Origin: Patescibacteria group bacterium
GTDB lineage: Bacteria; Patescibacteriota; Patescibacteriia; UBA9934
NCBI GenBank assembly: GCA_041661425.1
Contig: JBAZUI010000005.1
Location: 1-63,967 of the forward strand
Direction: 5' to 3'
Length of the DNA: 63,967 bases
Shown here: positions 1 to 63,967 of the stretch, in pieces
Numbering within the stretch: the first letter of the stretch is position 1
Layout: every line of letters starts with the position of its first letter
Made by a program: the position numbers and the translations under genes
Notes under the pieces: generated by a model
Told to the model about the DNA's origin: nothing
The model's input: only the letters and a program-made list of their open reading frames with translations
Databases searched by the model: none

Positions 1-292
1 GAGACAGTTCGGTCTCCTATCTACTATGCACGTCGAAAGTTGCGGGAACTCATCCCTAGTACGAGAGGACCGGGATGAATTGACCTCTGGTGTGCCAGTT
101 GTCCTGCCAAGGGCATCGCTGGGTAGCTATGTCGAGTTCGGATAAGCGCTGAAAGCATCTAAGTGCGAAGCCGATCCCAAGATTAACTTTCATTATGAGA
201 CCCCTAAGAGACTATTAGGTTGATAGGCACTACGTGAAAGCGCGGTAACGCGTGAAGCGGAGGTGTACTAATCGGTCCAGCTCTCCACTCAT
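1..292 (+). rRNA. rrl: 23S rRNA, 3'-terminal ~290 nt (gene continues upstream of the window)
   Basis: Sarcin-ricin loop TAGTACGAGAGGACCGG at 57-73. GCTGAAAGCATCTAAG at 148-163, GGTTGATAGGC, and TACTAAT at 266-272. Colinear with bacterial 23S domain VI. The 3' boundary is approximate. Confidence 0.93.
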
Positions 293-471
293 TGATGATG
301 TTTATTTCGTTCAAAATTACTGCATCTACAGGCTCACGATTTGCGTTCCTCGCTCGCCGTACATTTTGGTACGGCTCGCTCCGGTACGCATTGTTCGCCT
401 GTATCTACAGCAATTTTGGACGAAATAGATCCATCGACTGATTTTCTATCAGTGGTTTCTAATAAAATCAG

Positions 472-592
472 AGGACTTTCACCTTTAGATGCAGAGCGAG
501 GAGAAAACCGAGCAACGAGGAGCCGTACACAGACGTACGGTGACGACGTGCGCAGGTTTTCGACAAAGCTATGCGCTAAAGGTGGAAGTCCT
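472..592 (+). repeat. Structured intergenic repeat, family A, copy in the 23S-5S spacer
   Basis: Outer arms AGGACTTTCACCTTTA / TAAAGGTGGAAGTCCT are complementary. The conserved core TGCAGAGCGAGGAGAAAACCGAGCAACGAGGAGCC ... GGTGACGACGTGCGCAGGTTTTCGACAAAGCTATGCGC is shared with copies at 4665-4783, 51047-51170 and 61004-61156. Confidence 0.85.
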
Positions 593-608
593 AAAGAATC
601 GTTATATT

Positions 609-719
609 GTTCTGGTGGCATTTCCTGCAGGGCAACACCCGTTCCCATCCCGAACACGGCCGTTAAGCCTGCGGGGCCGATGGTAGTCCATTAGGGCGAG
701 AGTAGGTAGTCGCCAGAAC
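609..719 (+). rRNA. rrf: 5S rRNA
   Basis: CCCGTTCCCATCCCGAACACGG, GCCGATGGTAGT and GAGAGTAGG motifs are present. Helix I pairs GTTCTGGTG (609-617) with CGCCAGAAC (711-719). Confidence 0.92.
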
Positions 720-742
720 AATGCAACGATTTTTTGTAAGAA

Positions 743-769
743 GGACGTCTTTATGACGCCCTTTTTTTG
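743..769 (+). terminator. Hairpin plus T-run after the 5S gene
   Basis: GGACGTC..GACGCCC stem followed by TTTTTTT. Confidence 0.5.
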
Positions 770-805
770 TGATAAAATTTGGTTGTTCGTCAATTATCAT
801 TATTT

Positions 806-1855
806 ATGGGAAAAGTTGTTGGAGGGTTTGGAAAACATAATCCCGAAGGACAATCAGAGGAATCGTACGAGCGCGGAGTCGCACGAAAAAGCGTCATTCA
901 ATTTTTAGCGGAGAAACCCCCAGCAGTTTCGCATCGGCTATTTCAAATACTGATTGAAAGAGCCCAAGAGACGCCGGAAGAGGTTGAATTGACGGGATTT
1001 TACAATCGAGTCGTTGATTTTCAAAAATTGCTCGATGAAAAAACATTTGAAGGTTTCGTAAAAACAAAATCAAAGAAATTTAATGATAAAAAAGGAATTC
1101 TGGAAGAAATCGAGGGAGTAACGGATGTCACAAGACAAACCGCTGCAGAAAATTTGTTCCTGGCGTGGGAAAATCTCTATGATGCGCAAGTGCACATTCT
1201 CGATATGGAAGGCATTGATGAAAATCACCCAGAAAGGGAGAGAAAAATTCAAGAAGCAACAAAAAAATGGGATGATCGGACAAAAGTATTTCGAGAACAG
1301 ATCATGAATATCGAGCAAGAACTTCGTCCGGTTATTGCAGCGTATGATCGCTTGGATTGGCAGGTAAAAGATAAGGCGAAACAGTACGGTCTTGATGGTG
1401 CTTTCGAACGTCTAAAATCAAGAATCCCAAGTGCCAAACCAAATATGGAACGCTATGTTCGGGATGTCGAAAAGCTTTTTTCTGATATTGAGCGTCACGA
1501 AAATGAGGCTCGGGTCGCACTTCCTCAACCAACTGAACAGCCAGAAGAGGTTCCTCTCACGCCAGAACAAGAACAGAAGATCGTGGGAGAGGTTCGAAGA
1601 TTAATCACGCAGGGAAAAATTAAAACTCTGAATCGATATTGCGAAGTTAGCGAGGCGATTTTTTGGGAGAATGGGCAATCGATTACAACAGATAATTTTG
1701 AAGGAAATCCCGCAAAGCTCATGAAGGGAAAGACGCGACATGGGGATCATGTTCTTGAAGAGAAGAGTTTATCTCTTGGAAAACTTGTTGTTATCGGAAG
1801 GATTGAACATCCTCGCGATCCACCATTTTTTTATCTTGTTTGGAAGCGAGAGTAG
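806..1855 (+). CDS. Hypothetical E/K-rich protein; sole cargo of the insertion bracketed by 5S 3'-end repeats
   Basis: Long ORF. The first ATG is at 806 (the track ORF starts at TTG 779). The TAG stop (1853-1855) lies inside the second copy of the 5S-derived repeat. No recognisable catalytic motif. Confidence 0.7.
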   Translation: MGKVVGGFGKHNPEGQSEESYERGVARKSVIQFLAEKPPAVSHRLFQILIERAQETPEEVELTGFYNRVVDFQKLLDEKTFEGFVKTKSKKFNDKKGILEEIEGVTDVTRQTAAENLFLAWENLYDAQVHILDMEGIDENHPERERKIQEATKKWDDRTKVFREQIMNIEQELRPVIAAYDRLDWQVKDKAKQYGLDGAFERLKSRIPSAKPNMERYVRDVEKLFSDIERHENEARVALPQPTEQPEEVPLTPEQEQKIVGEVRRLITQGKIKTLNRYCEVSEAIFWENGQSITTDNFEGNPAKLMKGKTRHGDHVLEEKSLSLGKLVVIGRIEHPRDPPFFYLVWKRE

Positions 1856-1887
1856 GTAGTCGCCAGAACAATGCAACGATTTTTTGT
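1846..1887 (+). repeat. Orphan duplicate of the 5S rRNA 3' end plus trailer (identical to 696-737)
   Basis: 42/42 nt identity: GCGAGAGTAGGTAGTCGCCAGAACAATGCAACGATTTTTTGT. The offset between copies is 1150 bp. Confidence 0.95.
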
Positions 1888-1896
1888 TTGGATGAA

Positions 1897-1918
1897 CGTC
1901 AAATTTTGACGCTTTTTA
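1897..1918 (+). terminator. Hairpin plus T-run after the orphan 5S fragment
   Basis: CGTCAA-ATT-TTGACG stem-loop followed by CTTTTTAT. Confidence 0.5.
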
Positions 1919-1946
1919 TCGTCACGAGATGTGCTAAAATGCAAAC

Positions 1947-2381
1947 ATGAAACTCTATCATGGATCAAAAATTGATTTTTCTTCTATCCGGAAGAAGCAG
2001 GCGATGAAGGCCGACCACATTGTGGTTCCTGAGGGTGAATTATTGGATGCTATTTATCTAACGCCTGATTATGGCTTTGCTTTGGCGTGTGGCGCAAGAC
2101 CCGAAGGCGTTACGGACATAGACGACGACCACAAGGCGATAACATTTGAAAATCCCAAGCTTTTTGATCCAGAAGAAAGGGTCTACGTCTACGAAATTGA
2201 TACGGACAAAATTCCCGAGGGGCATATTAGAAAAATCGACGATCGGCAATATGCGATTGTTGATTTTGGAGAAATAGATATAGAGGAAAAACATGTGCAC
2301 AAAGCTGGAGATATTCAAGGATTTTACGAGTTGAAAAATTGGAAGGAAAAGCCGACAGAGATGAATGCTGAGTTAAAATGA
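1947..2381 (+). CDS. Hypothetical protein (N-terminal MKLYHGS motif)
   Basis: 144-aa ORF with ATG start. No confident family assignment. Confidence 0.6.
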   Translation: MKLYHGSKIDFSSIRKKQAMKADHIVVPEGELLDAIYLTPDYGFALACGARPEGVTDIDDDHKAITFENPKLFDPEERVYVYEIDTDKIPEGHIRKIDDRQYAIVDFGEIDIEEKHVHKAGDIQGFYELKNWKEKPTEMNAELK

Positions 2382-2455
2382 AGATAGCTTTTCCATTGGC
2401 ACGGGGTTACGAGTGATTGACTTTCAACGCTTTTTTTAGTATATTGTCGCCAACT

Positions 2456-3205
2456 ATGAATACACGCGTTGTGGTACTCGCCGCTGGGAAGGGAAAACGC
2501 ATGGGAGCAGATTTGCCGAAACCCCTTGTTGAAATCGCAGGAAAACCAATCGTTGAGCACCTTTTGTCGAATATTATTGAAAGCGGTGTTGATCCATTGC
2601 CGATTCTTGTCATTTCTCCGGATGCGACTGAGTTATTCCGTCCAATTTGCGAGAATCATCGGTGTGAATTCGCTTTTCAAGAGGAACAGTTGGGAACCGG
2701 TCATGCCACACGAATGGCAAAAGAATTGTCAGGCGATGCGGATACGATTGTTGTTCTCAATGGTGACCATCCTTTTACTTCACCGGAGGTTATTCAAGAA
2801 TTGGTTGCAATGCGCACAGAACATCATGCGGCCGTTTCCATGATTACGGCGAAAGTCCCAAATTATCAAGGAGATTTTGCGGCATTTCAATCCTGGGGTC
2901 GAATTAAACGCGATACTTCTGGGAACGTTGAAAAGATTGTTGAAGTCAAAGACGCCGGAGAAGAAGAACTCGCGATCAAAGAGGTTAATCCTGCTCTGTA
3001 CGCATTTGACGCTCATTGGCTTTGGGAGCATTTACCTGAATTGCAAAATAAAAACGTGAGTAAGGAATATCATCTAACCGATTTGATTGAGATTGCGATT
3101 GGAGAAGGTGAAGATGTTGTGACAGCTCATGCAGATCCATTTGAAGTGATTGGCATTAACACGCCGGAAGAACTTGAACGCGCAGAACGATTACTTGGAA
3201 AATAA
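2456..3205 (+). CDS. Sugar-1-phosphate nucleotidyltransferase, GlmU N-terminal-domain-like (no acetyltransferase domain)
   Basis: VVLAAGKGKRMG nucleotide-binding motif, and LNGDHPF. ATG at 2456 lies inside track ORF 2417-3205. Confidence 0.8.
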   Translation: MNTRVVVLAAGKGKRMGADLPKPLVEIAGKPIVEHLLSNIIESGVDPLPILVISPDATELFRPICENHRCEFAFQEEQLGTGHATRMAKELSGDADTIVVLNGDHPFTSPEVIQELVAMRTEHHAAVSMITAKVPNYQGDFAAFQSWGRIKRDTSGNVEKIVEVKDAGEEELAIKEVNPALYAFDAHWLWEHLPELQNKNVSKEYHLTDLIEIAIGEGEDVVTAHADPFEVIGINTPEELERAERLLGK

Positions 3206-3207
3206 AG

Positions 3208-3237
3208 AACAGGGCGTGATTGCCCTGTTTTTCTTTT
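3208..3237 (+). terminator. Rho-independent terminator
   Basis: AACAGGGC-GTGATT-GCCCTGTT stem-loop followed by TTTCTTTT. Confidence 0.7.
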
Positions 3238-3256
3238 CTGTTAAAATGAGGTGATT

Positions 3257-4516
3257 ATGCAAGTCATTGCCGATCTTCATGTCCATTCTCGATTTTCTCG
3301 TGCTTGTTCCAAGGAATTGACGCTCGAGAATAATGCTTTGTGGTGCTCAAAAAAAGGCGTTGGGATTTTAGGGACCGGTGACTTTACGCATCCGGCGTGG
3401 TTTAAGGAAATAAAAGAAGAGCTCATCGAGGACGAACCGGGATTATTCCGGCTCAAATCTGGCCATTATCCTGATATTCGTTTTATCCTTTCGACCGAGG
3501 TCTCGCAGATTTATAAGAAGAATGGAAAGACGCGTCGCATCCACAATATTGTTTTTGCGCCTTCGCTCGACGTGGTTGAGAAGATTCACGCCTGGCTCGA
3601 TGATCATCACTTCAATCGTAAAGCAGATGGTCGACCGATTCTTGGCATCGATTCAGAAGTGTTGTTAAAAGCACTCAAAGAAATCGACAAACGTATTTAT
3701 CTCATCCCTGCGCACGCATGGACGCCGTGGTTTTCGGTATTTGGATCATATTCTGGATTTGATTCACTCGAGGAATGCTTTGGTGACATGACAAAAGAAA
3801 TATTTGCGATTGAAACCGGGCTCTCAAGCGATCCGCTCATGAATCGTTCACTTTCGCGTCTCGATCACATCGCACTCATTTCAAATTCCGACGCGCATAG
3901 TCCGCGTAACTTTGGACGTGAAGCAAATGTGTTTGAGATGAAAAAGAAATCATATGATGAATTATTTTCGATTTTAAAATCACGCGATCCGAAAAAGTTT
4001 TTGTCTACGATTGAGTTTTATCCAGAGGAAGGGAAGTATCATGCGGATGGTCATGCGGACTGTGAATTTTGGTGTGAGCCGGAAGAAACGATTCGTCTGG
4101 GCGGTATTTGTCCGAAGTGCAAAAAGCAATTGACCGTTGGCGTGCTCGCACGAGTGAAAAAACTAGCGGATCGTGAACGTCTAAAAATCATGCCGAAGAA
4201 TCAGATCCCGTTCAAATCCATTGTTCCTCTTCAAGAGGTCATTGCCAAGTCTCTTGGGGTTGTGGGGACCGGATCAAAAAAAGTTCAGGCGCAATATGAA
4301 AAGCTGCTTGAACTTGGAAATGAATTTTTTATTCTTCTGGACGCGGATTTGAAGATGATTGGAGAATTTTCTCCCCCAGCTGTTGTTGAATCTATCCGAC
4401 GTATGCGAGCAGGAAAGATGCATATTCGTCCCGGATATGATGGCGTGTATGGGCAGGTAGAATTTTATTTCGAAAACGACCCGCTACCAATTGCGAAACA
4501 AACCTCACTTCTCTAA
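3257..4516 (+). CDS. PHP-family phosphoesterase with Zn-ribbon (COG1379 / EndoQ-like)
   Basis: N-terminal ADLHVHSRFSRA PHP motif, GTGDFTHP, and a CPKC..Zn-ribbon-like CxxC. GAGGTG Shine-Dalgarno 5 nt before ATG 3257. Confidence 0.7.
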   Translation: MQVIADLHVHSRFSRACSKELTLENNALWCSKKGVGILGTGDFTHPAWFKEIKEELIEDEPGLFRLKSGHYPDIRFILSTEVSQIYKKNGKTRRIHNIVFAPSLDVVEKIHAWLDDHHFNRKADGRPILGIDSEVLLKALKEIDKRIYLIPAHAWTPWFSVFGSYSGFDSLEECFGDMTKEIFAIETGLSSDPLMNRSLSRLDHIALISNSDAHSPRNFGREANVFEMKKKSYDELFSILKSRDPKKFLSTIEFYPEEGKYHADGHADCEFWCEPEETIRLGGICPKCKKQLTVGVLARVKKLADRERLKIMPKNQIPFKSIVPLQEVIAKSLGVVGTGSKKVQAQYEKLLELGNEFFILLDADLKMIGEFSPPAVVESIRRMRAGKMHIRPGYDGVYGQVEFYFENDPLPIAKQTSLL

Positions 4517-4518
4517 CA

Positions 4519-4783
4519 CGAAGGACTTTTGTATTTGAGTGCAGAATGAGAAGAGGCAGAGGCTTTTCGCGAGACGAATACAAAACAAGGAGAAGCTTTA
4601 GATTTAGATGCAGCACGAGGAAAAAACCGAGCAACGAGGAGACGTGTGCAGATTTATTTTCGAAGGACTTTTGTATTTGAGTGCAGAACAAGGAGAAAAC
4701 CGAGTAGCAAGGAGCCGTACATAGATGTACGGTGACGAAGCACGGAGGTTTTCGACAAAGTTATGCGCCAAATACAGAAGTCC
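4519..4783 (+). repeat. Nested/tandem array of family A repeats (two truncated units plus one full unit at 4665-4783)
   Basis: CGAAGGACTTTTGTATTTGAGTGCAGAA occurs at 4519 and 4661 (142-bp period). A left-arm-only copy sits at ~4606-4645. Confidence 0.85.
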
Positions 4784-4794
4784 TTAAATAAAAA

Positions 4795-4840
4795 TCCCCG
4801 CTCCTCCACATTGCATCGCTTGAAGGTGGGCGGGGAAATT
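4795..4840 (-). terminator. GC-rich hairpin plus T-run downstream of the small basic-protein gene
   Basis: Minus strand reads CCCCGCCCACC...GGAGGAGCGGGG followed by ATTTTTATTT. Confidence 0.5.
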
Positions 4841-4841
4841 T

Positions 4842-4958
4842 TTATTTGCGGCGCTTTGCAGCTTTGCGCTTTTTTGCAACGTGCTTCTTGGCTACGTGCT
4901 TCTTTGCGCGCTTCGCTGGTTTACGCTTTGCAACTTTGCGTTTCTTTTTTGCTGGCAT
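4842..4958 (-). CDS. 38-aa lysine/arginine/alanine-rich protein (MPAKKKRKVAKRKPAKRAKKHVAKKHVAKKRKAAKRRK)
   Basis: Not in the ORF track because it is under 60 aa. ATG at 4958 is preceded by GGAGG 9 nt upstream. TAA stop at 4844-4842, with a terminator immediately downstream. Confidence 0.55.
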   Translation of the reverse strand: MPAKKKRKVAKRKPAKRAKKHVAKKHVAKKRKAAKRRK

Positions 4959-5125
4959 ATTAATGGAGCCTCCTTTCTGGCATTACTGCCGTGTCATTTC
5001 TTACGATTCGTCGACCACGAATTTTTTTTGTAAGAAATGCATCATGCATCGATGCGTGATGCAATAGTATTATTATACGTCAATTACAAAACAAAAAAAT
5101 AATTTTACAGAAAGTTATGCACAAG

Positions 5126-5160
5126 AGAGAAAAATTCTCCCACATTATTTTTCGTGGGAG
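5126..5160 (-). terminator. Rho-independent terminator after the NUDIX gene
   Basis: Minus strand reads CTCCCAC-GAAAAATAAT-GTGGGAG followed by AATTTTTCTC. Confidence 0.6.
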
Positions 5161-5167
5161 AAAATGA

Positions 5168-5608
5168 TTACATGTACTTTTTGAAATGCTCGGAAAATTT
5201 TGAGAACGTATATTGAAACCCAGTGTGTAAAGGATTTGGTAAACGATCGAGTCGGTGCCAACAGATTTCATCAATTTTTTCCGGTTCATTTATTTTGACT
5301 TCCAGTGGATTCACTTTTACAAAAAATGGAATGACAAGCCAATGAGTTTTTACTCCGTTAGATTCACGAAAAATATCGTGAGCGGGAAGTCGTTCTTGAA
5401 TTTCCCCTTGACATCCGTATTCCTCCAGAACTTCCCGTAAGACATTCTGCTCGATACTTGTCCCAAATTCTAGTTTTCCGGCCCCAGTATCCCAGTGGCC
5501 TTGTTCATCGCGACATTTTTGACTCCGTTTGTGAAAAAGAAAGTTGCCTTCGCTATCATGACAAAAAAATGGTGTGGAGATGCCAATAAAGTCGATGCCG
5601 ATGATCAT
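5168..5608 (-). CDS. NUDIX hydrolase
   Basis: Nudix box GKLEFGTSIEQNVLREVLEEYG (GX5EX7REUXEEXGU). Confidence 0.85.
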   Translation of the reverse strand: MIIGIDFIGISTPFFCHDSEGNFLFHKRSQKCRDEQGHWDTGAGKLEFGTSIEQNVLREVLEEYGCQGEIQERLPAHDIFRESNGVKTHWLVIPFFVKVNPLEVKINEPEKIDEICWHRLDRLPNPLHTGFQYTFSKFSEHFKKYM

Positions 5609-5613
5609 AGAAT

Positions 5614-5633
5614 TGGTGGACTTGAGGGGATTC
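5614..5633 (-). repeat. Orphan copy of the tRNA-Ala 3' end (T-loop to CCA)
   Basis: TGGTGGACTTGAGGGGATTC is identical to 5991-6010. Confidence 0.95.
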
Positions 5634-5990
5634 AGCTTCAGCTCTCGGCTTGCCGTCGCAAGCCTCGGCCCTGCCTACCGGCAGGCAGACTAGCCACCCG
5701 CCTTCGCAAGGCTTCGGCGGGCAGGCCGCCTACAATGGCGGAGTTTATCCACCGAAGCTCCGATTTATCCGTCGTAGCTTTAGCGAAGACGGAAGGAGCG
5801 AAGGAGGAGCGTTCGAATCCCTTCGCAAGCCAAATGGTTGACTTGCGTCTAATTTAATCAATAAATTTCCACGTATTTTGCTTCAGATACAAGGCATGGG
5901 TGGCAGTCGAGGAAACGTACCCAAATGTACGTTGACGAAAACTGACGGGACCCATAACACAGTAGCTTAACAAAATTCGTGGAAATTTCT
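5634..5990 (-). mobile_element. Insert between tRNA-Ala and its displaced 3' end: family B element (5634-5847) plus a family-A-like hairpin (5863-5988)
   Basis: The family B sequence is shared with 63358-63550 and 40810-40930. It abuts the tRNA fragment through the ...CCGAGAGCTGAAGC end (minus strand). Confidence 0.7.
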
Positions 5991-6067
5991 TGGTGGACTT
6001 GAGGGGATTCGAACCCCTGACCTCCTGCTTGCAAAGCAGGCGCTCTAACCAGCTGAGCTACAAGCCC
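5991..6067 (-). tRNA. tRNA-Ala (anticodon TGC), CCA encoded
   Basis: Manual fold: acceptor GGGCTTG/CAAGTCC, anticodon arm CCTGC-TTTGCAA-GCAGG, T-arm AGGGG-TTCGAAT-CCCCT. Confidence 0.95.
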
Positions 6068-6135
6068 GTAGATATTTCGTGGTCGTTATCGTATCGAAAA
6101 AACTCAAATTCGTCAATGAGAAGGGGATCTATTGC

Positions 6136-7113
6136 TTATCGAAGCTTACGCACCTTAATCTCTTGCAAGCGTTTCTTTCCGGGTATTTTTTTAAGGATTC
6201 CTTTTTTTGCCCCGAAATATTGAATCACACTTTGGGCGTTGTGCATGGCGTATCGGAGAGCATCCTCGATAGAATATTCCTCCATGAGAGCGGCGAGAAA
6301 TCCGGAACCGAATGCATCACCCGCGCCTGTGCTTGAAATGACTTTTACAGCTTCTGGTCGTACAAACCAGAGCGCATCATTTTGAAAAGCATACGCTCCA
6401 CGCGGACCATCGGTTATGACGAGCAATAAATCTTTTTGTGCAATCCCACGACAGAGTTTTACCACATCTCGTGATTCGGTATTGAGAAGAAGTTGTGCTT
6501 CTTCTAAATTGATATTCATGATCGTGAGGTTGCGAATAATCGAAGAGAAATTTTCAATGCCTTTTTTTAATTCTTGCGCACCGGGATTGTAGCAGGTTCG
6601 AATATTGTGCGCGACGCAATATCGAATGACTTTTTGCGCAAGCGCAAGATCCCCTCCGAGAGAGGCAATATACATCCAACGCGCTTTCAATTTCTCGAAT
6701 GGGATATCTTTTTCATGGATGTGAGCGCTGGCTCCTCGCCACACCAAAGCAGACCGTTCTCCGTCTGGGGCAGTTAGCAAGACAGAAAATGCCGTCGGTT
6801 CTTGAGGGTCGCGTTTGATGAAGGTTGTTTCAATGTGTTCATTTTTAAGATCGCGAATGATTTCATCGCCAAAATCATCTTTTCCAACGCGGACGATGGC
6901 TCCAGTTTTCATGCCAAGTCGTGCAAAGGTGACGGCCGCATTCGTGGCACCACCTCCAGTTGAGATGACGCATTGATCAAGATCAACTTTTTCTCCCAAC
7001 GGAATACACTCAAATGCTCCAGGCGTCTGAGGATCGGGATCAATACGGGTGAATGCTTTTGAAACAAGAAATGCATCACGGGCTGCGGAACCAAGGGTAA
7101 GAATGTCGTACAT
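6136..7113 (-). CDS. PfkB-family carbohydrate kinase (ribokinase-like)
   Basis: GGGATNAAV and TGAGDAFGSGF motifs. ATG at 7113 lies inside the longer track ORF. Confidence 0.85.
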   Translation of the reverse strand: MYDILTLGSAARDAFLVSKAFTRIDPDPQTPGAFECIPLGEKVDLDQCVISTGGGATNAAVTFARLGMKTGAIVRVGKDDFGDEIIRDLKNEHIETTFIKRDPQEPTAFSVLLTAPDGERSALVWRGASAHIHEKDIPFEKLKARWMYIASLGGDLALAQKVIRYCVAHNIRTCYNPGAQELKKGIENFSSIIRNLTIMNINLEEAQLLLNTESRDVVKLCRGIAQKDLLLVITDGPRGAYAFQNDALWFVRPEAVKVISSTGAGDAFGSGFLAALMEEYSIEDALRYAMHNAQSVIQYFGAKKGILKKIPGKKRLQEIKVRKLR

Positions 7114-7120
7114 ACAAGAT

Positions 7121-7960
7121 TTATTTTGATGCTTTTTTTTGGGTTTTTTTCCACATCTCAATGCTTTCAGAAAATTCTTGAGCAATCTGTCGGATGGCTT
7201 CTTTTTTTGAAATGCGTTTCTTCTCGTAGAGCGTGAGCGTTGGCATAAAAATCGTTCGCCCGATTGCCATACCAGAGACCACGCCACTTTTTGCTGCGGT
7301 TTGGATCCAGGTGCGCACTTGTTTTTTTGATGCTCCACGACCAAGAACAATGAGTGGAATCTCGGTTGCTCGTGCGACTTGTTGCCATTCTTTTGTGGAA
7401 TTCAACCCTTCGACTTTCCAAAGATCAGGAAGAATTCCATCTTGTTGAAGATTCTTAATGGCGTCGATTAAGAGTTGATATTTCGGTTTCGATCCCTTTA
7501 CAAGAATTTCAATGAGAATTTTTATGTGCAAATCACGAGCGATCATTTGCAACTCTTTGAGGCGTTTATGGATGCGCGCGTGGGTTTCTTGCTTTTCCGG
7601 AGCGTAACGAATCAGGACCTTCGCATAGGTTGGCCGGAATCGTTTCAAATGGTCACTCAATGCATCAGAGTATTCAAACGCCAGCGACTCTCCACCGCTT
7701 TGTTCGGTTGTGAGCGCAAATGCTATTTTTTTTCTTCTGGCACTTTTTAGTATTTTTTTCCCAAATTCCTCATCGACAAGAATTGCGAATTCTTCTTTCT
7801 TTTTTGAGTTCCGATAGACTTCAATGAAGCCGGAAAAAATAATGCGCTTGAGGTGACGAATGCGTCGAGCCTCTCTGGATGCCACCGGGTAAGTTGTTCG
7901 CAATAGTTCTTCAGCGAATGAGGCTCGGTGATCAAAGGGGAGAAAAAAGAGATTTTTCAT
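7121..7960 (-). CDS. Aldolase-like protein (DUF2090 / IolC C-terminal-like, class I aldolase fold)
   Basis: Starts MKNLFFLPFDHRASF. ATG at 7960 overlaps the upstream stop (ATGA). The family call is from memory of the motif. Confidence 0.55.
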   Translation of the reverse strand: MKNLFFLPFDHRASFAEELLRTTYPVASREARRIRHLKRIIFSGFIEVYRNSKKKEEFAILVDEEFGKKILKSARRKKIAFALTTEQSGGESLAFEYSDALSDHLKRFRPTYAKVLIRYAPEKQETHARIHKRLKELQMIARDLHIKILIEILVKGSKPKYQLLIDAIKNLQQDGILPDLWKVEGLNSTKEWQQVARATEIPLIVLGRGASKKQVRTWIQTAAKSGVVSGMAIGRTIFMPTLTLYEKKRISKKEAIRQIAQEFSESIEMWKKTQKKASK

Positions 7961-8490
7961 AGAGATTTCAATTGCCGGCCATGATAAAGGAAAATGGGAA
8001 GAGCACCTTGTTCGGCAAAGGATGCTTCCGGTGTGATATTCGGGAGTGGCCAGGCTTCCACAAGTACCAGACAATCATCTTTGAGTCGCGGACCGATTTT
8101 TTTGATGATTTTTTTGTAGGAGTTTGGCATGAGAAAGAGCGTCACCACGTCGGCGCGGGAAGGATCAATGGAAAAAAGATTTCCAAAGCGAAGGGAGACT
8201 CCATGATATTTTTTTTGGTGCATGAGTATCCGAATCCAGCCGATGCAAAGAGGAATAAGAGAGATGTCGTACCCAATATATCTGAGTGTTGGCGCGGTTT
8301 CCTTGAGTCCGAATAAGAGCGAACCGTCCCCGCATCCCAAATCCATGACAATGCCTTGAGCAGGGAGGGGGATTTTTTTCAATTGGTTTCGTTCTCGTTT
8401 TCTTGTCGGGACCCATGGCGCGGCAGAGAGTCCGGCAATGGCCGCCGAAGCAATGAAACTCCAAACAAGAAGAAAAAGAATCCATTTCAT
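7957..8490 (-). CDS. Class I SAM-dependent methyltransferase with N-terminal membrane/signal segment
   Basis: VMDLGCGDGSLL motif I. Confidence 0.7.
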   Translation of the reverse strand: MKWILFLLVWSFIASAAIAGLSAAPWVPTRKRERNQLKKIPLPAQGIVMDLGCGDGSLLFGLKETAPTLRYIGYDISLIPLCIGWIRILMHQKKYHGVSLRFGNLFSIDPSRADVVTLFLMPNSYKKIIKKIGPRLKDDCLVLVEAWPLPNITPEASFAEQGALPIFLYHGRQLKSL

Positions 8491-9182
8491 AAAATGCGCA
8501 AGAGGTCATCCAGCTCTTTTTGTGTGAGAGGCCGCCAAGTCCCAACAGGAAGATTTCCAAGATGGAGCGTTGCGATTCGAATGCGTTGAAGGGCCGTGAC
8601 TCCGTATCCCAACTTTTCACACATGCGCCGAATTTGTCGATTGCGACCTTCGGTGAGAGTCATGAGAAAGGTATTTGAAGAAAGTTTTTTCGTCTTGCAG
8701 GGTTTTGTTTTCTTGCCAAGAATAACCACACCGCGTTCCAGGGTCTGAAGTGTTTCGGGAGTGAGCGGTTTATTGATGACGACGCGATATTCTTTTTCAT
8801 GTGATCCTCTGGCATGGGAGAGCGCTTCTGCGAGGGCACCGTCGTTTGTGAGAATCATGAGTCCCGAAGAGGCCACATCCAATCGCCCAATGGAAAACGT
8901 GCGCTCCGGGAGTTTGACGTAATCAAAAATCGTGCGGCGCGCATGTGGATCGGCCGTGGAAATCACGCCAACGGGTTTATGAAAAGCAACATAAATCCGC
9001 TTCGTTTCTGCGCGAAGTTTTTTTCCTTGGACCATCACCTGATCTCCCGGGAAAACCGCATCTCCGAGCTTTGCTTTCTTCCCATTGATCATCACGTCGC
9101 CTTCTTCGATGAGTGCATCGGCTTTTCGACGTGAACACGATCCGAATTGGGCGATATATTTATTGATGCGTGTTCCGTTCAT
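8487..9182 (-). CDS. rRNA pseudouridine synthase, RsuA/RluB/RluF family
   Basis: N-terminal S4 domain (RINKYIAQ..SRRKAD) and catalytic GRLDVASSGLMILTNDG. Confidence 0.85.
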   Translation of the reverse strand: MNGTRINKYIAQFGSCSRRKADALIEEGDVMINGKKAKLGDAVFPGDQVMVQGKKLRAETKRIYVAFHKPVGVISTADPHARRTIFDYVKLPERTFSIGRLDVASSGLMILTNDGALAEALSHARGSHEKEYRVVINKPLTPETLQTLERGVVILGKKTKPCKTKKLSSNTFLMTLTEGRNRQIRRMCEKLGYGVTALQRIRIATLHLGNLPVGTWRPLTQKELDDLLRIL

Positions 9183-10168
9183 GTTCGAAATTTCTTTTTG
9201 AGCGCTCGAAGCGCCGAGCGATAAATATCTTCCGCGCTCATATGATAGTGGACAGCGAGTTCTTCGGGTGTTCCCGATTGCCCGAAAACATCACAAAGAC
9301 CGATGCGTTCAATGGGAACCGGATCATTCTGACTCAATAATTCTGCAATTGCTCCCCCCAGGCCTCCGGCAATCTGATGTGATTCCGCCGTCACAATCGC
9401 CCCGCATTTTTTGGCGGCCGCGATGATTGTTTTTTCGTCGAGAGGCTTCACCGATGGGGAATTCACAACCATGGCGCGGATGCCATCCTTTTCCAAGAGG
9501 AGAGCCGCTTGAAGACATTCGTAAACGATCGGCCCCGCCCCAATCAGCGCGACATCGTTTCCCTCAAGAAGAATGGACGCTTTTCCAATCTCAAATGGTG
9601 TGGCGGGAAGAGTAAATAATGGTGTTTCATTTCGTTCGAATCGAAGGTAGACCGGGCCTTCATAATCAATAGCAGCCTTTACTGCTTTCTCTGTTTCAAT
9701 AGCATCGCCTGGAACAAGAACGACCATATTCGGAAGCACGCGCATGAGTGCCAAATCCTCTGTCATTTCATGGGTCGCTCCATCGCCTCCGGCCGAAAGA
9801 CCCGCATGAGAACTAAAGATTTTCGCATCAAGATTTTGCAGGGCGATGGTGGTACGAATTTGTTCCCAGTTTCTTGCGGGCGAGAAGGCGGCAAATGTTT
9901 CCACAACGGGAATTGCTCCGGCAAGGGCAAGACCGGCGCCAATCCCTACCATGGCTTGTTCTGAAACGCCGAATTGGAGAAAACGATCAGGATAGGCCTT
10001 GGCAAAATCAGTCGCACGCACGGATTCGGTCACGTCTGCGCAAAGAACGTAAAGATTTTGATGCCTTTTTCCTGCCTCAAGCAAGCCAAAGCCCGCTCCA
10101 TCACGGGTGGATTTTAGCAAAACGGTTTCGCGGTGTTTCCAACCGCGCTGGAGCGGGGAGGGGCTCAT
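9179..10168 (-). CDS. tkt: Transketolase, C-terminal (pyrimidine-binding) subunit
   Basis: FGVSEQAMVGIGAGLALAG, and a C-terminal transketolase domain. ATG at 10168. Confidence 0.88.
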   Translation of the reverse strand: MSPSPLQRGWKHRETVLLKSTRDGAGFGLLEAGKRHQNLYVLCADVTESVRATDFAKAYPDRFLQFGVSEQAMVGIGAGLALAGAIPVVETFAAFSPARNWEQIRTTIALQNLDAKIFSSHAGLSAGGDGATHEMTEDLALMRVLPNMVVLVPGDAIETEKAVKAAIDYEGPVYLRFERNETPLFTLPATPFEIGKASILLEGNDVALIGAGPIVYECLQAALLLEKDGIRAMVVNSPSVKPLDEKTIIAAAKKCGAIVTAESHQIAGGLGGAIAELLSQNDPVPIERIGLCDVFGQSGTPEELAVHYHMSAEDIYRSALRALKKKFRT

Positions 10169-10169
10169 A

Positions 10170-11072
10170 CTATTTACGAACCTTGCGATAGATGGCGCGA
10201 CCAAGAATGAACAGAGCGGCAGCTGGAATTCCGATGGCGCCTCCAACAATGATCGTGTAGATGAGGGCCACGATGAAATCCTGGAAGAGCTGGACAACCG
10301 TTTGTACAGCTTCGATGATTGATTGCCAGGGGCGGAAGGTGTCAGTCTCGAATCCGATGGTCGTTTCTTCCGAGAGGTAGATGTTGATGGTTGAAAGTGA
10401 GACGGATTCTTCGTAATAATTCATTTCCGCTTCCATCATTTCGATCTCTGCACGTACATTTGAAAGCGCATTTTCGATCATGAGCATGTCCTCGACCTCC
10501 GTGGCTTGGTTCATGATGAGAAGATACTGCGCTTCTTCTGCCTGGGCATTTGAAAGCCGAGCTTGCAAATTAATAACTGATTCCGTGACATCACTCGCGT
10601 ACACATTTTCAGATTCGATAACACTCGCAAGATCTTTTATTGAACCCATGGCCGCATCGAATGCCGTTGCCTCAACCTGGATACTCATCCACCCGCTTTT
10701 TGGCATGTCCGGATAATTTGAAATGGATCGATTAGTGACAAGTCCACCGTGTTCTTTGGCAACACCCGCGATGGCATCGGCGGTTGTTTCCACATTGGAT
10801 GTGGTAATGGAAAGATCACCGGTTTTAATAATAAGTTGAGTTGCGCCGCTGGTATCAATTGAAGCGTCTGAAGAGAGATATGCAGCTTCGGGCGCCACCT
10901 CAGAATTCATGGTTTTGACCGCGAATTCATCGCTAAAATAGACGCCCCCCATTCCTCCACTTGAAGTGGTGTAGGGAACTGGGCGTCCCCAAAAGATGGT
11001 GAGACCAAGGGCGACAATGAGAACAGCGCCGAGGCCAAGGAGCCAGTAGAACGTTGGTTTGGATATTTTCAT
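10170..11072 (-). CDS. Membrane-anchored coiled-coil protein (DUF4349-like)
   Basis: N-terminal and C-terminal TM helices with a central Q/E/A-rich coiled coil. ATGA overlap with the upstream tkt subunit. Confidence 0.6.
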   Translation of the reverse strand: MKISKPTFYWLLGLGAVLIVALGLTIFWGRPVPYTTSSGGMGGVYFSDEFAVKTMNSEVAPEAAYLSSDASIDTSGATQLIIKTGDLSITTSNVETTADAIAGVAKEHGGLVTNRSISNYPDMPKSGWMSIQVEATAFDAAMGSIKDLASVIESENVYASDVTESVINLQARLSNAQAEEAQYLLIMNQATEVEDMLMIENALSNVRAEIEMMEAEMNYYEESVSLSTINIYLSEETTIGFETDTFRPWQSIIEAVQTVVQLFQDFIVALIYTIIVGGAIGIPAAALFILGRAIYRKVRK

Positions 11073-11947
11073 AGATGTTTTAAGTCACTTAAAGCTTGTT
11101 GTTTTTGCCGTGATCGCGGGACCTTATCCTCGGGACCGGTTCCCGGAACCGCGCCATGCCAACGATAATTATGCTCCATATAATGAACGCCTTTTCCCGG
11201 GATGGTGTGGAGAAGAAGAACAGTTGGAATCTGCGAAGTTGAACGTGCAAGTCCCAAGGTATCGATCATTTCCCGAATATTATGTCCGTCCACTTCGAGT
11301 ACTTGAAAACCGAATGCTTCGAATTTTTCACGTAAAGGTTCAAGAGGCATGATGTCCTCGGTTTTCCCATCGATTTGGATGCCATTTCGATCGACTATCC
11401 AGGTGAGCGTATCAAGATGATGCTTTGAAATAAAGAGTGCGGTTTCCCAGACGATCCCGGTTTGAAGCTCGCCGTCAGAAAGGAGGCAATAGGTGTGCCA
11501 GGGAAGACCGTGCTGTTTTGCGAAGTAGGCGAGCCCGGCCGATTGTGCGGCTCCGTCTCCCAAAGGGCCTGAGGTTGTCTCAACTCCAGCAAGAGAGGCG
11601 ATTTCCGGATGACCTTGAAGCGCTGATCCGAATTTTCGCAGGGTTTTCAGTTCTTCGCGTGGAAAATATCCGGCTCGGGCCATCGCGGCATAACGCGAAG
11701 GACACACATGACCATTGGAAAGAATAAAACGATCCCGATCCTTCCATCGAGGTTTTTTCGGGTCATGAACGAGAACATGAAAATAGAGCGCGGTCATAAG
11801 ATCAGCAATCCCCAAGGATCCGGCCGCATGTCCGCTTTGGGAAGTCGCAAGCATTTCAACAATATCCACACGAATCTCGCGTGCGATTTTTTCTAAACGT
11901 AAAAAATCCGAATCAGTGAGGACGCGAAGGGCAGAGGGTTTCTCCAT
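11069..11947 (-). CDS. tkt: Transketolase, N-terminal (TPP-binding) subunit
   Basis: SGHAAGSLG, ILSNGH and LSDGELQTG motifs. Confidence 0.9.
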   Translation of the reverse strand: MEKPSALRVLTDSDFLRLEKIAREIRVDIVEMLATSQSGHAAGSLGIADLMTALYFHVLVHDPKKPRWKDRDRFILSNGHVCPSRYAAMARAGYFPREELKTLRKFGSALQGHPEIASLAGVETTSGPLGDGAAQSAGLAYFAKQHGLPWHTYCLLSDGELQTGIVWETALFISKHHLDTLTWIVDRNGIQIDGKTEDIMPLEPLREKFEAFGFQVLEVDGHNIREMIDTLGLARSTSQIPTVLLLHTIPGKGVHYMEHNYRWHGAVPGTGPEDKVPRSRQKQQALSDLKHL

Positions 11948-12039
11948 AGATCACCCCCTAGTATAGCAGAAGTAAAAATACATGAGAAATAGAAAACAGA
12001 GTGATTTTTCACCCTGTTTTCTTATAAGATTTTCGTTTT

Positions 12040-12858
12040 TTATTCTACGTAGACCGCCCCTGTCAACTGCGAATTGTAACTATCGAAGAACCCGAATGTT
12101 CCAGCGGTTTTAAAACGTGAAATAAAGCTTTCACCTGGATTGAGTGTTCCAGTACCCCACGTGAGCGCTTCCGCCGTTGCCGTATGAGTGATGGTATCGT
12201 TATTTGTGAATCGAACAGTCCCATTGGCATTGATCGTCACTGAAATTGGGCTATAGCCGGAGCTCGTAATGGAGATCTCTCCCGGCTCCTCGAGCGCTTT
12301 GTCACTATTAATATCCGCAACACTCGCGGTCACTGTTGAAGGAACGAACTCGGCGGCGTCATCGATGGCTTCGCCAACCGTGTAGTTACTAAAGAAGCTA
12401 TCCGGGACATCGTGGATTTTTGTATTCCAACTGCTTCCATAGAGTGAGATTGCAATACTCTCCGTGCTGACCCAACGAAGGGTTCCGCTCTGCGCCACGG
12501 CGTAGACTTTTGGATCGGTATTGATTTTAATCATCATCACCCCCGGACGATAGGTGACGTTTCCACCGATTTGGATTTTTGATAGATCGGTATCAGAGAG
12601 GAATTTTACCGTGTCGAAATTTGAATACCACGTAAAATAGGTATTGCTATTTGGAAAGACATAGCGTAGCCCGTCGCGGCCCATATAATAAACGGCGGAA
12701 TACGTTGTGCCGCGAATAAGATCGCCGGCAACCACGGAGCTAAGGGGTGTTGTTGCTCCTGCTTTCTCGGGCACGATCGCAAAGAAAAGTCCCATCCCGA
12801 CTAAAAGGAAGGCAGAAAAAGCAACCACGGTCTTCTTAAAAGACAAAGCAATACTCAT
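12040..12858 (-). CDS. Secreted protein: N-terminal domain shared with the FG-GAP protein C-terminus, plus a C-terminal cupredoxin-like domain without obvious Cu ligands
   Basis: Signal/TM segment. The block VYYMGRDGLRYVFPNSNTYFTWY...KINTDPKVYAV...RWVSTE aligns with 25250-25684. Confidence 0.7.
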   Translation of the reverse strand: MSIALSFKKTVVAFSAFLLVGMGLFFAIVPEKAGATTPLSSVVAGDLIRGTTYSAVYYMGRDGLRYVFPNSNTYFTWYSNFDTVKFLSDTDLSKIQIGGNVTYRPGVMMIKINTDPKVYAVAQSGTLRWVSTESIAISLYGSSWNTKIHDVPDSFFSNYTVGEAIDDAAEFVPSTVTASVADINSDKALEEPGEISITSSGYSPISVTINANGTVRFTNNDTITHTATAEALTWGTGTLNPGESFISRFKTAGTFGFFDSYNSQLTGAVYVE

Positions 12859-12894
12859 AGTTTATTTATTACGACACTAGTATAGCACATTTTT

Positions 12895-13536
12895 TTAGGT
12901 CTCAAGAAATTTTTGATAGGCTGCTCCCGGATCCTCTGAATTCCAGAGGCTTGATCCAAGATAAAAACGTTCAATACCAAGAGAAATCAATGTTTTTTTC
13001 ATGGCGAGCGTGATACCGCCATCAATCCCCACGGGAAGCCCTGGGAACAACTTGTGGATTTCTTTTATTTTTTCAAGAACAGGTTCCCCGAGAAATGGTT
13101 GCCCGGAAGCTCCTGGAGGAACGCCCATCATAATAAGGTAGGAAAGAAGCGGTAGATCATCCTGGATCATGGAAAGATCGGTTGTGGCTTCGATGGCGAG
13201 CCCCACGGATTTACCCGAGGCGAGAATCGCTTCAATGGTTTGTGAGCGATGATCGATTTCCGGGTGAACAGTGATGCACGAAATCGATGGAAGAAGCGAA
13301 AACCATTGGGATAGGACAGCAAGAGGATCCTTGACCATGAAATGAATTTCAAGATCCGGAAGTGAGGGGAATGCGGTGATTTCCATGGGCGATGCCCATG
13401 ATGAGGCACCAAAAAGTGAGCCGTCAAGAACGTCAATCTGCCAAAGAGGCGCGAGAGCGCGAAGACCCTCATGACACAATTTTTGAAAACATTCCTCCTT
13501 TGAGTGAGCGAGAACCGTTGGGATAAGTTGGGTCAT
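12895..13536 (-). CDS. rpe: Ribulose-phosphate 3-epimerase-like protein
   Basis: IDVLDG, HFMV, PGASGQPF and GIDGGI motifs occur in Rpe order. Confidence 0.7.
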   Translation of the reverse strand: MTQLIPTVLAHSKEECFQKLCHEGLRALAPLWQIDVLDGSLFGASSWASPMEITAFPSLPDLEIHFMVKDPLAVLSQWFSLLPSISCITVHPEIDHRSQTIEAILASGKSVGLAIEATTDLSMIQDDLPLLSYLIMMGVPPGASGQPFLGEPVLEKIKEIHKLFPGLPVGIDGGITLAMKKTLISLGIERFYLGSSLWNSEDPGAAYQKFLET

Positions 13537-13545
13537 AGCCGATGA

Positions 13546-13992
13546 TTATTCGAATGTTTCAATTTGTTTCAAGCGTCGCTCATGACGTTTTGATTTCGAA
13601 AAAGGAGTTTGAAGAAAGAGATCGACAATTTTTAACGGATCATCCTCGATTTCAATGCGACCGGGAAGACAGAGGATATTCCCATTGTCATCGGTGCGGA
13701 GGGTTTTTGTCGCTTCTTTCGAATACCCGATGCCCGCACGAATCCCATGGAATTTATTTGCCGCAATACAAACACCCTCAGCATTCCCACAGATAAGAAT
13801 TCCAAACGAACCGGGGTGCGCCAGTACGGCCTCGGCAACGGCGTTGGCGTATTGGGGATAGTCATCGGCGGGGTTTAGCGTTGGGGCTCCCAAATCTTCA
13901 ACCGCGTATTCATGTAACTCTAAATGTTCGGAAATGATGGTTTTTAAATCAAATCCCGCATGGTCGGCGCCAAGATAAACGGTTGTTTGCAT
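13546..13992 (-). CDS. rpiB: Ribose-5-phosphate isomerase B
   Basis: GADHAGFDLK and ILICGNAEGVCIAANK motifs. ATG at 13992 lies inside the longer track ORF. Confidence 0.88.
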   Translation of the reverse strand: MQTTVYLGADHAGFDLKTIISEHLELHEYAVEDLGAPTLNPADDYPQYANAVAEAVLAHPGSFGILICGNAEGVCIAANKFHGIRAGIGYSKEATKTLRTDDNGNILCLPGRIEIEDDPLKIVDLFLQTPFSKSKRHERRLKQIETFE

Positions 13993-14055
13993 AGATGGGT
14001 TCAGTATAGCATTTCCCTTGAGCTTTTTGCATTTCATTGATACGATTACGGCCGT

Positions 14056-16992
14056 ATGGAAGCCAAAAAACCAACCACACATTCCGAAGATGAGCATCGA
14101 ATCCTCTCGTATTGGAAGGAGCATCGGTGCTTTGAAAAGTCTGTTGAAAATCGCCCAGAAGGCGACCCTTACGTCTTTTTTGACGGTCCTCCGTTTGCCA
14201 CGGGTCTTCCGCATTATGGTCATATTGTCGCGAGTGTCATGAAAGACGTTGTGCCACGTTATTTCACGATGCGCGGGAAACGTGTTGAGCGTATTTGGGG
14301 CTGGGACTGTCATGGGTTGCCGATTGAAAATATCGTTCAGAAAAAACATGATTTAAAAACAAGCGAAGAAATTGAAGCCTTTGGCGTTCGTGAATTTAAC
14401 GAGGCCTGTCGAGCGGATGTTTTGACCTACGTCGACGAGTGGAAAAAAGTCGTTGAGCGGTTGGGGCGATGGGTTGATATGGACCATGCGTATCACACCA
14501 TGGATTTTTCTTTTATGGAGTCTGTGTGGTGGGCACTCAAGGAGCTGTGGAAGAAAGATCGTTTGTATGAGGGTCGAAAACCCATGCACATTTGTCCACG
14601 CTGTGAAACGGTTCTCTCAAATGCGGAAGTCGGTCAAGGATACGCTGATGTCACAGATCTTACGGTTACGGCAAAGTTCAAATTAACAAGCGGTCCTCAA
14701 AAAGGAGCCTTTGTTCTTGCATGGACCACGACCCCCTGGACATTGCCGGGCAATGTTTTGCTGGCGGTGCATCCGTCCATTGAATATGTTGTTGTCGAAA
14801 TTGAAGGTGATCGTTTTATCTTCGCGAAAGATCGCATGGAAGCGGTTTTAAAAGGAAAAGAAGCAAAAACAATCGCAACCTTGACGGGAAGTCTGCTCGC
14901 AAAATCGACATATGAACCGCTCTTTCCGGTTTTTGCCGATCATCCGCATGCGTTCCGTGTTGTTGAAGCGGATTTTGTGACCATTGAAGAGGGGACGGGG
15001 ATTGTCCATATTGCTCCGGGATTTGGAGAAGATGATATGGAATTGGGGCTTCGAGAAGATGTTGACCCCATCATGCATGTTTCACTCAATGGGACTTTTG
15101 TACCGGAGCTTGTTGATCATCTCAATTCAGAAGGTTTTCCTCTTGCCGGCATCCCAATGAAGGAGAAGGGTGTTTACGATAAAGTGGACGTGGAGATTCT
15201 TCGTTATCTTGCAAAAAAAGGTTTGCTTTTTTCAAAAGAAAAAGTGAAACACCCGTATCCTCACTGTTGGCGATGCGATACGCCGCTTTTAAATTACGCC
15301 ACGAATTCTTGGTTTATTAAAGTGGCCTCCGAGCGTGAACGACTGCTTCTTACCAATCGGGAAATTCAATGGGTGCCGGAGCATATGAAGGATGGACGTT
15401 TCGGCAATTGGCTCTCGGGGGCGCGGGATTGGGCAATTTCTCGATCGCGCTTTTGGGGGACACCGCTTCCATTTTGGAAAAGCGAGGATGGGGATGTTCT
15501 CGTGATCGGGTCAAAACAAGAATTGGAAGAATTATCCGGTATTGCGGTCACGGATTTGCATAAACATATCGTGGATGATATTCGGATTCGAAAAGATGGA
15601 AAAGAATATCGCCGCGTGCCCGAAGTGCTTGATTGTTGGTTTGAGTCAGGTGCCATGCCTTTTGCGCAGTTGCATTACCCGTTTGAGCATCAAGAGCAAT
15701 TTGATGCAGGATTTCCCGCGGAATTCATTGCGGAGGGTCAGGATCAAACGCGTGGATGGTTTTATACCTTGCATGTGCTTGCCAATGCATTATTCGGGAT
15801 GCCAGCTTTTAAACATGTGGTGGTGAACGGCATTGTCCTTGCGGAAGACGGAAAAAAGATGAGTAAGCGTCTAAAAAATTATCCGGATCCCATGGAAGTC
15901 ATGGAGCGTCATGGCGCAGATGCGGTCCGATATTATTTGATGTCTGGTCCGGTGGTGCATGCGGAAAATCTTCGATTCAGCGAGAAGGATGTGAACGAAG
16001 TCTCGAAAAAATTTATCACGATTTTTCGCAATATCCTCTCATTTTACGAGCTTTATGCTTCGTTCGATGATAAAACCTATGAGGTGAACGCAGAAGGTCT
16101 TTTCGAAGACGGGATGATCTTAAAAAAACGCTCCGAGCTCGCGATTCTTGATCGATGGATTCTTTCTCGACTTTATGAGACGCATCAGCATGAAACTGAG
16201 GCGATGGATCGGTACGACCTTCAGGAGGCGGCGCGCGTTCTTCAATCGTTTGTGACGGATTTTTCAACGTGGTATGTGCGTCGCTCTCGAGATCGAATGA
16301 AAGTTGAGGGAAGCGATCGAGTGGAAGCCTTGGCGACTATGCGATCAGTGCTTGAATTTTTTGCAAAGATGATGGCACCGTTCCTGCCTTTTCTTGCCGA
16401 GCTTATTTATCAGAGTGTTCATCATCATTTTTCCGGCGAGGAGGAGCATCTCTCTGTTCATCTGGAACTCTGGCCGGAGATTCAATCCGTAGAACAGGAG
16501 ATTCTCACGGCGATGGGTGAGGCGCGCGCCATGGTGAGCCGAGCGCTTGATCTTCGCGAAGAGGCGGGAATCCCGGTAAAACAAGCTCTTCAATCAATGA
16601 TGGTGACGCTTCCAAGCGGCACGGTCCTCGAAGCCTATCGCACGGTTATTTGTGATGAGGTGAATGTGAAAGAAATGACCGTGCAATCCGGAGAACTCGC
16701 TGTCGCCTTAGATACCACCATCACCCCAGCTTTACGTCGAGAGGGGATGTGCCGTGATGTGGTGCGACATGTGAATCAATTGCGAAAGGAAAGCGGTCTC
16801 ACGATCGCGGATCGCATTCAATTACGTATCAATTCCAATAGTGAAGAAGGACAGATGATGTTGCGTGAACATGAGGCGACCATCCTTTCCGCAACGCTTG
16901 CTGATTCCATTGAAATGGGTCCTCTGAGTTCAGCTATGGAGCATCAGACCACATTCAAAACAGGCGAACAGGAGTTCTCTGTCGGATTTTAA
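14056..16992 (+). CDS. ileS: Isoleucyl-tRNA synthetase (eukaryote-like type 2 signature)
   Basis: GPPFATGLPHYGHI (HIGH region) and KMSKRLKNYPDP. Confidence 0.95.
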   Translation: MEAKKPTTHSEDEHRILSYWKEHRCFEKSVENRPEGDPYVFFDGPPFATGLPHYGHIVASVMKDVVPRYFTMRGKRVERIWGWDCHGLPIENIVQKKHDLKTSEEIEAFGVREFNEACRADVLTYVDEWKKVVERLGRWVDMDHAYHTMDFSFMESVWWALKELWKKDRLYEGRKPMHICPRCETVLSNAEVGQGYADVTDLTVTAKFKLTSGPQKGAFVLAWTTTPWTLPGNVLLAVHPSIEYVVVEIEGDRFIFAKDRMEAVLKGKEAKTIATLTGSLLAKSTYEPLFPVFADHPHAFRVVEADFVTIEEGTGIVHIAPGFGEDDMELGLREDVDPIMHVSLNGTFVPELVDHLNSEGFPLAGIPMKEKGVYDKVDVEILRYLAKKGLLFSKEKVKHPYPHCWRCDTPLLNYATNSWFIKVASERERLLLTNREIQWVPEHMKDGRFGNWLSGARDWAISRSRFWGTPLPFWKSEDGDVLVIGSKQELEELSGIAVTDLHKHIVDDIRIRKDGKEYRRVPEVLDCWFESGAMPFAQLHYPFEHQEQFDAGFPAEFIAEGQDQTRGWFYTLHVLANALFGMPAFKHVVVNGIVLAEDGKKMSKRLKNYPDPMEVMERHGADAVRYYLMSGPVVHAENLRFSEKDVNEVSKKFITIFRNILSFYELYASFDDKTYEVNAEGLFEDGMILKKRSELAILDRWILSRLYETHQHETEAMDRYDLQEAARVLQSFVTDFSTWYVRRSRDRMKVEGSDRVEALATMRSVLEFFAKMMAPFLPFLAELIYQSVHHHFSGEEEHLSVHLELWPEIQSVEQEILTAMGEARAMVSRALDLREEAGIPVKQALQSMMVTLPSGTVLEAYRTVICDEVNVKEMTVQSGELAVALDTTITPALRREGMCRDVVRHVNQLRKESGLTIADRIQLRINSNSEEGQMMLREHEATILSATLADSIEMGPLSSAMEHQTTFKTGEQEFSVGF

Positions 16993-16993
16993 T

Positions 16994-17842
16994 ATGGAAA
17001 TTTCTACCACGGTTCTTCTTTGCCCGCGAAATGATGAGGAATCTCTCACCATCCTTCGGCTCGCCGAGGCAATCGGATTATCCATGGTGGTTTCCTCGCA
17101 ACCGCATGGGGCGAAACTCGCAAAAGAATCACATCTTCTTGAAAGAATTCTCGAGATCAATCCTCAGGTGAATACCGTGGTTATTGTGGAAATTCCCGGG
17201 TCAAAAGAAGAAGAAATGCTTCGGGCGCAAGGCCTTGATGTTCACGTGATTGATCATCATCGTTACGATGAGGTGGACCGTCGAAACGCAAAAAGTTCCC
17301 TCGAACAATTTTGTGAATATTTCAAATTGAACGACGAGAAAATTTCCGCTCTTGGATTCTTACCAAAGGAAATTTCTTGGGTGGCGGCCATTGATCGCGG
17401 ATTCGTTTGGGAACTCCGAGAGCAAGGCTATGCCCCGGAAGAAATCCAGCAAGCGCTGGCCTATTATCGCACGCTCACACTCCAACTCGGTGAAGCTCGG
17501 AGAGAAAAAGAAGAAACCGCGGCCAAGATCGCCTGGGAAGCTCGTGAAGAGAAAAATGGTATCCTCATGGTTCGTAGCGTTGCGGATGATATTTCCATTC
17601 GGGATGCGCTTTCATTTCTCGTGGCCACGACGTTTGAAAAACCGCAGACCGTTTTTATCGTGCAAGGCCATCGGCGGATGTATGTGCAGGATACAGACGC
17701 CGCGTCAGCGTTATTCGATCGATTCGGAGGATTTACGTTTGGGGGCGATCGTTGCTGGGGGATTCTCAAAGATGACGGAAATCTTCCAAAAGAAGAAGAA
17801 ATTCTCGAAGTTCTTGTCCGGGCCATCGGTGCGAGAGTCTGA
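16994..17842 (+). CDS. Hypothetical protein (contains a VIDHHRY motif)
   Basis: 282-aa ORF starting 2 nt after the ileS stop. No confident family. Confidence 0.6.
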   Translation: MEISTTVLLCPRNDEESLTILRLAEAIGLSMVVSSQPHGAKLAKESHLLERILEINPQVNTVVIVEIPGSKEEEMLRAQGLDVHVIDHHRYDEVDRRNAKSSLEQFCEYFKLNDEKISALGFLPKEISWVAAIDRGFVWELREQGYAPEEIQQALAYYRTLTLQLGEARREKEETAAKIAWEAREEKNGILMVRSVADDISIRDALSFLVATTFEKPQTVFIVQGHRRMYVQDTDAASALFDRFGGFTFGGDRCWGILKDDGNLPKEEEILEVLVRAIGARV

Positions 17843-17856
17843 TATACTCAATAGGT

Positions 17857-19044
17857 ATGTGGGAGGTGGTCAAGAAAAAAAGTAACCAAGTTGAAACGAC
17901 CCTCGCCTGGATGGATCGACTTTTTGTTGATGAGGAAATAACCAAAAAAATTGGAGAAGCCATGAAAAAAGGGGAGAGTTTTGGTGAAGAAATTTCGCGC
18001 CTTTATGCAACCCCCCAAACGCCACCTTGGCATGCGGAAGGTCGTGATATTTCGGAACATCTTCGCCGAATGTTTGCCGGGCTTTTCGGTGTTCTTCGCG
18101 GAGATCATCTTGTGAATTTGGAGGAATTTCGATGTCAGAGAATTTTTATCCCCGAGATTCAAGAAATGGAGGAAACGATTGGGGAATACGCGGCAACGCT
18201 TCAGGCGTTTATCTATCTTCACGATATTGGAAAAGTCGAAACGCTTTCTTTTTCAGCACCTCTTGGTTCAAAAGGTAGTCAGGAGGGCTTTGCCCAACGC
18301 GATCGTCATCATCCGATTCTTGCGACCGTTCGCGAACGGGCCTGGTTTCAAAAATTGTGGAATGCCTTTGCACTCCAATACCCAAAAGCCTCGGCACACG
18401 AGTTACAGGCGAAGTTTTATGATACGTACGAAATTCGTGCGCACTATTTCCGACATGCCGAGATCGGTGCTGGAAACACGTATTTACCGTTATGCGATCG
18501 CGTCAGTGAAGCGTTTCGCTTGGGCGATCGCAATGAACGGCTTTTGCATTTTCTTATTCGGTATCACATGGACGCGATGAACGCGCCGGAGGTGATTGAC
18601 TATCTTGTGCATCGGGCCACGAAAGATGGACTTGATGGTGATGATGCCCTCGATGTCTTGTTTGCCGCTCGATTTCTTGATGTGACTCTTGGATGTGTCC
18701 GCTATCGTGAAGGGACATATGGTGTTGATTATCAGCCGATTTTTGATGCATTTCTCGCTGAGGAATCGGCACGTCCTGTTCGTCGTGCGGATCGCCGGGT
18801 TCGAATCGAGAAAAAGAAGAACGAAATTGAAAGAAAAATTCTTCATGAGGCATTACTCGACGGAGATGCTGTTTTTCATCTTCTCGGAACCCCATTTGGC
18901 CCGGAGCGAAAAGAAATGATGGATACCATTTCTGCCCTGGTTCACGGAGAGATTGAAACCGCTGATTTTGGAAGCCATTCCCGTGAAATTCTCGCACGGG
19001 TCGCTCGGGCGCGAATGGCTTTGACGCAGAAAGAGACCTCATGA
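17857..19044 (+). CDS. HD-domain protein
   Basis: YLHDIGK, RHAEIG and IRYHMD motifs. Start uncertain (alternative ATG at 17911). Confidence 0.7.
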   Translation: MWEVVKKKSNQVETTLAWMDRLFVDEEITKKIGEAMKKGESFGEEISRLYATPQTPPWHAEGRDISEHLRRMFAGLFGVLRGDHLVNLEEFRCQRIFIPEIQEMEETIGEYAATLQAFIYLHDIGKVETLSFSAPLGSKGSQEGFAQRDRHHPILATVRERAWFQKLWNAFALQYPKASAHELQAKFYDTYEIRAHYFRHAEIGAGNTYLPLCDRVSEAFRLGDRNERLLHFLIRYHMDAMNAPEVIDYLVHRATKDGLDGDDALDVLFAARFLDVTLGCVRYREGTYGVDYQPIFDAFLAEESARPVRRADRRVRIEKKKNEIERKILHEALLDGDAVFHLLGTPFGPERKEMMDTISALVHGEIETADFGSHSREILARVARARMALTQKETS

Positions 19045-19057
19045 GACAATGCGGTCT

Positions 19058-19600
19058 ATGATCGCTTATCTTACTGGTACCATCTTCTCGAGGACTGAGG
19101 AATCGGTGGTTCTTCTTGTTTCGGGGATTGGATACGACATTCACATGCTCAGCGATATTGCCGTTGGTGATTTGGCGGATTTTTACATTTACGACTGGAT
19201 TCGAGAAGATCGGCATGAGCTTTATGGGTTCGAAACCATCGAAGAAAAAAAGATGTTCGAACAATTGCTAACGATTTCGGGGGTGGGTGCCAAAATGGCA
19301 CAAAAGCTCATGCGCGCCGGTTCCCCTGATCGCCTTTTTGAAGCCTTGCAAAAGCAGGATCTTGATTTCTTTCAAAGCATTCCGGGGATTGGAAAAAAGA
19401 TGGCGCAAAAGATTCTTCTTGAACTTAAGGGGGTCCTTGTCTCGGGAGAGGCGGTGAGCGAAGAAGACACCGAAACTCTTGAAGCCTTGATCCATTTGGG
19501 ATACGCAAGAAAAGATTGTAAAGAAATTCTCTCTTCCTTGCATGGAGAAAATCAGGAAGAGCGTATTCGTGAGGCCTTAAAACTTTTAAGCCATTCCTAA
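19058..19600 (+). CDS. ruvA: Holliday junction DNA helicase subunit RuvA
   Basis: MIAYLTG start and two HhH motifs (ISGVGAKMA, IPGIGKKMA). An alternative ATG is at 19049. Confidence 0.88.
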   Translation: MIAYLTGTIFSRTEESVVLLVSGIGYDIHMLSDIAVGDLADFYIYDWIREDRHELYGFETIEEKKMFEQLLTISGVGAKMAQKLMRAGSPDRLFEALQKQDLDFFQSIPGIGKKMAQKILLELKGVLVSGEAVSEEDTETLEALIHLGYARKDCKEILSSLHGENQEERIREALKLLSHS

Positions 19601-19602
19601 AT

Positions 19603-20547
19603 ATGGACGCTCAACTCTGGAATGAACAGGTTCGTCGATTTGCGCCTCCATTCGGGGCTTTTCTTCAGTCTTGGGAGTGGGGAGAATTTCAGCGTTCCAT
19701 GGGGCGTGAAATTGAGCGATTTTTTGTCGAAGAAGAAGCCGGGACTCTTTTGGCGCAAGGGATTGAGATGCATTTGCCAGGCCGTCAGGTTTACTGGTAT
19801 TTCCCCAAAGGACCGCTTGGGACGCTTCCATTTGATCGAAAAATTGAGATTATTCGCGAACGTTTGGGATCGGCGATGTTTTTACGTCTGGAGCCCCAAG
19901 AGGAAGTTCCGTTTCCAAAAGTATCTGATATTCAGCCGGCCACCACACGAATTATTGATCTTCGCAAAAGCGAGGAAGCCCTTTTTGAAGAAATGAAATC
20001 AAAAACGCGATACAATATTCGGCTCGGAGAACGTCAGGGAGTTGAGTGTCGCATGGTTGGGAAAGAACATTTTGATGATTTTTGTCGCCTCATGGAACAG
20101 ACGGCTGTGCGTGATCGTTTTGCTGCGCATTCTTGCGAACACTATCAGACGATGCTTTCTTCTCTTCAAGGTGGGGAGGTTGAATCATTTTTAGCCATGG
20201 CTTTTTTTGAGGGCCGACCGTTAGCCGGAAATCTTTGTATCGATTTTGGCGGAGCTCGTACCTACCTTCATGGGGGTACGAGCAATCTCCATCGAAATAT
20301 TCGCGCGCAATTTGCGCTCCATGCTTTTCTTTTTCATGATGCAAAAGAACGCGGAAATAAGACGTTTGATTTTTGGGGCATCGCCCCGGTCGATGCTTCT
20401 GAAAATCATCCTTGGGCAGGGATTTCTCGATATAAAGAAGGCTATGGCGGTACCGTTGTCTCCATGCCGGGAACCTATGATTTGCCCATGAAGCACTTGT
20501 GGTATAGCTTGTACGGGATCGGGAAAAGAATCAAACATCTAGGATAG
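19603..20547 (+). CDS. FemAB-family peptidoglycan peptidyl/aminoacyl transferase
   Basis: FLQSWEWGEF, TRYNIR and YLHGGTS motifs typical of FemX/FemAB. Confidence 0.8.
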   Translation: MDAQLWNEQVRRFAPPFGAFLQSWEWGEFQRSMGREIERFFVEEEAGTLLAQGIEMHLPGRQVYWYFPKGPLGTLPFDRKIEIIRERLGSAMFLRLEPQEEVPFPKVSDIQPATTRIIDLRKSEEALFEEMKSKTRYNIRLGERQGVECRMVGKEHFDDFCRLMEQTAVRDRFAAHSCEHYQTMLSSLQGGEVESFLAMAFFEGRPLAGNLCIDFGGARTYLHGGTSNLHRNIRAQFALHAFLFHDAKERGNKTFDFWGIAPVDASENHPWAGISRYKEGYGGTVVSMPGTYDLPMKHLWYSLYGIGKRIKHLG

Positions 20548-20605
20548 CACCCAGCGTTTTACCGAAACAAGGAAAGTAAGAAGGATCAAATTTCTCATCA
20601 ACAAT

Positions 20606-20632
20606 GAATCGCGACAAACGCGATTTTTTTTG
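20606..20632 (+). terminator. Rho-independent terminator
   Basis: AATCGCG-ACAAA-CGCGATT followed by TTTTTTT. Confidence 0.75.
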
Positions 20633-20789
20633 ATATGATTCATCTTGTAATCATTTAGAAAACGGGCCACTTCTGTGATAAAACGTCGAAAAAGTCGAAT
20701 AGAGGCTCTTTGCGTTTTATTTGCATTTATTTTGCAAATTTTTTGTGCATTCCTACCGACTCCGGCCTTCTCTTATCCCGCGTATGTGG

Positions 20790-21300
20790 CAAATTCTGAT
20801 CTAGTCATTGCTGCGCCTTACGACACCGCGACTGCAGGCGTCGGGCCATTGGGCCTTCTCGCAATGACGTGGGGGTATCGCGTCAAAACTCACCCTGCCG
20901 TCATTGCGAGCCCGCAGGGCGAAGCAATCCGTTCGAATAGATTGCTTCCCGCCTTCGCTCATTCCGTCTTCGCTAAAGCTACGACGGATAAATCGGAGCT
21001 TCGGACGGGCAGGCGTCGGCCATGAGGCCTTCTCGCAATGACGGCAGAAAGGAAGCTCCGAAGTTATCGTGTTGCTTATGTTGTCATTGCGGGGTGCGGA
21101 TGGGTCTATGCCATCCCTCTGCCATATCGCGAGGAACTTGTGAGAATTCTCGGTGGCGTAGCAACCCATCCCCCTGCCGTCATTGCGAGGAGTGGATGAA
21201 AAATTATTCGGTGACAGAGCGATCCGTGCCCCCTGCCGTCATTGCGAGGAACTGTCTTACATTTTTTGGTGACGAAGCAATCCAGTATTGCCAATGGGTG
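20790..21300. repeat. ~500-bp mosaic of hairpin-forming repeat modules upstream of the FG-GAP gene
   Basis: CGTCATTGCGAG occurs at 20899, 21178 and 21236, with its complement CTCGCAATGACG at 20858 and 21033. GCAGGCGTCGG..GGCCTTCTCGCAATGACG is repeated at 20835 and 21010. A family B/C hairpin module sits at 20964-20992. Confidence 0.8.
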
Positions 21301-21403
21301 TTCTACGTCCCAACGCCGATTCTTTGCTGTGTATAAAGCGAAAAATCTTTGGATTGTCGTGTTATACTTAATCCATCATTTGTCTTATTTGCATTGCAAA
21401 GAA

Positions 21404-22276
21404 ATGAGCAGACCAATTCCTAAATTTAATATCCAAAAAGCATCCATTGCCATGATGTTTGCTTTGTTGTGTTTTATCCCTTTTGCTTTTGCGGCAACAA
21501 CGCACAATCTGTCGCTTTTTGTTGAGTTTACCGGTGAGAGCACAAATAGTAATTATGCGGGGCGGACGGTCGCCCCTGCCGGCGATGTAAACGGTGATGG
21601 TTACAAAGATTTCCTTATTGGAGCGTATGGCAATAATGATGGTGGCGCCAATACAGGTGCGGTGTATCTCATTTACGGTTCAGCAACACCGTTTACCAGC
21701 AGAAACCTTACAAATGACATAAAATTTTGGGGAGAAGCTGTTGGAGATTTGGTCGGCGAAACCTCTATTGCTTCTGCCGGGGACGTGAATGGTGACGGAT
21801 ACGATGATATTCTTATTGGCGCCTATAGAAATGATGATGCCGGAGCAGATGCCGGTGCCGCATATTTGATTTACGGCCAGGCGGCTACGCTTACCAGTGC
21901 TTCGCTTTCAACAGCAATCGAATTTACCGGTGAAGTCGCCGGAGATAAAGCCGGTTATTTCGTTGCCTCAGCAGGGGATGTGAACTTCGATACGTATGAT
22001 GACTTTTTGGTCGGCGCCTATATGAATGACGATGGCCCCGGTGACAATGGCGGTGCCGCCTATCTCATTTACGGTCAGGCTGATCCACTTGTGAGTGCAT
22101 CACTCTCAACCGCCGTGGAGTTTACCGGTGAAGTTGCCGGAGATAACGCTGGTACTAGTGTTTCTTCAGCTGGGGATGTAAATAACGACACATATAGCGA
22201 TATTCTCGTTGGTGCACAATCGAATGACGATGGCCCTGGTGACGATGGCGGCGCGGCTTATCTTATCTATGGCTAG
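21404..22276 (+). CDS. FG-GAP repeat surface protein, N-terminal part (signal peptide plus 4 repeats), ending at an in-frame TAG
   Basis: MSRPIPKFNIQKASIAMMFALLCFIPFAFA signal. Repeats of the form AGDVNGDGYDD..GAAYLIYGQA. The TAG at 22274-22276 replaces the CAG (Q) of the repeat consensus. Confidence 0.8.
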   Translation: MSRPIPKFNIQKASIAMMFALLCFIPFAFAATTHNLSLFVEFTGESTNSNYAGRTVAPAGDVNGDGYKDFLIGAYGNNDGGANTGAVYLIYGSATPFTSRNLTNDIKFWGEAVGDLVGETSIASAGDVNGDGYDDILIGAYRNDDAGADAGAAYLIYGQAATLTSASLSTAIEFTGEVAGDKAGYFVASAGDVNFDTYDDFLVGAYMNDDGPGDNGGAAYLIYGQADPLVSASLSTAVEFTGEVAGDNAGTSVSSAGDVNNDTYSDILVGAQSNDDGPGDDGGAAYLIYG

Positions 22277-22312
22277 GCCGCGCCACTCGTTAGTGCCTCG
22301 CTCTCAACGGCT

Positions 22313-25300
22313 GTGGAATTTACCGGTGAAGTTGCCGGAAACCAGGCCGGGTATTCTGTTTCTTCAGCCGGGGATGTGAATAACGATACTTACGATGACT
22401 TTTTAGTCGGAGCTTTCTTGAATAGTGACGGCGCGAGCATGGCCGGCGCTGTTTATTTAATTTACGGTCAGGCCGCTCCGCTTGTCGCCGCTTCACTTTC
22501 AACTGCGGTGGAGTTTACCGGTGAAGGTGTAATGGACTTTGCAGGCACCAGTGTTTCTTCAGCTGGGGATGTGAATAACGACACATATGATGATTTTCTC
22601 GTTAATGCAGCTTTTAACGATGATGGCCCGGGTAATGATGGAGGAGCGGCTTATCTCATTTACGGTCAGGCCGCGCCACTCGTTAGTGCTTCTCTTTCGA
22701 CCGCAGTTGAGTTCATCGGTGAAGCCGCTATTGATTATGCGGGCTACACGGTTGCCTCGGCCGGGGATGTGAATAACGACACTTATGATGATTTCCTGGT
22801 CGGCGCCTTTATGCATCATGGATATGGTGCCGATTCCGGTTCGGCTTATTTTATTTATGGTCAAGCTAGCGCACTCACGAGCGCGTCACTTTCAACCGCG
22901 GTTAATTTTGGTGGGGAAGCTTATGAGAATACCGCTGTGGCGTCTGATGACTCCGCGGGGAGTGACATTGGCAATGCTGGAGATGTGAACGGCGATGGGT
23001 ATGATGATTTCCTTGTAGTGGCAAATGCGAATGATGACGGTGGCAGCTCATCAGGATCGGCGTATCTTGTGTATGGTCAAGCTTCGCTTCTTGCGGGAAC
23101 ATCATTGTCAAATGCGGTTGAATATATCGGTGAAACGGTGTCGGATATGGTTAATCTTGCGAAAACAGCCGGAGACGTGAATGGTGATGGGTATGATGAT
23201 TTTCTCATCACAGCTTCTTTTAACGATAGCGGTGCTTCAAACGCCGGCGCCGTGTATCTTATTTACGGTCAGGCCGCACCATTGGCTGGTGGATCGCTAT
23301 CAAGTGTGGCAGTGAAATATACTGGGGAAGGTATTAACTACAAAGCCGGTGTCGCTCTTGCATACGGAGATATCAATGGCGATGAATATAGCGATTTTCT
23401 TATTGATGCCGCTTCAAGTAGTGATGGAAAAACCGTTGTTTATCTTGTGTATGGTCAAGCCGCACCATTGGCTGGTGGATCGCTATCAACGGCTGTTGCA
23501 TTAACCGGTGCGCCAGCGGGTGGCTATAATACTCCAGTTTCGGTCGGCGATGTAAACGGAGATGGGTATGATGATATTTTAATCGGAAATTATACTTTAA
23601 ACATTGCCTATCTTCTCTACGGTCAGGCCGCATCATTTGTGAGCGGATCCTATCTCGCATCATCCGTTCAGTTCACACCTGAGGTGAGTGGCGATTTGGC
23701 AGGAATGGACGTTGCGTTGGCGGATATCAACGGCGATGGATATCGCGACATGATTATTTCCGCCACACAAAATGACGATGGCGCAGTGAATGCCGGTGCG
23801 ATTTATCTGATTTATGGACAAGCCGCCGCACTTACAAACGCCTCTCTTTCGACTGCAATAGAATTTATGGGCATAAATGCCACAGCGTCCGGAGCCTCAA
23901 TTGGACTCGCTGATCATTGTGATGTTAATAACGATGGATACGACGATCTTTTTATTGGATTTAAAGATGACAATACCACCTATTACACTCTTGGTCAGGC
24001 AGCTCCCCTTGTTGGTGGATCGCTTTCAACATTCAATACATTCACGGGTGAAGTTGTTGGCGATAGTGCCGGTGATTCTGTCTCTTGTGCCGGTGATGTG
24101 AACGGCGACAATTATAATGAAATAATCATCGGTGCAACAGGAAATGATGATGCTGGATCCGGTGCCGGTGCCGCCTATCTTGGCTATCTCTACGTTGACT
24201 CCGATCACGATGGCATGCCGGGAACAGCCGGCATTCTCGACGGCAATGATTTTGACGATAATGACCCGAGCGTTCAGGATAGTTGGATTTCGAATTTGAG
24301 CGTTGGTGGTTCCTCGGATGGGTGGGGTGGAGTACTCATTCAATTTACCCTCGACGATCCAGACGATGATGATACCGATCAGGCAAGAATTCAATATAGC
24401 CTTGATAACGGCGCAACATGGGCAGATCCAACACTCAGCACATCAGATGCCGATACTACCGCAACCTATGGCGATCCGGATATTAATAATTCCGTTGCGT
24501 ATCAGGTTGGACAATCCGGTGCCTACATTACAACGTCTTCCGGAGCAAATACGATTCAGGTTCGATGGAATTCCGCGGTTGATGTTCCAACAGCGGCAAC
24601 ACAAACCGCAAAAATTCGCGTGACCCCTTATGACGGGACTTCAGAAGGAACCTCAGCAACAAGCTCAGCGTTTTCACTCAATAACCTCGAATCAAATCCC
24701 AGCGATTCCACTCCATCACAACCAAAGGTCACGCCGGAACTGACGGGCCTCGTCATCTCTCAAGGCAATGGCACTACGACCGGTACTCTCACCGAAGGGG
24801 AGTGGACAAGTGTTTCTTGGCTCACACTCGGCTCCGTTCCGTATGTGCTTGTTTCTTATTCAACAGATAATGGATCCACCTGGCAGACGCTTGTTGGTCC
24901 CATCGCAAATCGCAGTAATATCGCCTTTACCATGCCAAGTGATCTGGGTGACACCTTCATGCTCAAGGTTGAAGGAACTGATCTTGCTCTTGTTCTCGAT
25001 ACGCTCACGAGTGATCCAATTATCATCCTCGAACAGACAACCACCCCACCAACATCAACGACTCCGGTCGTAACTCCACCAGCCACGTACGTCCCAGTGG
25101 TTCCGGTTTATGCTCCCTCTCCCATTCTTGGTTACCAGTTCCCAACAACTCCAACGGATACAACATCGGCTACTCAAACTCCCGCAGAAACAGGCGATGA
25201 ACCATCTCCCATCCTTACCTATACCTCTCCCGAGGCCGCATCTCCCGTCACAGGTGAACAGGAAGAGGTGACTGAAGTCTTCCCTGGAGACTATATCAAG

Positions 25301-25684
25301 AGTCCATATTTCCCAACGGTCTATTATGTCACGGAAAACATGGAGCGCCGTCCATTCATGGACGCTCAAACCTACTTTACCTATGAGAGTTCGTTTAATG
25401 CCGTAAAGATCGTTTCTGATGCCACGCTTCCTCTCCTCAATCTTGCCGGTCCCATGCTTCCAAAGCCTTCGACCGTTCTTGTGAAAATCCAGAGTGATCC
25501 AAAGGTCTATCTCGTCTCCACAAATCCCGACAGTGAATATCGCCCCATTCTTCATTGGATCTCGAGCGAGGAATTGGCCGTCAAGATGTACGGCCCTCAA
25601 TGGCCACAATACGTGATTGATATTCCTGTTACTCTATTCGCACGATTTGAGATTGGAGACAAGATTGCCCTGAATCCGAATTGA
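22313..25684 (+). CDS. FG-GAP repeat surface protein, continuation (same frame as 21404-22276; 10 more repeats, T/P-rich linker, C-terminal conserved domain)
   Basis: Frame is continuous from 22277 (AAPLVSASLSTAVEFTGE...). Track ORF start 22313 is a GTG inside the repeat. Confidence 0.85.
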   Translation: MEFTGEVAGNQAGYSVSSAGDVNNDTYDDFLVGAFLNSDGASMAGAVYLIYGQAAPLVAASLSTAVEFTGEGVMDFAGTSVSSAGDVNNDTYDDFLVNAAFNDDGPGNDGGAAYLIYGQAAPLVSASLSTAVEFIGEAAIDYAGYTVASAGDVNNDTYDDFLVGAFMHHGYGADSGSAYFIYGQASALTSASLSTAVNFGGEAYENTAVASDDSAGSDIGNAGDVNGDGYDDFLVVANANDDGGSSSGSAYLVYGQASLLAGTSLSNAVEYIGETVSDMVNLAKTAGDVNGDGYDDFLITASFNDSGASNAGAVYLIYGQAAPLAGGSLSSVAVKYTGEGINYKAGVALAYGDINGDEYSDFLIDAASSSDGKTVVYLVYGQAAPLAGGSLSTAVALTGAPAGGYNTPVSVGDVNGDGYDDILIGNYTLNIAYLLYGQAASFVSGSYLASSVQFTPEVSGDLAGMDVALADINGDGYRDMIISATQNDDGAVNAGAIYLIYGQAAALTNASLSTAIEFMGINATASGASIGLADHCDVNNDGYDDLFIGFKDDNTTYYTLGQAAPLVGGSLSTFNTFTGEVVGDSAGDSVSCAGDVNGDNYNEIIIGATGNDDAGSGAGAAYLGYLYVDSDHDGMPGTAGILDGNDFDDNDPSVQDSWISNLSVGGSSDGWGGVLIQFTLDDPDDDDTDQARIQYSLDNGATWADPTLSTSDADTTATYGDPDINNSVAYQVGQSGAYITTSSGANTIQVRWNSAVDVPTAATQTAKIRVTPYDGTSEGTSATSSAFSLNNLESNPSDSTPSQPKVTPELTGLVISQGNGTTTGTLTEGEWTSVSWLTLGSVPYVLVSYSTDNGSTWQTLVGPIANRSNIAFTMPSDLGDTFMLKVEGTDLALVLDTLTSDPIIILEQTTTPPTSTTPVVTPPATYVPVVPVYAPSPILGYQFPTTPTDTTSATQTPAETGDEPSPILTYTSPEAASPVTGEQEEVTEVFPGDYIKSPYFPTVYYVTENMERRPFMDAQTYFTYESSFNAVKIVSDATLPLLNLAGPMLPKPSTVLVKIQSDPKVYLVSTNPDSEYRPILHWISSEELAVKMYGPQWPQYVIDIPVTLFARFEIGDKIALNPN

Positions 25685-25696
25685 ATGAAATAAAAA

Positions 25697-25730
25697 ATGG
25701 GCAGATACTCGGGTCTGCCCATTTGTTTTT
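25697..25730. terminator. Bidirectional terminator between convergent genes
   Basis: ATGGGCAGA...TCTGCCCAT stem, with A-run upstream and TTTGTTTTT downstream. Confidence 0.7.
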
Positions 25731-27606
25731 ATTCCACCACGATTCCTTTTCCTTCGGCGTAAGAGTCCTCGGTCAAATCCGTTGTGAGACTCGAGGTTGT
25801 TGTTTGAAGAATAGTATTGGTGTTGGCATCCGTGCCCTTGAATGTGCTCTGGGAAAGGAGTTTTACAAAAGTCCCGATGTCCTCGCTTGTGGGGGTTGCG
25901 GAAATCATGAACGTTGCTTCTGCTTCGGGAGTCGTTACAGAAAGCTCAGTTATTTTCCATGTGATTTTTCTTGTTTCCTCATCGAAGTTTACTGTGCCGA
26001 GAGTTGCTGTTGTGACATCGTCCCAAGAAATATCCGGGGGAAGCGTTGTTTCAATCGTGATCATCTCAAGAGCGTGAAGGGAGTTGGAAAGCGCCCATCC
26101 CACCTGATAGGAGGTTTTTGATCCCACGACCGGAGGCAAGGGGCCTGATCCGACCGGGGTTCCGCTCTCATCAAAATAGCGAGCGTTTGCAGAAAAAGTC
26201 GCATTCGTTGTGAGAGAAACGGTGATAGGGGAAGAACGAATGGTCGTGCCGTTTATTTTTGCAGATGCCAAGAGAGTAAAAATATCGGACGTACTTTCAT
26301 CGATGGAATCTTTGAGCGGTAGGGTAATCGTAATCATGCGTTTTTCACCGGCGGCGATTCCCCCGATTGTTGCGCTGTCCCAAGAGATTCCTTGCGAGGT
26401 CATGAGACCGTCGGAAAGTGAAGCGCTCGCCCAATCGATTGGAAGATTCAAATCTGCTTCAGCGCTTACAAGAAGTGAAACCGCGGCAAGCGCATCATCG
26501 CTCTTGTTCTCAAGTGCGATCGGGACGCGTACTTCATCGCCGATTTGGCTGACCGCTTTTTCTGTGGAACCATTCGCGGCCATCGTGAGTGTCACGTCGG
26601 TTGTGAGGACATCGGTGTAGGCTTGCCCGTTGTGTTGAATAAGAGAAGCTGTCCCTGTAGAAACAAGTGTCGTGAAGTCGAAATATTGAAATCCGGAAAC
26701 ATCGGTCGCAAATGATCCGGTAAAGGCGATGATTTGTTCATCTCCAGGAAGCAAATTCTCGAATGTCCATACCGGAGAACTTCCGGCCGCAATTTCCGGG
26801 TCGCTCGATTCGAAATAAAATCCGTTTGGAATTTCAAGCTCAACCGTGGTTTGGCCGAACATTTTATCCGAGGCATTGGTGAGAACCATTTCATAGGACA
26901 CGTCCTCTCCGGGAGAGGTTTCTTCCGGCCCGGTCATGGTGGTTTCCATGACGCTTCCCGTGGTCGTGAGATAGACTGTTTCGATATCCTGAAAATCCGC
27001 ATTGAAATTTGATGGTCGATAATTGGCAAATGCCTGAATGGGAGTCGATGAAGGGACTTCCGCTAGCCAAAGCCCAGAAAGAACAATCGTTCCACTTTCG
27101 CCGGCAGAGAGGCTCCCGAGATCCCAAACTTTTTCCGCCTCCTCGGTTGGCATCGGATTCATTTCTTCCAGGAGAAAACCTTTTGGCAATCGCATCTCAA
27201 TCGAAAGAGTCGCAAGAGGAATGGTCGTTGGATTTTTGTAGTGAACCGTAACCGTGGTGGATGTTCCGCTCTCAATTTGTTCCGGAGTCTCAATCGTGAG
27301 CTCAAAACTTTCTTCTTTCTCGAATGAGAAAAAACGCATGTAAATAAAAAATCCAAGCCACGTTGTAATGGCAATCACGCCAAGCGTGGCAATAATCGTT
27401 AAAAGAATTCCGGTGAATCGGCTATTGGCACGTTCGAGTTTCGTGAAATCAATTTTTTCTTTTTCATCACCATAAATCGCTTCGAGCCCTTCATGCATTT
27501 GGACTTCGGATTTTTCTTGAGGAGTTTTTGGAGCTTTCTCTTCTTCCTTCTTCTCTGCTTCTGGTTTTTTTTCCTCGGCATTTTCTTTCATGTGCTTAGA
27601 AGCCAT
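25729..27606 (-). CDS. Membrane-anchored protein with repeated beta-sandwich (DUF11/CARDB-like) domains
   Basis: K/E-rich N-terminus, one TM helix (ILLTIIATLGVIAITTWLGFFIY), then repetitive T/S-rich domains. Start uncertain (27606, 27591 or TTG 27624). Confidence 0.65.
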   Translation of the reverse strand: MASKHMKENAEEKKPEAEKKEEEKAPKTPQEKSEVQMHEGLEAIYGDEKEKIDFTKLERANSRFTGILLTIIATLGVIAITTWLGFFIYMRFFSFEKEESFELTIETPEQIESGTSTTVTVHYKNPTTIPLATLSIEMRLPKGFLLEEMNPMPTEEAEKVWDLGSLSAGESGTIVLSGLWLAEVPSSTPIQAFANYRPSNFNADFQDIETVYLTTTGSVMETTMTGPEETSPGEDVSYEMVLTNASDKMFGQTTVELEIPNGFYFESSDPEIAAGSSPVWTFENLLPGDEQIIAFTGSFATDVSGFQYFDFTTLVSTGTASLIQHNGQAYTDVLTTDVTLTMAANGSTEKAVSQIGDEVRVPIALENKSDDALAAVSLLVSAEADLNLPIDWASASLSDGLMTSQGISWDSATIGGIAAGEKRMITITLPLKDSIDESTSDIFTLLASAKINGTTIRSSPITVSLTTNATFSANARYFDESGTPVGSGPLPPVVGSKTSYQVGWALSNSLHALEMITIETTLPPDISWDDVTTATLGTVNFDEETRKITWKITELSVTTPEAEATFMISATPTSEDIGTFVKLLSQSTFKGTDANTNTILQTTTSSLTTDLTEDSYAEGKGIVVE

Positions 27607-30181
27607 AGGGGAGTTGCTGTTCAAAAAGGATATCTAACCGTTTAGACGATTGATTGTCAAATTGATACGCGCGACCGGTCGTTTCCTTAGATTCCCAAAC
27701 CGAGGTGAGAGAATTTGGGGCATGGATGACGACATTGGTTACCCGATCAAGAACACCGGATTGTTTTTGGACCGTTAAGGAATAATTCGAATACGTATTG
27801 AATCCGATTTTCTCTTTTGCCATTTCAAAGAAGGTTGGTGTCGCGGATGGAGTCGAGAGACGGATGGGAAGGCGATAAGTGAACGTGACGGTTTGCGTTT
27901 CCCCGGGGGCCGTTTGCATCCAGTTTCCAAAAACCGTGAATCCATTTTCTTCCCAAATGTCTGTTTGACTCTCTTTTTCCTTTCGAGCATTGAGCATAAG
28001 GGATCGCAAATCTTCATCGATGGTGAGGGGGAGATCAGATGTTTCGAAAAGCGAATCGTCAGGGATGTTAAATCCGGAAGCGCTTAAAAGTTCTGCTCCG
28101 CGCGGCACATAGATTCGGAGATAGTCCACGTTATTGAGGCCTTCAAAAAGGGCGGATTTTAAACCTTCATGTGTTTTTGTGATGGTGACGGTATTCGTGA
28201 TTGATCCATCGTCTCCAATATCGACCGAAAGATCGATATTTTGAGAAATCACCCCATCGGTTTTTCCACCGCCAAGATTCGTATCCACGACTTCAAGATA
28301 ATCTCCTCCAGAATGGGTTTGCGCTCCGGCCCAGCCAAGGGCAAGAACTTGCGATTCAAGAGAATTTTCTGAGAAATACAATTGTATTTCCTGTTGGTTG
28401 AGTGCATTTGCAACAATGCTTGTGACCGCAAGTAATTCTTCAAAATCGGCATTTTGCATGTGTATAAGAATGGCATCTGCTAAATCTCCGATAAATTGTT
28501 TTGGAGCTTCAACAGTACGCGTTTCATCGGCAACGGCAAAATTGACATAATCATCTTCCACGATTTTTTGTGTTTCAAAAAGAACGTTTTCACTGTCGAT
28601 GGTTTTTCCATAGGCGGGAAGTTCAATCGGGCCTGTGATTTTCAGGATTTGAGGAAGGATGGAAGCATTCAAAGAAATGACCCCATCAACGGTTGGTCCG
28701 CCCGAACGATCGTAGAACCAAAGAATTTTTTTGGCGCTCGTTGGATAATCCGGGAACCAATTGGCATCCTGAAATTCCCATCGTGGATCGAGTAATTGCA
28801 ACGGCTCTGGGGCGCTCACATAAGCGGAAAGCTGTCCTTGAACATCATAGGATCCTCCTTCCGGAATCCGGATATTCACGAGCGCGCCGTCAAGAAGATC
28901 AATCTCCGCGAAGCTCCCCATAAATCCACCGGTGGCGCGAAGCTCGGTGTTGTTTTGAAAGATGAAGAGATAACGCATTTTTTGCTCCTGTCCAAGAATG
29001 GTATTGAGCGTATCGGCATAGGAAAGGAATTCCTCGATCGATGCGCGAAGCGTTGGGAGCGTTTTGGAGAGAAGTGCGAATTCATCTTGATAATCCGTAG
29101 GAATAATATCGGAATCCACGTGTGAAAAATTTTCTTCCGCTTGCTCGACAAGCGGTAAAACTTCCGTGAAATAATTTTTTAATACATCGATTTTTGTGAC
29201 AAGCGTTGGCGAAGATTGTGAAGAAAGCGTATCGGCCGCGTCGGCAAGAAGCGAGGCGGCGGCGGAGAGATTCGTGCCCGCATCCGTCAGAGCTCGCGCA
29301 CTTCCAATCATGTGAGAGGTGCTGGGAAGGACGGCGGCCGCGGTGCTGACAAGAAGATTCACGGAAGCGAGTGAGCTTTGAGCTTCGGAGAATTGTTGTG
29401 AAGCTTTTTCAAAATTCGTGGTCGCAACGTCAAAATTTTGCGTAGAAAGCGCCGAGGCGCCACGCATCAGATTATCAATGGCAAGTCGACCGATATCGGT
29501 GACGTCTTCGCGAGTTTCTTGCGTGCTTGCAAATCCATAGACGGCCTGAAGTGGAGCAATACAGACGACGGCAAGTAAGGCGAAAATAACAACGGCTCGA
29601 TAGCGCAGAGGCGTACGGGCAAAACGTTTTTTGCTATGGGTATAGTGCGAAAGTGTTGCGCAAACATCATCGAAGAACGAGTGTTCATCCTCGGAAAAGA
29701 GCGTGAGCGGATCCTCTTCGGCGACTGTTTTTTGAAGGGCGAGTGCAAGAGAATTTCCAGGCGTGTGAGAGGGGTGAGCCACCGGGCGATTCGGCGAGGT
29801 GCTTGTCGAAACTTGGAGGAGAACGTCGGGAACTTTGTATTGAATCTGCAATTCAAATTCTTGCAATTGAGCTTTCACGTCATCGAGATCCACTTCCAAA
29901 TCATCAGAGTGCTTTCTTTCTTCATCTTCGAGAAGGAGCTCTGGATCGAGATCAAGATCTTCGAGAAGTTGATGATCGGCAACTGCATCGGATTCGGGTG
30001 CGTGTTCTCGGGAAAGTCGAATAATGTAGGGAGAAAGCGGGAGCGTTTTTCCGTGGTGAATGGAAGGTGATCGAGGAACCGCGTGTGTCTGTCGCAAAGA
30101 AAGAGGCACGGCATCATCAAAAAGATCCTCGGTGTGATGAGAGAGATTAGATTCGGAACGATGATTGTTTTTCTGAATCAT
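27596..30181 (-). CDS. DUF4012-domain envelope protein
   Basis: FIFQNNTELRATGGFMGSF and DANWFPDYPTSA motifs with one N-terminal TM helix. ATG 30181 sits just after the upstream stop. Confidence 0.75.
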   Translation of the reverse strand: MIQKNNHRSESNLSHHTEDLFDDAVPLSLRQTHAVPRSPSIHHGKTLPLSPYIIRLSREHAPESDAVADHQLLEDLDLDPELLLEDEERKHSDDLEVDLDDVKAQLQEFELQIQYKVPDVLLQVSTSTSPNRPVAHPSHTPGNSLALALQKTVAEEDPLTLFSEDEHSFFDDVCATLSHYTHSKKRFARTPLRYRAVVIFALLAVVCIAPLQAVYGFASTQETREDVTDIGRLAIDNLMRGASALSTQNFDVATTNFEKASQQFSEAQSSLASVNLLVSTAAAVLPSTSHMIGSARALTDAGTNLSAAASLLADAADTLSSQSSPTLVTKIDVLKNYFTEVLPLVEQAEENFSHVDSDIIPTDYQDEFALLSKTLPTLRASIEEFLSYADTLNTILGQEQKMRYLFIFQNNTELRATGGFMGSFAEIDLLDGALVNIRIPEGGSYDVQGQLSAYVSAPEPLQLLDPRWEFQDANWFPDYPTSAKKILWFYDRSGGPTVDGVISLNASILPQILKITGPIELPAYGKTIDSENVLFETQKIVEDDYVNFAVADETRTVEAPKQFIGDLADAILIHMQNADFEELLAVTSIVANALNQQEIQLYFSENSLESQVLALGWAGAQTHSGGDYLEVVDTNLGGGKTDGVISQNIDLSVDIGDDGSITNTVTITKTHEGLKSALFEGLNNVDYLRIYVPRGAELLSASGFNIPDDSLFETSDLPLTIDEDLRSLMLNARKEKESQTDIWEENGFTVFGNWMQTAPGETQTVTFTYRLPIRLSTPSATPTFFEMAKEKIGFNTYSNYSLTVQKQSGVLDRVTNVVIHAPNSLTSVWESKETTGRAYQFDNQSSKRLDILFEQQLPYGF

Positions 30182-30182
30182 G

Positions 30183-31322
30183 TTAGAGATAGAAGAATCG
30201 TTCGTAAACATCGAGAATTTTTTTTGCCGTTTCTTCCCAGGTAAATAATTTTGCACGGCGAAATCCTCGTTCGACGAGCGGGGTGAAATAGGTTGGCTCC
30301 TTCACGGATTTTTGCATGAGCTCGGAAAGAGTTTCAATATCATCTGGGTGAAAGTAGGCCGCGGCATTTCCGCAGACTTCCGGAAGAGAAGAAGCGCTCG
30401 AACAAGCAACCGGCACTCCATGGCTCATGGCCTCAAGCGGGGGAATGCCGAATCCTTCAAGTCGTGACGGGAAGATGAAAAGGGCGGCGTGCTCGTAGAG
30501 AGTGGCAATTTCTTCATCGGTTGGAAGATCAACAAAGCGTAATCGATGTTTGGGAATTCCAATTTCCTCTGCTTCTTTCTCGAGGGCTTGTGAAAATGGA
30601 TCGCGTCTTCCGGCAATCACGAGTTGTGTTTGGTGGTCGTGTTCTGTGAATTGTCGGAACGCATGCATCATCATCTCGGGATTTTTATGCGGATACGCGT
30701 TCCCCACGTAGAGAAAATACGGCTCGTACACCCCAAGTTGTGTGAGGCTGACGGTTCGTGGTCGCTCCGGTGGAAGGACTCCATTTGGGATAACCGTGAT
30801 TTTTTCCGGACGAACACGAAAATGCTTGAGAATCGACGCACGAGAATATTTTGAAATCGTAAGAATGTGACGACTCTTTTTGACCGCGTGTTCGAGCACT
30901 GTTCGGAATGCCGCGTATTTTATTCCGTGAATCAACGGTCCTTTGGTTGTGGAATGAGCGGATTCCGGATCCTCCAAGAGGATCAAATCATGAATCGTAA
31001 CAAGAAAAGGAATTTTGGAGAAAAGCGGGACATTCCAGTGCGGGAAGTGCATGAAATCGACTCGCGCATGACGAATCTCGCGAGGAAGCTCGGTTTGTTC
31101 TTTCCAGGAATACCACGGGATGTTAACGAGCTGTTTGTAGAATCGCGGATTGCGAATGCGACATTCATGAAAATTCTCTTTTCGAAGGAATAAAATGTAC
31201 TCATTTCGGTGGTCGATCATTTGGAGGTGCGTTACTAACTCCGCGACATAGCGGCCAATTCCACCCCCACCTGATCTCGGACCAAAAAATCGTGCATCAA
31301 TACCGATTTTCATGTCTTTCAT
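30183..31322 (-). CDS. Glycosyltransferase family 4
   Basis: EGFGIPPLEAMSHGVPV (E-x7-E region). Confidence 0.85.
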   Translation of the reverse strand: MKDMKIGIDARFFGPRSGGGGIGRYVAELVTHLQMIDHRNEYILFLRKENFHECRIRNPRFYKQLVNIPWYSWKEQTELPREIRHARVDFMHFPHWNVPLFSKIPFLVTIHDLILLEDPESAHSTTKGPLIHGIKYAAFRTVLEHAVKKSRHILTISKYSRASILKHFRVRPEKITVIPNGVLPPERPRTVSLTQLGVYEPYFLYVGNAYPHKNPEMMMHAFRQFTEHDHQTQLVIAGRRDPFSQALEKEAEEIGIPKHRLRFVDLPTDEEIATLYEHAALFIFPSRLEGFGIPPLEAMSHGVPVACSSASSLPEVCGNAAAYFHPDDIETLSELMQKSVKEPTYFTPLVERGFRRAKLFTWEETAKKILDVYERFFYL

Positions 31323-31406
31323 TTTATCATGAAATCAACATTTCGGATGCGAAGTTGTACACAAATAAAAAAGAGATATCTTTAGCAATATTGGCCAAAA
31401 ATAACT

Positions 31407-32540
31407 CTAGATTTTTGCAGCCTTGCGAAGAATCGTGAGTGTTGCCTCTGCCGTGGATTTCCAGGAAAAAGAATGGGCGATCTGGGGTCCTTTTTTTCGA
31501 AGCGCATTTTGAAGCAATGGATCGGTCGAAACAAGACGCATGGCTTCTGCGATATCTGAAACGAGATAAGGATCAACGTAAATCGCCGCGTCTTTTGCAA
31601 CTTCTGGAATGGAGCTGACCGGGCTGGTAATAACCGGGGTGCCTGAGGCCAAGGCTTCAAGCACCGGAAGACCAAACCCTTCGTAAAACGAGGGGAAAAG
31701 AAAGGCTTCGGCATGACGGTAAAATGCGGAACGTTCCTGATCGCGAAGATAGCCAAGGACATGAATTTGTTTTTGATGCGGGGAATGGCGGACTCGATCA
31801 AGAAATGATTTTGTTCTCCACCCAGAACCTCCGGCGAAGACGAGGTCAATTTTTCTTTTCGATTCTGCGCAAAAGAGTTCGTATGCTTCAAGAATTCCGA
31901 GGATATTTTTTCGAGGCTCGAGCGTTGCGAGTGAAAGAAAATACGGTTTTTCAATTTTGTAGTTTCGAAGATAAGACTCATCCGATGGTTTGACAGTGGG
32001 TTGATATTGTTTTTCGTATCCCAAGGGAATGGCGCTCATGTGTTCCTTGGGAATAGAAAAAATCGATGAAAGATCATGGGCAGTACTCTCGGAAACGGTA
32101 ATGAGATGGGCGGCATTTTTGAGAAGGGTCTCAAAATGCGTGAGCGCATACCAGAGTCGAGATTTATAGGAAAAAAATTCAGGAAAGATACGAAAACTCA
32201 CATCATGAACTGTGAGCACGTAGGGAAGCCTGGTGCGGATGATGTTTTGATTTGGAAAAAACCAGATGTCAGGTTTTCTTGTACAAAAGTCCTCGAGATT
32301 TTTTCCCAGAAGAATTTTGGCATTGACCAGTTTATTTGGGAGAAGATGAGTGCAGAGAGAGACATTTTTTTCAGGAAAATAGGGGAGGCGTTTGAGGGCC
32401 ATTTTTCTTCCAGACGCAAAAAGAACCCATTGCGTCGTTGGGTCAAGCAAAAAGAGTTCATGAAGAAGTTCGAGCGTATAGCGTGGAACGCCCGTGATCG
32501 TTGGAGCGCAAAGATGACGGATATCAACACCAATAATCAT
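31407..32540 (-). CDS. Glycosyltransferase family 4
   Basis: FPSFYEGFGLPVLEALASGTPVI. Confidence 0.85.
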   Translation of the reverse strand: MIIGVDIRHLCAPTITGVPRYTLELLHELFLLDPTTQWVLFASGRKMALKRLPYFPEKNVSLCTHLLPNKLVNAKILLGKNLEDFCTRKPDIWFFPNQNIIRTRLPYVLTVHDVSFRIFPEFFSYKSRLWYALTHFETLLKNAAHLITVSESTAHDLSSIFSIPKEHMSAIPLGYEKQYQPTVKPSDESYLRNYKIEKPYFLSLATLEPRKNILGILEAYELFCAESKRKIDLVFAGGSGWRTKSFLDRVRHSPHQKQIHVLGYLRDQERSAFYRHAEAFLFPSFYEGFGLPVLEALASGTPVITSPVSSIPEVAKDAAIYVDPYLVSDIAEAMRLVSTDPLLQNALRKKGPQIAHSFSWKSTAEATLTILRKAAKI

Positions 32541-33646
32541 GCAATGGGTTTATCCGCATGAGAACGACAAGTTTTTGCGACGAAACTCGTGAATCGTTCT
32601 CGAAAAGCGGCCAAGGAAAAATGTTCCGCGTGTTGTCGAATGACTTCCGGATTGAATAGTGTTTCATCAAAATGAAGGATCGTATCGGCCAACTCTTCCC
32701 AGGATTGTTCATCGAAAAATGTACCGGTGACTCCTTCGACAACCGTTTCGGTGGCTCCACCCCGGCGAAGGGCAATCACCGGTCGGCCAGCGGCCATGGA
32801 TTCAATGGGGGTGATGCCGAAATCTTCCTCGTGAGGATGGAGAAATGCTTTGGCTCCTTGAAATAAAGAGATGCGTTCTTCATCGGAAACACGACCAAGA
32901 AATTGAATGTTTTTTCCCGCCCGTTTTCGGAGTAACTGTTCCATGGGGCCAGAACCAAAAATTTTGAGAGGCACGCCAAGGCGATTGAATGCCTCGACAA
33001 TCATGTCAAAACGCTTGTAGGGAACAAGACGTCCGCCGGCTAAAAAATAGTCTTTTGGTCCTGGGGTGATGGAAAATTTATGGGTGTCGACTGGAGGAAA
33101 GATCACGGTGCTATCAGCATGATAATATTTTTTTATACGTGTTTTTACGGTTTCGGAATTCGCAATAAAATGGTCAACGCGATCGGCAGAGAGACGATCC
33201 CAGGATCGAAGGTAGCTGAGGAGGGGAGGAAGAAGCATTTTTACTGGTCCAGGAACCGAAAGTTCACTCACATAGCTATGCGTATCAGACCAAAGATATC
33301 GGGTCGGAGTATGGCAATAGCAAATATGGATCGCGTTTGGACGTGTGATAATTCCTTTTGAAAAGGCACTCGAGCTTGAAATGATGAGGTCGTATTCGGA
33401 AAGATCATACATCTCGGTTGCGGTCGGCATGAGGGGGAGGGTCCAGCGGAGATGCTTCATGGCCCCGGGAAATTTTTGTAAAAATGATGAGCGAATATCC
33501 CGATGGATAAAACGATCGCCCATGGCTTCCTGATCGTAGAACAAGACAAAAGTTGGCGCCTCGGGATAGAGGGCCTGGAGCGCTTCAAGGACTCGCTCCG
33601 CGCCACCGTATTGACAGAGATAATCATGCACTAAGGCCACTTTCAT
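32537..33646 (-). CDS. Glycosyltransferase family 4
   Basis: MKVALVHDYL..GGAERV N-terminus and EDFGITPIESMAAGRPVI. Confidence 0.85.
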   Translation of the reverse strand: MKVALVHDYLCQYGGAERVLEALQALYPEAPTFVLFYDQEAMGDRFIHRDIRSSFLQKFPGAMKHLRWTLPLMPTATEMYDLSEYDLIISSSSAFSKGIITRPNAIHICYCHTPTRYLWSDTHSYVSELSVPGPVKMLLPPLLSYLRSWDRLSADRVDHFIANSETVKTRIKKYYHADSTVIFPPVDTHKFSITPGPKDYFLAGGRLVPYKRFDMIVEAFNRLGVPLKIFGSGPMEQLLRKRAGKNIQFLGRVSDEERISLFQGAKAFLHPHEEDFGITPIESMAAGRPVIALRRGGATETVVEGVTGTFFDEQSWEELADTILHFDETLFNPEVIRQHAEHFSLAAFRERFTSFVAKTCRSHADKPIA

Positions 33647-33689
33647 AGCGCATTGACCTTAGCAAATACAGGCGCTTTGTCAAACGATT

Positions 33690-35087
33690 TTAATACGCTC
33701 CAGTTCGGAAAAAGACGGCGAGTGGAGTTTTTACAAGAACAACCAAATCCATCCATGGGCTCCAATTTTCAATATAATACATATCAAGGCGCACCTCATC
33801 GTTGAAATCAAGATTTGCACGGCCACTGATTTGCGCGATGCCGGTGATGCCGGGTTTGATCGTGAGGACCCGGCGTTGGGCTGGTTTATAATTTGCGACC
33901 TCTTCGGGTAAATGTGGCCGAGGTCCAATAATACTCATGCGACCAAAGAAAACAAGATAGAATTCCGGGATCTCATCGAGACTCAATTTTCGGAGAATGC
34001 GTCCAACCGGAGTGACGCGCGGATCGTCCTTCAGTTTAAAAAGCGGACCCTTGCGTTCGTTTCCAAATTTTTTTATGAAGGCGGGATCGGACCGAAGGGC
34101 GACAGCATTCTTTACCATGGAGCGGAACTTGAAATATTGAAATGGTTTTTCATTTTGTCCCATGCGTTTTTGATGAAAGAGAATACCGCCTTGGCGTTCA
34201 ATAAGAAGGGCCGCGGCAACGATCACTTGGATGGGGAGAGAAAAAACAATCAAGAAAAAAGAAACAACAATGTCAAAAAGGCGTTTATAGATCGCGCCCC
34301 ACCCATCAAGGGGGGTTTTCGGGATCTCGATGACTGGAATACCAGCGAATGTATGGATGATTGGTTGCACGGCGCTTCCGGGGAAAAGCTCAGCGGAATA
34401 GAGAAAGGTCAGATGCTCAATGTCCGCGAATGATTTGATGTCTTCAAGCTGTTCGTGGTTGATGTGCGGATCAGCCAGGCAGAGAATGTCCGCCTTATTT
34501 TTTTTTCGAAGTTCAAGGATTCTTTGTTTTGTCTCCTCGGAAAAAGATCCGAATTGTTGAGAGACATGGAATCCAAGGCGGGGAAAACGCGTAAAGAATT
34601 CGCGGAGTTCGTGACCGGATTTTGTCTTGCCAAGAATCACGACATATTTTGCACCAATCCCTTTGCTGTAGAGCGTGCGCTGAATCATACGAATCGTGAG
34701 GCGCTCGATAATCAAAAAGAGTGAAGCGACCGCCCAGATTGCCAAGAGAATAAAACGCGATTCAAAGAGCTCGCGCGAAAAGAAAGCAATGCCAAGCACC
34801 ACGGCAATACCGGCGGAAACAGCAACAATAATTCGAGTCGCCTCAGTTGCGAGTCGACGCGTTTTAATGGCGTAAAGACCGGAAAGAGCAAAAATGACAA
34901 TCCAGACAATGGCGAGCGGTACAATGGTTTGAAGATATCCGGCAAGCGTGAGATCGAATGTTACGGGGCGAATATTTGTAAACATCGGGATAAAACGGAG
35001 ACTAAACGCCGCAATTGCCGCGAGGATGAGAGTCAGATAATCCAATGGAACAAGCGCGGCCGTAAAAAATAAATCAATGCGTTTCAT
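33690..35087 (-). CDS. Polyprenyl-phosphate glycosyl-1-phosphate transferase (bacterial sugar transferase, WbaP/WcaJ-like)
   Basis: Multi-TM N-terminus, with C-terminal KFRSM...GPRP and PGITGxAQ motifs. Confidence 0.85.
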   Translation of the reverse strand: MKRIDLFFTAALVPLDYLTLILAAIAAFSLRFIPMFTNIRPVTFDLTLAGYLQTIVPLAIVWIVIFALSGLYAIKTRRLATEATRIIVAVSAGIAVVLGIAFFSRELFESRFILLAIWAVASLFLIIERLTIRMIQRTLYSKGIGAKYVVILGKTKSGHELREFFTRFPRLGFHVSQQFGSFSEETKQRILELRKKNKADILCLADPHINHEQLEDIKSFADIEHLTFLYSAELFPGSAVQPIIHTFAGIPVIEIPKTPLDGWGAIYKRLFDIVVSFFLIVFSLPIQVIVAAALLIERQGGILFHQKRMGQNEKPFQYFKFRSMVKNAVALRSDPAFIKKFGNERKGPLFKLKDDPRVTPVGRILRKLSLDEIPEFYLVFFGRMSIIGPRPHLPEEVANYKPAQRRVLTIKPGITGIAQISGRANLDFNDEVRLDMYYIENWSPWMDLVVLVKTPLAVFFRTGAY

Positions 35088-35104
35088 ACAAAATCTATTA
35101 TAAC

Positions 35105-35128
35105 AAAAAATCCCGCTTTTCAGCGAGG
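35105..35128 (-). terminator. Terminator after rnpB
   Basis: Minus strand reads CTCGC-TGAAAA-GCGGG followed by ATTTTTT. Confidence 0.6.
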
Positions 35129-35134
35129 TTTTTT

Positions 35135-35645
35135 GTATTCAGGAAATGCGTAAGCCGAATTCTGTTCCAAATGCCGAAGCATTGGGGCGGTCATCTCTCT
35201 AGGGCGTCTCTTGCGAGACGTCTCATGCGAGCTACCTAATTTGCTCTTGCACCAAGGCAGGTTTGCCACCGCTCCATGTCGCCATGGAGGGAGACTGGTG
35301 GCTCCCGTCAGGGAACCTCCAATCACTTTTCACCTTTTGTTCTACGCAGTGGAACAATCCTGAGTACCGAGCTTGTCGAGGTATCGAAGGGTCACGTTGC
35401 ACCTCTCGACTCGCTTTGCTCGCTCGGGATCGTTTTACTGCGTAAAACTAGTATTGTCTCTGTGGCGCTATCTCTGGGTTTCGGGAAGGGACCGAGGAAC
35501 GGATAAATCCAGTTCCTTGAACTCTTCCTATGTCCCGGTTGCCGTTAGCAACGCCTTTTGATTTTCGATCTTGCGATCGAAAAGGTGTTCGGACTTTCCT
35601 CTTGGGATCCGAAGATTCCAAGTAACCACCACCATTTCCTGAATG
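35135..35645 (-). ncRNA. rnpB: RNase P RNA, bacterial type A, unusually long (~510 nt)
   Basis: On the minus strand: GAGGAAAGTCCGAACAC (P4 5'), GGTGCAAGAGCAAATTAGG, CTAGAGAGATGACCGCCC, and ACAGAATTCGGCTTAC (P4 3'). P1 pairs ATTCAGGAAATG with CATTTCCTGAAT. Confidence 0.9.
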
Positions 35646-35650
35646 CCGAA

Positions 35651-35679
35651 ATAATAGCAGAAAACAGCTGAATTGTCAA
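35651..35679 (-). promoter_or_regulatory. Sigma70-type promoter for rnpB
   Basis: Minus strand reads TTGACA-17 nt-TATTAT. The predicted start falls ~7 nt downstream, at the P1 5' end. Confidence 0.65.
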
Positions 35680-35680
35680 T

Positions 35681-36083
35681 AAAAAAATGCTCCAGGGCAA
35701 GGGGCCTTGGAGCAGACGAAAAGAGAAGAATGCGGTGCGTAGAACAAGAAAAAGATAGTGTAGAGGGTTTCGTGGTTTGGCATCCGCCACATGTCCGATA
35801 AGCCGGAGTGACTTCTCAACAGCTTATCCCAAAGCGGATTGGCCTCGGTGGTGGGTTCTCACGCTCTTCGCTATTGGACCTCTAACGAAGCATCCCACTT
35901 CTCACATCCCCCTCACCCTGAATGTGAGCTTGGTGCGTGAGTTTACCCCATGATCAAGAGGCTACCTGCAAAAGTAACACGTTCTTGATCACACAAGACA
36001 GGCGTAGAACTCGCCCCTGACATATTCGACCTCGCCACGACCACAGCTACGTCTTTTGTTCCTCTTCTCCTACGCACCGCAGT
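35681..36083 (-). ncRNA. Unassigned structured RNA candidate Y (~400 nt) with its own promoter and terminator
   Basis: A 12-bp closing helix TGCGGTGCGTAG / CTACGCACCGCA encloses ~330 nt of hairpin-rich, ORF-poor sequence. Terminator hairpin GCTCCAAGGCC..GGCCCTGGAGC plus T7 at 35681-35713. Confidence 0.5.
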
Positions 36084-36089
36084 GTGGTG

Positions 36090-36118
36090 AAAGTACAGGA
36101 AAATCCAACAAAAGTCAA
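36090..36118 (-). promoter_or_regulatory. Sigma70-type promoter for RNA candidate Y
   Basis: Minus strand reads TTGACT-17 nt-TACTTT, immediately after the preceding terminator. Confidence 0.55.
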
Positions 36119-36411
36119 TAAAAATAGAACCCCACTGGAGGAGGTTCCGGTGGGGAGAATAAAATTGTGCGGTGTCGTTTTTTGCCGGGTGAGTTTGGGG
36201 GGCGTTCCCGAGAGAGGGCGGATTGAAAGGCTAGATTCACTCATGAATCAGCCGATGCCTCAAGCTTTTTTCTGTGCTCAAACCCGTGAGGGGAGCAACA
36301 GATATTGTGCTTGAACTTCGTCTTTTAGACGAAGGCCTGTCGGCATTTATTTTTCAACTTCTCAATCCCGGGTGACGGGGAAGGGCCCAGTGCGAAAAGA
36401 CGTCACCGCGC
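36119..36411 (-). ncRNA. Unassigned structured RNA candidate X (~290 nt) with its own promoter and terminator
   Basis: ORF-poor. Nested helices include GGTGACG..CGTCACC, GCCGACAGG..GCATCGGC and CTTCGTCT-AAA-AGACGAAG. Terminator CCCCACCGG..CCAGTGGGG plus T-rich run at 36119-36155. Confidence 0.45.
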
Positions 36412-36417
36412 GAAAAA

Positions 36418-36446
36418 AGAGTATCCCTTTTTTATAAATTTGTCAA
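36418..36446 (-). promoter_or_regulatory. Sigma70-type promoter for RNA candidate X
   Basis: Minus strand reads TTGACA-17 nt-TACTCT. Confidence 0.5.
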
Positions 36447-36456
36447 GAGTTAGCCT

Positions 36457-36488
36457 AAAAAACGAAAAGCCACGGGTTTAGCCGTGGG
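36457..36488 (-). terminator. Terminator after the GC-rich small gene
   Basis: Minus strand reads CCACGG-CTAAAC-CCGTGG followed by CTTTTCGTTTTTT. Confidence 0.65.
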
Positions 36489-36523
36489 AGGAGGCGGTTA
36501 GGCTCGAGCGGAGGATTGTCCGT

Positions 36524-36913
36524 CTACGAAACGGAGATGTCCGCGGGCCAGAGTTGGGGGCGCCTCGCCTGAATGGGCGGGCGGGCCGTGGGGATGGGGG
36601 CGCGGTCGAGGCCGAGGCTCAACACCTCGGGCGGCAAGAACGCGTGGAGGTAGAAGGGGATTTTCCGGACAAAAGTCCGGTAGTGGTACTGCCACTCAGT
36701 CTCGTTGGTAGCAGTGAGATCGACGATCCACTGCGCGAGAGTGTGGAGCCAAATCACGTTTTCCGGGCTCCTCTCGACCATGGGCATGATCGAGGTGATC
36801 GCGCTCATGAGTGCCCTCTGGTGCTCATTCATGCAGGCCCGCACGATCTTGAGCCTCCGAGAAGAACGGTGATGCTGTCGACGACCCTTGATTTCGGACT
36901 GGTGAAGACTCAT
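36524..36913 (-). CDS. Hypothetical 129-aa protein in a visibly GC-richer islet
   Basis: ATG at 36913 is preceded by GGAGG ~8 nt upstream. Third codon positions are mostly G/C. Own terminator. No family recognised. Confidence 0.6.
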   Translation of the reverse strand: MSLHQSEIKGRRQHHRSSRRLKIVRACMNEHQRALMSAITSIMPMVERSPENVIWLHTLAQWIVDLTATNETEWQYHYRTFVRKIPFYLHAFLPPEVLSLGLDRAPIPTARPPIQARRPQLWPADISVS

Positions 36914-37038
36914 GGTGAGTCCTCCGTGCTGGGGTGGGAATATCCTGTTGATCCAAGCCGGGCGGCTAGGACCAGGAAAGAATACCAAAAAAACCGCTTT
37001 TGTCAAGGGAAGCGGTTCTTTTTTTGTTTTGTTTTTTG

Positions 37039-37536
37039 TTACTTGGCTGCGATTTGAATATCAGTATTGCGCCGGTAAGCCTGTTGAATAAGTTCTTCGA
37101 GGAATTGATTCTGGACATCTTCGTTGCTTGCGAAGAATTGATTAGAACGAAGAATCCGTGCTCGCAGATTATCTTTTTCGTTGTTGGTAAGATGCGCCCA
37201 TTCAAGATGGTCTTGGAGATTTGATATTGACTGTTTTATTCGTTCCTCAGCAAGCTCCTTTTGCACACCCTTTTCTAGATTGGGGATGCTCTTTTGATAG
37301 GCCTGAATGACCTCGGGACCATATTCCCAGGCGGTTTGCGCGATGTCGCGATGAAGGCGTTTTTTTATTGAATCGTGTCCCGTGGCATGTGTTTCCTCAA
37401 GGATGACATGTGAGACGAATCGGATAAGTTCGTTTTTTCGATCTTCGGAAAAGAAATTCTCAAGAGAGATTTGTTTTTGATTATTTTCCTGATTTGCCGG
37501 TTTTTCCGGTTGCGGGAATCGTTCGAAGACGTTCAT
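37039..37536 (-). CDS. Hypothetical protein
   Basis: 165-aa ORF starting 4 nt after the trpS stop. Confidence 0.6.
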   Translation of the reverse strand: MNVFERFPQPEKPANQENNQKQISLENFFSEDRKNELIRFVSHVILEETHATGHDSIKKRLHRDIAQTAWEYGPEVIQAYQKSIPNLEKGVQKELAEERIKQSISNLQDHLEWAHLTNNEKDNLRARILRSNQFFASNEDVQNQFLEELIQQAYRRNTDIQIAAK

Positions 37537-37539
37537 AAC

Positions 37540-38520
37540 TTAGAGCTTGAGGCCAATATTTGTTTTCACCGTGTTGAGCGTATCGTGTGCAATGTGATGG
37601 GCTGCTTCTGATCCAATCGTGAGGATTTTCTTGAGTTCATCTTCGTTTTTGAGGTATCCCAGGATTTCCGCACGTAACGGTCGGAGGGAAAGAATGATAG
37701 CTTCGGTAAGGTCATCTTTGAGTGCCTTTGCGCCCTTTGTGGCATATTGTGCGGCAACTGCGTCGGGTTTTTCCTTTGTGATGATTCCAAAAATCGTGAG
37801 GAGATTATGAAGGCCGGTTCGTTGTTCATCGAACGTGATGGTGGGGGAGGAATCTGTGACCGCGCTGCGAATTTTTTTGGCAATCATTTCATCGTCATCG
37901 AGGAGCGATAGATAACTCTTGGCGCTCGGGGCGCTCTTGCTCATCTTTTTTTCCGGTTCGGAAAGGGATTTAATTCGTGCCCCGCTTTTTGGAATGAGGG
38001 GTTCGGGAATGGTAAACGTCTCTCCGAATCGTGTATTGAAACGAAGGGCCAAATCGCGTGTGAGCTCGATATGTTGTTTTTGATCGGCTCCCACGGGCAC
38101 ACCTTCGGCGTGATAAAGAAGGATGTCGGCGGCTTGGAGCATGGGGTAGGCAAAAAGTCCAACCGAGGTTCGTTTCCCCTGGCTCGCACTTTTATCTTTA
38201 AATTGCGTCATGCGCTCGGCTTCACCCAAGGAGGTGATCGTCTCCATAATCCAGGCGAGTTCGGTATGCTCTGGAACTTGGGATTGTTGGAAAAGGATGG
38301 TTCGTTTTGGATCGACTCCCGCCGCAAGATAGGCGGCCGTGGCAAAATAAATGGCCTTTCGGAGATCCTCGGGTTTTCGTTCAATCGTGATTGCATGATA
38401 ATCCGCAATCATCATGAAAACATCGTTTTTTTCTTGGAGCGTTGATGCAGGAATCAGGGCGCCAAAAAGATTGCCGATGTGAAGAGTGTTCGTGGGTTGA
38501 ATGCCAGTAAGAATACGCAT
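37540..38520 (-). CDS. trpS: Tryptophanyl-tRNA synthetase
   Basis: TGIQPTNTLHIGNLFGAL (HIGH-like) and KMSKS. Confidence 0.93.
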   Translation of the reverse strand: MRILTGIQPTNTLHIGNLFGALIPASTLQEKNDVFMMIADYHAITIERKPEDLRKAIYFATAAYLAAGVDPKRTILFQQSQVPEHTELAWIMETITSLGEAERMTQFKDKSASQGKRTSVGLFAYPMLQAADILLYHAEGVPVGADQKQHIELTRDLALRFNTRFGETFTIPEPLIPKSGARIKSLSEPEKKMSKSAPSAKSYLSLLDDDEMIAKKIRSAVTDSSPTITFDEQRTGLHNLLTIFGIITKEKPDAVAAQYATKGAKALKDDLTEAIILSLRPLRAEILGYLKNEDELKKILTIGSEAAHHIAHDTLNTVKTNIGLKL

Positions 38521-38663
38521 AGATGCAGAGAACAATAATCATTGTTCCTTCAGCATAACAAAATCGGGAGGATTATTCCATTTCGTGCATCATCAACATT
38601 GAGGCCCATTATCACTGGCCCTTACAGATTCCGTATAGGTGGATCTGTGACCCACCTAAATGG

Positions 38664-40457
38664 TTACAGTTCGATCACCACTGGCAAGACCATGGGGCGG
38701 CGTTCTGTTTTTGTGAAGAGGAATTTTCCGACCTCATCGCGAATGGTATTCTTGATGAATTTCGTATCGGCCGCTGATTGAGGGTCCGGATCTTTTCCAG
38801 CGAATTTTTGGACAATTTTTTTCGTGTGCTCTGCGAGTTCGTGATTATCTTTCATCTGCACAAATCCTCGGCTCATAATTTCTGGAGGGCCAATCATGGC
38901 ACCGGTTTTTTTATCGATTTGAACAATGATCACCACAACTCCATCATCAGAAAGTGTTTTGCGATCGCGAAGGACAATTTGGGAGACATCCCCAACACCA
39001 AGCCCATCCACGAAAACATGTTCAGCGGGTACACGCTCTTCTGTCAGTTTTACGATCGAATCGCCCTTGCGGTCTTTTTCCACGGTGACGACTTGGCCAT
39101 TATCGGCGATGATGACATCGGATTCCTTATACCCGAGTGCAAGAGCCACTTCCGCATTTTCTCGAAGAAGAAAGTGGAGTCCTTCAATTGGCATGTAATA
39201 TTTTGGTTTGAGCAGTGTGAGAAGAAGTTTGATATCTTCCTTTTTTGCATGGCCGCCGGCGTGGACATCCATAATTTCTTTTTGGATCACCATGGCGCGC
39301 TTTCGAGAGAAGGTATCCTTGAGGCGTTGCACAGAATTTTCATTTCCGGGAATAATTGAGCTCGAGAAAATAACCGTATCACCTTTTTTGACATGAATGG
39401 AACGGTGCTCATCATTGGCAATACGACTGAGCGCTGCATTTTTTTCACCCTGCGCACCGGTACAAATAATAAGGACCTTATCATCGGGGTAATCTTCAAC
39501 CGCTTCAATCGGGATGAAGATTTTTGGATTCACCTGCATGTGGCTCAATCGGATGGCGATTTCCACATTCGATTTCATAGAAAACCCATCAATCGCGATT
39601 TTGCGTCCAAGGATTTCCGCAATCTGAATCACCTGCGTCACGCGTGAAAGCAAAGAGGAAAATGTTCCAATAATAATGCGACCGCGCGCATTGGCGATAA
39701 TGCTATATAGTTCAGCACCAATAACCTTTTCCGATATTTGGTGCCCGGGCATATTCGAATTCGTTGAATCGCCCATGAGGAGGGTTACTCCTTTTTCGCC
39801 CCAGGAAGCCATTTTGTGGATATCGGTTGTTTTGGTGCCTACCGGATGAAAATCGAATTTCCAATCCCCGGTATGGATAATATTTCCCGCCGGCGTTTCC
39901 ACCACCACCATCGCACAATCCGGAATATTGTGATTGATATGGATGAAGCTCACTTTGAAGACGCCGAGCTGGAGGACAGTGTCGATGGTGAGGTCTTTTA
40001 CGGTGATGTGAGAGTTTCGAAAATCGGTTTGGCGCTTCCGGATGATGCCTGCGGCCATGGGGAGGGCATAGACCGGAGGATTGCCTATTTGCGGGATGGC
40101 ATGAGGAATTCCACCGATGTGATCAAGATGTCCGTGGGTGATAATCACGCCACGCACATTTTTTTCCTTGCCCTTGAGGTAACTCATGTTCGGGATGATG
40201 TAGTCGACCCCCGGCATTTCCTCATCTGGGAATTCGAGTCCCATGTCAATAAGAATGATGTCGTTTTTGTATTCGATGAGTGTACAGTTGCGCCCGACTT
40301 CTTCGAGTCCGCCAAGGACCATGACGCGTACCGCATCGCCTTGGGGCGCGCGGAAGACGTGAAGTCGGTTACGATCGATGGGCGGTCGTCGCATTTGATT
40401 GCGCGGATGAATGCGTCCACGTGATCTTGGACGAAAATTTGGTTTTGGATCTGCCAT
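38664..40457 (-). CDS. rnj: Ribonuclease J (beta-CASP metallo-beta-lactamase)
   Basis: ITHGHLDHIGG motif; size and order of the beta-CASP motifs fit RNase J. Confidence 0.9.
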   Translation of the reverse strand: MADPKPNFRPRSRGRIHPRNQMRRPPIDRNRLHVFRAPQGDAVRVMVLGGLEEVGRNCTLIEYKNDIILIDMGLEFPDEEMPGVDYIIPNMSYLKGKEKNVRGVIITHGHLDHIGGIPHAIPQIGNPPVYALPMAAGIIRKRQTDFRNSHITVKDLTIDTVLQLGVFKVSFIHINHNIPDCAMVVVETPAGNIIHTGDWKFDFHPVGTKTTDIHKMASWGEKGVTLLMGDSTNSNMPGHQISEKVIGAELYSIIANARGRIIIGTFSSLLSRVTQVIQIAEILGRKIAIDGFSMKSNVEIAIRLSHMQVNPKIFIPIEAVEDYPDDKVLIICTGAQGEKNAALSRIANDEHRSIHVKKGDTVIFSSSIIPGNENSVQRLKDTFSRKRAMVIQKEIMDVHAGGHAKKEDIKLLLTLLKPKYYMPIEGLHFLLRENAEVALALGYKESDVIIADNGQVVTVEKDRKGDSIVKLTEERVPAEHVFVDGLGVGDVSQIVLRDRKTLSDDGVVVIIVQIDKKTGAMIGPPEIMSRGFVQMKDNHELAEHTKKIVQKFAGKDPDPQSAADTKFIKNTIRDEVGKFLFTKTERRPMVLPVVIEL

Positions 40458-40577
40458 AAGAATAACATTGGTTCCCGGTTCAATGGCCGGGAAGAATTAA
40501 GAGAAAATTATTTGTCTGTCTTCGACGTGTTCGGAGAAAGACAAATGAGTTTCTCGATGAATTGATTTTTTATTCCT

Positions 40578-40788
40578 GGTGCCGGGCAGGATGGCTGTAT
40601 CATTCTTCGTTCCGACTGACGAGGTAGGCTTGAATGGCCTGTTCGCGTCCTCCTACGCTCCTCAGCATTACCTCGGAGCTTCGGAGGACAGCCGTAGCTT
40701 CAGCCGACAAGCAGGGTGGCTTGCCAGCCGTTTTATCCACCGTAACTCTAGTGAAGGTGGAAGCTTCAGCGATAGCTGAAGCGAAGGC
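40578..40788 (-). repeat. Family C tRNA-trailer element (copy 3), following the displaced tRNA-Leu 3' fragment
   Basis: Minus strand begins GCCTTCGCTTCAGCTATCGCTGAAGCTTCCACCTTCACTAGAGTTACGGTGGATAAAACGG..., near-identical to 51257-51470. Confidence 0.85.
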
Positions 40789-40809
40789 TGGTGGGCGGAG
40801 AGGGACTCG
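40789..40809 (-). repeat. Orphan copy of the tRNA-Leu(CAG) 3' end (T-loop to CCA)
   Basis: TGGTGGGCGGAGAGGGACTCG is identical to 40936-40956. Confidence 0.95.
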
Positions 40810-40935
40810 GCCTCGACTCTCGGCTTGCCGTCGCAAGCCTCGGTCTGGCCACCGCCTCGCCATTCTGCCTGCTGGCAGAATATGGCTCCGGCGTTCGAGT
40901 CCATTAACAAGCCAAATGGTTGGCTTGTCGACCCT
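40810..40935 (-). mobile_element. Short family B element inserted between tRNA-Leu(CAG) and its displaced 3' end
   Basis: Shares CTCGGCTTGCCGTCGCAAGCCTCGG and GTTCGAGTCC..ACAAGCCAAATGGTTGGCTTGT with the B copies at 5634 and 63358. Confidence 0.7.
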
Positions 40936-41021
40936 TGGTGGGCGGAGAGGGACTCGAACCCTCAAGAGATTACTCTCACAAGCTTCTGAAACTTGCGTGT
41001 CTACCGTTTCACCATCCGCCC
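40936..41021 (-). tRNA. tRNA-Leu (anticodon CAG), long variable arm, CCA encoded
   Basis: Manual fold: acceptor GGGCGGA.., anticodon arm CAAGT-TTCAGAA-GCTTG, T-arm GAGGG-TTCGAGT-CCCTC. Confidence 0.9.
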
Positions 41022-41040
41022 GAAATGAAAAAGGAACGTA

Positions 41041-42963
41041 TCATTCTCCCGGCGTTGTGTCAACGGCCGGTTCCTCAGTTGTCGACGTTGTTTCTGTGGT
41101 TTCTTCTGTTGAATCAGTGACCTCTTCAGCTTTCGGTGCAAAGGTTCGTTTTGTTTTAATATACCAGTCCGCTATATCCGCAAGACGATCGGAAGGAGAT
41201 GTCATAAGGCTTATAGAACCTTCATTGATGCGGCTCGGCAAAACATAAGAGTATTTTGGTTGATACAAGAAGATCGCCGGGACTTCCTCGGCAATAAGCA
41301 CTTGAAGGTTTTGATAGGCTTCTGCGCGTTTTACAAGATCGTTGGTGGTGCGGCCGGCTTCGATGTATTCATCGGCTTTGCGATAGCTAAACATGGAGAG
41401 ATTGAGTCCGGGGAAGTTTGCCTGGGAAGAGTGCCAGAACGCGTAGGGATCAGGGTCGACTCCATACAACTCTCCGGAGAGGAGCATATCATAATCGCGG
41501 TTCTTGAGGATATCGCTTTGAAGCTCCACATTCGTGACAATTTTGATTTGAAGATCAACTCCGGCCGTTGCCCATTGATCTTTTATGAGCTTCGCAGTTT
41601 CAACAAGTTCTGTGGCATTTAATGTCACAAGTTCTAATGTCAGTGTGGCGTCGCCATTGGTACGAATGCTTGCTCCCTCGGCAAGCGTCCAATCTTCTTC
41701 CTCAAGTTTCGCTTTTGCACCTTCAAGATCAAACGCGATGGTGGCAAGATCTGTTTTTTCACCAATCATCCCCGGAAGAATACAAGAATTGATTGGCGTT
41801 CCAAATCCAGAGAGCGCGGATGCGATAATGGCGTTTTTATCTGTCGCCATGCTGAGAGCGGTACGGACGGCATCGTTGGCAAGGATCGAACTGTGAGATT
41901 GATTGAAGAAAATGGCCGTGTATTGGGCAATATCAGGATGATAAATCGTTAGATCATGATCACTTTCAAAATCCTGCACGTCATTACTCGAAAGATAGGC
42001 TAACCCTTCCACATTGTGATTGCGGAGAGCGTCCGCAGCTTCCGCGGTACTTCCATAGAATTTAAATGTGATGGATTCCAAGTAAGGTGTTGTGCGATAA
42101 AAACGTTCGTCGCGCACAAACGTATAGCTGCGGACATTTCCATCTGTATCTTTCACGAGTTTTTCGAATTTATACGGTCCGGAACCGATTGGTTTTTTAT
42201 TGAGCGCGGCGGTTGCGGCATTTGCCGGAGCAATGTTTTGCCAAAGATGGGAAGGAAGAATACCGGTGGTAAGAAGAGAGAGAAAAGGAGCGAATGGTTC
42301 TGAAAGCGTAAAAATAATGGTCCGCTCATCTGTTTGTGTTACCCCGATCCCGGCAAAACTCACAGAAAGGGGACTGCGATAATCCGGATTTTGAATCGCA
42401 GAAATCGTAAACACGACATCATCGGCAATCACGGGTTTCGCGTCATGCCAACGAGCGTCGGAGCGAAGGATGAATGTGTAGGTTTTTTCATCTTCGGAAA
42501 TAGTATAGGATTCCGCGAGATCCGCAACAAGATTTCCTTCGGAATCCGTGCGCATAAGCCCACTGTAAACCAAGCGTGAAAGATCGCTGTCAACATCGCT
42601 CGACATGGCATAGAGCGGATTGATGAGCTGAGGAATGCCGACGATTCCTTCAGTATAGGTACCCCCGACAGCGGGAATGACAATTTGAGACGAATGATAG
42701 AGTTTCCATCCCAAGAAAAGTCCACCAAAAACAAGAACAAGAAGAGCCGCGCCCGCAATTTTTTTTTCTTTTGATGAAAGAAGGGTCGGAAAAACGCGAA
42801 GCTGGGCAACGCTTGGAACCGCAGGAGTATTACGCGCGCGAAGAACCTGATTCATGGCTCGACTATCGTTTGATTTTGTATGCTTGCCATGAACGAAAAA
42901 AGCCCGAATGGAATGAATCCATCGTTTTGGTGCTTTGAAAATAGTTCGGCCTTTTAAAGCCAT
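41041..42963 (-). CDS. ABC transporter substrate-binding protein, family 5 (peptide/nickel type)
   Basis: N-terminal TM anchor and a GGTYTEG..LINPL..SDLSRLVYSGL SBP-5 N-terminal signature. Confidence 0.8.
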   Translation of the reverse strand: MALKGRTIFKAPKRWIHSIRAFFVHGKHTKSNDSRAMNQVLRARNTPAVPSVAQLRVFPTLLSSKEKKIAGAALLVLVFGGLFLGWKLYHSSQIVIPAVGGTYTEGIVGIPQLINPLYAMSSDVDSDLSRLVYSGLMRTDSEGNLVADLAESYTISEDEKTYTFILRSDARWHDAKPVIADDVVFTISAIQNPDYRSPLSVSFAGIGVTQTDERTIIFTLSEPFAPFLSLLTTGILPSHLWQNIAPANAATAALNKKPIGSGPYKFEKLVKDTDGNVRSYTFVRDERFYRTTPYLESITFKFYGSTAEAADALRNHNVEGLAYLSSNDVQDFESDHDLTIYHPDIAQYTAIFFNQSHSSILANDAVRTALSMATDKNAIIASALSGFGTPINSCILPGMIGEKTDLATIAFDLEGAKAKLEEEDWTLAEGASIRTNGDATLTLELVTLNATELVETAKLIKDQWATAGVDLQIKIVTNVELQSDILKNRDYDMLLSGELYGVDPDPYAFWHSSQANFPGLNLSMFSYRKADEYIEAGRTTNDLVKRAEAYQNLQVLIAEEVPAIFLYQPKYSYVLPSRINEGSISLMTSPSDRLADIADWYIKTKRTFAPKAEEVTDSTEETTETTSTTEEPAVDTTPGE

Positions 42964-42987
42964 GGGACAAGACGCCTGGGGCGCCGA

Positions 42988-43203
42988 TTAAAGGTCGAAG
43001 AGAACGTTAGCGAGTGAGATGCCGAAAAAGAGAATGGCAAGGATAATGGTTGCCATATGAAGTTTTTTTTCAATGCCACGCTTCGTGCGAAAGACATTTC
43101 CTTCACCACCGAATGCGGCCCCAAGACCCGATCCGCGCGCTTGCAATAAAATAGCTGCCACAAGAAGCGCTGAGAGAAGACACTGGAAGATATTGAGGAT
43201 CAT
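42988..43203 (-). CDS. secG: Preprotein translocase subunit SecG
   Basis: 71 aa with two TM helices and LLQARGSGLGAAFGG. Confidence 0.88.
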   Translation of the reverse strand: MILNIFQCLLSALLVAAILLQARGSGLGAAFGGEGNVFRTKRGIEKKLHMATIILAILFFGISLANVLFDL

Positions 43204-43316
43204 AGCGAAAAAATCCTATCAAACCGGGCTGATTCTGTCAATCAATCCCAAGAGCCTCTTTAGTATATCAAAGTTCGGTAGGAATGCAGAGAGAAGAATG
43301 ATAGAATAGGGGTCAT

Positions 43317-44978
43317 ATGCGGTTTATGAAACGAATCTTTGCTTTGACGTTTTGTTTTGTGATGCTCGTTCCGGCCATGGCCTGGGCCGTGGAGTCCACA
43401 TCATCAACGTGCGAATGTTTTTGCAAAACAAAGGATGGAGCGGAGAGCCTCGACAATCAAAATTCGAGCGATGAGTGTTATGACGCGTGTAAAAAAAAGG
43501 ACGGATATTCGTTATTGGGATGTTATAAAGATGACGCGGCAAAACCGGAGAATAATTTGCTCTGCTGGACCGAAGAATCATGTACATCAACGGTTTCCGA
43601 AGATGCATTGGGCGCTGCCCGAGTAGAAAACGAAAAAGAAGTGACACTTGAGTGGGGCGGGCAAAATTCAATTTGTCCTTCGGGAAAGGGTTATTGTTAT
43701 AATCCGCCGGAGAATATCAAATTGGGTGTCGCCATTGGCTCGCTCACGGAAGTGGGAAATTTATCAACGTACATCGATGCGGTGTACGGCTTTCTCCTTC
43801 CCGCTGTCTCGCTTTGCGCGGTTGTTCTCTTGATGGTTGCCGGCATGCAGTGGATTACGGCCCTTGGTGATCCCGGGAAGATCAACAAGGCAAAAGAACG
43901 CATTGTGAAATCCGTCTTTGCTCTTCTTTTGGTGTTTGGATCCTATGCCATCGCTTATCTTATTGATCCACGTTTGACGCAAATGGACGCGTTGCGCATT
44001 CCCATGATTCAGCGCGTGGTTTATTTGGATGATACGTCGAGCTGTGAAGGCATTGCGGCAAATAAAGGTGTGACGGTCGAGATGGCGGGGAATAGCAATT
44101 ATTGTGGGGATTCAGGGATTGTTCACATCGAAGAAAATACAACGGTTATTGGCTTAAAAGAAGGCGATTCTTGTTTTTATCAACATTGTTCTGATGCGCG
44201 TCAAGCTTGTGCACAAGTTAGCGGCAATACAGAGGTGACGACCGGCACGACTCAAGAAGTGAGAAAATGGCAGTGCGTTGCGTGTGAAGATATTTATGAA
44301 GATGGACCTATTGGAACAACCCCGAGTGAATCAACTTGCTCGGCTTTATCGAGTTCTCCGGAGATGGAAGCAAAAATTAACTTACTCGATGGCCAATCCT
44401 ATTGTTCCTTTTACGACGGTCTCATTATTGGTGAAGTTGATTCTTGCGTCCGTATTGAATATCCAGCGAATGAAACATTTATCAATTGTCAGGCATTACG
44501 AGCAGATGCTCAGCGCGCGGGGAGCGAAAGTTGTCGCGCCTATGATTTAGTTCTTGGGAGAGTGAATGTCTATGATGGACCAAGCGAAATCGATAATTGG
44601 CGAGGAGACGGTGATGACTATCCTCTCATGCAAGAGATTTGTGAAGGTGACCCGTGTATGCTGGGAGAAAATGGAGGATGTAAAATGATGCGCTACGACG
44701 CCGGGGCGATGGCGGGAATTTGCGGAGGATGGTCGGAATATTTACCGTGGTGTGCGATCACAACAAGTACCGATAAACTTGATTGCGTGGACGCCGGTTA
44801 TTATTCAAAGATGACAGAACTTCTCGAAGTTGATTGGGAGACCTATGTCGTCTCAGGAAATTCTTCTATTCTTTCCTCGATTTCAACCAGCGTCGATGCA
44901 TTAACGAGTGGACCGTCCATCACCGGTGTGACGGCAAGCGGAGCTGTTGGACCGGTCGAATATAATCCAACGTGGTAA
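43317..44978 (+). CDS. Cysteine-rich secreted/membrane protein with a TrbC/VirB2-like (T4SS pilin-type) two-helix core
   Basis: Signal peptide. Core is FLLPAVSLCAVVLLMVAGMQWITALGDPGKINKAKERIVKSVFALLLVFGSYAIAYLI. About 30 Cys counted in the translation. Confidence 0.6.
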   Translation: MRFMKRIFALTFCFVMLVPAMAWAVESTSSTCECFCKTKDGAESLDNQNSSDECYDACKKKDGYSLLGCYKDDAAKPENNLLCWTEESCTSTVSEDALGAARVENEKEVTLEWGGQNSICPSGKGYCYNPPENIKLGVAIGSLTEVGNLSTYIDAVYGFLLPAVSLCAVVLLMVAGMQWITALGDPGKINKAKERIVKSVFALLLVFGSYAIAYLIDPRLTQMDALRIPMIQRVVYLDDTSSCEGIAANKGVTVEMAGNSNYCGDSGIVHIEENTTVIGLKEGDSCFYQHCSDARQACAQVSGNTEVTTGTTQEVRKWQCVACEDIYEDGPIGTTPSESTCSALSSSPEMEAKINLLDGQSYCSFYDGLIIGEVDSCVRIEYPANETFINCQALRADAQRAGSESCRAYDLVLGRVNVYDGPSEIDNWRGDGDDYPLMQEICEGDPCMLGENGGCKMMRYDAGAMAGICGGWSEYLPWCAITTSTDKLDCVDAGYYSKMTELLEVDWETYVVSGNSSILSSISTSVDALTSGPSITGVTASGAVGPVEYNPTW

Positions 44979-45102
44979 TAAAAAAGAGCGGTTCATGATT
45001 CAATGGGCCGCTTTTCTTTTTGTTTTTTTTCGTCGAATATCGAGTCTTGTCATGATGAAGAAAACATGCTATGCTCCCCCAACAAAAATTAGTTAGCAAA
45101 GC

Positions 45103-47949
<2,847 letters not shown>

Positions 47950-48001
47950 CCCCTCATGGAGGGGCCATTTTGAGCGCATGCGCTCTGATCGTTTATTCGA
48001 T

Positions 48002-48442
48002 TTATTTTTGTTCTGTGAGACGTCGATGAAAACGATTGCGGAGGAAGGACAATTTTCCGCGACGAACTTTAAAGGTTTTTACGACTTCGATTTTTTCAAC
48101 AATCGGGGAAGCGAGCGGATAAATTTTTTCAACCATCCAGCCACCGGAATTTTTTTGCACTGTCATCATGCGTGAAGCACCGGCGCCACGAATGTGAAGA
48201 ACAAGCCCTTCAAAAACTTGAATACGCTCGCGCTCTTCGCCTTCGGAGGTGAGATCCTTGATTTTTTCATGTACACGCACGACCATACCAGGCACAATTT
48301 TTTGTGCGGGAATTGGCTGAACTTCAACCGTTGGTTCGGCGACTTCGGAAGTTGCTTCTGGAGCGGTTGCAACTTCGGCAATAGGAGCTTCTGGGGCTGG
48401 AGAAACCACCGGAGCTTGAGGAATGATTTGTTCATCGGTCAT
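48002..48442 (-). CDS. rplS: 50S ribosomal protein L19 with a ~50-aa P/A/E/V-rich N-terminal extension
   Basis: [36 protein letters not shown]. Confidence 0.9.
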
Positions 48443-48532
48443 ACAATGGGTTTAGGGCGTGAGAGGAAGAGGATTAAGGTTCTTCATGCGCGCAATTTGG
48501 TGCGAGCAGTGTAGCGAAAATCTCCATTTTCG

Positions 48533-49141
48533 TCAAGAACTTAAGGGTTTTTTGAGATAGTTGGCAATCGAAACCACGGTTTTTTCAAAAACCTCGTGAA
48601 CCGAGAGAGGGGTCGTATTGATGAAGACGTCGAAATTTTTTGGATCGAAGATATCGATGTGATAATAGGTTTGATATCGCGTAATTTCCGATTGTTTCCG
48701 GCGTTCATTGGCGGCTTTTACCTCCTCGAGCGTTTCAAAATGTTCTCGTTTTGGGTTTGTCGAGTCTGCAAGAACTCGTTTTGCACCTTCAAGTGGATCG
48801 ACGGCCAAAAATACACGGATTTTCGGATCAACCACAAAATGCCAACTCGTTCGACCTTCGAAAATTCCACGATTCACTTCTTGCGATCGTTCGTGTTGTT
48901 TGGCGTCCATTTTCCGGTCGAGCTCATCATTTTTTTCTTGTTCTGCGCCGAGCTCCGTGAGAGTGATTCCGCGAGCGATCGCTTCCTCGCGCATAAAATC
49001 TCCAATCGAAATTCGCGGGAGATCGAGCGCTTCAGCAAGATGCGTGGTGAATGTGGATTTTCCTGATCCGATGTCGCCCGAAACGGTAATACGAAGCGGA
49101 TCGATGGTTTTGATAAACGCGAGCGCTTCATAGGTGGTCAT
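48533..49141 (-). CDS. cmk: Cytidylate kinase-like P-loop kinase (type 2 CMK family)
   Basis: ITVSGDIGSGKST P-loop, EGRTSW, and ERRKQSEITRYQTYYHIDIFD. Confidence 0.7.
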   Translation of the reverse strand: MTTYEALAFIKTIDPLRITVSGDIGSGKSTFTTHLAEALDLPRISIGDFMREEAIARGITLTELGAEQEKNDELDRKMDAKQHERSQEVNRGIFEGRTSWHFVVDPKIRVFLAVDPLEGAKRVLADSTNPKREHFETLEEVKAANERRKQSEITRYQTYYHIDIFDPKNFDVFINTTPLSVHEVFEKTVVSIANYLKKPLSS

Positions 49142-50046
49142 AGAGCAAGTGTTGAAAGGTAGTCTTTGAGTTCCTGGGGAAGTGGGGATTCGAAAATCTT
49201 TTTTTCTCCATTTGGGAGGGTGAGTTCAAGAGAACGCGCATGAAGAAAGAGTCGATGAAGCATTTCGGGTTTCTGGTACTTTGGCGCATAAAGTCGATCT
49301 CCCACGACGGGATGCTCGATCGCAAAAAGATGGGCGCGGATTTGATGTGTCCGCCCGGTTTCAATTTCGACATCAAGAAGAGCGTATTGCGCGTATTGGG
49401 TCAGCACCGTGTGGTGCGTGATGGCAGATTTTCCTTCTTGTTGGATCGGGCGAGCGGCCATACGCGCAGAATGTTTTGAACGCGCGATCGCAAGAGTAAT
49501 GGTATCGTTTGGTTTTGAGAATGTTCCTTTTGCAAGAACGGTATAGAATTTTTTAATGTGGTGTGATTTGAATTCCTGTTTGAGGTAATCGAAGGCGGTT
49601 TGCGTCTTGGCGACAACGAGAACCCCGGAAGCGAATTTATCGAGTCGATGCACAATGCCGGGACGATCGGCATGTTCGCCGATTTTTTCGATCTCTGGAT
49701 GAAGGGCAATAATGCCATCAACCACGGTTGATTCGTGACTGGTGGCGGTTTTATGAACAAGGAGCCCGGCGGGTTTATCGATCACCATCAGATCGGCATC
49801 TTCGTAGAGAACGGTCAGAACCGGAGGTTTGAGCGGTTTTGATTCTTTTACTTGAAAAGCCTCTGGGTCGTATGTGATCTCATTTTCGCCATCCACAAGG
49901 AAGTGGGGAGAGCGTTTATAGCCATCCACAAGGATAAAACCGGCTTTTATGGCCTTTTGTGCTTGAGTTCGGCTAATTTCCAAAGAAAGCGCAACAGTCA
50001 CATCGAGCCGGGTGAGTCCATCGATTTTGAGTTTAAGGGGTTGCAT
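49138..50046 (-). CDS. rluD: RluA-family 23S rRNA pseudouridine synthase (RluD-like)
   Basis: S4 domain, HRLDKFASGVLVVAKT, and RTHQIRAH. An alternative GTG start is at 50067. Confidence 0.88.
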   Translation of the reverse strand: MQPLKLKIDGLTRLDVTVALSLEISRTQAQKAIKAGFILVDGYKRSPHFLVDGENEITYDPEAFQVKESKPLKPPVLTVLYEDADLMVIDKPAGLLVHKTATSHESTVVDGIIALHPEIEKIGEHADRPGIVHRLDKFASGVLVVAKTQTAFDYLKQEFKSHHIKKFYTVLAKGTFSKPNDTITLAIARSKHSARMAARPIQQEGKSAITHHTVLTQYAQYALLDVEIETGRTHQIRAHLFAIEHPVVGDRLYAPKYQKPEMLHRLFLHARSLELTLPNGEKKIFESPLPQELKDYLSTLAL

Positions 50047-50125
50047 GGCAAGAGTATGGCATACCACGCTCGCCTTGTAAACGCTTGATTTTCTTTTTGT
50101 TTTTGTGTAGTTTATACTGTTCCAT

Positions 50126-50202
50126 GGGTCTGTAGCTCAGTTGGTTAGAGCGCCGAGCTTATACCTCGGTGGTCGATGGTTCGAGTCCATCCAGACCCAC
50201 CA
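50126..50202 (+). tRNA. tRNA-Ile (anticodon TAT), CCA encoded
   Basis: Manual fold: acceptor GGGTCTG/CAGACCC, anticodon arm CCGAG-CTTATAC-CTCGG, T-arm GATGG-TTCGAGT-CCATC. The body resembles bacterial tRNA-Ile. Confidence 0.85.
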
Positions 50203-50365
50203 GCCTTCGCTTCAGCTATCGCTGAAGCTACGGCTGGCAGGCCATCCTGCCTTCCACCTTCACTAAAGTTACGGTGGATAAAACGGCTGGCAGGCCACCC
50301 TGTCAGCTGAAGCGAAGGCTGTCCTCCGAAGCTCCGAGGCAATGCCGAGGAGCGTAGGAGGACAT
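50203..50365 (+). repeat. Family C tRNA-trailer element (copy 1), starting at the nucleotide after CCA
   Basis: GCCTTCGCTTCAGCTATCGCTGAAGC...CCACCTTCACTAAAGTTACGGTGGATAAAACGG...GCTGAAGCGAAGGCTGTCCTCCGAAGCTCCGAGGC...GGAGGAC. Confidence 0.85.
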
Positions 50366-50416
50366 GAACTGAATTAGTTATTGCCGAAGTTTCCGCTTTT
50401 CATCGATACCGCTTCT

Positions 50417-50587
50417 ATGCCCTACATCACCATCTTATTCTTGTTTCTCGCGGTTTCATTCGGCATCTCTGGGATGCGGAATGGTTCTTCGGATGAAAAA
50501 CGGATGGCGATCATCTTCTTGATCGCGGTTATCGGAACGGGCTTTTTAGATTATGTTGCTTGGACTACAATGAGGGGTGCCGTATGA
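50417..50587 (+). CDS. Small membrane protein (2 TM)
   Basis: ATG at 50417 in track ORF 50381-50587; hydrophobic. ATGA overlap with the next ORF. Confidence 0.45.
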   Translation: MPYITILFLFLAVSFGISGMRNGSSDEKRMAIIFLIAVIGTGFLDYVAWTTMRGAV

Positions 50588-51021
50588 GCACTCTTTTTTG
50601 GTATCAGATTTTGATTGCGCTTTTTCAATTTCCTTTTTTTTGGATTGCAGCCGGGACAATTTTTGCTGTTCTCTGTCTTGCGCAAGGCCGGAAAATTAAA
50701 AAAGCTCTTTTTTCATTTCTTTTTACGTTTGCCACGATTGTGACGTGTTGCGGGAGTGCCTGGACCGGTGGAATGCTTGGAAAAGAGAAGATTTTTTCTT
50801 GTCTTGCGGAGGCACAGGGCGTTGCAGAATCGTTAGCGGCCGTGATTGGCTGTGGCATTTTGGAATACGTGATCGCTTGTGCCATTTGGTTTGTTGCTCT
50901 TCTTGTGATGGGTTTTTTCTTATTGCTCTTGAGTCGGGCGGATAATCAATCCTGGATGAGTGATGCATCGGAAGAAACAGAAGCGAATTTCTCGTTTGAC
51001 ACCAAAGGAAAAATACCGTAA
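50584..51021 (+). CDS. Membrane protein (4 predicted TM)
   Basis: ATG 50584 overlaps the upstream stop; strongly hydrophobic segments. Confidence 0.55.
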   Translation: MSTLFWYQILIALFQFPFFWIAAGTIFAVLCLAQGRKIKKALFSFLFTFATIVTCCGSAWTGGMLGKEKIFSCLAEAQGVAESLAAVIGCGILEYVIACAIWFVALLVMGFFLLLLSRADNQSWMSDASEETEANFSFDTKGKIP

Positions 51022-51046
51022 ACTTTTCCGCGTTCAGAATCTATCC

Positions 51047-51170
51047 GAGAACTTTTCCTTTTGGATGCAGAACAAGGAAGAACCAAGGCTTTTTGTGAGA
51101 CGTACCCAAATGTACGTTGAACAAAAAACGAAGGTTCTGACGAAGCTATGCGCCAAAAGGAGAAGTTCTC
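51047..51170 (+). repeat. Family A structured repeat (variant core), between the membrane-protein gene and tRNA-Val
   Basis: Outer arms GAGAACTTTTCCTTTTGG / CCAAAAGGAGAAGTTCTC. Core GATGCAGAACAAGG...ACGTACCCAAATGTACGT...GACGAAGCTATGCGCC. Confidence 0.8.
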
Positions 51171-51179
51171 TGTAAGTGA

Positions 51180-51256
51180 GGGCGTGTAGCTCAGCTGGTT
51201 AGAGCGTCACATTGACATTGTGAAGGTCAGAGGTTCGAGTCCTCTCACGCCCACCA
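51180..51256 (+). tRNA. tRNA-Val (anticodon GAC), CCA encoded
   Basis: Manual fold: acceptor GGGCGTG/CACGCCC, anticodon arm TCACA-TTGACAT-TGTGA. Confidence 0.93.
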
Positions 51257-51490
51257 GCCTTCGCTTCAGCTATCGCTGAAGCTTCCACCTTCACTAGAGT
51301 TACGGTGGATAAAACGGCTGGCAAGCCATCCTGCTTGTCGGCTGAAGCGAAGGCTGTCCTCCGAAGCTCCGAGGCAACGCCGAGGAGCGTAGGAGGACGC
51401 GAATAGGCCATCAAGTCTGCCATCTCGTCAGTCGGAACGAAGGATGCCCTCCGAAGCCCCGTTTACAGCGGGGCGAAGGAGGGCAGGATT
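51257..51490 (+). repeat. Family C tRNA-trailer element (copy 2), starting at the nucleotide after CCA
   Basis: Same sequence family as 50203-50365 and 40578-40788, with an extended 3' part (CTCGTCAGTCGGAACGAAGGATG...). Confidence 0.85.
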
Positions 51491-51526
51491 TCATGAAAAC
51501 TTTCTGTTAACGAAGACTATTCGGAT

Positions 51527-51769
51527 ATGTTTTTTGTGTATATTATTCAAAGCATGATTGACCGAGATCAATTTTATACTGGTTTTACTGATGACATTGA
51601 AAATCGAATAACGAAACATAATAAAGGTGACTCGTTTCATACAAAAAAATACAGGCCATGGAAATTACTTTTCTATAGTGCTTTTGAAGAAAAGAAAAAG
51701 GCTCTTTGTTTCGAAAAGTATCTAAAAACAGGATCAGGTATAGCTTATAAGAGAAAACATTTCATCTAG
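51527..51769 (+). CDS. Stand-alone GIY-YIG nuclease-domain protein
   Basis: FVYIIQS..QFYTGFT (GIY..YIG), R..KHN, and an 80-aa size typical of the UPF0213-type. Confidence 0.75.
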   Translation: MFFVYIIQSMIDRDQFYTGFTDDIENRITKHNKGDSFHTKKYRPWKLLFYSAFEEKKKALCFEKYLKTGSGIAYKRKHFI

Positions 51770-51801
51770 AATTTGCGAAGACTTTTTTATAATTACAAAC
51801 C

Positions 51802-51830
51802 TTGACTTTTTCCAAAAAATTTGCTAATTT
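51802..51830 (+). promoter_or_regulatory. Sigma70-type promoter in front of the GC-rich three-gene cassette
   Basis: TTGACT-17 nt-TAATTT. GGGAGG Shine-Dalgarno lies before ATG 51890. Confidence 0.55.
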
Positions 51831-51889
51831 TTGAGTGCTTCTGAAGCGAAGAATAGTGTCTAAATTTTCATTCCACCGGGAGGTGAGAG

Positions 51890-52093
51890 ATGCGGTTTCG
51901 GTACCCGGAGATCGAGGTTCGTTTCGAGCGAAGGCTCACGGAGCTCATTTTCGATGGGCACTGCTATGGCGATGCTCATGACCTTGCGAAGGAGGAGTTC
52001 GCGCGGGCCGAGGCCGAGTACGAGCGTCGGCGGGCCGAGGAGAAGATCGTGGCGGAATCCGCCGCGATTGTGCTCGTGCCCGCGGAGGCCTGA
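51890..52093 (+). CDS. Hypothetical 67-aa protein (GC-rich cassette, gene 1)
   Basis: Shine-Dalgarno GGGAGGTG plus ATG; G/C-rich third codon positions. Confidence 0.55.
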   Translation: MRFRYPEIEVRFERRLTELIFDGHCYGDAHDLAKEEFARAEAEYERRRAEEKIVAESAAIVLVPAEA

Positions 52094-52094
52094 G

Positions 52095-52331
52095 ATGACC
52101 CGCCGCGATCGTGCGCGGGCGATCCTACTGGATGTCCTGCTCGAGACCTCGGGTCTTCTCTCGAGACTCGAGTGCCCCATGAACGCCGCGGAGTTTGCAA
52201 TCGTGCAGCGCCTTCGGGACTTCCGCGTCCATGGTGTCTGGGTTGCGATCTGCGACAAGACGCTCATGGCCGTGGCCGAGATCTGGTTCGGGACCGAGTG
52301 CCGATCCGTGATCGTCGAGATCGGCCTCTAG
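52095..52331 (+). CDS. Hypothetical 78-aa protein (GC-rich cassette, gene 2)
   Basis: ATG lies 1 nt after the gene-1 stop (TGAGATG), suggesting tight coupling. Confidence 0.5.
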   Translation: MTRRDRARAILLDVLLETSGLLSRLECPMNAAEFAIVQRLRDFRVHGVWVAICDKTLMAVAEIWFGTECRSVIVEIGL

Positions 52332-52410
52332 TGTTCTTCGTCCGCGTCGCCATCTGGCTGACGCGGGTCGTGCTGAGTGCAGAAAGAAAATTATGCATTG
52401 AGTACGACAG

Positions 52411-52620
52411 ATGGAGGAAATCGTGAATCGAATTTATCGGGAAGTTGTGGCGGTGTTTTATGCCGAATGTCTCGGACGTCACCTGCAGGCCGGATATTCG
52501 TGCGATCGTGCGGAGTCGATTGCAGAAAACGAAGCGAAGTACCTCTCCAGAGCTATCCTCGATGGCTTGATCATCATTCATATTTCCGTGGCGAGGAATC
52601 TCGAATGTCCTTATCACTAA
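52411..52620 (+). CDS. Hypothetical 69-aa protein (GC-rich cassette, gene 3; weakly resembles gene 1)
   Basis: The ORF is followed by hairpin GCCTCG..CGAGGC plus a T-run. An alternative GTG start at 52423 follows GGAGGA. Confidence 0.5.
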   Translation: MEEIVNRIYREVVAVFYAECLGRHLQAGYSCDRAESIAENEAKYLSRAILDGLIIIHISVARNLECPYH

Positions 52621-52659
52621 AACAAGGCCTCGTCGACGTATCGGCGAGGCTCCTGTGTT

Positions 52660-54141
52660 TTATTTTTCACTTTGATATTTTTTTGCCATCTCCTCGGCTT
52701 GTGGTGGTGTTTGGATTTTTCCAGCAAGTTGCGCATCCCGAATGGCATCGAGGACTTCGCGGTAGAGTGGGCCCGGGGGAATTCCCATTTCCTTCAGATG
52801 GGAGCCAGAAAGAAGTCGTGGCAGACGATCCTTTGAACCTTGAAGCTCGGCCATGCCGATCATGGCTTCGCGAATGCGTTTGGCAATGAGCAATCGTTCA
52901 CGCGCAACTCCATGTTGATCGCGAGCAATGTGGGTGGCGTGCATGAGCATTAAAAGATTCCGTCCGCGATCGGAAAGGAACATGGATTCGAATTTTGATG
53001 GTCGCATGGTTGCAGGATCGATCATTTGAAAATCATGAAGATGCTCCAGGAGCCAGAATAATTCCTCGCAAGAAATATTGGCATGATGATGGCGAGAAAA
53101 TTGATGAAAATAATAATCCTCGCAAATACGAATGGCCGTTGTGGAAACGGAATCCTCCAAGAAAGAGAAAAGCCCGGCTAAAAGAAGGGTTGGGGATGCG
53201 TGTTTCACTCCATAGGAAGCAAGAAAAGTCGGCTTTTCGAGTGTCTGGAGCGTTTGAAATGTTTTTTGGAGAATGGATTCGCGATCATCTTCGAGCATGT
53301 TCTCAAGTGCCGCGAGTTCGGGCATGAACAAGTGGAGCGCTCGGCTTTCAAGCCAAAGACGAATCGTGTGCACGGGATGCGCCACAAATCCAAGCAAAAA
53401 TTCCCGACCGATCATTTCGCGCGGAATCACGTAGATGTGTTTTCCGTGTTCATTGAGTGTGGTGTTCTGCAAGAGATTGAGGTTCGCTTTGAGTGCGCGC
53501 CACGTGAGTTCCTCAATGCCAAAATTCAATTGACTGGCAAGACGAAGCGCCCGAAGCATGCGCGTGGCATCTTCGGCAAAACGTTGTTCCGGAAGAAGCA
53601 CCGCACTGAGCGTTGCGGCAGACAGATCTTGCAAGCCAAGAAAAGGATCAATAAGTCGATGTTCGCGTAATTCATACGCCATGGCGTTCACGGTGAAATC
53701 GCGTCGTGATAAATCTTCTTTAATGGGGAGATCGGCATCAAAACGAACATCCAAGCTTTTTCTTCCAGCAGTGTGAAAGGTGGGGTCAAAGAGATGTTCT
53801 TTTCGCGGAAGGGCGATATCAATGGGCAGACGACTCGTACATCCGTGAGGAACAAATTTGAATGTCCCAAAGCGCCCAACGAATTCCGCAGCGCCATGTT
53901 GCAAAAGCCAACGCTCAAGAATGGGCGGTTCGACATGACGAATCACTAAATCAATATCTTGCGGCAATCGACCGAGCAAAACATCTCGAAGCGTACCGCC
54001 GACCAGAAAAATTTCCGCCTGCGGAAAATGAGAATAAAAAAGCGCGGTCCACGTGAGCCGTGGCTCGCTCTCGAGATAAAGAGAGATCCGCTCCTCCGGA
54101 GGGATGCTCTGCGACGCATAATGCACGAGCATGGTTTCCAT
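52660..54141 (-). CDS. cca: CCA-adding enzyme / poly(A) polymerase-family tRNA nucleotidyltransferase
   Basis: LVGGTLRDVLLGR..DIDLV and RRDFTVNAM motifs. Confidence 0.85.
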   Translation of the reverse strand: METMLVHYASQSIPPEERISLYLESEPRLTWTALFYSHFPQAEIFLVGGTLRDVLLGRLPQDIDLVIRHVEPPILERWLLQHGAAEFVGRFGTFKFVPHGCTSRLPIDIALPRKEHLFDPTFHTAGRKSLDVRFDADLPIKEDLSRRDFTVNAMAYELREHRLIDPFLGLQDLSAATLSAVLLPEQRFAEDATRMLRALRLASQLNFGIEELTWRALKANLNLLQNTTLNEHGKHIYVIPREMIGREFLLGFVAHPVHTIRLWLESRALHLFMPELAALENMLEDDRESILQKTFQTLQTLEKPTFLASYGVKHASPTLLLAGLFSFLEDSVSTTAIRICEDYYFHQFSRHHHANISCEELFWLLEHLHDFQMIDPATMRPSKFESMFLSDRGRNLLMLMHATHIARDQHGVARERLLIAKRIREAMIGMAELQGSKDRLPRLLSGSHLKEMGIPPGPLYREVLDAIRDAQLAGKIQTPPQAEEMAKKYQSEK

Positions 54142-54177
54142 GCGGACATTATAGCAAAGATTCCTCCAAAATTCCGA

Positions 54178-55317
54178 TTAGAGGTGATTCAATTGGGAGC
54201 GCACGTGACCAATGACTTTTTTTTCCGCCTGCATGAGCGAGGTGTCGCGGATTTCCAAGCGGGCTTCTTCGCGCGTGCCCGAGGCGGAAAACGGTGCCCC
54301 AAGAAAGAGGGCGTCGTGTGGTCGCTCGGCATGCAAGATCACGTGGACGTGGTGTTCTTTGTTTTCGTAAAAAATCGCCGCAATTTTTGCTTGAGGAGAC
54401 GTGATAATCAATTCATTGATCACGTCTGCGAGAGCGGTTTCATCGGCCCCGGCATTCATAAAATCGGCTTGATTGAGCACGGTCCAGACAAGCTCATGAT
54501 CCTTATCCGATTTGAGACGCGCCAAGGCTCGGCCCCACAATCGAAGCGTCTCCACCGTCCGTGTGCGATAGAGGCTGGCAACGATCTCATCGCGTCGGGC
54601 GCCAAACGACATCAAATCGCTCGCGACTTTGAGTGTTCGTGGGGTTACGTTGGGAGATTTAAAACTTTTTGTTTTATAAATCATGCCCGTGAGGAGCATG
54701 GTCGCGATTTCTTGATCGATGAGCGATGGATCGAGTTGACGCAGAAGATCAAAAATAATTTCCGAAATCGACACCGCATTGACGTCGACGATATTCAGTT
54801 GCCCGAATTGTTCATTCTCAACCGTATGATCAAAATTCACAATCGGCGTTTCAAAAAAGAAGTCTGAATATTTTTTGTAAAGATCACCAAGCTGGGAAAG
54901 ATCGCGCGCGCCCACGGTGAGAATCAAATCATAACGGTAGCCGTCGGCATTCACGATCACATCTTTTTCCTGCCAGGCTCCGGTTTTTGGGGTGAGATGA
55001 ATGTGGATTTCACCATCCACAATATCGTAAGAAAGCTCGTCGATTTTTGTCTCCTTTGCAGTGAGGCGAATGAGAAGCTTACGAATATTCGGGAGATCCC
55101 CACGAACAGAAATTTTTGAAGAAAGGAAGTCAAGCGTTTTTGGAGCTCGACCCCCGATGGTTGCCATTTCAATGGGTTTTTGTAATTTTTCCAAAAGATG
55201 CGCGAGCGCAAAACCGGAAACAAAATCATCGGGATTGGCTGTTTTGGGTAAAACAATCAAGGGACGTTTTGCACGTTCAAGCGCGGAGAGGAGTTGTTCG
55301 TGAAGCTGAAGCGACAT
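54178..55317 (-). CDS. DHH/DHHA1-family (NrnA-like) protein with degenerate motifs
   Basis: NFDHT in place of DHH. Overall size and order resemble NrnA, but the N-terminal Asp/His motifs are not obvious. Confidence 0.55.
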   Translation of the reverse strand: MSLQLHEQLLSALERAKRPLIVLPKTANPDDFVSGFALAHLLEKLQKPIEMATIGGRAPKTLDFLSSKISVRGDLPNIRKLLIRLTAKETKIDELSYDIVDGEIHIHLTPKTGAWQEKDVIVNADGYRYDLILTVGARDLSQLGDLYKKYSDFFFETPIVNFDHTVENEQFGQLNIVDVNAVSISEIIFDLLRQLDPSLIDQEIATMLLTGMIYKTKSFKSPNVTPRTLKVASDLMSFGARRDEIVASLYRTRTVETLRLWGRALARLKSDKDHELVWTVLNQADFMNAGADETALADVINELIITSPQAKIAAIFYENKEHHVHVILHAERPHDALFLGAPFSASGTREEARLEIRDTSLMQAEKKVIGHVRSQLNHL

Positions 55318-55445
55318 GCATCGATGAATGGTTGAAATTAGAAATCAGCATGGGAAGAGGAGTAGCTTAGCCCACACATTTTTCCTCGTCAAGCTTCGAG
55401 AGTGGGAGTTGAAAAAGTCGCGAGATTTCGCTACAATCATTCCGT

Positions 55446-58097
55446 ATGTCAAAAGGAATCGATCTTCCCAAAGCTTATGAAGCAAAACAGGTGGAAGATG
55501 GAATCTCTGCCACATGGATGCAGAGTGGCTTTTTTTCACCTGAGAATCTTCCGGAACGTGAAAATCGTCGGGAACCTTTTTCGATTATTTTGCCGCCGCC
55601 AAATGTGACCGGAACTCTCCATATGGGGCATGCGGTGATGCTCGCCATTGAGGATGCAATGGTGCGTTTTGCACGCATGAGTGGAAAAAATGCGGTTTGG
55701 ATTCCGGGGACCGACCATGCCGCCATTGCCACAGAATCAAAAGTAGAAAAAATGCTTATCGAAAAAGAAGGGAAGACGCGCCATGATTTGGGTCGAGAGG
55801 CATTTTTGCGCCGTGTGGAAGCTTTTGCGAAAGAAAGCCACGATACGATTGTCAATCAAATGAAAAAGATGGGGGCGAGTGTTGATTGGAGTCGCGAAGC
55901 GTATACGCTCGATGAGAAACGACACGATGCGGTGAATACCGCATTCCTTCGGATGTACAAGGATGGACTCATCTATCGTGGGTATCGAGTCATCAATTGG
56001 GACCCTGTGGGCAAGACCGCGGTCTCCGATGAAGAAGTAGAATATAAAGAAGGAACCGCAACGCTCTATACGTTTCGATATGGGAAAGACGTTCCGATCG
56101 CAATCTCAACCACGCGACCGGAGACGAAAGTGGGTGATACCGCGATTGCGGTCCATCCCGACGATCCACGTTATCAAGCCTTCATTGGAAAAGAATTCGA
56201 TGTGGCTTTTGCTGGCACGACTCTTCATCTTCGGGTGATTGCGGATGCATGTGTTGATCGTGAATTCGGGACCGGGGCACTTGGCGTCACTCCGGCGCAT
56301 AGCCTCGCGGATGCGGATTTGGCGCATGTCCACGAGCTTCCCATGATTCAGGTGATTGACGAATCAGCTCACATGACCCAAGAGGCTGGCACATTGGTTG
56401 CGGGAAAATCGACCCTCGAGGCTCGTGCTTTGGTGATTGAGTGGTTGCGCGAGGAAGGATTGCTCCTGGGTGAAGAAGAAGTTTCGCAAAATCTTTCCTA
56501 TGCGCAACGAAGTGGCGGCGTGATTGAACCTTTGCCAAAAGAGCAGTGGTTTATTGATGTCAACAAGTCATTTCATTTTCGAAATTCCACGCGTCATCCG
56601 ATTGATGGTGTTGAAGACGGGCAAGAAGTGAGTCTCAAATCATTAATGCAGCACGTGGTGCGTTCGGGCCAGATAAAAATTATTCCGGATCGTTTTTCGA
56701 AAACGTATTTTCATTGGATCGATCATTTGCGTGATTGGAATATCAGCCGTCAGATTTGGTTTGGACATCGTTTACCGGTGTGGTATCGAAACACTGAGGT
56801 GAAGGTGAGTGTCACAAAACCCGAGGGCGAAGGTTGGGAACGTGATCCCGATACGCTCGACACGTGGTTTAGCTCTGGGCTTTGGACATTTTCAACTCTC
56901 GGGTGGCCGAATGAATCGTCTCCGGATCTTTTGGCGTATCACCCAACCACGGTCATGGAAACCGGTTACGACATTCTCTTCTTTTGGGTTGCACGCATGA
57001 TCCTCATGTCCACGTATCTTTTGGGGGAGATTCCATTTGAGACCGTCTACCTTCACGGATTGGTGCTCGATGAAGAAGGTCGGAAGATGTCCAAATCGCT
57101 TGGCAATGTTTTGAATCCGCTCGACATGATTGATCGCTATGGCGCAGATGCCACCCGCCTTTCGCTTCTTATTGGATCAACGCCAGGCAATGACATGAAA
57201 ATTTCCGAGGAAAAGGTGGCGGGATTCCGGAACTTCACAAATAAACTTTGGAATATTTCGCGCTTTGTTTTTCTCTCGGTTGACGATGTGAAAAGCATTG
57301 AAAAACCGCCGGTGCCAAAGACGCTTGCTGATCGATGGATTCTTGGACGATTCAGTGAAGTTGAGAAAAAGGTGACACATCATTTTGAGGCGCATGAATT
57401 TTCTTTCTTGGGAGAAACGCTGCGAGATTTTACCTGGAATGAATTTGCGGATTGGTATTTGGAAATCGCAAAAATCGAAAAAGGAAAAGAGGAAATTCTG
57501 CTCTACATCCTTGAGCGTTTGCTTTTGCTTTGGCATCCTTTTATGCCATTCGTAACAGAAGAACTCTCCAAGAACTTTGGAAAGGGATTGGCCTTGATCG
57601 CCCCCTGGCCCGTGGCGGAATACGCGCTTGCCTCGATTGATCAACAAGCCATGATGGAATTACAAGAGATCATTACTGCTATTCGTTCTGTCCGTTCAAC
57701 GTATCACGTGAATTCGCAAGTGATGCTCGATATCGTGGTGGATGGGCTTCTGTCTCCGGATGTTGAGCCTCTTGTAAAATCACTCGCGAAGGTTGCTTCT
57801 ATTTCATCTTTTCAAGGAGAAAAACCAGCGCAAGCCGCAGTGGTCTTGGTGGGAGAGATGGAAATTTATGTGAAGCTCGAGGGGTTCATTGATGTACAGA
57901 AAGAAATCACTCACGTTGAAGAAGAACTTGCCGAAGCCAAGCGCTACATGCAATTATTAGAGCAGAAATTAGGAAACACGGCATTTGTGGAGCATGCGCC
58001 GGCCGCGGTGGTCGAAGAGGAGCGCGCAAAACGAGAGGCAACGTTTGACCGCATTCAAAAATTAGAACAAAGTCTTCATCATCTATCTCACGTATGA
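55446..58097 (+). CDS. valS: Valyl-tRNA synthetase
   Basis: PPPNVTGTLHMGHA, KMSKSLGN, and a C-terminal coiled coil. Confidence 0.97.
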   Translation: MSKGIDLPKAYEAKQVEDGISATWMQSGFFSPENLPERENRREPFSIILPPPNVTGTLHMGHAVMLAIEDAMVRFARMSGKNAVWIPGTDHAAIATESKVEKMLIEKEGKTRHDLGREAFLRRVEAFAKESHDTIVNQMKKMGASVDWSREAYTLDEKRHDAVNTAFLRMYKDGLIYRGYRVINWDPVGKTAVSDEEVEYKEGTATLYTFRYGKDVPIAISTTRPETKVGDTAIAVHPDDPRYQAFIGKEFDVAFAGTTLHLRVIADACVDREFGTGALGVTPAHSLADADLAHVHELPMIQVIDESAHMTQEAGTLVAGKSTLEARALVIEWLREEGLLLGEEEVSQNLSYAQRSGGVIEPLPKEQWFIDVNKSFHFRNSTRHPIDGVEDGQEVSLKSLMQHVVRSGQIKIIPDRFSKTYFHWIDHLRDWNISRQIWFGHRLPVWYRNTEVKVSVTKPEGEGWERDPDTLDTWFSSGLWTFSTLGWPNESSPDLLAYHPTTVMETGYDILFFWVARMILMSTYLLGEIPFETVYLHGLVLDEEGRKMSKSLGNVLNPLDMIDRYGADATRLSLLIGSTPGNDMKISEEKVAGFRNFTNKLWNISRFVFLSVDDVKSIEKPPVPKTLADRWILGRFSEVEKKVTHHFEAHEFSFLGETLRDFTWNEFADWYLEIAKIEKGKEEILLYILERLLLLWHPFMPFVTEELSKNFGKGLALIAPWPVAEYALASIDQQAMMELQEIITAIRSVRSTYHVNSQVMLDIVVDGLLSPDVEPLVKSLAKVASISSFQGEKPAQAAVVLVGEMEIYVKLEGFIDVQKEITHVEEELAEAKRYMQLLEQKLGNTAFVEHAPAAVVEEERAKREATFDRIQKLEQSLHHLSHV

Positions 58098-59293
58098 ATC
58101 ACGAACAAGAGCAAGAACTTATCGAAAAGCTTCTCACCCGTGGGGTGCATGCCATCTATCCCACTGAGGAGATGTTGCGCAAGCAACTTGAAAGTGGAAA
58201 GCGTTTACGTTTTTATTTAGGGATCGATCCAACATCGCCGCATCTCCATATTGGTCATGCGATTGGATTGCGAAAGCTTCGTCTTTTCCAAGAACTTGGG
58301 CATGAAGTGATTTTACTCTTGGGATCCTTTACCGCCATGATTGGGGACCCAACCGATAAACTCGCCGCACGCACTCAGCTCACACAAAAACAAGTGCTCG
58401 AGAACGCAGCGACCTATAAAAAACAAGCGTCAAAGATTTTGCGATTCACCGGGAAGAATCCGGCAAAAATCATGTTTAATCATAAGTGGCTTGCGCGTCT
58501 TGATTTTGCGGAGGTGATTGATCTCGCGAGTCACTTTACCGTACAACAAATGCTCGAGCGTGACATGTTTGAAAAACGAATCACCGATGAGAAACCGATT
58601 TATTTGCATGAGTTTTTCTATCCGCTCATGCAAGGCTATGACTCGGTTGCCATGGATGTAGATGGAGAAATCGGTGGGTCGGATCAGATGTTTAATATGC
58701 TTGCCGGGCGCGATTTATTAAAGGAGATGAAAGGAAAAGAAAAAGTCGTGCTCACCATGAAGCTTCTTACCAATGCGGAAGGAGAGAAAATGAGTAAGAG
58801 CGCGGGAGGATTCATTGCCCTCGATGAGGAACCTCAAGAGATGTATGGAAAAATCATGTCCATGGACGATTCAATGATCATCCCGTATTTCGAACTCGCA
58901 ACCGATCGCTCGCTCGAGGAAATCGAGGGAATGAAAGTTCAAATGACTCAGGGAGTGAATCCGCGTGACGTTAAAATGCAGCTCGCCGGGGAAATAGTCA
59001 CCATCTTCCACGGCAAAGAAGCCGCGGAGGGCGCCGAGGAAGCATTTAAGAATCTTTTTCAACAGCATGAGCAACCGGACGTGATTGAAGAATTTTCTCT
59101 CACACTCCCCATGAATATTATCGACGCTTTGGTTGAAACGCGTCTTGCCACTTCACGAAGCGAAGCAAAACGACTTCTCTCTCAACAGGCGATTAAAATG
59201 GACGGGACGGTTGTGGGGGATGAAACCATGACGATTGAAACATACGGCGTGGTCCTTCAGCGCGGGAAACGTCAATTTGCAAAACTGAAATAA
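58094..59293 (+). CDS. tyrS: Tyrosyl-tRNA synthetase
   Basis: GIDPTSPHLHIGHA, KMSKS, and a C-terminal S4-like domain. ATGA overlap with valS. Confidence 0.95.
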   Translation: MNHEQEQELIEKLLTRGVHAIYPTEEMLRKQLESGKRLRFYLGIDPTSPHLHIGHAIGLRKLRLFQELGHEVILLLGSFTAMIGDPTDKLAARTQLTQKQVLENAATYKKQASKILRFTGKNPAKIMFNHKWLARLDFAEVIDLASHFTVQQMLERDMFEKRITDEKPIYLHEFFYPLMQGYDSVAMDVDGEIGGSDQMFNMLAGRDLLKEMKGKEKVVLTMKLLTNAEGEKMSKSAGGFIALDEEPQEMYGKIMSMDDSMIIPYFELATDRSLEEIEGMKVQMTQGVNPRDVKMQLAGEIVTIFHGKEAAEGAEEAFKNLFQQHEQPDVIEEFSLTLPMNIIDALVETRLATSRSEAKRLLSQQAIKMDGTVVGDETMTIETYGVVLQRGKRQFAKLK

Positions 59294-59294
59294 T

Positions 59295-61001
59295 ATGTCA
59301 ACACGCGACAAAGCGATTCTTGATATTGTCAAAGCGCTTAAAAAAGCGATTGGAAAAGGATATACGGTTCACCCGGATATTTTTGAAGTCCCACCGAATT
59401 CAAAATATGGGGATATCGCTTTCCCGTGTTTTGATTATGCAAAAGGTCTTGGAAGAAATCCGGCGGAGATTGCTTCTGAACTCGCGGCACACATCGGCCC
59501 CACGGATTATATTGAAACCATTACGGCGGCAGGCCCGTACGTGAATTTTACTTTTTCTCTTCCAACGCTCACCGAACAGGTCATAAAAGAAATCTTGAAG
59601 CTCGGCGTCACCTATGGATGCGGAACATCGGGAGAAGGAAAATCAATTCTTGTCGATTATGCGCAACCGAATACGCATAAGGAATTTCATATTGGGCATG
59701 TCCGTAATGCCGTACTTGGGCAATCCATCATCAACATTCTTCGTGCGAATGGATTTCATGTCGTGGGAGCTTCCTATATTGGCGATATCGGTGCCCACGT
59801 CGCGAAAGTGATTTGGGCCATGGAAAAATTCCATCACGGAGAATCTGTGCCAAAAGATCAACGGACAAAATGGTTGGGAGAGGTCTATACGCAAGCGACA
59901 GCTTATGTGGATGCGCACGAGGAGGCAAAAGAAGAAATCGCACTTATCCAAAGAAAACTCGAAGGAAAGGAAGAGCCGTATTATTCCCAGTGGAAAGAAA
60001 CGCGTGAGTGGAGTTTGACGGCGTTTCGTGAAGCATTTAAGGAGTTGCATGTTCATCCGGACGTGTGGTACTTCGAAAGTGACGTCGAAGGGGAAGGAAA
60101 AGAGATTGTGAAGAAAATGCTCATTGATGGATTGGCAAAAAAGAGTCAAGGCGCGGTCGTGATGGATCTTGCGGAAGAGAATTTAGGAATTTTTCTCCTG
60201 CTCAAGTCAGATGGGGGAGCCCTGTACTCAACAAAAGAAATCGCACTTATTCTCCGCAAACAAAAAGATCATCATCCGGACCGTCAGCTCATGGTCGTGG
60301 ATGTGCGACAATCACTCTATTTTCAACAAGTGTTTGCCACACTCCATCGCATGGGATTCACACAACCGTTAACGCATATCGCCTACGATATGGTGACGCT
60401 TCCCGAGGGGGCGATGTCCTCGCGTTCCGGGAATGTGGTGACTTTCGAAGCGTTACGTGACGATCTTGTGAATTCTTTTCAAGAAGAAACCAAAAAACGT
60501 CATCCGGAATGGACAGAGAAAAAGGTTGAGGAAACCGCACGGGCGCTTGCGATTGCCTCGATGATTTTTATGATGCAACGGCAGGATTCGCAAACCATTA
60601 TCACATTTGATCGTGAAGAAGCTCTTTCCTTCGATGGATTTACCGGGCCGTATCTCCTCTATACGGTTGCGCGAATCGCGTCTCTTCGTAAGAACACAAA
60701 AATAAAACCAAAAGGAAAGGCGGGTCTTCTTACCCACGAGAAAGAATATGCGCTTATTCGACACTTGGCGCGCTTCCCCGATGAAGTCCAAAAGGCCGGA
60801 ATCACCTTCCAAATTTCGACGATCGCCCTCTGGGCGTTTGAACTCGCAAAACTTTTTGCAGAATACTATCACGAGGTCCACGTGATCGATGAAGAACAAA
60901 AGGAACGAACCGCCGCACGATTGATGCTCTGCGATGCCGTACGAATCGCGCTCGAAAACGCTCTCCGATTACTTTGCATCGAACCCATCGAAGAAATGTA
61001 G
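59295..61001 (+). CDS. argS: Arginyl-tRNA synthetase
   Basis: EFHIGHVRNAVLG, MSSRSGNVV (MSTRxG-type), and a C-terminal DALR-type anticodon-binding region. Confidence 0.9.
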   Translation: MSTRDKAILDIVKALKKAIGKGYTVHPDIFEVPPNSKYGDIAFPCFDYAKGLGRNPAEIASELAAHIGPTDYIETITAAGPYVNFTFSLPTLTEQVIKEILKLGVTYGCGTSGEGKSILVDYAQPNTHKEFHIGHVRNAVLGQSIINILRANGFHVVGASYIGDIGAHVAKVIWAMEKFHHGESVPKDQRTKWLGEVYTQATAYVDAHEEAKEEIALIQRKLEGKEEPYYSQWKETREWSLTAFREAFKELHVHPDVWYFESDVEGEGKEIVKKMLIDGLAKKSQGAVVMDLAEENLGIFLLLKSDGGALYSTKEIALILRKQKDHHPDRQLMVVDVRQSLYFQQVFATLHRMGFTQPLTHIAYDMVTLPEGAMSSRSGNVVTFEALRDDLVNSFQEETKKRHPEWTEKKVEETARALAIASMIFMMQRQDSQTIITFDREEALSFDGFTGPYLLYTVARIASLRKNTKIKPKGKAGLLTHEKEYALIRHLARFPDEVQKAGITFQISTIALWAFELAKLFAEYYHEVHVIDEEQKERTAARLMLCDAVRIALENALRLLCIEPIEEM

Positions 61002-61003
61002 TC

Positions 61004-61156
61004 GGACCTACACCTTTGGCGCATAACTTTGTCAAAAACCTCCGCACTTCGTCACCGTATCCCGCCCATGGCGGGACCCCGCCAAAGTGAAACGACGGCG
61101 GGGCGGCTCCTCGTTGCTCGGTTTTTTCCTCGTTCTGCATCAAAACGTGTAAGTCC
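61004..61156 (-). repeat. Family A structured repeat (inverted orientation, enlarged apical hairpin), directly after the argS stop
   Basis: The reverse complement reads GATGCAGAACGAGGAAAAAACCGAGCAACGAGGAGCC...GGTGACGAAGTGCGGAGGTTTTTGACAAAGTTATGCGCCAAAGG. Confidence 0.85.
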
Positions 61157-61159
61157 GTA

Positions 61160-61582
61160 ATGATTCACCTGTGGATAGGCGCTTTGCGCCTGTTCATCTA
61201 TTTGGTTAACATGAACGCAAAGAATTCATTTTATCTTATGGGAAAAGGGAATGGCGAAGAAACAATCATCGCCCATGGCGTACGCATGGAGGGTGATTTT
61301 CAAAGTGGAGGGAATATCGTGATCGAAGGGGAAGTGCATGGCAGTATCAAAACGCAAGGGGATTTGCGCATTGGAGACGCGGCGGTGATCCAAGCGACCA
61401 TTGAATCGGCAAACGCCTCAATTTCCGGGACGGTGGAGGGAAATCTGAAAGTGAACGGCCGATTGGAATTGGCGTCGAGTGCTAAAATTACGGGAGATAT
61501 TTCCGTTGAGGTGCTTTCCATCGCACCGGGCGCAACCGTGAATGGCCAGGTATCCATGAAGGGAGCTGTTGCATTGGAATAG
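61160..61582 (+). CDS. Bactofilin (polymer-forming cytoskeletal protein)
   Basis: Repetitive G-x-V/I-x-G beta-helix pattern (IEGEVHGSIKTQGDLRIG...ISGTVEGNLKV). Start uncertain (ATGs at 61160, 61211, 61238). Confidence 0.8.
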   Translation: MIHLWIGALRLFIYLVNMNAKNSFYLMGKGNGEETIIAHGVRMEGDFQSGGNIVIEGEVHGSIKTQGDLRIGDAAVIQATIESANASISGTVEGNLKVNGRLELASSAKITGDISVEVLSIAPGATVNGQVSMKGAVALE

Positions 61583-61583
61583 T

Positions 61584-62330
61584 GTGTACTATTACGTCTA
61601 CGATGATTTTGTTCAGGGGCAAAAATACGAGCGCGAGATGGCTCTTGTTGAAACGCGCTTGACCGACCTCGAGATTGCCGGAAAAATTGCACGTCTGGCT
61701 TTGTTTCGTGATCCCAAGGAATCGATTCATGAAGCCATCCAAGCGGGAGCCAAGACGATTATCGCGGTTGGGAATGATCAGACACTTCGGCATGTGATTG
61801 ATGCGGTGAGTGATGCGGAGGTAGTGATTGGGATTATCCCCATGACCAAGGAGAACAACATGATTGCGGAAATCCTTGGGATTCCTTTGGGCGTTGCGGC
61901 CTGCGATGTGATTTCTCAACGCATGGTTTCCTCACTCGATATTGGGGTCGTGAGCGGACATCGATTTCTTTATTCCGCATTGATTCAGACGTCTCCGGAA
62001 ATGAAAATCATTTGCGAAGATCACTTCACGCTTTTTCCTCCAAAAAAGTCTGTGGTCGAAGTTCGAAATATGACGTTCGCCGATAAGGTGACGCGCGCGG
62101 CAAATCCCACGGATGGAAAAATCGAAATTGTGATTCGCAATGAAGGGCGTTCAATTTTTGGCCATAAATCTCTCGCGACACTTGTTCCCCTCAAGCAGGC
62201 GGTGATCTCAACCGGTGGAACAACAGTCGACCTCACGGTCGATGGCGAGCTTTTTGAAGGCGAAGAATTTCATGTGAGCGTGCTTCCGTCGAGGATGAAA
62301 GTGATCACAGGGAAGGAAAGAAAATTTTGA
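61584..62330 (+). CDS. Diacylglycerol-kinase-catalytic-domain (YegS/LCB5-like) lipid kinase
   Basis: IIAVGNDQTLRHVIDAV and GIIPMTKENNMIAEILGIP. GTG at 61584 follows the upstream stop (the track ORF starts at TTG 61569). Confidence 0.7.
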   Translation: MYYYVYDDFVQGQKYEREMALVETRLTDLEIAGKIARLALFRDPKESIHEAIQAGAKTIIAVGNDQTLRHVIDAVSDAEVVIGIIPMTKENNMIAEILGIPLGVAACDVISQRMVSSLDIGVVSGHRFLYSALIQTSPEMKIICEDHFTLFPPKKSVVEVRNMTFADKVTRAANPTDGKIEIVIRNEGRSIFGHKSLATLVPLKQAVISTGGTTVDLTVDGELFEGEEFHVSVLPSRMKVITGKERKF

Positions 62331-62418
62331 GTGATAAAAATGCGCTTTTTTGTAAAAGAAAAAAGCGACTTTGTCATTTTTTGACAGGTGTCGCAAGACC
62401 CTAGCTGTTTTTTCCGGC

Positions 62419-63127
62419 TCAGAGCACCGAAGCGATTTCTTCTTCGATGCGTCTTGCCGCCTGGATGGGAGTCCCGATTTCCGGCGGTGGTTTTGTGATC
62501 GGGCGCCCGATCACGACAAACGACGCACCGGCCTTCACCGCTTCCGCGGGAGTCATGATCCGCTTCTGGTCGCCGGCCACCGCCCATGCGGGACGGATAC
62601 CGGGCGTGATTCTCAAAAGGCCATCGAGTTCGCGGTGCTCTGAGGAATCTGAGCTCCTGCGGCGAGCAGATGATGCCGTCGCAACCGGCGATTTTCGCGT
62701 CGCGTGCCATTTGCAAAACCTTCGCTTTGGTCGTCCCGCCAAAAATGAGTTGGGCGGTATTTTCCTCCAGCGAAGTCAGGACCGTGACGGCGAATACAAG
62801 CGACGACCCACGGTTGTCGACGGCGGCCATCATCGCCTCGACTCCCGCCGAAGCGTGGACATCGAACATTTTCACGTTGAGTCCCGCAACGACTCTGGCC
62901 GCGCCAGCGATCGTATTTGGGATGTCGGAGAACTTGCCGTCGAAGAACACCTGTCCTCTGAGCGCGTGAATACATTCGACGACCTTGGGAGCTCCCACAG
63001 CCGTCAGAAGTTCAAGTCCAACCTTGAAACTTCCGACATACGAGGCGAGGTCTCTCACATGAGCCTCCGCCTCTTCCAAGTTGTCGACATCCAGCGCCAC
63101 GATGACTCTTTTTCTTGCTTCCATCAC
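62419..63127 (-). pseudogene. pyrF: Orotidine-5'-phosphate decarboxylase, frameshifted
   Basis: The N-terminal part ([36 protein letters not shown]) is in one frame. The C-terminal part ([28 protein letters not shown]) is in another, with the switch near 62640-62655. Confidence 0.85.
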
Positions 63128-63166
63128 TAACCTCCAGCGTGGAAAGAAAAAAATTTATTTTCCATT

Positions 63167-63336
63167 CCGCCTGCACAAGGGCGGAGTTTATCCACCGAAG
63201 CTCCGATTTATCCGTCGTAGCTTTAGTGAAGACGGAAGGAGCGAAGGAGGAGCGTTCGAATCCCACGCAAGCCAAATTGTTGGCTTGCTATGAAATACCA
63301 ACCCACAAGGTTCCAATGATTTGAAACATTCTGGGT
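63167..63336 (-). mobile_element. Older, 5'-truncated tandem copy of the family B element plus spacer
   Basis: Near-identical to 63429-63598 (262-bp period). Confidence 0.75.
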
Positions 63337-63357
63337 TGGTGGACGCCAAGGGATTCG
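63337..63357 (-). repeat. Orphan copy of the tRNA-Val(TAC) 3' end (T-loop to CCA)
   Basis: TGGTGGACGCCAAGGGATTCG is identical to 63599-63619. Confidence 0.95.
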
Positions 63358-63598
63358 GCTTCAGCTCTCGGCTTGCCGTCGCAAGCCTCGGCTTAGCCAC
63401 CCGCCTTCGCAAGGCTTCGGCGGGCAGGCCGCCTGCACAAGGGCGGAGTTTATCCACCGAAGCTCCGATTTATCCGTCGTAGCTTTAGCGAAGACGGAAG
63501 GAGCGAAGGAGGAGCGTTCGAATCCCACGCAAGCCAAATTGTTGGCTTGCTATGAAATACCAACCCACAAAGTTCCAATGATTTGAAACATTCTGGGT
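63358..63598 (-). mobile_element. Family B element (63358-63550) plus spacer, inserted between tRNA-Val(TAC) and its displaced 3' end
   Basis: Shares almost its whole length with 5634-5847. Confidence 0.75.
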
Positions 63599-63675
63599 TG
63601 GTGGACGCCAAGGGATTCGAACCCCTGACCTTCTCGGTGTAAACGAGACGCTCTAACCAGCTGAGCTAGGCGTCC
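63599..63675 (-). tRNA. tRNA-Val (anticodon TAC), CCA encoded
   Basis: Manual fold: acceptor GGACGCC/GGCGTCC, anticodon arm TCTCG-TTTACAC-CGAGA, T-arm AGGGG-TTCGAAT-CCCTT. Confidence 0.93.
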
Positions 63676-63766
63676 ATGGTTTGACGAATATACCAGGAAA
63701 ATGACCTTTTGACAAGACAGGGGCGTTGACGAGTGAAAGAAAATGAGTTATAGTCATCCCGCAAAT

Positions 63767-63853
63767 GCGGACGTGGCGGAATTGGTATACGCGCTAGCTT
63801 GAGGGGCTAGTGCCTTCACCGGCTTGAGGGTTCGAGTCCCTCCGTCCGCACCA
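63767..63853 (+). tRNA. tRNA-Leu (anticodon GAG), long variable arm, CCA encoded
   Basis: Manual fold: acceptor GCGGACG/CGTCCGC, anticodon arm CTAGC-TTGAGGG-GCTAG, T-arm GAGGG-TTCGAGT-CCCTC. Confidence 0.9.
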
Positions 63854-63883
63854 AAAAAACAACAGGAATCTGATCTGTACCCC

Positions 63884-63916
63884 AAAAAGTGGACACGAAA
63901 GTGTCCACTTTTTGAT
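63884..63916. terminator. Perfect hairpin flanked by A-run and T-run (bidirectional terminator shape)
   Basis: AAAAAGTGGACAC-GAAA-GTGTCCACTTTTT. Confidence 0.7.
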
Positions 63917-63967
63917 TCTGTTAAACTACTACCATATGAGCAGAAGAATATTTACGAAGGAACAGAT

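Follow-up and report, generated by a model that had tools for sequence, protein, structure and literature searches.

What is the ORF-poor stretch of about 290 nt that lies downstream of a GC-rich orphan ORF and close upstream of rnpB in this DNA, and is it a gene in its own right? The window, by which we mean the whole 63,967-nt stretch that was analyzed, belongs to an Uhrbacteria-like CPR bacterium, its closest proteins being from Candidatus Uhrbacteria and other Patescibacteria MAGs, and its sequence was found in one groundwater metagenome run and in no RNA run. An earlier note on this DNA had described the stretch as an unassigned RNA candidate, here called X, and had suggested that it could be a divergent SRP or 6S RNA or something new. 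The last of these options is the one favored by the evidence. We put the probability at roughly 0.6 that X is an independently transcribed, structured small RNA of a lineage-restricted family closed by a terminal helix, P1.

Minus-strand positions 37006-35112 hold four consecutive transcription-unit-like modules: the GC-rich orphan ORF, X, a module that we call Y, and rnpB (Table 1). The minus-strand promoter, perfect hairpin and terminator previously assigned to X are all present where they had been placed, and the order of terminator, -35 element, 17 nt and -10 element that had been proposed as common to the consecutive X, Y and rnpB units is real. The number of units is four rather than the three originally counted, because the GC-rich ORF also has a promoter of its own. 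The pattern TTGAC[AT]-N17-TANNNT occurs eight times on the two strands of the window, where shuffles lead one to expect 1.4. The X, Y and rnpB promoters in their row account for three of these occurrences, and a fourth is situated a short way upstream of tRNA-Leu. A generic promoter scan did not list the X promoter because its -10 box matches only three of six consensus positions. The signals around X are those of an independent transcription unit.

Table 1. Features of the X locus and its neighbors in the window, and of related modules in other assemblies (positions in the latter refer to the sequence named).
Feature	Position	Strand	Sequence, evidence or remark
GC-rich orphan ORF promoter	37006-36979	minus	TTGACA-16-TATTCT; sequence
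GC-rich orphan ORF	36913-36524	minus	129 codons; GGAGG upstream; GC up to 66%
GC-rich ORF intrinsic terminator	36487-36470	minus	terminator scan; divides ORF mRNA from X
X promoter	36446-36418	minus	-35 TTGACA 36446-36441; 17-nt spacer; -10 TACTCT 36423-36418
X predicted transcription start	~36411	minus	7 nt past the -10 box
X P1, 5' strand	36411-36400	minus	GCGCGGUGACGU; begins at the predicted start; folds, and compensatory changes relative to L161m
X variable multibranched core	36399-36179	minus	four-hairpin junction; MFE and centroid agree
X candidate P2	36371-36367 with 36189-36185	minus	CCGGG with CCCGG; read by eye, inferred
X core, further hairpins	~36344-36335, 36315-36259, 36253-36229	minus	predicted folds
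X perfect hairpin	36334-36316	minus	CTTCGTCT-AAA-AGACGAAG; sequence; within core
X P1, 3' strand	36178-36167	minus	ACGACACCGCAC; conserved A-rich CCCGGCAAAAAAC before it
X single-stranded linker	36166-36156	minus	AAUUUUAUUCU; U-rich, 11 nt; sequence and fold
X intrinsic terminator	36155-36119	minus	hairpin CCCCACCGGAACCUCCUCCAGUGGGG 36155-36130, then U-rich tail; terminator scan
Y module	36118-35681	minus	tandem sister of X
Y promoter	36118-36090	minus	TTGACT-17-TACTTT, -35 at 36118-36113; sequence
Y P1	36081-36063 with 35749-35731	minus	19 bp; inverted repeat
Y terminator hairpin	35713-35689	minus	sequence
rnpB promoter	35679-35651	minus	TTGACA-17-TATTAT; promoter scan
rnpB	35642-35135	minus	Rfam RF00010, 156.9 bits; anchor of conserved locus
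rnpB terminator	35127-35112	minus	terminator scan
L081 module (Z), JGI Ga0180430	1803-2090		closing helix 20 bp; z = -3.6
L163m, GCA_054039235	4115-4512		z = -7.2
L250m, GCA_018813605	297-510		closing helix ~20 bp

Between promoter and terminator, X consists of an ORF-poor, strongly folding core of about 245 nt. The primary transcript would be about 290 nt long, made up of this P1-closed core, the linker and the terminator hairpin, and would start from its own near-consensus sigma-70-type promoter. In the predicted fold, P1 is formed by transcript residues G3-U12 (36409-36400) and positions 36178-36169; imperfect helices come next, followed by the four-hairpin junction. The candidate P2 helix is missing from the MFE fold; the sequence that flanks it, GUCA(C/A)CCGG(G/A)A, can be aligned with the homologous module L161m discussed below. 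The arms of the terminator hairpin are CCCCACCGG and CCAGTGGGG, and its loop bears CCUCCUCC.

The MFE of X is -103.4 kcal/mol, corresponding to z = -5.3 against dinucleotide shuffles. As controls, rnpB gave z = -8.8, the GC-rich orphan mRNA -2.8 and a TrpRS coding segment -0.06, and 59 random 250-nt windows had a mean of -0.22 (sd 1.35), three of them falling below -3. The foldability of X is far above this background. Much of the score is owed to the long-range closing helix and the terminator: the interior without P1 and terminator has z = -3.6 in the sense and -2.3 in the antisense orientation. In four of five module interiors tested, X among them, folding is better in the sense than in the antisense orientation.

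The GC-rich ORF lies upstream of X on the same strand, and minus-strand ORFs of 41 and 65 codons occur here; X might on these grounds be merely the 3' UTR of that ORF, or encode a small protein. However, X is separated from the ORF by a terminator and by a conserved promoter, which speaks against the first idea, raised in the earlier note as a way in which an RNA gene at this site could prove illusory (transcription only as a 3' UTR of gene 36524-36913). As to the second, the 65-codon ORF is not preceded by a ribosome-binding site at a suitable distance, continues past the terminator as far as Y and is matched by no ORF in L161m. No ORF is common to X and L161m, tblastx between the two found only the region already identical at the nucleotide level, and gene callers place no gene at the module position in the nearest relative (L161/L162). 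X is non-coding by every test applied, and both versions of this explanation are scarcely credible.

We compared the locus with known RNA families. In positions 35000-37300, on both strands and at E<=10, Rfam gave no match except rnpB, with the SRP, 6S, Ms1-type and tmRNA models included. The SRP RNA models (RF00169 and RF01854) had no match in that interval at E<=10, in the whole window at gathering score or in related loci at E<=5, and 6S RNA (RF00013 and related models) had none on X at E<=10 and none in related modules. No module in the relatives matched any family at E<=5; Rfam matches in the window and at the relatives' loci are rnpB and tRNAs only. ARAGORN found six tRNAs and no tmRNA in the 64-kb window. 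The lack of Rfam matches together with the lack of an ARAGORN tmRNA excludes SRP RNA, tmRNA and any 6S RNA that the models can recognize. The faint likeness to a tmRNA 5' end that had been pointed out on the plus strand likewise comes to nothing, with no tmRNA from ARAGORN and no Rfam match.

6S RNAs are poorly conserved in sequence and model searches can miss them, and a highly divergent 6S-type RNA (or SRP RNA or tmRNA) would suit a stable-RNA-type promoter, a place adjoining rnpB, and ends that pair as they do in 6S and Ms1. Against this, the predicted core of X is multibranched and does not form a rod with a central bubble, core sizes among related modules (174-359 nt) are too variable, and one genome has two copies while many of its sisters have none. 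The proposal of a divergent SRP or 6S RNA is thus largely refuted, and we consider it very improbable. P1 joins the 5' and 3' ends of X as the a1/a2 pairing of retrons does, a generic trait that is not retron-specific; no reverse-transcriptase gene occurs among the neighbors (RNase J, TrpRS, orphan ORFs, rnpB, sugar transferase and glycosyltransferases).

The nearest sampled relative is MAG JBAYHI01 (loci L161, L162 and L166; also present as an ENA contig and as JGI Ga0172379). Its sugar transferase and TrpRS are 77% and 78% identical to those of the window, and protein searches with these two enzymes yielded no relative in the range from 78% to 100% identity. L161 has a single non-coding module of about 370 nt, located between an orphan ORF and rnpB, and this module, L161m, is the only recognizable and alignable homologue of X. 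Its promoter is TTGACA-17-TACCGT, preceded by the same GGCTAACT as in X. The first 13 nt (UUUUUGCGCGGUG) are kept between the two, the last ~72 nt are 83% identical, and the terminator hairpin is identical at 26 of 26 nt, loop included. Within P1, positions 10-12 are C-G/G-C/U-A in X and A-U/U-A/G-C in L161m, three double changes with pairing kept, and an A.A mismatch in X corresponds to a U-A pair in L161m. The interior has lost nearly all recognizable similarity, aligning with z = 4.3 in its 3' half, where a residue remains, and -0.3 in its 5' half. MAFFT with RNAalifold misaligned the 5' ends, and that result was set aside. Because L161m is the only alignable homologue, the covariation rests on one helix and the interior helices of X are predictions.

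A homology search with covariation analysis, suggested earlier as a check on X, has therefore yielded one alignable homologue and double changes in P1, and the converse possibility of no conservation in relatives is refuted by the promoter, ends and closing helix found in L161. Judged from this comparison, the promoter, closing helix, 3' junction and terminator are under constraint, and the body is unconstrained in sequence.

Modules of the same plan number six in five MAGs: X, Y, L161m, and one each on the L081, L163 and L250 contigs, which belong to the same sub-clade and carry their module at the corresponding position. Closing stems between 5' and 3' ends were identified by an ungapped stem search, a duplex-energy screen having been too permissive. 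All six modules have their own promoter, a P1 that starts 6-10 nt past the -10 box, a strong terminator and a single-stranded linker of 8-25 nt, which is C/U-rich in most and U-rich in X. The base of P1 is in each case 5' G-Y-G-R-U paired with A-Y-C-R-C, followed by A(A)C; X and Y have GCGGUG/CACCGC in common. We define the family, from these six modules, by a TTGAC(A/T)-17-TAnnnT promoter, a P1 located 6-10 nt past the -10 box with a G-Y-G-R-U/A-Y-C-R-C base, a C/U-rich linker with an intrinsic terminator, and a site between an orphan ORF cassette and rnpB; every one of these items is found in X. When the P1 stems of the six modules are aligned, 59 of 60 cells pair over ten positions and eight positions show double changes, figures to be read with the knowledge that the alignment was constructed on these very stems, which makes it partly circular and leaves only the conserved base as independent evidence.

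The interiors present another picture. Cores range from 174 to 359 nt with 2-7 predicted hairpins (branch tips), there is no shared motif or common predicted topology among them, and the only k-mer shared among modules is AAACUCAC, which occurs in three and is not significant. Folding is strong nonetheless, with z = -6.3 for L161m and -5.0 for Y (X, L163m and the L081 module are given above or in Table 1). The pair L163 and L250, whose sugar transferases are 76% identical, repeats the pattern of X and L161m: homologous terminators with compensatory changes, partial similarity at the 3' end, and a 5' part that differs in sequence and size.

The family is narrowly distributed. Many close relatives with the same synteny lack a module (for example L001, L002, L168, L175, L185, L251, L254 and L255). 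A metagenome scan with TrpRS returned mostly distant matches and yielded only L081, and contig look-ups gave a new module in L250 and none in the six contigs L251-L256. In blastn searches of the window and about 250 fetched loci, the modules had no paralogue beyond L161, and a 20-mer from the X terminator, searched in 185,579 species genomes and in viral contigs, occurs in the L161 genome only, chance matches aside, and in no viral contig. It is plausible, from the sequences at hand, that X belongs to a small and rapidly evolving family limited to one Uhrbacteria-like CPR sub-clade.

These data also bear on whether X is a MITE-like non-autonomous element, with P1 representing terminal inverted repeats around a variable interior. 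Across modules with differing interiors, the 5-8 bp at the tips of the inverted ends are indeed kept, and the window has Y where L161 lacks it. X, however, is single-copy, with no second one in the 64-kb window or the ~250 fetched loci, and the terminator 20-mer is confined to the L161 genome among the species genomes searched. No target-site duplication was seen by eye in the flanks, each unit is in exact register with its promoter and terminator, and of the five single mismatches counted in the stems, four are G.U when read on the transcribed strand. The presence or absence of Y is accounted for by recombination between duplicated promoters: the L161 rnpB promoter resembles a fusion between the 5' half of the Y promoter and the 3' half of the window rnpB promoter, which suggests that it is the remnant expected from such an event. 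We consider a mobile element highly unlikely.

The main alternative is that X and Y are transcribed relics, that is, decayed cassettes whose ends are kept only to insulate their neighbors and whose folding is a by-product. The order SBP-RNase J-TrpRS-[variable interval]-rnpB-sugar transferase-glycosyltransferases is kept in dozens of related genomes, and the interval between TrpRS and rnpB extends from ~75 nt in distant members to ~2.8 kb. Most intervals above ~550 nt hold one to three cassettes, each with a TTGACA-17-TAnnnT promoter ahead of an orphan ORF and its terminator. The orphan ORFs have a third-position G+C of 0.65-0.94, mostly above 0.7, and gave nothing below E 0.01 against Pfam and PHROGs; the one in the window matches only itself among 5.8 billion proteins, and its AlphaFold2 model, made with no alignment, is helical with pLDDT 61, too poor for a fold search. 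Relatives thus bear tandem promoter/GC-rich-ORF/terminator cassettes at exactly the same site, duplicated promoters flank these cassettes, and the modules are dispensable in many relatives. Moreover, the interior of X and orphan ORF DNA have diverged at similar rates (alignment z of 3.7 vs 3.0 between window and L161; 43 for rnpB).

In translation, however, X resembles none of the orphan ORFs, and it is devoid of GC3 periodicity. Nor would decay hold a 10-20 bp helix between start and 3' end through double substitutions, or maintain z-scores of -5 to -7, when a real orphan mRNA has -2.8 (the L081 module, at -3.6, comes nearer to this value). A terminator that served only as insulation would need neither an invariant loop nor its own conserved promoter. 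We therefore judge a relic unlikely, and X is probably a genuine, selected, structured non-coding RNA gene.

Metatranscriptome contigs with L161-type rnpB do not reach the module, a result that is uninformative at their depth, and contigs cannot show absence; runs with L161-type words cover rnpB only, and the runs for L081 are DNA only and contained no variants. Resemblance of the 3' segment to an anti-Shine-Dalgarno sequence was nominally significant in two modules only, with p = 0.3 for X. A search of the window for pairing targets found nothing specific, and RNAduplex of modules with neighboring mRNAs returned meaningless full-length duplexes.

If X is an RNA gene of this kind, selection would act on the promoter, on the P1 base in which the 5' end is buried, on the A-rich junction, on the pyrimidine-rich 3' linker and on the terminator hairpin, and the multibranched body would shift quickly in sequence, size and topology but stay strongly folded. 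The RNA may be long-lived, with P1 burying its 5' end and the terminator protecting its 3' end. The conserved handle (P1 base, 3' tail and hairpin) could be a protein-binding platform or an exposed C/U-rich pairing site, and the variable body a stabilizing or effector scaffold; X would then act by sequestration or as a ribonucleoprotein, and not as an enzyme or housekeeping RNA. This scheme of a protein or pairing handle on a variable scaffold is tentative and has a low probability. A role in protein binding or sequestration, for which 6S/Ms1 and Y RNAs offer examples of a like architecture, is our best guess. Pairing through the loop is possible, if weakly indicated, as its invariant CCUCCUCC could cover GGAGG sequences. 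Many close relatives keep the synteny and have no such RNA, which counts against an essential housekeeping function, and the dispensability of X in sisters, its duplication here and its place among fast-evolving orphan genes make a housekeeping role of any kind unlikely. An accessory role, perhaps in conflict or host interaction, is conceivable.

The family of X, with Y as its tandem sister, would on this account occupy a variable cassette region that extends from TrpRS to rnpB. One may go further and read the TrpRS-rnpB interval as a hypervariable array in which units of two kinds, GC3-rich orphan proteins and P1-closed RNAs of the X and Y type, are acquired, copied and deleted through recombination between near-identical promoter/terminator brackets, and in which the RNAs serve as rapidly diversifying effectors or decoys in conflict or host interaction; RNAs that sequester proteins or nucleases through the P1 base and 3' tail would be an example. 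Taken jointly, these propositions are rather improbable. Were they true, they would add to episymbiotic CPR bacteria an RNA-based system of a previously undescribed kind.

CPR/Patescibacteria have tiny genomes and depend on hosts. To our knowledge almost nothing is known of their regulatory and structural RNAs, and our literature search found no paper on 6S-type or novel structured RNAs in these bacteria. A family of strongly folded RNAs of 250-400 nt, each delimited by promoter and terminator, would offer a concrete entry point, and one in which a terminal handle is kept and the body is quickly replaced, beside equally fast-evolving orphan proteins and next to rnpB. For annotators, it is a warning against taking the ~1 kb that precedes rnpB in these MAGs for empty DNA. 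Even as a transcribed relic, X would be a record of the gain and loss, at a single site, of cassettes with duplicated promoters on either side.

How does X compare with known systems? Gram-positive sRNAs of the RsaE/RoxS type have C-rich loop motifs with which they mask Shine-Dalgarno sequences, and the C/U-rich loop of the 3' hairpin (CCUCCUCC in X and L161m, CCCC in Y) could similarly pair with GGAGG; those sRNAs, however, are ~100 nt long with the motif repeated, and here it is not present in all modules. 6S RNA, which binds the sigma-70 holoenzyme and serves as template for product RNAs, is a rod of ~150-210 nt composed of a closing stem, a large central bubble and a terminal stem. Like 6S and Ms1, both of which sequester RNA polymerase, X is predicted to be a stable and probably abundant RNA from a strong promoter, with ends that pair in a closing stem, a fold that is kept as the sequence changes fast, and a size in the range of Ms1 (~300 nt); it differs in having no predicted rod or central bubble and no Rfam match, in its variable copy number and in its absence from sisters. 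With the ornate ncRNAs raiA, OLE, ROOL, GOLLD and HEARO, X shares a length of several hundred nucleotides and a multibranched, P1-closed architecture, and those RNAs were also found as G+C- and structure-rich islands free of ORFs, with functions unknown at discovery. They have well-conserved cores with abundant covariation in many genomes, in contrast to the variable core, five MAGs and missing Rfam match of the X family. Bacterial Y RNAs, which associate with Rsr/Ro (e.g., YrlA), conserve a stem formed by the ends and a pyrimidine-rich strand, are variable elsewhere, and often occur as tandem paralogues. X has no Rfam match to them and no tRNA-like domain, the cores of its family are larger, and no rsr/TROVE gene is among the neighbors listed for the relatives; even so, conservation of an end stem and a pyrimidine-rich strand, variability of the rest and tandem copies are features that the X family has in common with them.

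Y, the module adjoining the candidate structured small RNA X, has a promoter of its own (TTGACT-17-TACTTT), a closing helix of 19 bp (36081-36063 paired with 35749-35731, minus strand), a 354-nt core with z = -5.0, and a terminator. Because X and Y have the same base (GCGGUG/CACCGC) in P1, the helix that joins the 5' and 3' ends of these modules, Y is probably a tandem paralogue of X. L161, the nearest sampled relative, lacks Y. The octamer AAACUCAC occurs in X, in Y and in the module of the related locus L081; one 8-mer shared by three of five modules was observed, against 0.1 expected. A related sequence, AACUCAC, forms part of the 3' strand of P1 in the module of L250, another comparison locus. 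The 5' end of X (CGCGGUGACGUCUUUU, 36394-36409) is complementary to Y at nucleotides ~30-45 (AAAAGACGUAGCUGUG, 36040-36055; minus strand) in 15 of 16 positions, G.U pairs included, a match that a rough estimate places near chance (p about 0.08).

Coordinates of features in the window and in related loci
Feature	Locus	Position	Strand	Remarks
Y module	window	35681-36118	minus	promoter, closing helix, core, terminator
Octamer AAACUCAC	X, window	36189-36196
	Y, window	35937-35944
	L081	about 1891-1898
G+C-rich orphan ORFs	window	36524-36913	minus
	L001	9988-10971
	L002	11257-11760
	L081	1031-1702
	L161	3719-4048
	L167-L241			many
165-codon ORF	window	37039-37536	minus	between TrpRS and G+C-rich cassette
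Direct repeats	L002	10979-11170, 11808-11934		flanking G+C-rich cassette
RNase P RNA	window	35135-35642	minus

The TrpRS-rnpB interval also holds one to three G+C-rich orphan ORFs in tandem, each with a separate consensus promoter and terminator. Their third codon positions have a G+C content of 0.65-0.94, compared with ~45-50% for the genomes. No match to the orphan ORFs was found in Pfam or PHROG, and a comparison of the window's own with 5.8 billion proteins detected no homologue; AlphaFold, given the sequence of one orphan ORF alone, predicts a helical structure at low confidence. Direct repeats comprising a long hairpin element and a promoter lie on both sides of the L002 cassette (45 nt at 82% and 36 nt at 75% identity), apparently through a duplication of the terminator/promoter spacer as the cassette arose. 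The 165-codon ORF, absent from the corresponding position in L161, L001 and L002, is of ordinary GC content, and its only domain matches, to MUG113 and T5orf172, are weak (E 0.03-0.13). In L161, a gene for a 191-aa protein that faintly matches Y1_Tnp (IS200/RAYT-type) lies at 7590-8165 (minus strand), about 1.2 kb downstream of the sugar transferase gene. Elsewhere in the window, ARAGORN called a tRNA-Ile with anticodon UAU (50126-50202, plus strand), a tRNA uncommon among bacteria.

A GIY-YIG-like ORF (MFYVYIIKS...GTLYIGYSTDLQRRLEQHN...) was seen at about 290-600 of L180, from a related MAG (DAORIP010000106.1). It appears to lie within the 5' region of rnpB, in the loop of helix CCCCGCACCUUUU/AAAAGGUGCGGGG and directly 5' of the GAGGAAAGUCC core; a similar ORF is possibly present inside rnpB of L212 (3055-3418). 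The window's RNase P RNA is 508 nt long, compared with 386-430 nt in relatives; in the Rfam alignment its peripheral helices carry large lineage-specific insertions, one of about 55 nt and another of about 90 nt.

Follow-up and report, generated by a model that had tools for sequence, protein, structure and literature searches.

Layout of the tRNA-Leu(CAG) locus

The window, i.e., the whole 63,967-nucleotide stretch of DNA analyzed here, comes from contig JBAZUI010000005.1 of a Patescibacteria group bacterium. On its minus strand, a tRNA-Leu(CAG) gene is followed by a 126-nt non-coding insert, referred to as element B, then by an orphan copy of the tRNA 3' end, and lastly by a copy of a second repeat, family C. 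This layout and its coordinates had been proposed in an earlier, sequence-only reading of the same DNA, and all of them were borne out when re-checked. The parts of the locus, with the evidence for each, are the following:

40936-41021, minus strand: tRNA-Leu(CAG), intact, with encoded CCA (ARAGORN; Rfam tRNA model, 55.1 bits; 3' end identical to that of the L086 orthologue)
40810-40935, minus strand: element B, 126 nt, canonical form of the family (covariance model; absent from 47 orthologous loci)
40928-40934, minus strand: GGGUCGA, a segment resembling an acceptor 5' strand (in the minimum free-energy (MFE) fold, its GGGU is paired with the GCCC in the orphan)
40907-40928, minus strand: hp1, a variable hairpin, ACAAGCCAACCATTTGGCTTGT (6 of 6 pairs with compensatory changes among 49 copies)
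40893-40902, minus strand: anti-T segment GGACUCGAAC, the exact reverse complement of tRNA positions 53-62 (GUUCGAGUCC), pairing with the start of the orphan
40852-40892, minus strand: K-turn-like arm with internal loop GCC-GGA-GCC / GGC-GA-GGC and hairpin hp2, loop AGCA (covariation)
40809-40851, minus strand: hp3 arm (pair counts on the alignment)
40789-40809, minus strand: orphan cgagtccctctccgcccacca, a 21/21 copy of tRNA-Leu from C56 to A76 (exact-repeat family D18)
40578-40788, minus strand: family C copy, a separate insertion adjoining the CCA of the orphan (repeat comparison; alignment with L086)

Insert B opens with hp1 (40928-40907), which is the ACAAGCC...GGCTTGT hairpin of the sequence-only reading, and its terminal sequence is ...GGCTTGCGACGGCAAGCCGAGAGTCGAGGC. 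A covariance model of the family, R1, matches the Leu copy at 40797-40927 with 133.7 bits and an E-value of 1e-32, this copy being one of the 49 sequences from which the model was built. The hp3 arm of the Leu copy has GGCC/GGCC as its closing helix, a further 4 bp of helix with a bulged A, and a tandem G.A, and it ends with the hairpin GGCUUGC-GACG-GCAAGCC and, after it, GAGAG. The anti-T segment makes a helix with the initial 6-7 nt of the orphan. We also considered that the anti-T segment might be a direct copy of the T arm, and rejected this possibility, as it matches at 6 of 10 positions in that sense and at 10 of 10 as a reverse complement. The two copies of the 21-nt exact repeat lie 147 nt apart; because the expectation is approximately 4^-21 per position pair, this repeat is not due to chance.

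At 126 nt, B is too short for any ORF. None of the Rfam 15 covariance models matched over B in either the Leu copy or the L040 copy, at gathering or at permissive (E <= 10) thresholds; the tRNA alone was matched. ARAGORN called neither a tmRNA nor a permuted tmRNA at the Leu insert, and an identity as SRP, 6S or T-box RNA was dropped, since there was no Rfam signal and no motif match by eye. The genes in the window are housekeeping genes, namely those for aminoacyl-tRNA synthetases, RNase J, UvrA, RuvA, a CCA/poly(A)-polymerase-family protein, and glycosyltransferases; no integrase, reverse transcriptase or transposase was found within its 64 kb.

Two further B loci in the window, next to tRNA-Ala(TGC) and tRNA-Val(TAC), had been proposed in the sequence-only reading, and our analysis confirms both:

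5634-5845, minus strand: B, long variant, 3' of tRNA-Ala(TGC) (5991-6067, minus strand; covariance-model match at 5622-5743, 44.1 bits)
5614-5633, minus strand: orphan of tRNA-Ala, G57 to A76, 20/20 (sequence comparison)
63358-63550, minus strand: B, long variant, 3' of tRNA-Val(TAC) (63599-63675, minus strand; covariance-model match at 63345-63461, 53.6 bits)
63337-63357, minus strand: orphan of tRNA-Val(TAC), 21/21 (exact-repeat family D18)
63167-63336, minus strand: second tandem unit at tRNA-Val(TAC), truncated at its 3' end and consisting of the spacer and the first part of B (identity to 63429-63598 of 99%; repeat family D5)

Both of these copies keep the 5' part of the element, i.e., hp1 and the anti-T segment, as well as its 3' part, the hp3 arm. 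In both, the middle arm has been replaced by hairpin modules that are rich in GC and look like parts of family C; at the Ala locus, the arm so replaced is that of hp2. The Leu copy had been regarded as the smallest version of B, and therefore as the one that delimits its functional ends. This view was not supported: at 133.7 bits (the copy being itself in the model) it has the canonical form, and the Ala and Val(TAC) copies, at 44-54 bits, are expanded variants of B.

Fold of element B

The fold was assessed on the alignment of 49 sequences, using RNAalifold and an explicit count of pairs. The consensus consists of hp1, a helix between the anti-T segment and the orphan, and two arms inside this helix, which together make a three-way junction. 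The first arm is a hairpin whose 3x2 internal loop is K-turn-like and reads GGA/GA in 43 of the 49 copies, and all of its hp2 pairs covary. The second, also a hairpin, is long and irregular and contains two tandem G.A motifs as well as a bulged A. The unpaired bases that are invariant in the junction are GAAC in J1, GG(U/G) in J2, and the GGA/GA loop. Pairing is observed in 88.5% of the alignment cells, compared to 29-41% when the partners are slid, and the covariation score is 0.488 versus less than 0.1. Compensatory changes are found in 30 of the 38 pairs, with none of 500 shuffles reaching the observed values; within the anti-T/orphan helix, column 34/134 is AU in 16 copies, UA in 16, and CG in 10.

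The non-canonical pairs number 72 G.U, 28 A.C, and 92 G.A. Because G.U so exceeds A.C, and given the 92 G.A pairs, we conclude that the structure is selected on the tRNA-sense strand and is RNA-like. The conserved part of B is a folded single strand, most probably of RNA but possibly of DNA, read in the direction of the tRNA. Compensatory changes and a strand-specific tolerance of G.U, the marks of a new conserved structured RNA family, are thus both present. The Leu copy alone folds into the same structure as the consensus, with an MFE of -78.2 kcal/mol (z = -6.0), and this fold includes a short pairing of the 5' GGGU with the GCCC of the orphan acceptor strand. At L003, L004, L029, L040, L078, and L084, a stretch of 7-10 nt on the upstream side of hp1 is complementary to the 3' strand of the acceptor stem and to the discriminator; at L003, L029, L040, L078, and L084 it is a clearer counterpart of the GGGUCGA segment in the Leu copy. 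Such acceptor-complement segments are not produced by a simple staggered cut, an observation that speaks against a mobile element. A likeness of the hp3 arm to an RNase P insert proved superficial.

This structural evidence also bears on another claim of the sequence-only reading, namely that both functional ends of B contain GCAAGCC/GGCTTGC palindromes, which it suggested comparing with those of known transposase or recombinase classes. The two palindromes turned out to be two different structural hairpins. The first, hp1, varies across the family. The second is usually GGCGAGC-GACG-GCGAGCC with tandem G.A pairs, and the GGCUUGC...GCAAGCC of the Leu copy is the same hairpin, with UU/AA replacing the tandem GA/AG. 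The covariation in these hairpins is that of RNA helices, G.U being much commoner than A.C, and a role as transposase or recombinase termini is not supported; the ends of B are defined by the helix between the T-loop complement and the orphan, not by the palindromes.

Some copies of B resemble tRNA-like structures, such as the tmRNA domain, mascRNA, and the viral TLS, in that their acceptor-like helix stacks on a helix resembling a T-stem and they end at the 3' terminus of the tRNA itself. B differs from these in having two conserved arms in place of the T-loop, and in that the mimic copies whichever tRNA lies upstream; the Leu copy in the window, unlike tRNA-like structures, has vestigial acceptor pairing alone. 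The conserved three-way junction with its invariant unpaired bases, together with a guide-like segment that pairs across the core/orphan junction, could also belong to an intron-like or ribozyme element of the T-loop, which would cleave or ligate at that junction using the anti-T segment as an internal guide, and whose DNA copies would result from reverse splicing followed by reverse transcription. We regard this as very unlikely, as the upstream tRNA is already complete, making splicing unnecessary, and no Rfam ribozyme or intron matches even at E <= 10. The core of approximately 95 nt is also, to our knowledge, below the size of any known self-splicing intron.

Distribution in Patescibacteria and empty sites in relatives

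Patescibacteria (CPR), whose genomes are tiny, account for a large part of bacterial diversity. A non-coding element on many of their tRNA loci would be a major overlooked genome feature, in addition to a new conserved RNA fold. The 23-mer GGCTTGCGACGGCAAGCCGAGAG is present in five Patescibacteria MAGs. A relaxed motif, AGGCNNNCGACGGNNNGCCGAGAG, matched 83 genome loci, approximately 58 of them in Patescibacteria; the apparent conservation of hp3 is to be read with the bias that the locus-collecting motif introduces. The Patescibacteria loci with the whole core belong to Saccharibacteria, Kaiser- and Yanofskybacteria, Paceibacterota, Minisyncoccia, and Parcubacteria, and the approximately 25 non-CPR motif matches have neither the core nor a nearby tRNA. 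Metagenome contigs gave two matches to the exact motif, one of which is the L002 contig. Viral contigs (IMG/VR) gave no match to the motif from the window and three to the relaxed motif, all of them due to chance, with one inside an ORF and none near a tRNA. The covariance model built from the 49 copies gives 86 matches in 84 loci.

Overall, approximately 60 Patescibacteria loci have B downstream of a tRNA or tmRNA gene, at a distance of 0-150 nt, and the tRNAs represent at least 13 amino-acid types. They include those for Arg, Tyr, Ser, Pro, Leu, Asp, Val, Ile, Ala, Gly, Met, Lys, and Glu, with the core 70-140 nt beyond them; at L081 the core lies behind the tmRNA gene. Within 60 CPR loci, 80 of 135 tRNA/tmRNA genes have a covariance-model match within 350 nt, a count that includes the tRNAs used to find the loci; at L003, four of five tRNAs carry B. 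In approximately 35 loci, an exact copy of the 3' end of the same tRNA, 18-22 nt long and starting at C56 or G57, comes after the core, and the upstream copy of the repeat ends at the end of the tRNA. Other loci have decayed orphans, the family as a whole spanning perfect and decayed states. In all loci the two 3'-end copies are 117-394 nt apart, and no cargo was seen in the approximately 60 loci. Nor was an autonomous or cargo-bearing relative seen in these loci, a point against a mobile element.

A minority subfamily (L001, L005, L027, L033, and L076) has no orphan and sits after tRNAs or after rpsI. The sequence-only reading had held that B would be an ordinary spacer if relatives carried it with no tRNA duplication beside it; copies of that kind are confined to this minority. 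Tandem or truncated units occur at the Val(TAC) locus of the window and at L075, L077, and L082. Orphans and tandem units will mislead tRNA annotation, predictors of island or prophage att sites, and MAG assembly in these lineages. B belongs to a widespread Patescibacteria family, and one that seems undescribed: a full-text literature search found no description of it, although the coverage of that search was incomplete and an earlier description is possible. A chance similarity or an assembly artefact seems virtually inconceivable, given the same architecture in approximately 60 independent assemblies and the strong covariation.

The RNase J gene (rnj) lies downstream of tRNA-Leu(CAG), and of 72 related loci, mostly from Uhrbacteria, 47 share this synteny. 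B and the orphan are present in none of these 47 relatives with tRNA-Leu(CAG) upstream of rnj, and a covariance-model scan of the related rnj loci, 594 kb in all, gave no match. No strain-level relatives were found: a search for the exact RNase J protein gave no record, the best homologue among the matches listed being 68% identical. In the closest relative, L086 (RNase J identity of 83%), the tRNA has the same 3' end and the rnj leader comes directly after it; this leader aligns with positions 40457-40577 of the window. The B copies of the closest relative are instead at tRNA-Tyr and tRNA-Asp (L002 and L013, respectively), and the 52-nt hp2 arm of the L013 Asp copy is 100% identical to that of the Leu copy in the window. 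On this comparison, B at the Leu locus is an insertion. The empty sites in 47 relatives, along with the same layout at dozens of tRNAs, uphold the earlier proposal that B is a T-loop-linked insertion that leaves an intact tRNA and a displaced or duplicated 3' end. Judged by sequence comparison, B has the hallmarks of a mobile element, i.e., presence/absence polymorphism at orthologous sites, multiple copies, and other sites in relatives.

Family C begins directly after the CCA at three sites, namely the Leu orphan, tRNA-Ile(TAT) (50203), and tRNA-Val(GAC) (51257); its copies at Leu and Val(GAC) are 93% identical over 187 nt. Among the loci compared, it was seen in this genome alone, with no copy in the 47 relatives that have tRNA-Leu(CAG) upstream of rnj or, more broadly, in 157 loci compared. 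The sequence-only reading had taken tRNA-CCA-family C to be the ancestral layout. Relatives were searched for tRNA-Leu(CAG) directly followed by family C, and 0 of 47 had this arrangement; the comparison indicates that the ancestral layout is tRNA-CCA-rnj leader. Family C is thus a second, separate insertion, which may have come before or after that of B. An ORF of the GIY-YIG type beside tRNA-Val(GAC) was considered as a partner of B and rejected, as tblastn of its homologues gave two weak matches in 160 loci and no linkage.

The fold and the distribution of B could also be accounted for by a host function. B would then be a non-coding RNA module within the transcription unit of the tRNA; selection would keep the two matched, and duplication or gene conversion, rather than transposition, would account for its spread. 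It might, for example, be a tRNA-like minihelix with a processing site for RNase P or the CCA enzyme, or a decoy or chaperone for the 3' half of the tRNA. Consistent with such a module, conservation is at the RNA level with the orphan as an integral strand of the fold, a large share of the tRNAs in carrier genomes bear B, some copies (L003, L040) have a full acceptor-like stem, and an orphan-less subfamily exists (L001, L005, L027, L033, and L076). However, B is absent at tRNA-Leu(CAG) in 47 relatives and is on different tRNAs in the closest one, copies can be tandem or truncated, many orphans are decayed, and near-identical cores are found in distant classes. We thus consider a host module to be unlikely.

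Arms matched to the local tRNA and a proposed mode of insertion

Near-identical cores occur at different tRNAs. The cores of L043 (Pro, Saccharibacteria) and L012 (Arg, Kaiserbacteria) are 96% identical, as are those of L030 (Met) and L050 (Ser); the cores of L073 (Ala) and L043 (Pro) are 94% identical, and those of the Leu copy in the window and L013 (Asp) are 91% identical. In the pairs with 94-96%, the identity spans approximately 93 nt, from GGAATCGAAC to the last base of the core, and includes the fast-evolving hp2 stem. In each core pair, the T-stem complement just 5' of the core and the orphan match their own local tRNA. The extension of the closing helix is 1.71 bp with the element's own orphan, compared to 1.00 +/- 0.13 bp with shuffled partners. 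Because near-identical cores at different tRNAs have locally matched arms, we conclude that the arms are written from the target. The resident 3' ends pair perfectly with the 5' strands of their own tRNAs in every case, and the orphans pair with these strands equally well or worse. The orphan is never the better-pairing copy, and the possibility that it is the original end, with the resident end being foreign and carried in, was rejected on this basis.

On its left, the duplicate has a fixed boundary at C56/G57, i.e., the center of TTC|GAA. Its right boundary is usually at position 74-76 and sometimes 28-96 nt away, a pattern similar to that of staggered or target-primed insertion; the duplicate ends at the CCA in genes that encode it and near position 74 in the others. 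This tracking of the encoded CCA would equally suit an identity block of the att type, which is an argument against a mobile element of the kind proposed below.

The known elements that come closest in layout are the islands, prophages, and CIMEs of tyrosine (P4-type) integrases, which share with B the T-loop-linked insertion, the repeat from the T-loop to the 3' end, the intact tRNA, the use of tmRNA as an additional target, and tandem accretion. It is thus conceivable that B is a miniature att-flanked integrative element, similar to a CIME, or the remnant of an island, inserted by a tyrosine integrase with its crossover in the T-loop; attP would hold the tRNA 3' end, perhaps as a folded single strand as in CTX-phi, and the orphan would be the displaced chromosomal end. 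The layout is that of attL and attR at sites of the T-loop class, including the tandem arrays; the boundary of the repeat tracks the encoded CCA; and the left arm and the orphan could form a duplex that mimics the target. We nevertheless hold this to be quite unlikely. B differs from P4-type islands and CIMEs in its size of 100-170 nt, in having no ORF or cargo, in its conserved RNA-type fold and inverted target copy, and in that its arms are target-specific even between near-identical elements. From this specificity it follows that the 3' end of B is not carried by the element. If it were carried, through attP x attB, jumps such as those between Pro and Arg, Met and Ser, or Ala and Pro would yield hybrid, non-functional tRNAs, whereas all resident tRNAs pair perfectly; the data fit a target-duplicating process. 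In addition, there is no integrase in the 64-kb window, no cargo in approximately 60 loci, and no genuine match in viral contigs, and K-turn-like and tandem G.A motifs and the bias of G.U over A.C are unexpected for the arms of a double-stranded attP.

Other small mobile sequences share particular features with B. Like MITEs, REP/BIME, RPE, Correia elements, and the PATEs of IS200/IS605, B is short, non-coding, multi-copy, rich in hairpins, and presumably dependent on functions supplied in trans. It differs from all of these in having no fixed terminal inverted repeats, the sole inverted repeat being the target-derived anti-T/orphan pair, and in its duplication of 18-22 nt, sometimes 28-96 nt, instead of 2-9 bp; it also differs in its strict association with tRNA 3' ends, its single orientation, and its conservation as a folded single strand. 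The guide-RNA transposons (IS110 with its bridge or seek RNA; IS200/IS605 with omega/reRNA) encode a structured non-coding RNA of similar size with target-matching segments, but they have an adjoining recombinase or TnpB gene, which B does not, and they do not duplicate approximately 20 nt of the target. Moreover, the orphan of B, if it were a guide, would match the resident tRNA gene as well, unlike the guides of these transposons.

A third group comprises the retroelements that pair with their target or with a tRNA, such as group II introns (EBS/IBS), LTR retroelements (primer-binding site), and the SINEs and LINEs that insert by target-primed copying. B likewise has an internal segment complementary to approximately 10-20 nt of the 3' region of a tRNA; its duplication has a fixed left and a variable right boundary, as in target-primed reverse transcription; and it is non-autonomous, like SINEs. 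It differs in that its complement covers the T-loop and T-stem and not the last 18 nt, and in having no intron domains, poly(A), or LTR. A group II intron or other autonomous retroelement would be expected to have a reverse transcriptase ORF and intron domains V/VI, whereas B has no ORF and no Rfam intron match, and no reverse transcriptase was found in the 64-kb window. We know of no bacterial retroelements of this form.

Our preferred interpretation, which we put forward as reasonably probable, is that B belongs to a Patescibacteria-specific family of non-autonomous mobile elements with RNA-level structure, which target the T-loops of tRNAs and tmRNA and duplicate the 3' end of their target. 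Insertion would take place at or around the T-loop center, TTC|GAA, by a target-duplicating process in which a specific first break in the T-loop is followed by a second one, usually 18-22 nt downstream, and then by fill-in. The anti-T/orphan helix would be an RNA image of the target duplex and would serve to select T-loops. A trans-acting enzyme, encoded elsewhere, would be required; we judge a reverse transcriptase, acting through target-primed copying of a read-through transcript, to be slightly likelier than a recombinase or nuclease. An element of this kind would show a parasite's use of the T-loop, the most conserved site in biology, with the target gene left alive.

A bolder version of this interpretation, which we consider possible but doubtful, is that B is a non-coding RNA of roughly 100 nt that homes to any tRNA or tmRNA T-loop by means of a built-in copy of the target duplex, with both guide strands rewritten for each target. 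It would be mobilized by an enzyme of the host or of an element, or by its own catalysis, and would move horizontally between Patescibacteria classes, occupying a large share of their tRNA genes. If insertion is RNA-guided or RNA-templated, B would represent a minimal natural system for site-specific insertion at tRNA genes.

The spacers are specific to each locus, and neither a staggered nor a target-primed insertion explains them. We considered whether they derive, by inverted copying, from the sequence that follows the orphan; this fits L074 alone, and in approximately 10 loci a direct extension is found instead. The spacer hairpins also differ between near-identical cores. Core-only gene conversion between resident copies could thus explain part of the similarity of the cores, and may be a contributor.

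Targets and subfamilies of the B element

In one locus fetched from another genome (L081, 2495-3023, minus strand), a B element stands behind a tmRNA gene, and its orphan, i.e., the second copy of the 3' end located after the element's core, is 19 nt long. What is targeted is therefore the T-arm/acceptor module rather than the tRNA as such. The orphan is absent from another subfamily of fetched loci (L001, L005, L027, L033 and L076), in which no tRNA copy stands behind the element. Here the closing helix is GGUCGC/GUGACC, and an outer stem lengthens the variable first hairpin, hp1, overlapping the tRNA 3' end; the copy in L005 lies behind the ribosomal protein gene rpsI, with no tRNA nearby. 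A further subfamily (L012, L015, L040, L043, L057, L065, L071 and L084) conserves a leader motif, (U)GAACGAAGUGA(A/G), directly behind the tRNA and before the acceptor-complement segment. In the window, positions 348-384 (minus strand) weakly match the K-turn hairpin of the B model.

Long variants of B are common to the window genome and its closest relative, where the copy is found at a different tRNA (Tyr, locus L002):

5634-5845, minus strand, window: long B variant
63358-63550, minus strand, window: long B variant
7056-7240, minus strand, L002: long B variant

In place of the K-turn/hp2 arm, these variants carry GC-rich hairpin modules (CUUCGCUAAAGCUACGACGGAUAAAUCGG, GGUGGAUAAACUCCGCC) that together span about 110 nt and are related to modules of family C and to window positions 20961-21012.

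Family C and its surroundings

The three copies of family C in the window are 90-93% identical, and each starts exactly behind the ...CCCACCA end of a tRNA or orphan:

40578-40788, minus strand: family C, after the tRNA-Leu orphan end
50126-50202, plus strand: tRNA-Ile, anticodon TAT
50203-50370, plus strand: family C, after tRNA-Ile
51257-51500, plus strand: family C, after tRNA-Val(GAC)
51527-51769, plus strand: stand-alone GIY-YIG nuclease-domain ORF, 80 aa

The copy behind tRNA-Ile, whose genomically encoded TAT anticodon is uncommon in bacteria, contains a 14-bp long-range inverted repeat (GCCTTCGCTTCAGC...GCTGAAGCGAAGGC). Family C was found in none of the 157 fetched loci, 47 orthologous tRNA-Leu loci among them. 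This family has the look of a further element, specific to this genome, with tRNA 3' ends as its target. The GIY-YIG ORF lies immediately downstream of tRNA-Val(GAC) and its family C copy; a tblastn search of 160 loci gave two weak matches, and no linkage of its homologues to B loci.

Other features of the window

470-600, 4520-4790, 5912-5941 and 51048-51126: hairpin repeat family GAGCCGTAC...GTACGGTGACGA (D10-D14, D17)
21242-25684, plus strand: large tandem-repeat gene
35135-35642, minus strand: class A RNase P RNA, 156.9 bits

The hairpin repeats occur close to the 23S-5S spacer, on the upstream side of tRNA-Val(GAC), and in the tRNA-Ala B locus, within its spacer. The RNase P RNA is 508 nt long, against 367 nt for the model, and its peripheral helices carry insertions of about 55 and 90 nt; the larger holds GAGCGAGCAAAGCGAGUCGAGAGG, whose likeness to the hp3 motif of B is superficial only. 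The tandem-repeat gene consists of about 13 units of 198 nt, of the GDVNGDGYDD type (FG-GAP/VCBS-like). At 22274-22276 a TAG, in place of the CAG of the other units, divides it into two ORFs; the gene is either a pseudogene or read through.

Follow-up and report, generated by a model that had tools for sequence, protein, structure and literature searches.

A Repeat behind Three tRNA Genes

The window (the whole stretch of 63,967 nucleotides that was analyzed) carries three copies of a repeat, termed family C in the initial annotation and R here. Family C is a real repeat: its copies are 94–96% identical, each has its first base adjoining a tRNA CCA, and all three lie on the tRNA strand. The tRNA genes were located with ARAGORN. 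The gene for tRNA-Ile(TAT) (50126–50202, plus strand, CCA encoded) is followed by the Ile copy (50203–50363, plus strand), and that for tRNA-Val(GAC) (51180–51256, plus strand, CCA encoded), whose last two bases (CA) lie within helix P1 of the repeat, by the Val copy (51257–51493, plus strand), which represents the full non-coding part. On the minus strand, the gene for tRNA-Leu(CAG) (40936–41021) is complete and has its own CCA; between it and the Leu copy (40572–40788, minus strand) lie a 127-nt insert of a second family, B (40809–40935), and a displaced tRNA-Leu 3′ end (40789–40808), both also on the minus strand. The displaced end is a 20-nt duplicate (GAGTCCCTCTCCGCCCACCA) reaching from the T-loop GAGT to CCA, and R adjoins it. 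Family B starts with the hairpin CAAGCCAACCATTTGGCTTG and ends CCGAGGCTTGCGACGGCAAGCCGAGAG...; a tRNA-like minihelix made of family B and the displaced 3′ end was considered and dropped, as no complementary 5′ acceptor strand was seen by eye.

The word GCCTTCGCTTCAGC occurs exactly at 50203, 51257, and 40788 (minus strand), which agrees with the initial annotation in placing the start of the element after the CCA of these three tRNAs, always on the tRNA strand. Its reverse complement is found at 50306 and 51341; with up to two mismatches the word has seven matches, against 0.64 expected, and none of 100 shuffles reached seven. The alignment of the three copies begins at the base after CCA and reaches ...GGAGGAC (about 143–162 nt), with a 23-nt indel in the Ile copy, and a further ~45 nt is common to the Val and Leu copies. 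The core of the Leu copy runs from 40788 down to 40647 and is followed by an extension with a right end placed to about ±5 nt. In the Val copy the last hairpin ends at 51485, close to the end near 51490 given previously.

In the source metagenome, read depth is 27–87 over R and 9–15 in its flanks, from which we estimate only about three to six copies in the community, so that few if any of them are likely to lie outside the window. All three R-bearing tRNAs end in CCCACCA, and the three tRNAs of the window that have no family C end differently. The gene for tRNA-Val(TAC) is followed by a 262-nt head-to-tail unit. If R is a selfish element, tRNA 3′ flanks would be the main site of repeat accumulation in this CPR genome.

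Structure of the Repeat

R consists of inverted copies of the word CCNCC-TTCGC / GCGAA-GGNGG, arranged as two alternative helices that take in the tRNA's CCA and a hairpin with a GAA/GAA internal loop. The shorter helix, a clamp, pairs CCA and the next three nucleotides with ..GGSTGG (in the Val copy, CCA+GCC at 51254–51259 with GGCTGG at 51316–51321); the longer helix, P1, pairs CA+SCCTTCGC.. with ..GCGAAGGS+TG. In the Val copy the 5′ strand of P1, CA+GCCTTCGCTTCAGC (51255–51270, plus strand), forms a perfect 16-bp helix with the beta strand GCTGAAGCGAAGGCTG (51341–51356, plus strand), the terminal TG of which pairs with the CA of the tRNA. Two mutually exclusive folds had been proposed for the element; the distal helix of that proposal has 16 bp, the CA of CCA included, and not 14.

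The Val copy (modules on the plus strand) is ordered as P1 5′ strand, inner hairpin, H2, GGCTGG-CAAGCC, beta strand, gamma, extension, and gamma′. The inner hairpin is GCTTCAGC-TATC-GCTGAAGC (51263–51282), and the H2 module, TTCCACC-TTCACTAGAGTTAC-GGTGG-ATAAAA (51283–51314), belongs to a family of ~30-nt hairpins of many phyla. The gamma hairpin, GTCCTCC-GAA-GCTCC..GGAGC-GTA-GGAGGAC (51356–51398), is built of a 7-bp outer stem, a 3 × 3 purine internal loop, and an inner hairpin; its GTCCTCC..GGAGGAC helix had been recognized at the outset. A second gamma-type hairpin, TGCCCTCC-GAA-GCCCCG..CGGGGC-GAA-GGAGGGCA (51445–51485), occurs in the Val copy only. The alpha and gamma modules are mutual reverse complements. 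In the Ile copy the alpha clamp is complete (CCAGCC...GCTGAAGC-TAC-GGCTGG-CAGGCC) and is accompanied by H2 (50252–50283), beta (50306–50319 plus TG), and gamma (50321–50363), all on the plus strand; the beta strand of the Leu copy reads GCTGAAGCTACGGC, TTC/TAC mismatch included.

The element folds far better than its shuffles on the sense (z = −7.8) and the antisense (z = −5.3) strand, with fold energies of −124 and −115 kcal/mol, respectively. The base directly after CCA (G, C, or T) covaries with both of its partners, a pattern that may mirror a few subfamilies instead of many independent events. Of the cells of the gamma hairpin, 85.6% are paired (shuffles, 74%), and double-sided changes number 53 where 19 are expected; neither value was reached in any of 500 shuffles. 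By comparison of the aligned sequences, both CCA helices and the hairpin with the GAA/GAA loop are supported by covariation. Covarying pairing with the tRNA's CCA suggests a role at the RNA level that would be compatible with selfishness and would not require it. In the helices of R, G-T mismatches are as frequent as A-C ones, so they tell neither which strand is under selection nor whether selection acts on RNA or DNA.

No terminator-like site, with a T-run after a G+C-rich hairpin, lies inside any of the three copies in the window; R likewise contains no promoter-like site and no coherent open reading frame (ORF), and both the lack of a T-run and that of an ORF had been correctly noted. An explanation of R as a terminator or promoter was rejected because no such site is present inside the copies. 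RNA runs matched to the window share 3% of words with it, presumably from tRNA alone.

The Linked GIY-YIG Gene

The initial annotation missed the ORF adjacent to the Val copy, the modular inverted-repeat make-up of R, and its very wide distribution. The ORF (51527–51769, plus strand) encodes an 80-aa GIY-YIG nuclease of the UPF0213/SLX1 type and is the coding part of the cassette, so that the Val copy is the full form, R plus ORF, and the Ile and Leu copies are R alone. Its product matches Pfam PF01541 (E = 6e-16), and Y5, Y17, G19, R27, H31, and E63 are invariant in 16 homologues, indicating intact catalytic residues. The closest solved structures by PDB profile are UPF0213 (1zg2 and 1ywl) and SLX1, not I-TevI. 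Proteins of this group are 78–84 aa long and consist of the catalytic domain only, with no C-terminal DNA-binding domain of the homing clade; searches of PHROG and NCBIfam with the ORF product gave no match. We know of no homing endonuclease or transposase among GIY-YIG proteins of the UPF0213/SLX1 type.

Occupancy in Relatives

The closest relative, a syntenic locus (L150) with amino acid identities of 64% for RluD and 82% for UvrA, was recovered via homologous proteins and their encoding contigs; a search of genome contigs for the RluD neighborhood returned only a 35% match from Desulfobacteraceae. In L150, neither R nor the ORF follows the CCA of tRNA-Val(GAC), the site being empty, and at tRNA-Leu(CAG) the homologous downstream flank comes directly after CCA, again with no R. 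The tRNA-Ile of L150 carries a diverged, homologous trailer, and its tRNA-Ala has an R, with none at tRNA-Ala in the window; occupancy differs between the two at four tRNAs.

The copies in the window are insertions relative to this close relative. R is present at one of three orthologous tRNAs there and at neither of two in the next relative, so R is not conserved at orthologous tRNAs and is no obligatory part of tRNA maturation. It may yet be a co-transcribed trailer that serves as a processing signal, a decoy, or a source of a small RNA, as the initial annotation suggested. Orthologous DNA of the window and L150 is 67–75% identical; the 94–96% identity among the copies of R points to recent spread or homogenization within the genome. 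The other earlier suggestion, an insertion element that targets the tRNA 3′ end, is well supported by the empty orthologous sites, the difference in occupancy at four tRNAs, and the presence of R, linked to a nuclease gene, at more than 30 tRNA species and a tmRNA in many phyla.

Distribution across Bacteria

Metagenomes were scanned with the pattern T-arm+N11+CCA+SCCTTCGCT, which is anchored on tRNAs by design, and yielded at least 120 loci at genes for at least 32 tRNA isoacceptor types. The possibility raised initially, that the element might lie mostly away from tRNAs and in both orientations, was also looked at: the strict composite R (P1 plus gamma) was found once in ~1 Mb of loci picked regardless of tRNAs, where it adjoins the CCA of a tRNA-Met, and in all sets taken together every composite R but one follows ...CCA.

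Among the matches listed, 91 trailers have at least 600 nt of sequence downstream, and in 17 of these there is a GIY-YIG ORF; these ORFs (~80 aa) are all on the tRNA strand and 100–450 nt after CCA. The reverse search, from homologues of the ORF's protein, found a tRNA or tmRNA, CCA, R, and the ORF in six of six loci. The same words, in the same order and with the same ORF, recur across phyla (SCCTTCGC, GCTWCGGSTGG-CAAGCC, GCGAAGGS-TG, and CC-GWA-GC..GC-GAA-GG). The R architecture is not specific to a lineage; it is found in many phyla and is linked to the GIY-YIG nuclease. An exact 26-mer of the R start had no match in genome and metagenome contigs, since long exact words are not shared across so diverged a family, and the H2 pattern had none in viral contigs.

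Some loci have compound forms: R-ORF-R arrangements occur in L255, L174, and L272, and in tandem arrays of R one unit ends in ...GCCA and the next starts with GCCTTCGC. Duplicates of the tRNA 3′ end (19–25 nt) accompany 3 of 122 metagenomic trailers; in L242 and L248 such T-loop-to-CCA duplicates flank the element. At tRNA genes that do not encode CCA (L083 and L113), H2 follows the discriminator base immediately and no CCA intervenes, and the H2 module also inserts in frame into coding genes. Among the ORFs within 2.5 kb of 117 module-bearing loci, the GIY-YIG gene is the sole recurrent neighbor, while leuS recurs as a target; no recurrent transposase family, integrase, or reverse transcriptase was present among them. 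A larger coding mobile element around the modules was rejected on these grounds.

A Probable Selfish Cassette at tRNA 3′ Ends

In our judgment, R and its ORF probably form a selfish cassette that is aimed at tRNA 3′ ends and expressed by read-through from the promoter of the tRNA. The cassette would comprise R, a non-coding module directly 3′ of the CCA of a tRNA or tmRNA and in the orientation of the tRNA, to which the full form adds the ~80-aa GIY-YIG gene. With neither a promoter nor a terminator within R, transcription that starts at the tRNA promoter would, we infer, continue through R and the ORF; co-transcription is plausible because neither a terminator nor a promoter lies between tRNA and R and because the helices that pair with CCA covary. 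Maturation of the tRNA 3′ end at CCA would then release an intact tRNA and an R-led mRNA for the nuclease, and the insertion would do the host no harm and obtain its expression at no cost. Related to structure-specific endonucleases, the nuclease may nick hairpin or cloverleaf DNA at the 3′ ends of tRNA genes, and repair that copies the occupied site would carry R, alone or together with the ORF, to further tRNA genes with a ...CCA end. Solo copies of R could arise by recombination between two Rs, as R-ORF-R forms exist, or by incomplete copying. The mechanism is inferential throughout, its mobility, transcript, and nuclease activity all being predictions from sequence.

Several observations speak against the cassette. 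The ORF accompanies only about 19% of trailers among the matches listed, its 80-aa product has no obvious DNA-binding domain for the recognition of tRNA genes, target-site duplications are mostly missing, the right end is not sharp, and the community holds only about three to six copies. The position of the Ile copy is kept in L150, which vertical inheritance of a functional trailer would also fit.

A tentative extension, which we think possible though doubtful, is that tRNA/tmRNA-CCA, R, and the mini-GIY-YIG gene make up an unrecognized class of autonomous mobile element with an SLX1-like nuclease guided by nucleic acid structure. The guide might be DNA extruded as a cloverleaf or hairpin, or else the transcript of R as it pairs with ...CCA, and the element would rely for its expression on the promoter and the 3′ processing of the tRNA. 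A bolder variant would have R cut exactly after CCA by means of a novel self-cleaving or processing motif.

The compensatory changes that keep both CCA helices also suit a functional RNA, with R acting in cis as the 3′ trailer of the tRNA and the 5′ leader of the GIY-YIG mRNA and with its patchiness due to gain and loss of an accessory host module rather than to selfish mobility. The exclusive CCA helices might then control how the 3′ end is processed, shield CCA, or act as a translational switch for the ORF. The invariant purine internal loop of gamma with its covarying stems is typical of protein- or RNA-binding motifs, the tRNA-R interval has no terminator, the sense strand folds better (−124 compared with −115 kcal/mol), and a preprint on Sinorhizobium meliloti, in which the long leader of a GIY-YIG gene is reported to repress its translation, may offer an analogy. 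However, orthologous tRNAs of the close relative lack R and other tRNAs there have it, there is no fixed partner among more than 30 tRNAs and a tmRNA, about 80% of copies lack an ORF that R could regulate, the tandem and nested arrays resemble proliferation, and the sense strand shows no excess of G-U over A-C. We regard such an RNA as an unlikely full account; it would still allow mobility and may be the means by which a mobile element does no harm. It is less probable still that R is a miniature single-stranded DNA transposon of the IS200/IS605 or REP/RAYT kind, moved in trans by an HUH (Y1) transposase to sites 3′ of a short NCCA without duplication, with the GIY-YIG gene as a passenger. 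A fixed short sequence directly 5′, a single orientation, the usual lack of target duplication, and ends formed by imperfect hairpins would be explained, as would the tandem arrays, because units of R end in ...GCCA and are themselves targets. In IS608 a guide pairs with the target, and an internal TG(G) adjoining a hairpin of R pairs in a similar way with the target CCA. Yet no transposase recurs among the ORFs within 2.5 kb of the 117 loci, where only the GIY-YIG gene does; the linkage of ORF and R (six of six loci) is too tight for a passenger, and no REP head of the GTAG/CGTC type is present.

A junction formed at the RNA level has a precedent in the Mauriceville retroplasmid of Neurospora: a reverse transcriptase would copy R RNA and switch to, or be primed by, the CCA of a mature tRNA or tmRNA, and the hybrid cDNA would recombine with the tRNA gene. 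The junction does lie exactly at the mature 3′ end, in tRNAs and tmRNA alike, and some elements (family B, L242, and L248) are flanked by T-loop-to-CCA duplicates of 19–23 nt, the size class of tRNA primer-binding sites, as a single crossover of circular cDNA would leave them; also in keeping is the 262-nt head-to-tail unit that follows tRNA-Val(TAC). This route nevertheless seems very improbable, since no locus is linked to a reverse transcriptase, CCA is undiagnostic where empty sites encode it in the genome, H2 occurs without CCA at tRNA genes that lack an encoded one (L083 and L113), and only 3 of 122 trailers have a flanking duplication. We give equally little credence to an origin without any machinery, by illegitimate recombination or gene conversion among tRNA flanks ending in ...CCCACCA and with convergent likeness between organisms. 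This genome has just three copies, their target tRNAs share the CCCACCA end, and the extra ~45 nt of the Val and Leu copies is apparently non-modular, its first 15 nt matching the flank of the Ile trailer in L150 as if flanking DNA had been co-copied. Convergence is ruled out by the recurrence of the same words, order, and ORF across phyla, and the proposal, largely refuted already, survives only as a local copying route inside the genome.

If the selfish cassette is real, it would explain the small genes annotated as "GIY-YIG nuclease family protein" beside tRNAs and the odd hairpin-rich trailers, which are very common in MAG annotations, as one class of element across Patescibacteria, Proteobacteria, Desulfobacterota, and many soil lineages. 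A selfish element would have solved the problem of harmless insertion by landing at the mature 3′ end of a tRNA or tmRNA and borrowing its promoter and processing, a bacterial parallel to the targeting of tRNA genes by eukaryotic retroelements. The specificity of a minimal 80-aa nuclease would necessarily come from nucleic acid structure or from the adjacent RNA, a situation resembling that before the discovery of the guide RNAs of IscB and TnpB. R and its ~30-nt relative H2 also matter for annotation, as they give rise to spurious ORFs (with SSFAKATEDK-like peptides) and to assembly breaks at tRNAs, and can lie in frame within essential genes.

Comparison with Known Elements

The Rfam search proposed initially assigned R to no family: nothing significant matched R at E ≤ 10, and at the gathering threshold 15 metagenomic trailers matched no family and the whole window gave only tRNA, rRNA, and RNase P matches; weak rows for Acido-1, MIR, and Plastid-ycf2 were set aside as tRNA-derived or noise. 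A "Bacteroidete tRNA motif" is said to belong to the Weinberg 2017 motif set. In the literature on tRNA-linked GIY-YIG genes, Patescibacteria repeats, and UPF0213/YhbQ we found no description of R, and the cassette is apparently undescribed so far.

R has terminal inverted repeats like those of a MITE (a perfect 16 bp, 51255–70 / 51341–56). It lacks a target-site duplication of fixed length, with none at the Val or Ile copies and duplicates at 3 of 122 metagenomic trailers, and in place of an autonomous partner with a known transposase the linked ORF encodes only the GIY-YIG nuclease. Closer likenesses are the IS200/IS605 PATEs and the REP/BIME elements with their RAYT, which are also short non-coding hairpin repeats with internal bases that pair with the target; PATEs and REP/BIME elements insert in one orientation and without duplication 3′ of a short sequence (for R, ...CCA on the tRNA strand), and form tandem or nested clusters. 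R differs from them in that its target is the CCA end of a tRNA or tmRNA, its ORF encodes a GIY-YIG and not an HUH/Y1 protein, and it has no GTAG/CGTC head; REPs are species-specific, whereas the words of R are conserved across phyla.

Elements borne by integrases, such as islands and prophages, resemble R in targeting the 3′ end of tRNA or tmRNA genes, leaving the tRNA intact, and sometimes producing a T-loop-to-CCA duplicate. In contrast, no integrase lies in or next to any copy of R, which is 0.15–0.5 kb long with a junction exactly after CCA; an att-like duplicate is usually missing (it occurs only with family B and in the 3 of 122 trailers) and, where present, is specific to each host tRNA, unlike in integrase islands. 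With homing genes the ORF shares a GIY-YIG domain with intact catalytic residues. The phage T4 SegB gene, a free-standing GIY-YIG homing endonuclease gene in a tRNA gene cluster, is likewise a small GIY-YIG gene among or behind tRNA genes and is thought to promote its own inheritance (PMC2330249). SegB belongs to the I-TevI/Seg clade, has a DNA-binding domain, and relies on homologous flanks between phage genomes, whereas the ORF linked to R encodes a bare catalytic domain of 80 aa, always has a structured element 5′ of it, and is found at many tRNAs in cellular genomes.

Mitochondria of fungi offer two further parallels. Neurospora has GC-rich palindromes beside its mitochondrial tRNA genes, and fungal mitochondria contain mobile GC clusters and double-hairpin elements; like R, these are conserved modules beside tRNAs that have been proposed as processing signals or selfish DNA, and like H2 they can insert in frame into coding genes. 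R differs in its sequences, its bacterial rather than organellar context, and its linked nuclease gene. The Mauriceville and Varkud retroplasmids of Neurospora integrate at the CCA of a tRNA, so that, as with R, CCA is immediately followed by foreign sequence and a tRNA segment can be duplicated; R is bacterial, has no reverse transcriptase, and follows a CCA encoded in the genome. Compared with HEARO (IscB-omega RNA) and TnpB-reRNA, R lies upstream of its ORF, abuts a tRNA, and bears no sign of guiding the nuclease, and its linked protein is far smaller than IscB or TnpB, of another fold, and has no known RNA-binding part; the R cassette shares with these systems the union of a nuclease gene with a conserved structured non-coding element at one end.

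Structure of the element and its copies in the window

Six tRNAs were identified in the window with ARAGORN. The word that opens R, the non-coding hairpin-rich element of family C, is GCCTTCGCTTCAGC; on the plus strand it immediately follows the CCA of tRNA-Ile(TAT), at 50203, and that of tRNA-Val(GAC), at 51257, and on the minus strand it starts at 40788, behind a duplicated 20-nt stretch of the tRNA-Leu(CAG) 3′ end. Word positions and alignment confirm the initial annotation, which had the element begin at these points (CCA+1, or the displaced Leu 3′ end), always on the tRNA strand. The reverse complement of the word lies 85–100 nt downstream in each of the three copies, and the two orientations together have seven matches in the window (0.64 expected). 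The copies are 94–96% identical (aligned from CCA+1 to ...GGAGGAC), with a 23-nt indel in the Ile copy; Val and Leu have a ~45-nt extension in common. Judging from read depth in the source metagenome, there are probably only about 3–6 copies in all. They fold far better than shuffled sequence on both strands, and a search within them found no terminator, promoter, or, as previously noted, coherent ORF. The source organism is a groundwater member of the Patescibacteria (CPR), most closely matched by "Patescibacteria group bacterium" MAGs and by Uhrbacteria-like sequences.

R is modular, comprising an alpha clamp, a helix P1, and a hairpin gamma. The clamp, 3′ of the CCA, reads SCC-TTC-(variable hairpin)-TWC-GGS(N)TGG-CAAGCC, and its 5′ arm is formed by the tRNA's CCA plus three bases; in P1, CA+SCCTTCGC.. 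pairs with a beta strand (..GCGAAGGS-TG) further along. The two are mutually exclusive and both use CCA bases of the tRNA, in keeping with the two alternative folds proposed initially; the distal helix of that proposal exists, with a length of 16 bp including the CA of CCA instead of 14 bp. Gamma directly follows beta; its outer stem of 7 bp encloses an inner hairpin, free in sequence, that has G(A/U/G)A on either side, and the two G(A/U/G)A triplets form a symmetric 3x3 purine loop. Window copies also contain a nested ~30-nt hairpin, H2 (CCACC-TTCACTAGAGTTAC-GGTGG-ATAAA). Gamma corresponds to the alpha/H2 type in reverse complement; R in its entirety is thus assembled from a single word, CCNCC-TTCGC, in inverted copies.

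The +1 base covaries with both its clamp and its beta partner (with G at +1, C in 78/81 and 60/67; with C at +1, G in 7/10 and 7/8), states that may represent a few subfamilies and not many independent events; T variants compensated in the clamp (CCATCC/GGATGG and CCATTC/GAATGG) occur at loci of ORF homologues. For gamma, excerpts of 41 distinct hairpins (arms and loops, plus the four pairs that close the inner stem), mutually related and pre-selected for at least 8/11 Watson-Crick pairs, were aligned: 85.6% of cells are paired versus 74.2% in shuffles, double-sided changes number 53 versus 18.9, and the covariation score is 0.323 versus 0.124 (0.03–0.10 in slid controls), values that none of 500 shuffles reaches. 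The architecture of R is conserved and includes pairing with the CCA of the tRNA itself. G-T and A-C mismatches are equally frequent in the helices, a pattern that favors neither strand, and neither RNA nor DNA, as the target of selection.

Occupancy in related genomes

Two syntenic relatives were recovered via the RluD neighbor: L150 (JBAYHI010000004.1; amino acid identity to the window 64% for RluD and 82% for UvrA) and L152 (RluD, 56%). In L150, tRNA-Val(GAC) is followed by unrelated sequence without R, and tRNA-Leu(CAG) is directly adjoined by the flank that the window resumes only ~365 nt past the CCA. Its tRNA-Ile(TAT) has a diverged homologous R trailer in which both sides of the outer helix are altered (GCCTTCGC/GCGAAGGC in the window, CCCTTCGC/GCGAAGGG in L150), and its tRNA-Ala(TGC) carries plain R right after the CCA, where the window has no R but a family B element. 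The two genomes thus differ in occupancy at four tRNAs; in L152, R is absent from both tRNA-Ile and tRNA-Val. Orthologous DNA of the window and L150 is 67–75% identical, versus ~95% among the window's own R copies. The empty sites, the differing occupancy, and the many tRNA types involved give good support to an insertion element targeting the tRNA 3′ end, which the initial annotation had raised as an alternative: R is inserted precisely behind CCA, in the orientation of the tRNA.

From tRNA-Val(GAC) to the CCA-adding-enzyme gene (PolyA_pol), homology is undetectable between 51770–52725 of the window and 7215–9014 of L150, and both flanks are syntenic; this stretch is a variable spot, with small ORFs in both genomes.

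A GIY-YIG cassette

Behind the Val copy, on the tRNA strand, lies a GIY-YIG ORF (51527–51769; PF01541). Its product and homologues have 78–84 aa, the catalytic domain only, with Y5, Y17, G19, R27, H31, E63, and a YLKTGSG motif invariant among the homologues compared. Among solved structures, the protein is closest to UPF0213 proteins (1zg2 and 1ywl) and to SLX1, a structure-specific endonuclease, and not to homing enzymes of the I-TevI/Seg type; searches of NCBIfam and PHROG gave no family match for it. At 51836–51853, 70 nt past the stop codon, GCTTCTGAAGCGAAGAATAG shares the 11-mer CTGAAGCGAAG with the family C beta strand and may be a decayed right-hand R (compare the R-ORF-R forms below).

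A search pattern anchored on the tRNA (T-arm, 11 nt, CCA, SCCTTCGCT) matched at least 120 loci in metagenome contigs. These trailers have alpha, beta, and gamma in the same order as the window; among the matches listed, they follow at least 32 isoacceptor types, and a same-strand GIY-YIG ORF lies behind 17 of the 91 with enough downstream sequence. Some are tandem arrays (unit end ...GCCA, next unit start GCCTTCGC). All six loci fetched from protein homologues of the window ORF have the order tRNA or tmRNA, CCA, R, ORF; the upstream gene is tRNA-Ile, tRNA-Leu, or tmRNA, and the loci come from CPR, an alphaproteobacterium, and a Desulfobacteraceae MAG. The last of these carries tmRNA, R right after CCA, and the ORF at L278 1016–1375; the cassette's target therefore includes tmRNA. 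In ~1 Mb of loci chosen regardless of tRNAs, strict composite R (P1 plus gamma) occurs once, after the CCA of tRNA-Met, and in all sets a single composite R lacks a preceding ...CCA: the second R in an R-ORF-R unit, a form taken by 3/13 parsed cassettes. R is widespread and linked to this nuclease.

Related composite elements and repeats

Family B, a second composite element, lies on the minus strand behind tRNA-Ala(TGC) (5613–5990), tRNA-Val(TAC) (63167–63598), and tRNA-Leu(CAG) (40789–40935). It starts with a hairpin (CAAGCCAACCATTTGGCTTG plus GGGATTCGAACGC), ends in CCGAGGCTTGCGACGGCAAGCCGAGAG-CTGAAGC, and is built from the same modules as R, with H2- and gamma-type hairpins nested inside. 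It is fused to a 20–21-nt duplicate of the host tRNA 3′ end (T-loop GAAT/GAGT to CCA); at tRNA-Val(TAC), a 262-nt unit including the duplicate occurs 1.8 times in head-to-tail order (99% identity). Similar T-loop-to-CCA duplicates (19–23 nt) flank two metagenomic elements.

The H2 pattern (consensus ~30 nt, YCCNCC-TTCGCTAAAGCTAC-GGNGG-ATAAA) is present in species representatives of many phyla, more than 117 genomes and most of them MAGs; its loop is constant and contains two pyrimidine mismatches, and the arms of its stem covary. Window copies outside family C are at 5764–5787, 20969–20992, 63207–63230, and 63469–63492. In the surveyed loci (L030–L146), H2 lies mostly away from tRNAs, at times in nested arrays (L035), and in some cases in frame within genes as SSFAKAT(E/K)DK (LeuRS in L141). 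The start of an aminoacyl-tRNA synthetase gene (leuS-like, judged by eye from its N-terminus) is duplicated next to the L066 copy as a diverged 28-nt segment; in L083 and L113, a tRNA without encoded CCA supplies the 5′ arm of H2 with its last 5 nt.

The ~700-nt intergenic region with an H2 module also holds a cluster (20800–21270) of at least four copies of CCCTGCCGTCATTGCGAGG....GAAGCAATCC. A long ORF pair (21242–25684) has ~13 repeats of ~198 nt (66 aa) in tandem, with a DxDxDG-like motif (GDVNGDGYDDFLIG) in every one; it looks to encode a large surface protein with repeats of the FG-GAP/VCBS type. Another repeat family, AGGACTTTTGTATTTGAGTGCAGAACAAGGA ... GAGCCGTACAyAGAyGTACGGTGACGA, occurs at 472–595, 4519–4787, 5912–5941, and 51048–51126, and in relatives (L150 5660–5785 and about 8930–8960; L279 about 4700–4790). 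Its sites are the 23S-5S spacer, 5′ of tRNA-Val(GAC), 3′ of tRNA-Ala, and tRNA flanks of the relatives. The family is ~71% conserved between genomes and may serve stable-RNA operons as a regulatory or processing element. The class A RNase P RNA match (35135–35642, minus strand) spans 508 nt versus a 367-position model, so it has ~140 nt of insertions; the non-coding sequence upstream (35643–36520) looks structured.

Origin and spread

We favor, as the most probable reading, a selfish cassette of tRNA 3′ ends together with its ORF-less derivatives. Read-through from the tRNA promoter would transcribe R and the ORF, and tRNA 3′ maturation would split the transcript into an intact tRNA and an R-led mRNA, a separation that would make the insertion both harmless and expressed. 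The nuclease could nick structured DNA at tRNA 3′ ends, with repair copying then spreading R, and solo R could arise by R-R recombination or partial copying; we hold this specific mechanism with much less confidence than the selfish cassette itself.

That R is primarily a functional trailer or leader RNA is unlikely, and is compatible with a selfish cassette; a Sinorhizobium GIY-YIG gene with a repressive long leader, reported in a preprint, is a candidate lead here. Mobilization by an IS200/IS605-like single-strand-DNA route, with a transposase acting in trans, is doubtful. We give very little credence to a retro route via the tRNA CCA end, and as little to plain illegitimate recombination, tenable only as a local means of copying.

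The Rfam search suggested in the initial annotation, run on the window, the R region, and 15 metagenomic trailers, found no family matching R. We found no description of R in the literature, of which our coverage is incomplete, so that it may have been described elsewhere. The nearest published systems are T4 SegB in a phage tRNA cluster (PMC2330249) and the elements covered in REP/MITE reviews (PMC3733652 and PMC3184786). The R cassette combines two known kinds, the selfish nuclease cassette and the palindromic miniature element, and there is a fair chance that it constitutes a distinct class.
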